Positions 1-12,245 of a stretch of 12,245 nucleotides of DNA are shown here, in pieces. The notes under the pieces were generated by a model, which worked only from the letters and a program-made list of their open reading frames with translations, did not search any database and had not been told where the DNA came from. The number at the start of each line of letters is the position of its first letter. Position 1 is the first letter of the stretch. The position numbers and the translations under genes are program-made. Source of the stretch: Promethearchaeati archaeon (lineage in GTDB: Archaea; Asgardarchaeota; Heimdallarchaeia; JABLTI01); contig JABLTI010000096.1 in the NCBI GenBank assembly GCA_013166835.1, positions 1 to 12,245 on the forward strand, given 5' to 3'.

Positions 1-82
1 ACCGAAAGAACTAATAAAGTACATGTTAAAATAATGTAAAATATTGTTATTTTAGTAGTCAAACTGACAGGAGATTAGACTA

Positions 83-1030
83 TTGAAGATTATTGGTAAC
101 CCTACCTCATCTAGTGGTAGAGCGAAAAAGAGATGGCCCGATTATAAGGAAGCATTGGAAAATGCTGGTTTTGATGCTGATATAGTATGGACTGAGAAGC
201 CCGGTCATGCTATAGAAATTGCTAAAGAAGCAAGTGAAAGTCATAAGCTTATTGCTACTTATGGTGGAGATGGAACTGTTAATGAAGTCATTACAGGAAT
301 CGGTCAATCAGGATTTAAGAGTACTCTTGCCATTCTTCCGGTTGGAAGAGGTAACGATAATGCTTTCAACATTCGGATGACAAAGAATCTTGATGACCTA
401 ATTGAAATGCTCCAGAAAAAAGAGGTACGAGAAATTGACTGCATTGAGATCAATGATGGTCAAAGGTATTGTATGGGTGTCGCGGGTGCAGGTTTAGATG
501 CAGATGTCTCTGAACAAGTTTATAATAAAGGTGGTACTAGATTCGTTTATTACTTAGCTTTAGTCAGATCAATTTTCAGGTATCGACCTAGAATGATGGA
601 GATTGATATCGACAATGGTACAATTGTTAAAGAGGGGAAAGTACTCACAGCAATGATTGGCAACGGTCAAATGATTGGTGCGGGTATGTTAGTAACTCCT
701 AATGCAATCATTGATGATGGATTACTAGATATTATGGTAGTTGGCAACACTGGTTTTGTTGACACATTAATTACCTCTGCGAAATTAGGGAAAGGTACTC
801 ATTTATCTAATCCTAAAGTAAACGTCTACCGAGGAAAAACAGTCACATTAAGTAATAAGTCAAAGAAGAAGATATTTGGTCACGCAATGGGTGAATTTGT
901 AGGTCCACTACCTATCAAATTTACTTGCTTGCCTAAAAAATTGAAAATACTTAAGATGTCCGACGAAGTTCTCGAACGAGAAGGCTGGTTGGATTGCAAC
1001 GCCTTCGCAGCTAATGTTTCAAAGGACTAA
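83..1030 (+). CDS. Diacylglycerol/lipid kinase family protein (YegS/Rv2252/BmrU, DAGK_cat)
   Basis: Motifs NPTSSSG, TEKPGHA, GGDGTVNE, LPVGRGND, GAGLDA and DDGLLD. TTG start preceded by AGGAG at 69-73. Confidence 0.93.
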   Translation: MKIIGNPTSSSGRAKKRWPDYKEALENAGFDADIVWTEKPGHAIEIAKEASESHKLIATYGGDGTVNEVITGIGQSGFKSTLAILPVGRGNDNAFNIRMTKNLDDLIEMLQKKEVREIDCIEINDGQRYCMGVAGAGLDADVSEQVYNKGGTRFVYYLALVRSIFRYRPRMMEIDIDNGTIVKEGKVLTAMIGNGQMIGAGMLVTPNAIIDDGLLDIMVVGNTGFVDTLITSAKLGKGTHLSNPKVNVYRGKTVTLSNKSKKKIFGHAMGEFVGPLPIKFTCLPKKLKILKMSDEVLEREGWLDCNAFAANVSKD

Positions 1031-1045
1031 AATTCAATAACAAAT

Positions 1046-1081
1046 ATTGGGAAAAAGGCTCAAGGCAAATAATTTCCCAAT
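1046..1081. terminator. Inverted repeat between convergent genes, possible terminator hairpin
   Basis: ATTGGGAAA (1046-1054) and TTTCCCAAT (1073-1081) form a perfect 9-bp stem with an 18-nt loop, between the stops at 1030 (+) and 1081 (-). Confidence 0.45.
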
Positions 1082-1266
1082 TATTTTTTCCATGTGTGAT
1101 TACAATCTTTACACTGATTTTCTTTATGAACAACGATTTTGTTGAGTCTAGTATGCATACCACTACAAGTATAATTTAAAACAGGTTTTTGGTTTACAAC
1201 AATTGTTTCAATCAGTCTAGAACTACACTTTGGACATTTCATAAATATACTATATTTTATTTTCAT
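1081..1266 (-). CDS. Small zinc-ribbon protein (CPKC...CKDC); true start probably ATG at 1242
   Basis: MKCPKCSS...QCKDCNHTW has two CxxC pairs and a terminal Trp, typical of archaeal Zn ribbons. A TATA-like TTTAAAAT on the - strand (1272-1265) lies 23-30 nt upstream of ATG 1242. Confidence 0.7.
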   Translation of the reverse strand: MKIKYSIFMKCPKCSSRLIETIVVNQKPVLNYTCSGMHTRLNKIVVHKENQCKDCNHTWKK

Positions 1267-1327
1267 TTTAAATTATAACTCATTATTCTTACAAATAAGG
1301 AATAAAAAAAGTCTACTAATCTTCTAT

Positions 1328-1801
1328 CTATTGTATTATATCATTAGCAATTGCACTGAGTTCTTGTTCACCATTTATTATAGAATGATTTTTTGTAGCT
1401 TTTACTTCTTTCTCAAGAATATTTGCCCAGTTAATATTATCTTGAATTAATTCTATTTCATTCCCTCTTTCTGTCAATCTTTCTCGAATAAGACTATCAC
1501 TAATCTTAATCAAACCAAATCGAAGATTTAACGTATGACTGAATTCTGAGGAATCCAGTACTTCTTCAGGTTTAGACACCCCACAAATAATTGTAGATTT
1601 TCCTTGAGACATATTTTCTTTCGCTTGTTTCAACCAATGATCAGTTGTTTTTAAACGCCATGCTACATCCACATCCTCAGGAACACCCACTTCATCGAAG
1701 TCATGGATAGCAAAAGAAGGCATTAATTCTCTTAATTTAGGAACAACAGATGATTTACCGACACCTGATACCCCTGTAATGAAAATGATTAACTCTCTCA
1801 T
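1328..1801 (-). CDS. P-loop NTPase, nucleoside/nucleotide kinase-like (AAA_18/AAA_33 type)
   Basis: N-terminal IIFITGVSGVGKS Walker A, HDFDE after strand 2, and an RERLTERG lid motif. Confidence 0.85.
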   Translation of the reverse strand: MRELIIFITGVSGVGKSSVVPKLRELMPSFAIHDFDEVGVPEDVDVAWRLKTTDHWLKQAKENMSQGKSTIICGVSKPEEVLDSSEFSHTLNLRFGLIKISDSLIRERLTERGNEIELIQDNINWANILEKEVKATKNHSIINGEQELSAIANDIIQ

Positions 1802-1823
1802 AGTTTTGTGTGCGATTCCAGTT

Positions 1824-1831
1824 TATTTAAA
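1824..1831 (-). promoter_or_regulatory. Putative archaeal TATA box for the P-loop kinase gene (leaderless-type spacing)
   Basis: TTTAAATA on the - strand, 23-30 nt upstream of ATG 1801, with no obvious RBS in between. Confidence 0.45.
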
Positions 1832-1920
1832 ACTTGTTAAATTGTGATGAGAAAAAACTCCAAATTAATAGAAAAAATTGGAGAATAGAAATCAACAAAA
1901 AATTTCTATTTTACTGATTT

Positions 1921-2286
1921 CTATTGTGGTGTTTTATCGGGATAAAACTCAGGACTGTTTTTGATGGAATTAATAATCTCATCTTGGAATTTAAAATGGA
2001 TAAAGATGTATATAACGTAGACAATTAAACCAACACCAGTAATACAAAGTAACATCATAACACAACTTAGTGCCAATGTTGGAAAATTCCCAACAACATC
2101 AATTTCTGTATAATTTTCGAATTGAAAAACTTTAATCGTTGCAGCAATCATAGCGTTTTTCCTGATTAGGAGCCATTCTGGATTGTAACTACCTTTCTCA
2201 TATCCTGTTCGACTACTGATTATTTCAACCGCTCTTTCTTCTGTCAAATGTGGTTGGTGACTTAATTTAACTTTAATTCTTCTCAC
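1921..2286 (-). CDS. Hypothetical small membrane protein
   Basis: 121-aa ORF with one long hydrophobic stretch (LALSCVMMLLCITGVGLIVYVIYIFIHF), probably a TM hairpin. GGAGG lies directly next to the GTG start, so the exact start is uncertain. Confidence 0.7.
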   Translation of the reverse strand: MRRIKVKLSHQPHLTEERAVEIISSRTGYEKGSYNPEWLLIRKNAMIAATIKVFQFENYTEIDVVGNFPTLALSCVMMLLCITGVGLIVYVIYIFIHFKFQDEIINSIKNSPEFYPDKTPQ

Positions 2287-2401
2287 CCTCCTTTGATAAC
2301 TTATTTTTGATTTGAAATTTTAAAAATGTTATGTGAATGAAATTTCCAAAAAAAAATTCAGATCATCTTTCCAGACATAAAAAACAATTTTAAAGCACAA
2401 T

Positions 2402-3442
2402 GTGATAATACGAGGTATGAAAGCTGTCCAATTAATAGAAGTAGATAAAGATTTAGAAAATCGAGAAGTTCTAAAACCGGAACCTCAAGGAGATGAGGTT
2501 TTAGTTAAGATTAAAGCAGCAGGAATATGCCATTCGGATGTACATTATCGAGATGGGGTAGGTTCTGTTGGTCATTTACCAATTACTTTAGGGCACGAAG
2601 TTGCAGGAGTGATTGAAGAAGTCGGACCAAACGTAACCAGATTCCAAAAAGGTGATAGAGTTTGTGTCAATTATATGATAACCTGTGGAAAGTGTCATTT
2701 CTGTGTGAAAGGTTCCGAGCAGTTTTGTGAAAAGGGTAAAATGATTGGGAAAGATGTTAATGGAGGGTATGCAGAATACCTTTCGATTCCTTCTCGAGGT
2801 ATTTACAAACTCCCAGATTCTGTTTCGTTTGACCATGCAGCAGTTATGATGTGTTCAACAGCAACTTCACTCCATGCACTAAAGAAGACCCGTTTGCAAC
2901 CAGGAGAAACGTTAGCTATCTTTGGTTTCGGAGGTTTAGGTGTTTCTGCGTTCCAATTAGCAAAGGCTTTTGGTGCTCGAGATATTTATGCAGTGGATAT
3001 AGATCCTGTAAAGTTAAAGTCCGCGAAAGAGATGGGCGCCATACCTATTAATGCTAAGGAAAGTGATCCTGTTGAAAAAATCATGGAATTAACCAATGGA
3101 ATAGGCGTAGATGTTGCTTTAGAATTAGTTGGTTTACCACAGACTTTGGACCAAGGAACTCGAGTATTAGGACGATTTGGACGATTAGGATTAGTTGGAA
3201 TAACTAGGGATCTATACAAAGTTGATTCTTACGAAGCAATCTGTAAAGAGAAAGAGATAATTGGTTGCTCAGATCACTTATTATCCGAATTATCAATGCT
3301 CCTAGACTTAGCAGATCAAGGAAAAATAGATTTAACTCATGTTGTTACTAAATCTGTTCCACTTGATGCTGATGCGATAAATAATGTTCATCATCAACTA
3401 AAGGCTTTCAAAGCAGACTTCAGAACAGTAATCAAGCCTTAG
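2402..3442 (+). CDS. Zinc-dependent alcohol dehydrogenase (MDR superfamily); likely start ATG 2417
   Basis: GICHSD, GHEVAG, structural Zn site CGKCHFCxxxxxxxC and Rossmann GFGGLG. Asp in AVDID suggests NAD preference. TTTTAAA at 2388-2394 lies 23-29 nt before ATG 2417 (MKAV...). Confidence 0.95.
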   Translation: MIIRGMKAVQLIEVDKDLENREVLKPEPQGDEVLVKIKAAGICHSDVHYRDGVGSVGHLPITLGHEVAGVIEEVGPNVTRFQKGDRVCVNYMITCGKCHFCVKGSEQFCEKGKMIGKDVNGGYAEYLSIPSRGIYKLPDSVSFDHAAVMMCSTATSLHALKKTRLQPGETLAIFGFGGLGVSAFQLAKAFGARDIYAVDIDPVKLKSAKEMGAIPINAKESDPVEKIMELTNGIGVDVALELVGLPQTLDQGTRVLGRFGRLGLVGITRDLYKVDSYEAICKEKEIIGCSDHLLSELSMLLDLADQGKIDLTHVVTKSVPLDADAINNVHHQLKAFKADFRTVIKP

Positions 3443-3456
3443 TTTTTTCTTTTTTT
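3443..3456 (+). terminator. Oligo-T archaeal-type terminator
   Basis: TTTTTTCTTTTTTT immediately after the ADH stop codon. Confidence 0.6.
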
Positions 3457-3562
3457 ACTTCCTTATTTGGATAGAGAATAGTTAAATTACTTGATGTTAT
3501 ATAGAATATAGTAATAAGAATAAACAATAATATATAGTTTGTATTTACTGGGGGGATAATAA

Positions 3563-4801
3563 TTGAATTATAATAAAATGCAAAAACAAATTTTATGCTT
3601 TATCGTTTTAATGATAATGTCGATAGGATTAATAACTATAACTAGTTCAGTAAATTATCAAAGTAATTCCATTATTCAATTGAATTCACAATCTAGAAAA
3701 ACTATTAGCTTAAATAATGATATAACCAGAGGTGGTTCTACTATTTTCGCTAATGGTAGTTTGCTTTATTTCTTAGATGATGAATATGGATTCGCAATTA
3801 TTAATGTAAGTATTAAAGATAAACTTGAAGTTGTTGGAACGTTTAATTACTCTCGTTACCTTACAAGTGATTATAGTAATATGATTATTCAAAACAAATA
3901 TGTCTATTTCTTTAGTCATGATATCAATAGGATTACAATACTGGATTGTACAAATATTTCAGATATCAAATTATTTGGATATTACACTTTACCAGCTGGA
4001 TCATACAAGAAAATTGCTATTCTTGACTGGAACATATTCACTATTACTTCTACAGAATTTAGTATTTATAACTTCACTAACTTCTCTCTTATTTCACTAA
4101 TAGATAAATATACTAATGCCAGCTCTAGCTTTTTTGATTTAACAATTCAAGGAAATTACGCCTATATTCTAGACTATGACTATGGATTAGCAATATTCAA
4201 CATAACGGATTCAACAAATATTCAAAAAACAAATGATTTGGTATTAAACGATTATGCTTACACAAATTTCTATCTAACTGATGATTATGTTTACATTTAT
4301 GAAGAAAGTATTGGTTTACAAATCTATGATGTTTCAAACCCATTAGCTCCATCGAATGTCACAAAATACGAAATTTCTGGTTCTACTATCAATGATCTTT
4401 TAATAAAAGGTAATAATGCATTTGTACTGCACTCGAAGTCTTTTGACATTCTCGATATTTCTAATCTACTTGAAATTCAACTAGTTGGTAGATATACAAC
4501 TGAATTAGTTCCTTTATTTGATTCCATCAGTGTTGATGGCAATTTTGCATATTTAACAAGTATTCGAAGCGGTGAATTATTCGGAAGAGATCCTCTATTC
4601 ATAGTTGATATTACAAATCTCGAGTCACCCATTCATTTATTTCCAGAAGATCCATTTCAATTACTTTCAGATCTAGCTAGACTACTTTTGATAATTGCTG
4701 GAGTTGTATCAGGCGTTCCTGTATTATTTTTAGCTATTTTCATACCAATTTTCTTAACTAAAAGAAAAAAAGCAAATATGAATACTAAAGGACAAATGTG
4801 A
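3563..4801 (+). CDS. LVIVD-repeat, membrane-anchored cell-surface protein
   Basis: N-terminal signal peptide and repeats such as GNYAYILDYDYGLAIFNITD, YVYIYEESIGLQIYDVSNPLAP and LFIVDITNLESP. C-terminal TM helix followed by KRKK. GGGGGG RBS at 3550-3555. Confidence 0.88.
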   Translation: MNYNKMQKQILCFIVLMIMSIGLITITSSVNYQSNSIIQLNSQSRKTISLNNDITRGGSTIFANGSLLYFLDDEYGFAIINVSIKDKLEVVGTFNYSRYLTSDYSNMIIQNKYVYFFSHDINRITILDCTNISDIKLFGYYTLPAGSYKKIAILDWNIFTITSTEFSIYNFTNFSLISLIDKYTNASSSFFDLTIQGNYAYILDYDYGLAIFNITDSTNIQKTNDLVLNDYAYTNFYLTDDYVYIYEESIGLQIYDVSNPLAPSNVTKYEISGSTINDLLIKGNNAFVLHSKSFDILDISNLLEIQLVGRYTTELVPLFDSISVDGNFAYLTSIRSGELFGRDPLFIVDITNLESPIHLFPEDPFQLLSDLARLLLIIAGVVSGVPVLFLAIFIPIFLTKRKKANMNTKGQM

Positions 4802-4925
4802 ACAATAAAGCGTTAACTCAAGAAATATTGTTTCCAAAAAGATTCAAACAAATATATGAATTCCATAAAAGCTATACAAAGTTAAATAGAATTCTCTCAA
4901 ACTTATGCTTTAAACTAAAATACTG

Positions 4926-4981
4926 TTCAAAATTGCTCTTCTTATCCAACTTGAAAATTTCATGAGGTTAGACAAACACCT
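4926..4981 (+). repeat. Dispersed intergenic element, copy 1 (core 4944-4973)
   Basis: ATCCAACTTGA-AAATTTCA-TGAGGTTAGAC-AAACACCT, nearly identical to 8017-8055. Confidence 0.9.
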
Positions 4982-5052
4982 GCGAAGAGATTAATGATTC
5001 TAATACTACCTTTCTAGCTTATTTTGATTTCTAATTAAACTTTTAAAAAGTG

Positions 5053-5085
5053 CTTCTAACACAACAACTTGAACAAATTAGTCAA
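5053..5085 (+). repeat. Degenerate, internally deleted copy of the element
   Basis: CTTCTAACACAACAACTTGAACAAATTAGTCAA compared with CTTCTAGCCCAACTTGAAAAA...TTAGTCAA in copy 2. Confidence 0.5.
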
Positions 5086-5175
5086 TGCAAATCTATTATC
5101 GAAACATTAGATTTCATTAATTTAATGAAAATATTGGAATAAAGCTTGCAGTTTGTAAAAGATTTTAGCTACCAC

Positions 5176-5907
5176 TTACTCATATTGCTCTCTAGGATCA
5201 ATCGAAGTTAAAGAGGTCGAAAAATTGTAGATAAAGTACTTTTCATCAATTTCAGATTCTGAAGATTTCTCACTTTCCATGTATAGCTCATGAATAGCTT
5301 GTCCAAATTGTGTGAAAATTTCGTTAAGCTTCTTTTTTTGCTCAATCGTTGTTAGGTTAAGATGAGAAAAATTGATGTAAATATTATCCTTATATTTTTC
5401 TTGAATATTTGTATCGTCTTTTGCTACTTGTTGTTCAATTATATTCGCAGTGTATATTGCAAAATTCTTGGCTATTATTGCTACACTTTTAGAAAAATCA
5501 ATTACTACACCTATATTTTTAGCATCATTAAAATTAAACTCATGTTCTCCTTTAATTCCCGCATTTATATTACTAAATAACTGATGAGCTAATTCAGTTA
5601 GTTGATAGAATTTTCCTCTCCCTATTTGCAATTTATCTTCTTCTATTAATCCTAATTCTAATAATCCTTTTTCACTTCCCATTTTTCCTCTGCCTTTAAT
5701 ATGTTCAAATGCTGAAGGTTCTCTAATTCCCGCAATTCTAGCAATCTGTTTTAGATTTAAAGAATTATAAAATTGTAGAGATAATAAAATACCTAATTTT
5801 GTTTCATTTGCTATTACCCATATAACTTCCTTCACTCTATTCTTGTCTTGCATTATATATTCACTTCTTTTCGATACTATAACTTCTCTACATTTTATTT
5901 TTTTCAA
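5176..5907 (-). CDS. Winged-HTH (ArsR-like) transcriptional regulator with C-terminal domain; likely start ATG 5853
   Basis: IANETKLGILLSL...SLNLKQIARIAGIREPSAFEHI...LLELGLIE...KFYQLTE fits the ArsR-type wHTH pattern. It is divergent from the peptidase, with tandem palindromes in between. Confidence 0.8.
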   Translation of the reverse strand: MKKIKCREVIVSKRSEYIMQDKNRVKEVIWVIANETKLGILLSLQFYNSLNLKQIARIAGIREPSAFEHIKGRGKMGSEKGLLELGLIEEDKLQIGRGKFYQLTELAHQLFSNINAGIKGEHEFNFNDAKNIGVVIDFSKSVAIIAKNFAIYTANIIEQQVAKDDTNIQEKYKDNIYINFSHLNLTTIEQKKKLNEIFTQFGQAIHELYMESEKSSESEIDEKYFIYNFSTSLTSIDPREQYE

Positions 5908-5930
5908 TAATATAAAAAGTCTTATATTAT

Positions 5931-5970
5931 ATTAGGATTCCTAATTTAAAGGAATATTAGGAAACCTAAT
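5931..5970. promoter_or_regulatory. Tandem palindromic operator ATTAGG-N3-CCTAAT (two copies) flanking a TATA-like TTTAAA
   Basis: ATTAGGATTCCTAAT (5931-5945) and ATTAGGAAACCTAAT (5956-5970), 25-bp period, with TTTAAAGG at 5945-5952. Confidence 0.8.
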
Positions 5971-5971
5971 T

Positions 5972-7891
5972 TTGATTATTAGATTTCACAATAAAAAGGT
6001 GATAATTTTGGCAAAGGATAAAATAGGAATGAATCAATCAATCACTCTAGTAAAAGCAAAGTATAATTTTGGTCAATACCACAGATATCGATCTTTGGGA
6101 AAGAAAAGAGATATTCATAATAATGGTAAATTTTCACCTCTCAATTCAGAGGAATTTTACTATATAGATAATACCTGTGGACAATACGATATTTGGAAAC
6201 AGAAATTACCTGGGAGCTATCCGCTTCAATTAACCTTCTCTGAGGAATGGATTATATCGAGTTTTATTATTTCTAATGATGGTGCATCTATCTTCTTCAA
6301 TGCCCATTTTCAAGGAAATGAGAAAATGCAAATTTTTACCCTCCCTACAACTGGAGGACCTCCTAGAAGAATAAGTAAGAATCTAGAAATGCACTATTTA
6401 ATTTCCCCAAACTGTCAGCTTGATGAAACACACTTAATAGTCACAAGTAATCAATTCGGACCAACTAACGATGTAGCGATTCTAGATATTGAAACAGGAG
6501 AGTTAGATTCTCTAACTGCATCAGATAGAAATTTAGTCATGGAAGCGATTTCCACTGATGGAAATTATTTAGTAATTAGTGAATTTGTTAGGCATTCAAA
6601 AAGTAATCTTTACTTGATGTCTCTAGATAAAAAAGAGTTAGAATTGATTACAACATTTACTGGTGATGGGCACAATTTTTTCGCTTGTTGGACTGCAGAT
6701 TCAAAGGGTTTTTACCTTCTCTCAAATACAGAAAGAGAATTCATAGCTGGCAAGTATTATAATATATTGAATAAATCATCTGAGCTCATTATTGACCCAG
6801 ATTGGGATGTTGGAAAAGTATGTACATCCGCAGATGGTAAATGGCTTGTTTGGTCAGTTAATGAGAATGGTTATGATATTCTGTATCTCAAAGAACTAGC
6901 ATCTAATTCTAACAATATCTCAATTCTAAAATCTGAAGGGAAAATAGACTTACAAGAATTTTCAAAGGACTCGAAATTTTTAGCTTATGCCTATGGTGAT
7001 AGTACCAAACAATCAGACGTACATATTTTTGATCTGAGAACTCAGACCGAATATATAATAACCAAAAATATGCTTGGTGGTATTGATCCTCAAGATATGG
7101 TTAAACCTGATTTAGTGAAGATTACAGGAACAACGGGATTGGAATTTTCTGGTTTCTTGTTTAAGCCAAAAATAGAATTAAATCAAAAAGTTCCTATGAT
7201 GCTTTTCATCCATGGTGGCCCAGATTCTCAGGAACGAGCTACTTATGATAGTTTGAAGCAGATATTGCTATCATTAGGAATTGGGGTATTAGCACCAAAT
7301 ATCCGTGGATCGACTGGTTATGGACAAACGTTTCAAAAGCTAATACATCGGAAATTTATAGACATACAGGGTGATATTGAGGGTTGTGTAAATTATATAA
7401 AATCACTCGATTGGGTTGATGCAAATCGCATTGGTATTGTTGGTGGATCTTTTGGTGGTTTCGCTGCACTCTTCGCTATAACAAAAATAGCTTATATGGA
7501 TTGGACAGTTGCTGTAGATTTCTCTGGCCCATCAAATCTAATCACTTTTACAAAGAATGTTCCTGAACATTGGAAACCTTTGATCAAGGCATGGATAGGC
7601 GATCCGTTTGAAGATGAGGTAATGTTGAAGGAAGCAAGTCCAATCAATTTTGTTGATCAAGTTTGTTGTGAGAATATTTTGATTGGTCAAGGGGCAAAAG
7701 ATCCACGAGTACCCAAAACTGAATCTGACCAAATTGTGGAAGAATTAAGAAATATGGGCAAAAATGTAGAATATCTCGTTTTTGAGAATGAAGGACATAG
7801 CTTAAGTAAGTATAATAATTTTCTTGACTTTAATAAGAAAGCAATCGAATTCATTTACAAGAGTTTTTTCAATCTAGAAATTGATTTATGA
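5972..7891 (+). CDS. S9 family peptidase (acylaminoacyl/dipeptidyl aminopeptidase-like, beta-propeller plus alpha/beta hydrolase); likely start TTG 6008
   Basis: HGGP, NIRGSTGYG, nucleophile GGSFGG, acid GAKDPRV and base NEGHS. RBS AGGTGA at 5997-6002 precedes the in-frame TTG at 6008. Confidence 0.95.
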   Translation: MIIRFHNKKVIILAKDKIGMNQSITLVKAKYNFGQYHRYRSLGKKRDIHNNGKFSPLNSEEFYYIDNTCGQYDIWKQKLPGSYPLQLTFSEEWIISSFIISNDGASIFFNAHFQGNEKMQIFTLPTTGGPPRRISKNLEMHYLISPNCQLDETHLIVTSNQFGPTNDVAILDIETGELDSLTASDRNLVMEAISTDGNYLVISEFVRHSKSNLYLMSLDKKELELITTFTGDGHNFFACWTADSKGFYLLSNTEREFIAGKYYNILNKSSELIIDPDWDVGKVCTSADGKWLVWSVNENGYDILYLKELASNSNNISILKSEGKIDLQEFSKDSKFLAYAYGDSTKQSDVHIFDLRTQTEYIITKNMLGGIDPQDMVKPDLVKITGTTGLEFSGFLFKPKIELNQKVPMMLFIHGGPDSQERATYDSLKQILLSLGIGVLAPNIRGSTGYGQTFQKLIHRKFIDIQGDIEGCVNYIKSLDWVDANRIGIVGGSFGGFAALFAITKIAYMDWTVAVDFSGPSNLITFTKNVPEHWKPLIKAWIGDPFEDEVMLKEASPINFVDQVCCENILIGQGAKDPRVPKTESDQIVEELRNMGKNVEYLVFENEGHSLSKYNNFLDFNKKAIEFIYKSFFNLEIDL

Positions 7892-7980
7892 ACTTCGTTC
7901 GTACTTTTAGGACTATTCCTTATTCATCAAAGAAATCCATTCCGGATAGGATAAACAAATTTCTATTTTACAATTAATAA

Positions 7981-8072
7981 AAGAAAAAACAAAACTTCAG
8001 ACTCACACTTCTTCTAGCCCAACTTGAAAAATTTCATGAGGTTAGTCAACCACCTTTAAAAAGCATAGAAGA
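7981..8072 (+). repeat. Dispersed intergenic element, copy 2 (core 8017-8047)
   Basis: AAGAAAAA..TTCAGACTCACACTTCTTCTA-GCCCAACTTGA-AAAATTTCA-TGAGGTTAGTC-AACCACCTTTAAAAAGCATAGAAGA. Confidence 0.92.
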
Positions 8073-8080
8073 CAGGAAGA

Positions 8081-9112
8081 TTAAAGGGAATGAAGTATTG
8101 ACTGAATTATTTTCACATTCTCTTTAAAATCCCAAGATTCAAATCGATTAGAAAGTTCAAGAAACAAATATTGAATATGTTTCTCAATTAATTGATACTG
8201 ATTTGGCAGATTATTTAGAACAAATTCAACTAGGTTAGGTAAATGTTTTGTTTGAACTAATTCATGGTATAACTGATTAAGATGAGTTCGGTAACTTAGA
8301 TAGAGCGAATATTTATTCAAATTAATGAATTCTTTTGTGCTCTCAGCTCTTACTCCTGAAGTCAACAAAACACTATAGCTAACTTTTTTACGTTTTTCCT
8401 CAATTACAGTTACAGATTGTTCGACAATTTTCCCACAGAAGTCGCCTATTTTATTGTCAAGTATTTCACAGAAAGAAAGGATTTTCTTTTTTTGGTTTTC
8501 ATTTTCTAGTTTATCTTCATTCCTTGGAATAACAACTAATTCATAAGACTGTTTAATTGGAACTAAATAATGGAAATTTTGATCATATTGTTTTCTCATA
8601 TCCTGAAAAAGATGATCCTTAACAGGAACCATTTCATCTGCTTTTGCAACTGAAAAGGAAAAACCACCATCTAGCCAACAAACAGATGTTTCAACATTCC
8701 CGAATTCCTTTTGTATATGTGATTTTGTAAATGCCTCTGCTCCTGCGAAAGCTACAGCTATACCCGCAAAAGCAAGACCGATAGCTAAATCCCCAGCACC
8801 AGAAAAATACGGAGTGTACCCAGAAGACTGACCTCCTCCACCGATATAATTCCTAAGCACTCTTTCATTTAATGCATAATCGATTATTTTCTTTGTGTTT
8901 TTTTGTATTCGCTTTTCTTTCTTACCTTCTTCAGTCTCAGTTGGAAGCATAATCTGATCCTTGTCAATAACCAAACCAATTTCCCAGGCAATAGTTTTGA
9001 TATCCTCTTCAGATAGTTGAGTGATTACTGCAACCCAATTGATTTTAGCCTTTTTTTGTTTTTCAACCAACTCATGAAGTTCTTTCTTCTTTTCATCTGG
9101 TATTTCTGTCAT
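8081..9112 (-). CDS. Hypothetical protein with a central Gly/Ala-rich hydrophobic segment
   Basis: 343-aa ORF, ATG preceded by GGGTGGGTG. No family motif recognised. Confidence 0.8.
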   Translation of the reverse strand: MTEIPDEKKKELHELVEKQKKAKINWVAVITQLSEEDIKTIAWEIGLVIDKDQIMLPTETEEGKKEKRIQKNTKKIIDYALNERVLRNYIGGGGQSSGYTPYFSGAGDLAIGLAFAGIAVAFAGAEAFTKSHIQKEFGNVETSVCWLDGGFSFSVAKADEMVPVKDHLFQDMRKQYDQNFHYLVPIKQSYELVVIPRNEDKLENENQKKKILSFCEILDNKIGDFCGKIVEQSVTVIEEKRKKVSYSVLLTSGVRAESTKEFINLNKYSLYLSYRTHLNQLYHELVQTKHLPNLVEFVLNNLPNQYQLIEKHIQYLFLELSNRFESWDFKENVKIIQSILHSL

Positions 9113-9181
9113 TTAACACCCACCCGAAGAATAATCATGTATACTATCCTTTCAAAACTAATCTATTTTTCGCAAACAAAT

Positions 9182-9266
9182 AAGAAAAAATCAGTTCAAA
9201 CTCGCACTAATTCTCTAGCCCAACTTGAAAAAATGTCAACTGATACTTTTAAAAGTATAAAGAAGA
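9182..9266 (+). repeat. Dispersed intergenic element, copy 3 (right arm of core mostly deleted)
   Basis: AAGAAAAAATCAGTTCAAACTCGCACTAATTCTCTA-GCCCAACTTGA-AAAAAT-GTCAAC-TGATACTTTTAAAAGTATAAAGAAGA. Confidence 0.88.
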
Positions 9267-9311
9267 ATTATTGTTGATTATAATGCAACCACCAAAAAGG
9301 AGGAGCTGTGA

Positions 9312-10175
9312 GTGATTAACAAATTTCAATTTGGTCACACAGAACATGTTAGTTCTCATATAATATTTGGAGGTTATGCATTAAGCAAAGCAACGCAAGT
9401 AGAAGCAGACCAAATTTTAGATTTACTATTAAAATATAGTATAAATCATATCGACACAGCACCTATGTATGGGAATTCTGAAAAATGTATAGGATCATGG
9501 ATGGAAGAACATCGAGACAAATTTTTTCTAGCTACAAAATCACGTAAGAGATCCTATGATGGAGCCTGGAAAGATCTTCAGAATTCATTAAACAGATTGA
9601 GAGTTAACCAAATAGACCTTTGGCAGATGCATAGTTTAACCAATCCACAAGGTTGGGATAAAGCAATAGGTCCAGGTGGTGCTTTAGAAGCGTTTATAGA
9701 GGCACGTGAAAAGGGTTTAGTTCAATATCTAGGTGTAACAGGACACAGTAATAAAACTCCAGCAATGCATTTACGTAGTTTAGAACGTTTTGATTTTGAT
9801 ACAGTTATGTTATCATACAACTACACATTAATGCAAAAACCTCGTTATGTAGCTGATTTTATGAAATTAATTAGTTTGTGTCGTGAACGTAAGGTGGCAA
9901 TCCAAACTATCAAATCCATAGCTAGAAGACCTTGGGATAATCGAATAAAAACTTACAATACATATTTTTATGAACCACTCGAGAGTCAAAAAGCTATTGA
10001 TAAAATGGTACATTGGGCATTAGGTTTACAAAATAGTTTCTTAGTAACAGCAGGTGATATGAAACTTTTACCTAAAATTTTGGATGCAGCTAATCGATTC
10101 AAGAAAAAACCATCAGATGAAGAAATGAATGCTGTTATTGATGATTTTGATATTCAGTGGATATTTGATTATTAG
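9312..10175 (+). CDS. Aldo/keto reductase
   Basis: IDTAPMYG (catalytic D and Y), ATKS (K), IDLWQMH (H) and LGVTGH. RBS AGGAGGAG at 9298-9305 before the GTG start. Confidence 0.95.
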   Translation: MINKFQFGHTEHVSSHIIFGGYALSKATQVEADQILDLLLKYSINHIDTAPMYGNSEKCIGSWMEEHRDKFFLATKSRKRSYDGAWKDLQNSLNRLRVNQIDLWQMHSLTNPQGWDKAIGPGGALEAFIEAREKGLVQYLGVTGHSNKTPAMHLRSLERFDFDTVMLSYNYTLMQKPRYVADFMKLISLCRERKVAIQTIKSIARRPWDNRIKTYNTYFYEPLESQKAIDKMVHWALGLQNSFLVTAGDMKLLPKILDAANRFKKKPSDEEMNAVIDDFDIQWIFDY

Positions 10176-10196
10176 CTTACTCTAAAAGAAATTATT

Positions 10197-10266
10197 AAGA
10201 AAAATCAAATTCCAAACTCACGCTTTCGTTCTTGCCCAACTTGAAAATTACCTGAGGTTATACAAA
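10197..10266 (+). repeat. Dispersed intergenic element, copy 4 (core 10234-10263)
   Basis: AAGAAAAATCAAATTCCAAACTCACGCTTTCGTTCTT-GCCCAACTTGA-AAATTACC-TGAGGTTATAC-AAA. Confidence 0.9.
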
Positions 10267-10297
10267 TAAAACATAAAAAAATAGAAAGAAGTATGAA

Positions 10298-11164
10298 TTA
10301 CTTCCATGGTACATTTTTAACTAATTGTTTAAAAGTATCAAAATCACCTTCCCAGGGATGAAAACAGTGAACAAACCAGTTGACACCAACGGATGAATAC
10401 TCTCTAATCATCTGATCGAAATTATTTTCCTTTTCCCAATAAAAGAAGTTAGTCATAAAAACAACATCAAATGATTTGTTTTGCTGTTGCTGATATTTCT
10501 TAATATAAGTTAAAATATCTTGGTAGTCTTTTGCTTGAAGACCATCCCAAGAGTTAGCTAGTAAGGGGAACACCCCTTGATACTTTGCTGCTCGTCTAAA
10601 GGGCGGTTTATTTGGCCAATTACCACCCACCCAAATTGGTATGGAAGGTTTTTGAATAGGAGTAGGAAGGAATTGGGTTTCTTTAATTTGGTAATGTTTC
10701 CCATCGTAAGCAAACTTCTCACCAGACCACAAACCTTGAATTATGTCCAAACTTTCATCAAGCATTTCACCACGAAGTTTATCATTACTTTCCATGCCAA
10801 AAGCTGCAAATTCATTGACTGGATCACCACCTAAACCCACCCCCAAGATAAATCGTCCATTTGACAAATGATCCAAGGTAGCAGTTTCCCTAGCAACTTG
10901 CCAAGGACTCCTTCTGGATAATGGTGTCACAGTAGTACCAATACGTATCTTCTTTGTTTGACTTGCTATCGCTGCTAAAACAACAAATGGGTCCACAGCA
11001 TTTGCTTCAGGCATATCAGCTGGATAAAGATGATCCCATAAAAAGAATCCATCCCAACCAGCTTTTTCTGTTTCTTTTGCTAGCTCTACAAAATCATCTG
11101 CAATCCACCCTTTACCAAAATTAGCAATATATACACCGTACTTTATCTTAGAACTCAAAAACAA
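10298..11164 (-). CDS. LLM-class (luciferase-like) flavin/F420-dependent oxidoreductase; start possibly TTG 11158
   Basis: GWDGFFLWDH, IRIGTTVTPLSRR, LDHLSNGRFILGVGLG and PIWVGG. RBS GGAGTGA at 11171-11165. Confidence 0.94.
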   Translation of the reverse strand: MFLSSKIKYGVYIANFGKGWIADDFVELAKETEKAGWDGFFLWDHLYPADMPEANAVDPFVVLAAIASQTKKIRIGTTVTPLSRRSPWQVARETATLDHLSNGRFILGVGLGGDPVNEFAAFGMESNDKLRGEMLDESLDIIQGLWSGEKFAYDGKHYQIKETQFLPTPIQKPSIPIWVGGNWPNKPPFRRAAKYQGVFPLLANSWDGLQAKDYQDILTYIKKYQQQQNKSFDVVFMTNFFYWEKENNFDQMIREYSSVGVNWFVHCFHPWEGDFDTFKQLVKNVPWK

Positions 11165-11181
11165 TCACTCCACTAAACAAT

Positions 11182-11196
11182 AACCATTACATGGTT
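11182..11196. promoter_or_regulatory. Palindrome AACCAT-TAC-ATGGTT, candidate operator upstream of the LLM gene
   Basis: Perfect 6-3-6 inverted repeat 18-32 nt upstream of 11164, in a divergent intergenic region. Confidence 0.4.
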
Positions 11197-11344
11197 TTTT
11201 TAATTCTTAGTATAGTTCTGCAGTTAGGCATATTTCATTAACAAAAGTAGAAAATAAATTGTAAATAAAAAAATAAATCTGACTAAACAAGCACAAAAAT
11301 ATCTTTTTTATAGGTAATAGATCATCTATTTTTAGGTGAAATTA

Positions 11345-12245
11345 ATGAGTAAGAAGTTTAAATTTAGTTTTATTATACTATTTTTAATTATTAATTCATT
11401 AATTGTTAATTATAGTTTCTTAAACATTAGTGCAGAAGAAAAAACACCATTATCAAGATTAAGACCGGGATGGGATGTAATGACAATCTACGAACTAGAA
11501 CATCCTCCGGGTTCGAGTTGCACAGGTGAAAGTGGAGATTTCTATTATGTTGATAATCTGAATCATTATTTAATGAAAATGGATGAATTTGGTGTTCATA
11601 CACAATTAGTGAATACAAGTCCATATGATTTCACTGATATTGAGTATCAACCAAACACTAATCGGATTCTGGGAATTACCGATAAAGGATTTTTTGCACT
11701 CACATCAAGTTCATTAACTTTAATCAGTAATTATACTTATGCTGACCCATTAACTGCAATAGCAGTTAATCCGAATGATGATTCTTTTTATTGCGGATCT
11801 TTATCTGATAACACTGATATTCTGAAATTCGATGCAGATGGGAATTATATTTCAACTGAATTATCAAATGTTCAAGGTATAAGTCAATTAGTTCTTAATA
11901 ATAATCAAAGTATATTATACTATACAGAAACCTATCTTGGTTCAATTTCTTATTTAAATTTAACATCAGGTAGTTCTACACTTATTAGAACAGGAATAGG
12001 TTTACCAGGAACAGAGGAAGTTATTGGTATTGGAGTAGATGATTCTGATGTATTGTATAGTATGACTGCGGATGGTAATGAACGAGGATTTTACAAATAT
12101 AGAAATGGCACCTATGTTTTGCTAGTGGAATCCAAAGGTGGTATGAGTTCTTTAACGTGGTTTCCAAAATTGCAATCTTTCATCGCTGGTGGAAGCGCTA
12201 GTGGAGCATTAATTCAATACGATATCTCTGTTGAAAAAGCAAGCT
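11345..12245 (+). CDS. Secreted/surface beta-propeller-like protein (NHL/SMP-30-like), 3'-truncated by the window
   Basis: Manual translation MSKKFKFSFIILFLIINSLIVNYSFLNISAEEK...AIAVNPNDDSFYCG...ILKFDADG...GIGVDDSDVLY... stays open to the window end. Signal peptide present, RBS AGGTGA at 11334-11339. Absent from the ORF track because it has no stop. Confidence 0.85.
   Translation, partial: MSKKFKFSFIILFLIINSLIVNYSFLNISAEEKTPLSRLRPGWDVMTIYELEHPPGSSCTGESGDFYYVDNLNHYLMKMDEFGVHTQLVNTSPYDFTDIEYQPNTNRILGITDKGFFALTSSSLTLISNYTYADPLTAIAVNPNDDSFYCGSLSDNTDILKFDADGNYISTELSNVQGISQLVLNNNQSILYYTETYLGSISYLNLTSGSSTLIRTGIGLPGTEEVIGIGVDDSDVLYSMTADGNERGFYKYRNGTYVLLVESKGGMSSLTWFPKLQSFIAGGSASGALIQYDISVEKAS

Follow-up and report, generated by a model that had tools for sequence, protein, structure and literature searches.

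16S rRNA trailer copies bound variable gene modules in a Heimdallarchaeia genome

Heimdallarchaeia are usually placed nearest to eukaryotes among the archaea. In a contig from this class, a short sequence recurs in one orientation between genes that lie in both directions, which raises the question of where the repeat came from and how the genes between its copies came to be arranged. We analysed the whole available stretch of 12,245 nt (hereafter, the window). A preliminary description had proposed a cassette array, an idea that our results support in part.

Repeat units and gene modules of the window

The 12-mer CCAACTTGAAAA was found four times without mismatch on the plus strand, at 4946, 8019, 9220 and 10236 (spacings of 3073, 1201 and 1016 bp). 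As previously described, all four copies are intergenic, c1, c2 and c4 between convergent ORFs and c3 between divergent ORFs (Table 1). The chance expectation for the window is 0.24 copies, four or more copies were reached in 0 of 200 shuffles, and no further copy was found in the window when one mismatch was allowed. The 12-mer forms the most conserved part, or core, of a short, AT-rich intergenic unit of ∼90 nt. This longer unit, also claimed before, is real but uneven: an A-run and AACTCRCRCT block is present in three of the four copies, the left half of c1 having diverged, and TGAGGTTA likewise in three, the right half of c3 being replaced by unrelated sequence. By eye, a weak and imperfect inverted repeat is visible around the core. 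R1, a sequence model built for the unit, scored the four copies at 46–66 bits (E 4e-13 to 4e-19). A fifth, truncated unit (c5) gave no R1 match and was called by eye, from alignment with unit D of the relative G007 and unit 1073 of the relative G004, both of which lie upstream of the LLM gene, as c5 does. The preliminary description had missed c5, along with the 16S-trailer origin and the insertion hotspot directly downstream of 16S, both described below.

Between the units lie four modules, with genes on strands −/+, −, + and − respectively. The previous gene calls of S9 peptidase, aldo/keto reductase (AKR) and LLM stood, but that of a 'regulator + operator' in Module 1 was not borne out, because the EarA-like match of ORF 5176-5907 is weak (E 0.03). 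ORF U of Module 2 has a weak MetE-like match (E 0.0085).

Table 1. Coordinates of repeat units, modules and flanking genes in the window.
Feature	Position	Strand	Description	Flanking ORFs
Unit c1	4912..4997	− (rRNA sense)	Core 4946-4957; left half atypical; R1 64.9 bits, E 6.5e-19	3563-4801 (+) / 5176-5907 (−), convergent
Unit c2	7983..8072	−	Core 8019-8030; R1 63.6 bits, E 1.7e-18	5972-7891 (+) / 8081-9112 (−), convergent
Unit c3	9182..9231	−	Left half and core (9220-9231) only; R1 46.4 bits	8081-9112 (−) / 9312-10175 (+), divergent
Unit c4	10197..10288	−	Core 10236-10247; R1 65.7 bits, E 3.7e-19	9312-10175 (+) / 10298-11164 (−), convergent
Unit c5	11265..11294 (about)	−	A-run and left half only, ends before core; by-eye alignment	
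Module 1	4958..8018		243-aa ORF (5176-5907, −) and S9 peptidase (5972-7891, +); Pfam	
Module 2	8031..9219		343-aa ORF U (8081-9112, −)	
Module 3	9232..10196		Aldo/keto reductase (9312-10175, +); Pfam	
Module 4	10289..11264		F420-type luciferase-like oxidoreductase (LLM; 10298-11164, −) and upstream region; Pfam, NCBIfam	
Side far from 16S	83..4801		Five ORFs	
Lipid kinase	83-1030			
AAA	1328-1801			
Unnamed-function ORF	1921-2286			
Zn-ADH	2402-3442			
LVIVD protein	3563-4801			

An nhmmer search of the 3.56-Mb own assembly returned four significant unit matches, all on this contig (next best E 0.22); the exact 12-mer occurs six times in the genome, the two copies off this contig being without unit context. 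Among 83 genomes of the class, R1 matched seven, every one of the window's own genus. All matches lie on a single contig in four of these seven, and in G004 six matches are spread over three small contigs; two matches lie outside the known 16S locus (G010:C26 and G006:C14). Of the 35 R1 matches listed (E up to 1), 23 were strong (E ≤ 1e-9), and 22 of these run in the sense of the true 16S trailer, the one inverted match being on a short metagenome contig (L028).

Short, AT-rich, intergenic units, some of which hold pieces of the 16S 3′ end, might be taken for a dispersed REP/MITE-like family, as the preliminary description allowed, or for remnants of duplicated whole 16S genes. We consider either origin extremely improbable. 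The random genome-wide scatter that was to speak against a cassette array was not seen, the copies being at one locus and in one orientation, and the dispersed family is refuted by the genome-wide scan. Furthermore, six single-stranded DNA folds (the four units on the plus strand, two of them also on the minus strand) gave Z values of +0.15 to +1.47, and 107–194 of 200 shuffles folded at least as well; the units are thus predicted to form neither attC hairpins nor any self-complementary fold. An Rfam scan of the window (E up to 1) gave no match.

Match of the units to the 16S rRNA 3′ trailer and position of the array

Read as its reverse complement, the unit is a copy of the trailer that follows the 16S rRNA gene on its 3′ side, i.e. 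the 3′ strand of the processing stem and a T-run. Unit c2 is 78% identical to the true trailer of G005 (C98:74-170) in an alignment of 100 nt (E 4.6e-11). Repeat copies can be aligned to the true trailers of G005, G009 and G010, and longer copies in same-genus genomes extend into the last 17–45 nt of 16S (reverse complement). In G005, the 16S contig (C115) and C98 share ∼96 nt with one mismatch, at the end of the former and the start of the latter, and this overlap is the repeat unit. The core is included in the long helix formed by 16S leader and trailer. In G005, G009 and G010, the same-sense array opens with the true trailer, directly downstream of the only 16S gene found. A 16S gene was not found in the window's own assembly, and we infer the link of this contig to 16S from synteny with G005 and G010. 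Homologues of the lipid kinase and ADH genes close the arrays in G005 and G004, and in G010 ADH and 16S share a contig, ADH lying ∼10.7 kb downstream. The window is the far part of the island, and the 16S 3′ end should lie past position 12245, on the minus strand.

The 16S end and trailer are duplicated downstream, on the same strand, in six of the seven Heimdallarchaeia genomes examined, in three genera (present in G005, G009, G010, G012, G016 and G026, absent from G022); in all six, the first copy is the true trailer. These are direct repeats of the 3′ part of an RNA gene and its flank, one copy being continuous with the intact gene. As a control, a second same-strand copy was found for 21 of 240 random 340-nt windows, drawn from six of the seven downstream regions with the 3.4-kb stretch of G009 left out. 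The duplicated block starts 13 to > 90 nt inside 16S or 17 nt past its end, and its boundaries differ between duplication events. The 16S 3′ end beside units amounts to up to ∼45 nt in same-genus copies and to at least 90 nt in G012 T1; apart from it, no other 16S or leader sequence was seen beside any unit, which argues against remnants of whole 16S genes. Full-length duplications, 95–97% identical, bracket inserts of 6.6 kb (G016), 14.5 kb (G012) and 38 kb (G026) that contain defence-type and LRR genes. The G016 locus, with an LRR protein, a LAGLIDADG gene and a tRNA with anticodon TCT, matches the published description of the HeimM2/HeimV2 site. The cargo of the related arrays is island-like, comprising SIR2-STAND, HEPN and LRR genes as well as DUF433/DUF5615 and HicB-like small gene pairs, which we take to resemble toxin–antitoxin pairs.

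The likely explanation is that Campbell-type insertions occurred one after another in the 16S trailer and that the units later recombined, the repeats being displaced trailer copies. A variable gene island would start at the 3′ end of the single 16S gene. DNA circles, which we infer, would bear their own 16S end and trailer and recombine with the resident trailer; each insertion would keep an intact trailer at 16S and push the older copy outwards, so that cargo genes would come to lie between trailer copies that all read in one sense. Units would subsequently recombine with each other, mostly switching in the CCAACT(T)GAAAA core, where conservation is highest; modules would thereby be excised, deleted and re-inserted, and their content and order would come to differ from strain to strain. 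Older units would then be eroded on their 16S-facing side.

Alternatively, the array could consist of the decayed remnants of several complete mobile elements that accreted in tandem at the 16S end, each with its own integrase; deletion would since have removed the integrase and most of the element's genes, leaving cargo and attachment-site scars. The near-identical full-length duplications around the three large inserts point this way, as do the published elements reported at the 16S site and the erosion of the window units on the side facing 16S.

Modules differ between relatives, with switches at the units

Away from the array, a 20-kb comparison of the window's genome (G000) with its closest relative, G007, showed collinearity and 91% identity. 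At the array, the window reads c1-(243 aa, S9)-c2-U-c3-AKR-c4-LLM, and G007 reads A-X-B-Y-C-LLM-D-U-E. Gene order across the repeats is therefore not conserved, and the proposal that the repeats divide the region into modules subject to gain, loss and reordering, with sequence switches at the conserved core, held up. Identity to G007 is 98% up to the c1 core (98% for ADH and LVIVD), 83% for U and 88% for LLM. Module 2, which precedes the LLM module in the window, follows it in G007, between units D and E (83% nucleotide and 72.5% amino acid identity). Module 4 lies between units in G000, G007 and G004, with different neighbours each time; c4 and the LLM gene are 88% identical to G007 and 88.6% to G004, against a G004 background of 68–81%. 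This points to recent exchange of a single-gene module rather than to decay in place, and the permuted order between close relatives likewise argues against decayed elements.

No DNA match covering Module 1 was found in 40 relatives (a single 41-nt match, E 8.2e-4). A contig from public run X6 is ∼96.5% identical over 4946-7969, with a different left junction. DNA matches to Module 3 came only from genus g7 of another family (four genomes, 66–73% nucleotide identity), and none was found in any of the 10 other same-genus genomes. A contig from run X4, a different study, spans 4943-10621 with one differing base and one 24-nt insertion and independently confirms the arrangement of the window.

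The aligned flanks suggest that switches fall in the conserved core and that the two halves of c1 segregate separately. Specifically, c1 and G007 unit A are identical through the left half up to CCAACT and then diverge. The left half is linked to LVIVD in G007; the core and right half are linked to the S9 module in runs X6 and X10, where they are joined to a different left half from 4946. Homology between c3 and G007 unit E stops at the last base of the core, and contigs from runs X5 and X6 offer alternative continuations after 9224 and 9231. In all three unit pairs with a homologous left flank, left-half identity was 0.82–1.00 and the right halves were at background (0.60–0.68); in the right-flank comparison, the right half exceeded background in only one of two pairs. 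Because alignment ends are biased to the edges of the most conserved segment, the placement of switches at the core is weaker evidence than it appears. The right halves stop at a variety of positions; a single fixed crossover would account for this only if deletions had followed. Neither circular forms nor empty sites were seen among the public-run contigs (assembled contigs only).

Such exchange might also be the work of a dedicated site-specific cassette system with integron-like logic, in which an enzyme encoded elsewhere would recognize the core within the trailer and insert and excise small circular cassettes, the true 16S trailer playing the attI role. The single orientation of the units, the cassette-sized modules (1.0–3.1 kb), the segregation of unit halves with their own neighbours and the switch in the most-conserved 12 nt all fit this reading, and so does the permutation of modules between G000 and G007, which deletion between direct repeats cannot yield. 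The toxin–antitoxin-like small pairs in related arrays fit as well, such pairs being found in chromosomal integrons. On the other hand, the boundaries of the duplicated block vary by event, the units lack hairpin structure, and the core belongs to the rRNA processing helix, which alone could account for its conservation.

Search for recombinases and comparison with known systems

No integrase, transposase, LAGLIDADG gene or tRNA was found in the arrays, nor any recombinase among the ORFs scanned with Pfam (10 of the window, 10 of G005 and G007 together, and 10 of G016 and G012 together). PF00589 was absent from the array contigs of G005, G010, G016, G026 and G012, and from the entire G016 and G012 genomes. 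The preliminary description had looked to a tyrosine recombinase near the array; the single PF00589 match of the own genome is on another contig (C61), and its best NCBIfam match is archaeal XerA, at 117 bits against a model cut-off of 220. The same protein scored 33 and 17 bits against integron-integrase models, below their cut-offs of 265 and 435, and IntI was not found in the own genome (assembly 85% complete). No protein family common to the arrays of different genera was found beyond ADH, lipid kinase and the small gene pairs.

With no candidate enzyme found, and with PF00589 missing from every array checked, we regard the site-specific cassette system as unlikely. The absence of a tyrosine integrase from G016 and G012, both inside their young near-identical duplications and genome-wide, also counts against decayed complete elements, a reading that we hold to be rather unlikely. 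As to serial insertion and recombination between units, no recombinase was found among the array ORFs scanned, and the reaction must therefore act in trans; the presumed catalyst would be homologous recombination or a site-specific enzyme. The size of the modules speaks against this model: at 1–3 kb, with one ordinary metabolic gene, they are much smaller than typical integrative elements. A bolder proposal, and a doubtful one, is an rDNA-linked gene-capture platform in Heimdallarchaeia, with a host enzyme acting in trans and an attachment site inside the processing-stem trailer of 16S. Small cassettes with half a trailer at either end would be inserted, excised and shuffled, in an integron-like manner on an rRNA flank but with neither IntI nor attC hairpins.

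Stable-RNA genes are classic landing sites of mobile DNA; to our knowledge, those documented are tRNA and tmRNA genes. Genomic islands and proviruses, tandem islands included, reportedly occupy the 3′ ends of such genes. The gene survives because the insert brings a replacement copy; the far end is recognizable by a partial copy that has been displaced there, and repeated use of the site gives same-sense repeats. The locus described here is alike in these respects and in its target, which lies in the 3′ part of a stable-RNA gene. It differs in that this target is the 16S end and processing trailer, in that many modules are single ordinary genes, and in that no integrase was found beside the attachment site among the ORFs scanned. 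In SCC composite islands of staphylococci, tandem cassettes, some without recombinase genes, lie at the 3′ end of rlmH, each bounded by direct repeats of the insertion-site sequence (roughly 15–20 bp) and moved by Ccr serine recombinases. This bacterial system shares with ours tandem modules at the end of one ribosome-related gene and insertion-site direct repeats, but no Ccr serine recombinase was found here. The pdif modules of Acinetobacter plasmids are similar as small gene modules bounded by site-like repeats with a recombinase in trans; their 28-bp Xer sites flank modules in opposite orientations, whereas our units span ∼90–200 nt and share one orientation.

Integron arrays and CALINs, including archaeal ones, resemble the present array in their cassette-sized modules, same-oriented site-like repeats, variable content and lack of an on-contig integrase, and integron cassettes are mostly promoterless and in one orientation, according to the accessible part of the source (Ghaly et al., 2022; PMC9668308). 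In contrast, our repeat derives from an rRNA flank, and the genes apparently have their own upstream regions. The previously drawn integron/pdif analogy thus stands for the variable modules but not as a strict system: attC hairpins and IntI are missing, and genes run both ways.

The closest precedents are HeimM2 and HeimV2, single elements of 8 and 44 kb that have the only 16S gene of Ca. Heimdallarchaeum on one side and tRNA-Arg on the other, as far as the available portion of their description goes (Wu et al., 2022; PMC8813620). They belong to the same archaeal class and occupy the same place directly downstream of the only 16S gene, and at their sites we found the 16S end and trailer duplicated 6.6 kb (G016) and 38 kb (G026) downstream. 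Trailer duplications, arrays and single-gene modules go unmentioned in the same portion of that account. The array described here comes from a different family of the class; in it, at least five units bound modules of 1–3 kb, and no LAGLIDADG gene is present. In the sources searched, to the extent that their text was accessible, these two elements are the only reported insertions next to 16S, and duplicated trailers or arrays beside 16S are not described.

In at least three genera of Heimdallarchaeia, the 16S end and trailer serve time and again as a landing pad, and in one genus integron-sized modules that vary from strain to strain have resulted. If this is true, extra trailer copies would provide a simple marker for accessory-gene islands in Asgard metagenome assemblies and would account for assembly breaks at the 16S locus. 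It would also raise the question of which enzyme recombines a sequence that is needed for rRNA maturation as well.

Finally, the trailer piece could be a reusable cis-element, kept as a terminator or RNA-processing signal, with the array a by-product of selection rather than of mobility. A T-run closes every unit in the rRNA sense, and c2 and c4 start 9 and 10 nt past the stop codons of U and the LLM gene respectively. However, c3 lies upstream of U and no minus-strand gene precedes it, 180 nt separate c1 from the nearest stop codon on the minus strand, and the copies are confined to one locus in 3.56 Mb. The 16S-end fragments in the copies and the permuted order would also be left unexplained, making a purely regulatory origin very unlikely. 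Under serial insertion into the trailer, the units probably double as terminators, since the minus-strand genes U and LLM are each followed at once by a 3′ UTR and T-run that a unit supplies.

The repeat unit and its relation to the 16S rRNA trailer

The repeats that had suggested a cassette array are centred on the 12-mer CCAACTTGAAAA, which occurs four times in the window, always on the + strand (Table); 0.24 occurrences are expected, and none of 200 shuffled sequences reached four. All four sites are intergenic, with convergent ORFs flanking three of them and divergent ORFs the other. The preliminary description had further placed the 12-mer (hereafter the core) within a longer conserved unit, and alignment supported such a unit over ~90 nt, but unevenly, as the left half of copy c1 has diverged and c3 lacks the right half. 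A fifth copy, c5, became visible only by alignment with units at the same place in two relatives. An Rfam scan of the window returned no match at E values up to 1.

The window encodes a lipid kinase, an AAA protein, a Zn-dependent alcohol dehydrogenase (ADH), an LVIVD-repeat protein, an S9 peptidase, an aldo/keto reductase (AKR) and an F420-type luciferase-like oxidoreductase (LLM), together with a 243-aa ORF, the 343-aa ORF U and an open-ended ORF, all three without assigned function. The lipid kinase and ADH genes, separated in the window by the AAA and 121-aa ORFs, are adjacent in the related genome G005, and another gene lies upstream of ADH in G007; the variable zone may thus extend to the left of c1.

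Coordinates of repeat units and other features
Feature	Sequence	Position	Remark
Unit c1	window	4912-4997	12-mer at 4946
Unit c2	window	7983-8072	12-mer at 8019
Unit c3	window	9182-9231	12-mer at 9220
Unit c4	window	10197-10288	12-mer at 10236
Unit c5	window	~11265-11294	left half only; upstream of LLM gene
Match to unit model	window	3484-3528	E 0.15; not counted as a unit
24-nt insertion, right edge of c4	window	10271-10277	in strains of sequencing runs X4 and X5
AAA and 121-aa ORFs	window	1081-2400	between lipid kinase and ADH genes
156 nt after T-run of true trailer	L017 (G005:C98)	145-300	
Repeat of these 156 nt	L017 (G005:C98)	10561-10716	89.7%; 10.4 kb on
DUF433/DUF5615 gene pair	L022 (G009)	1747-2353	overlapping genes, 94 and 126 aa
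DUF433/DUF5615 homologues	L023 (G010)	~4310-4901	
Unit-like sequence	G010:C26	45798-45869	E 1.2e-10; outside known 16S locus
Unit-like sequence	G006:C14	33705-33764	E 3.4e-4; outside known 16S locus

The window makes up one complete contig (C254) of its assembly, which encodes TBP and is therefore archaeal. A profile of the four copies, run against the whole assembly (3.56 Mb, 260 contigs, 85% complete), recovered those four only, the next best hit having an E value of 0.22. Of six exact 12-mers in the genome, the two outside the window's contig have no unit context. A dispersed REP- or MITE-like family, the other possibility raised at the outset, is excluded by these results. R1, a sequence model of the unit that was built from the window's genus and is blind to the trailers of other genera, gave matches in seven of the 83 class genomes, which all belong to the same genus (the window's own and six of ten others). 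The matches lay on a single contig in four of the seven; the six of G004 were spread over three small contigs. Two R1 matches, the unit-like sequences of G010 and G006, lie outside the known 16S locus, and a search of the 8-12 kb surrounding them revealed no rRNA. A pattern scan of metagenomes yielded three short contigs (L028-L030) with one exact match each, of which L028 carries a second, inverted copy according to R1, and no further arrays; Rfam scans of L028-L030, L032 and L033 gave no match.

Searching the DNA of 40 relatives, we found the same unit in same-orientation clusters in three same-genus genomes, G004 (contigs C272, C377 and C163), G005 (C98) and G007 (C107). The longer copies in same-genus genomes continue into the reverse complement of the 16S rRNA 3' end, for 17 to ~45 nt. 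We located 16S genes in G005, G009 and G010. The G005 16S contig stops 91 nt past the gene, and its tail overlaps the start of C98 (~96 nt, one mismatch), the fit to the internal copy at 7.4 kb being much poorer. Because the true trailers of these three species, i.e. the DNA directly 3' of the 16S gene, align with the repeat copies, the unit corresponds to the 16S 3' trailer in reverse complement; c2 of the window is 78% identical to the true G005 trailer over 100 nt. Co-folding predicts a long processing helix between trailer and 5' leader, of which the 12-mer core is part; the trailer ends in a T-run.

Trailer copies downstream of 16S genes

To follow the duplication across Heimdallarchaeia, a query made of the final 40 nt of 16S and the 300 nt that follow was compared with the downstream sequence of each genome (3.4-40 kb). 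Further same-strand copies were present in six of seven genomes, which include relatives and are not independent samples: G005, G009 and G010 of the window's genus, the closed genomes G016 and G026 (3.08 and 3.33 Mb) and G012, from a third genus. G022 had no further copy within 20 kb downstream of 16S. When, as a control, random windows were drawn from six of the seven downstream regions (all but the 3.4-kb stretch of G009), a second copy was found for 21 of 240, mostly in repetitive genes.

The duplicated block has no constant boundaries. It starts at least 90 nt inside 16S in copy T1 of G012, 21 nt inside in G016, 13 nt inside in copy T2 of G012, 17-45 nt inside in the longer copies of the window's genus and 17 nt after the 16S end in G026, and its end also varies. 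The 16S gene of G012 (L036, contig C23) itself has an extra ~35 nt just before the conserved 3' terminus relative to the other genomes; this stretch, perhaps an expansion or a small intron, recurs in the duplicated copy 14.5 kb downstream.

The intervals carry genes. In G005, 16S and its true trailer are followed by 7.2 kb with a solute-binding protein and an FtsX/MacB permease, a copy, a PPDK_N/response-regulator gene, a weak copy, another copy, a zinc-ribbon protein, another copy and then methyltransferase, ADH and lipid kinase genes. On the same G005 contig, the 156 nt after the true trailer's T-run recur (Table) without a strong unit beside the repeat. In G010, a single contig carries both 16S and ADH, the latter ~10.7 kb downstream. 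The first interval of G016 (6.6 kb) holds two ORFs without assigned function and a 1171-aa LRR protein; a LAGLIDADG endonuclease gene and a tRNA (anticodon TCT) come after the second trailer copy of this genome. The 85% complete assembly of the window contains no 16S gene, and its link to 16S therefore comes from synteny, which suggests that the window is the far part of a 16S-linked island, with the 16S gene expected beyond position 12245 on the minus strand.

Variation of modules between strains

Elsewhere, the window's genome is collinear with G007 over 20 kb at an identity of 91%, with 93% and 86% at a second locus; the background identity of G004 and G005 to the window's genome is 68-81%. 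ADH and LVIVD match G007 at 98% up to the CCAACT of c1, and the sequences diverge from there. Beyond this point gene content and order differ, as expected if modules are gained, lost or reordered between relatives: the window continues with the 243-aa ORF and S9, then U, AKR and LLM, and G007 with two modules that are not in the window, then LLM, then U. Identity to G007 is 83% for U and 88% for LLM; the U homology stops at the final base of the c3 core, and LLM is also 88.6% identical to G004, above that genome's background. Among the 40 relatives, DNA matches to AKR were restricted to another family of the class, and no match covered the S9 module (one 41-nt match, E 8.2e-4).

Assembled contigs from public sequencing runs extended the comparison to further strains. 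A contig of run X4, from another study, matches 4943-10621 with one differing base and one 24-nt insertion, which shows that the window's arrangement is real. Contigs of runs X6 and X10, which come from two additional studies, have a canonical left half, unlike that of c1, next to the S9 module; the X6 contig is ~96.5% identical over 4946-7969, and the switch falls at 4946, the first core base. The G007 and X6/X10 junctions thus indicate that the halves of c1 segregate separately: in these alignments, the left half travels with LVIVD, and the core and right half with the S9 module. In all three pairs of units with a homologous left flank, the left halves were 0.82-1.00 identical and the right halves at background (0.60-0.68); among pairs with a shared right flank, the right half exceeded background in one of two. 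Background over 155 unit pairs was 0.68 for left and 0.64 for right halves. Since an alignment tends by its nature to end where the best-conserved segment ends, these data locate the switches within the core or close to it and do not prove one fixed crossover point. Three X6 joints (4981>9185, 5920>10185 and 10266>4947) were rejected as junctions; their sides span only 27-35 nt, and resemblance among the units is their probable cause. An X5 contig begins at 9187 with a different left flank, which could mark a breakpoint at the edge of the unit, but the few differences of this contig may be confined to the left half. For X5, X6 and X10, the comparison is limited to the stretches of the window that their contigs cover.

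The DUF433/DUF5615 pair between trailer copies of G009, presumably a toxin-antitoxin pair, has homologues in G010 and on contigs C377 and C163 of G004. Protein identity between species is 83-91%, whereas genome DNA is only ~70-80% identical, and the pair looks as if it moves between arrays.

Candidate catalysts and proposed mode of insertion

The analogy with integrons drawn at the outset did not hold in the strict sense. Archaeal attC sites are reported to fold like bacterial ones (PMC9668308); by comparison, single strands of the units showed no such folding in six predictions (z-scores +0.15 to +1.47), and the assembly's only tyrosine recombinase is XerA-like and lies on another contig than the window. 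Nor is the array a tRNA site, as a tRNA search of the window and the same-genus arrays was negative. The LAGLIDADG gene beside the second trailer copy of G016 was considered as a general catalyst and rejected, since such matches in the window's genome, G005, G009 and G010 are all off the array contigs. In G005, ~20 of 24 LAGLIDADG_3 matches lie in open frames of ~520-565 aa on many contigs, compared with 3-10 matches of any frame length in each of the other four genomes searched; they may belong to a multi-copy element bearing a homing endonuclease.

These data are best accounted for by Campbell-type insertions that took place serially at the 16S end and trailer. Incoming DNA would carry its own copy of the 16S end plus trailer, so that each insertion would keep a working trailer for rRNA maturation and leave the displaced copies as same-sense repeats; islands at tRNA genes are a known case of the same insertion logic. 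Modules would then be moved by recombination between units, and older units would erode on the side facing 16S, which could account for the short units in the window.

Insertion might be catalysed by a dedicated site-specific enzyme acting in trans. PF00589 (Phage_integrase) matches do occur in G005, G010 and G026, all off the array contigs. The whole genomes of G016 and G012 gave no PF00589 match at E values up to 0.01, so that the closed genome G016 has no recognisable XerA. Within the arrays, no recombinase was found among 30 ORFs scanned, and an all-against-all comparison of array ORFs from nine genomes, made for a shared candidate recombinase, showed nothing in common beyond ADH, lipid kinase, U, LLM and small gene pairs, with ADH, lipid kinase and the small gene pairs as the only families shared by arrays of different genera. 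We regard such an enzyme as unlikely; homologous recombination and the decay of once-complete elements jointly take up the remaining, larger share of probability.

Insertion at this site has a precedent: HeimM2 and the 44-kb HeimV2 have been reported in Ca. Heimdallarchaeum, both placed between its only 16S gene and tRNA-Arg, a description that the G016 layout matches, and the parts of this account available to us do not mention duplicated trailers (PMC8813620). Our full-text search, over the portions of the literature accessible, found only these two elements at a 16S-adjacent site; it turned up neither arrays of trailer copies nor modules of cassette size delimited by such copies. We group the system with the known hotspots at stable-RNA genes, where insertion duplicates the attachment site.

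The cargo of related arrays comprises DUF433/DUF5615 and HicB-like small gene pairs, which we take to be putative toxin-antitoxin pairs, SIR2-STAND, HEPN and LRR proteins and assorted enzymes, and fits an island. Some units may have acquired a secondary role. On the minus strand, c2 follows the stop codon of U, and c4 that of LLM, at a distance of 9-10 nt, and each finishes in a T-run; both are therefore likely to serve as terminators of these genes.
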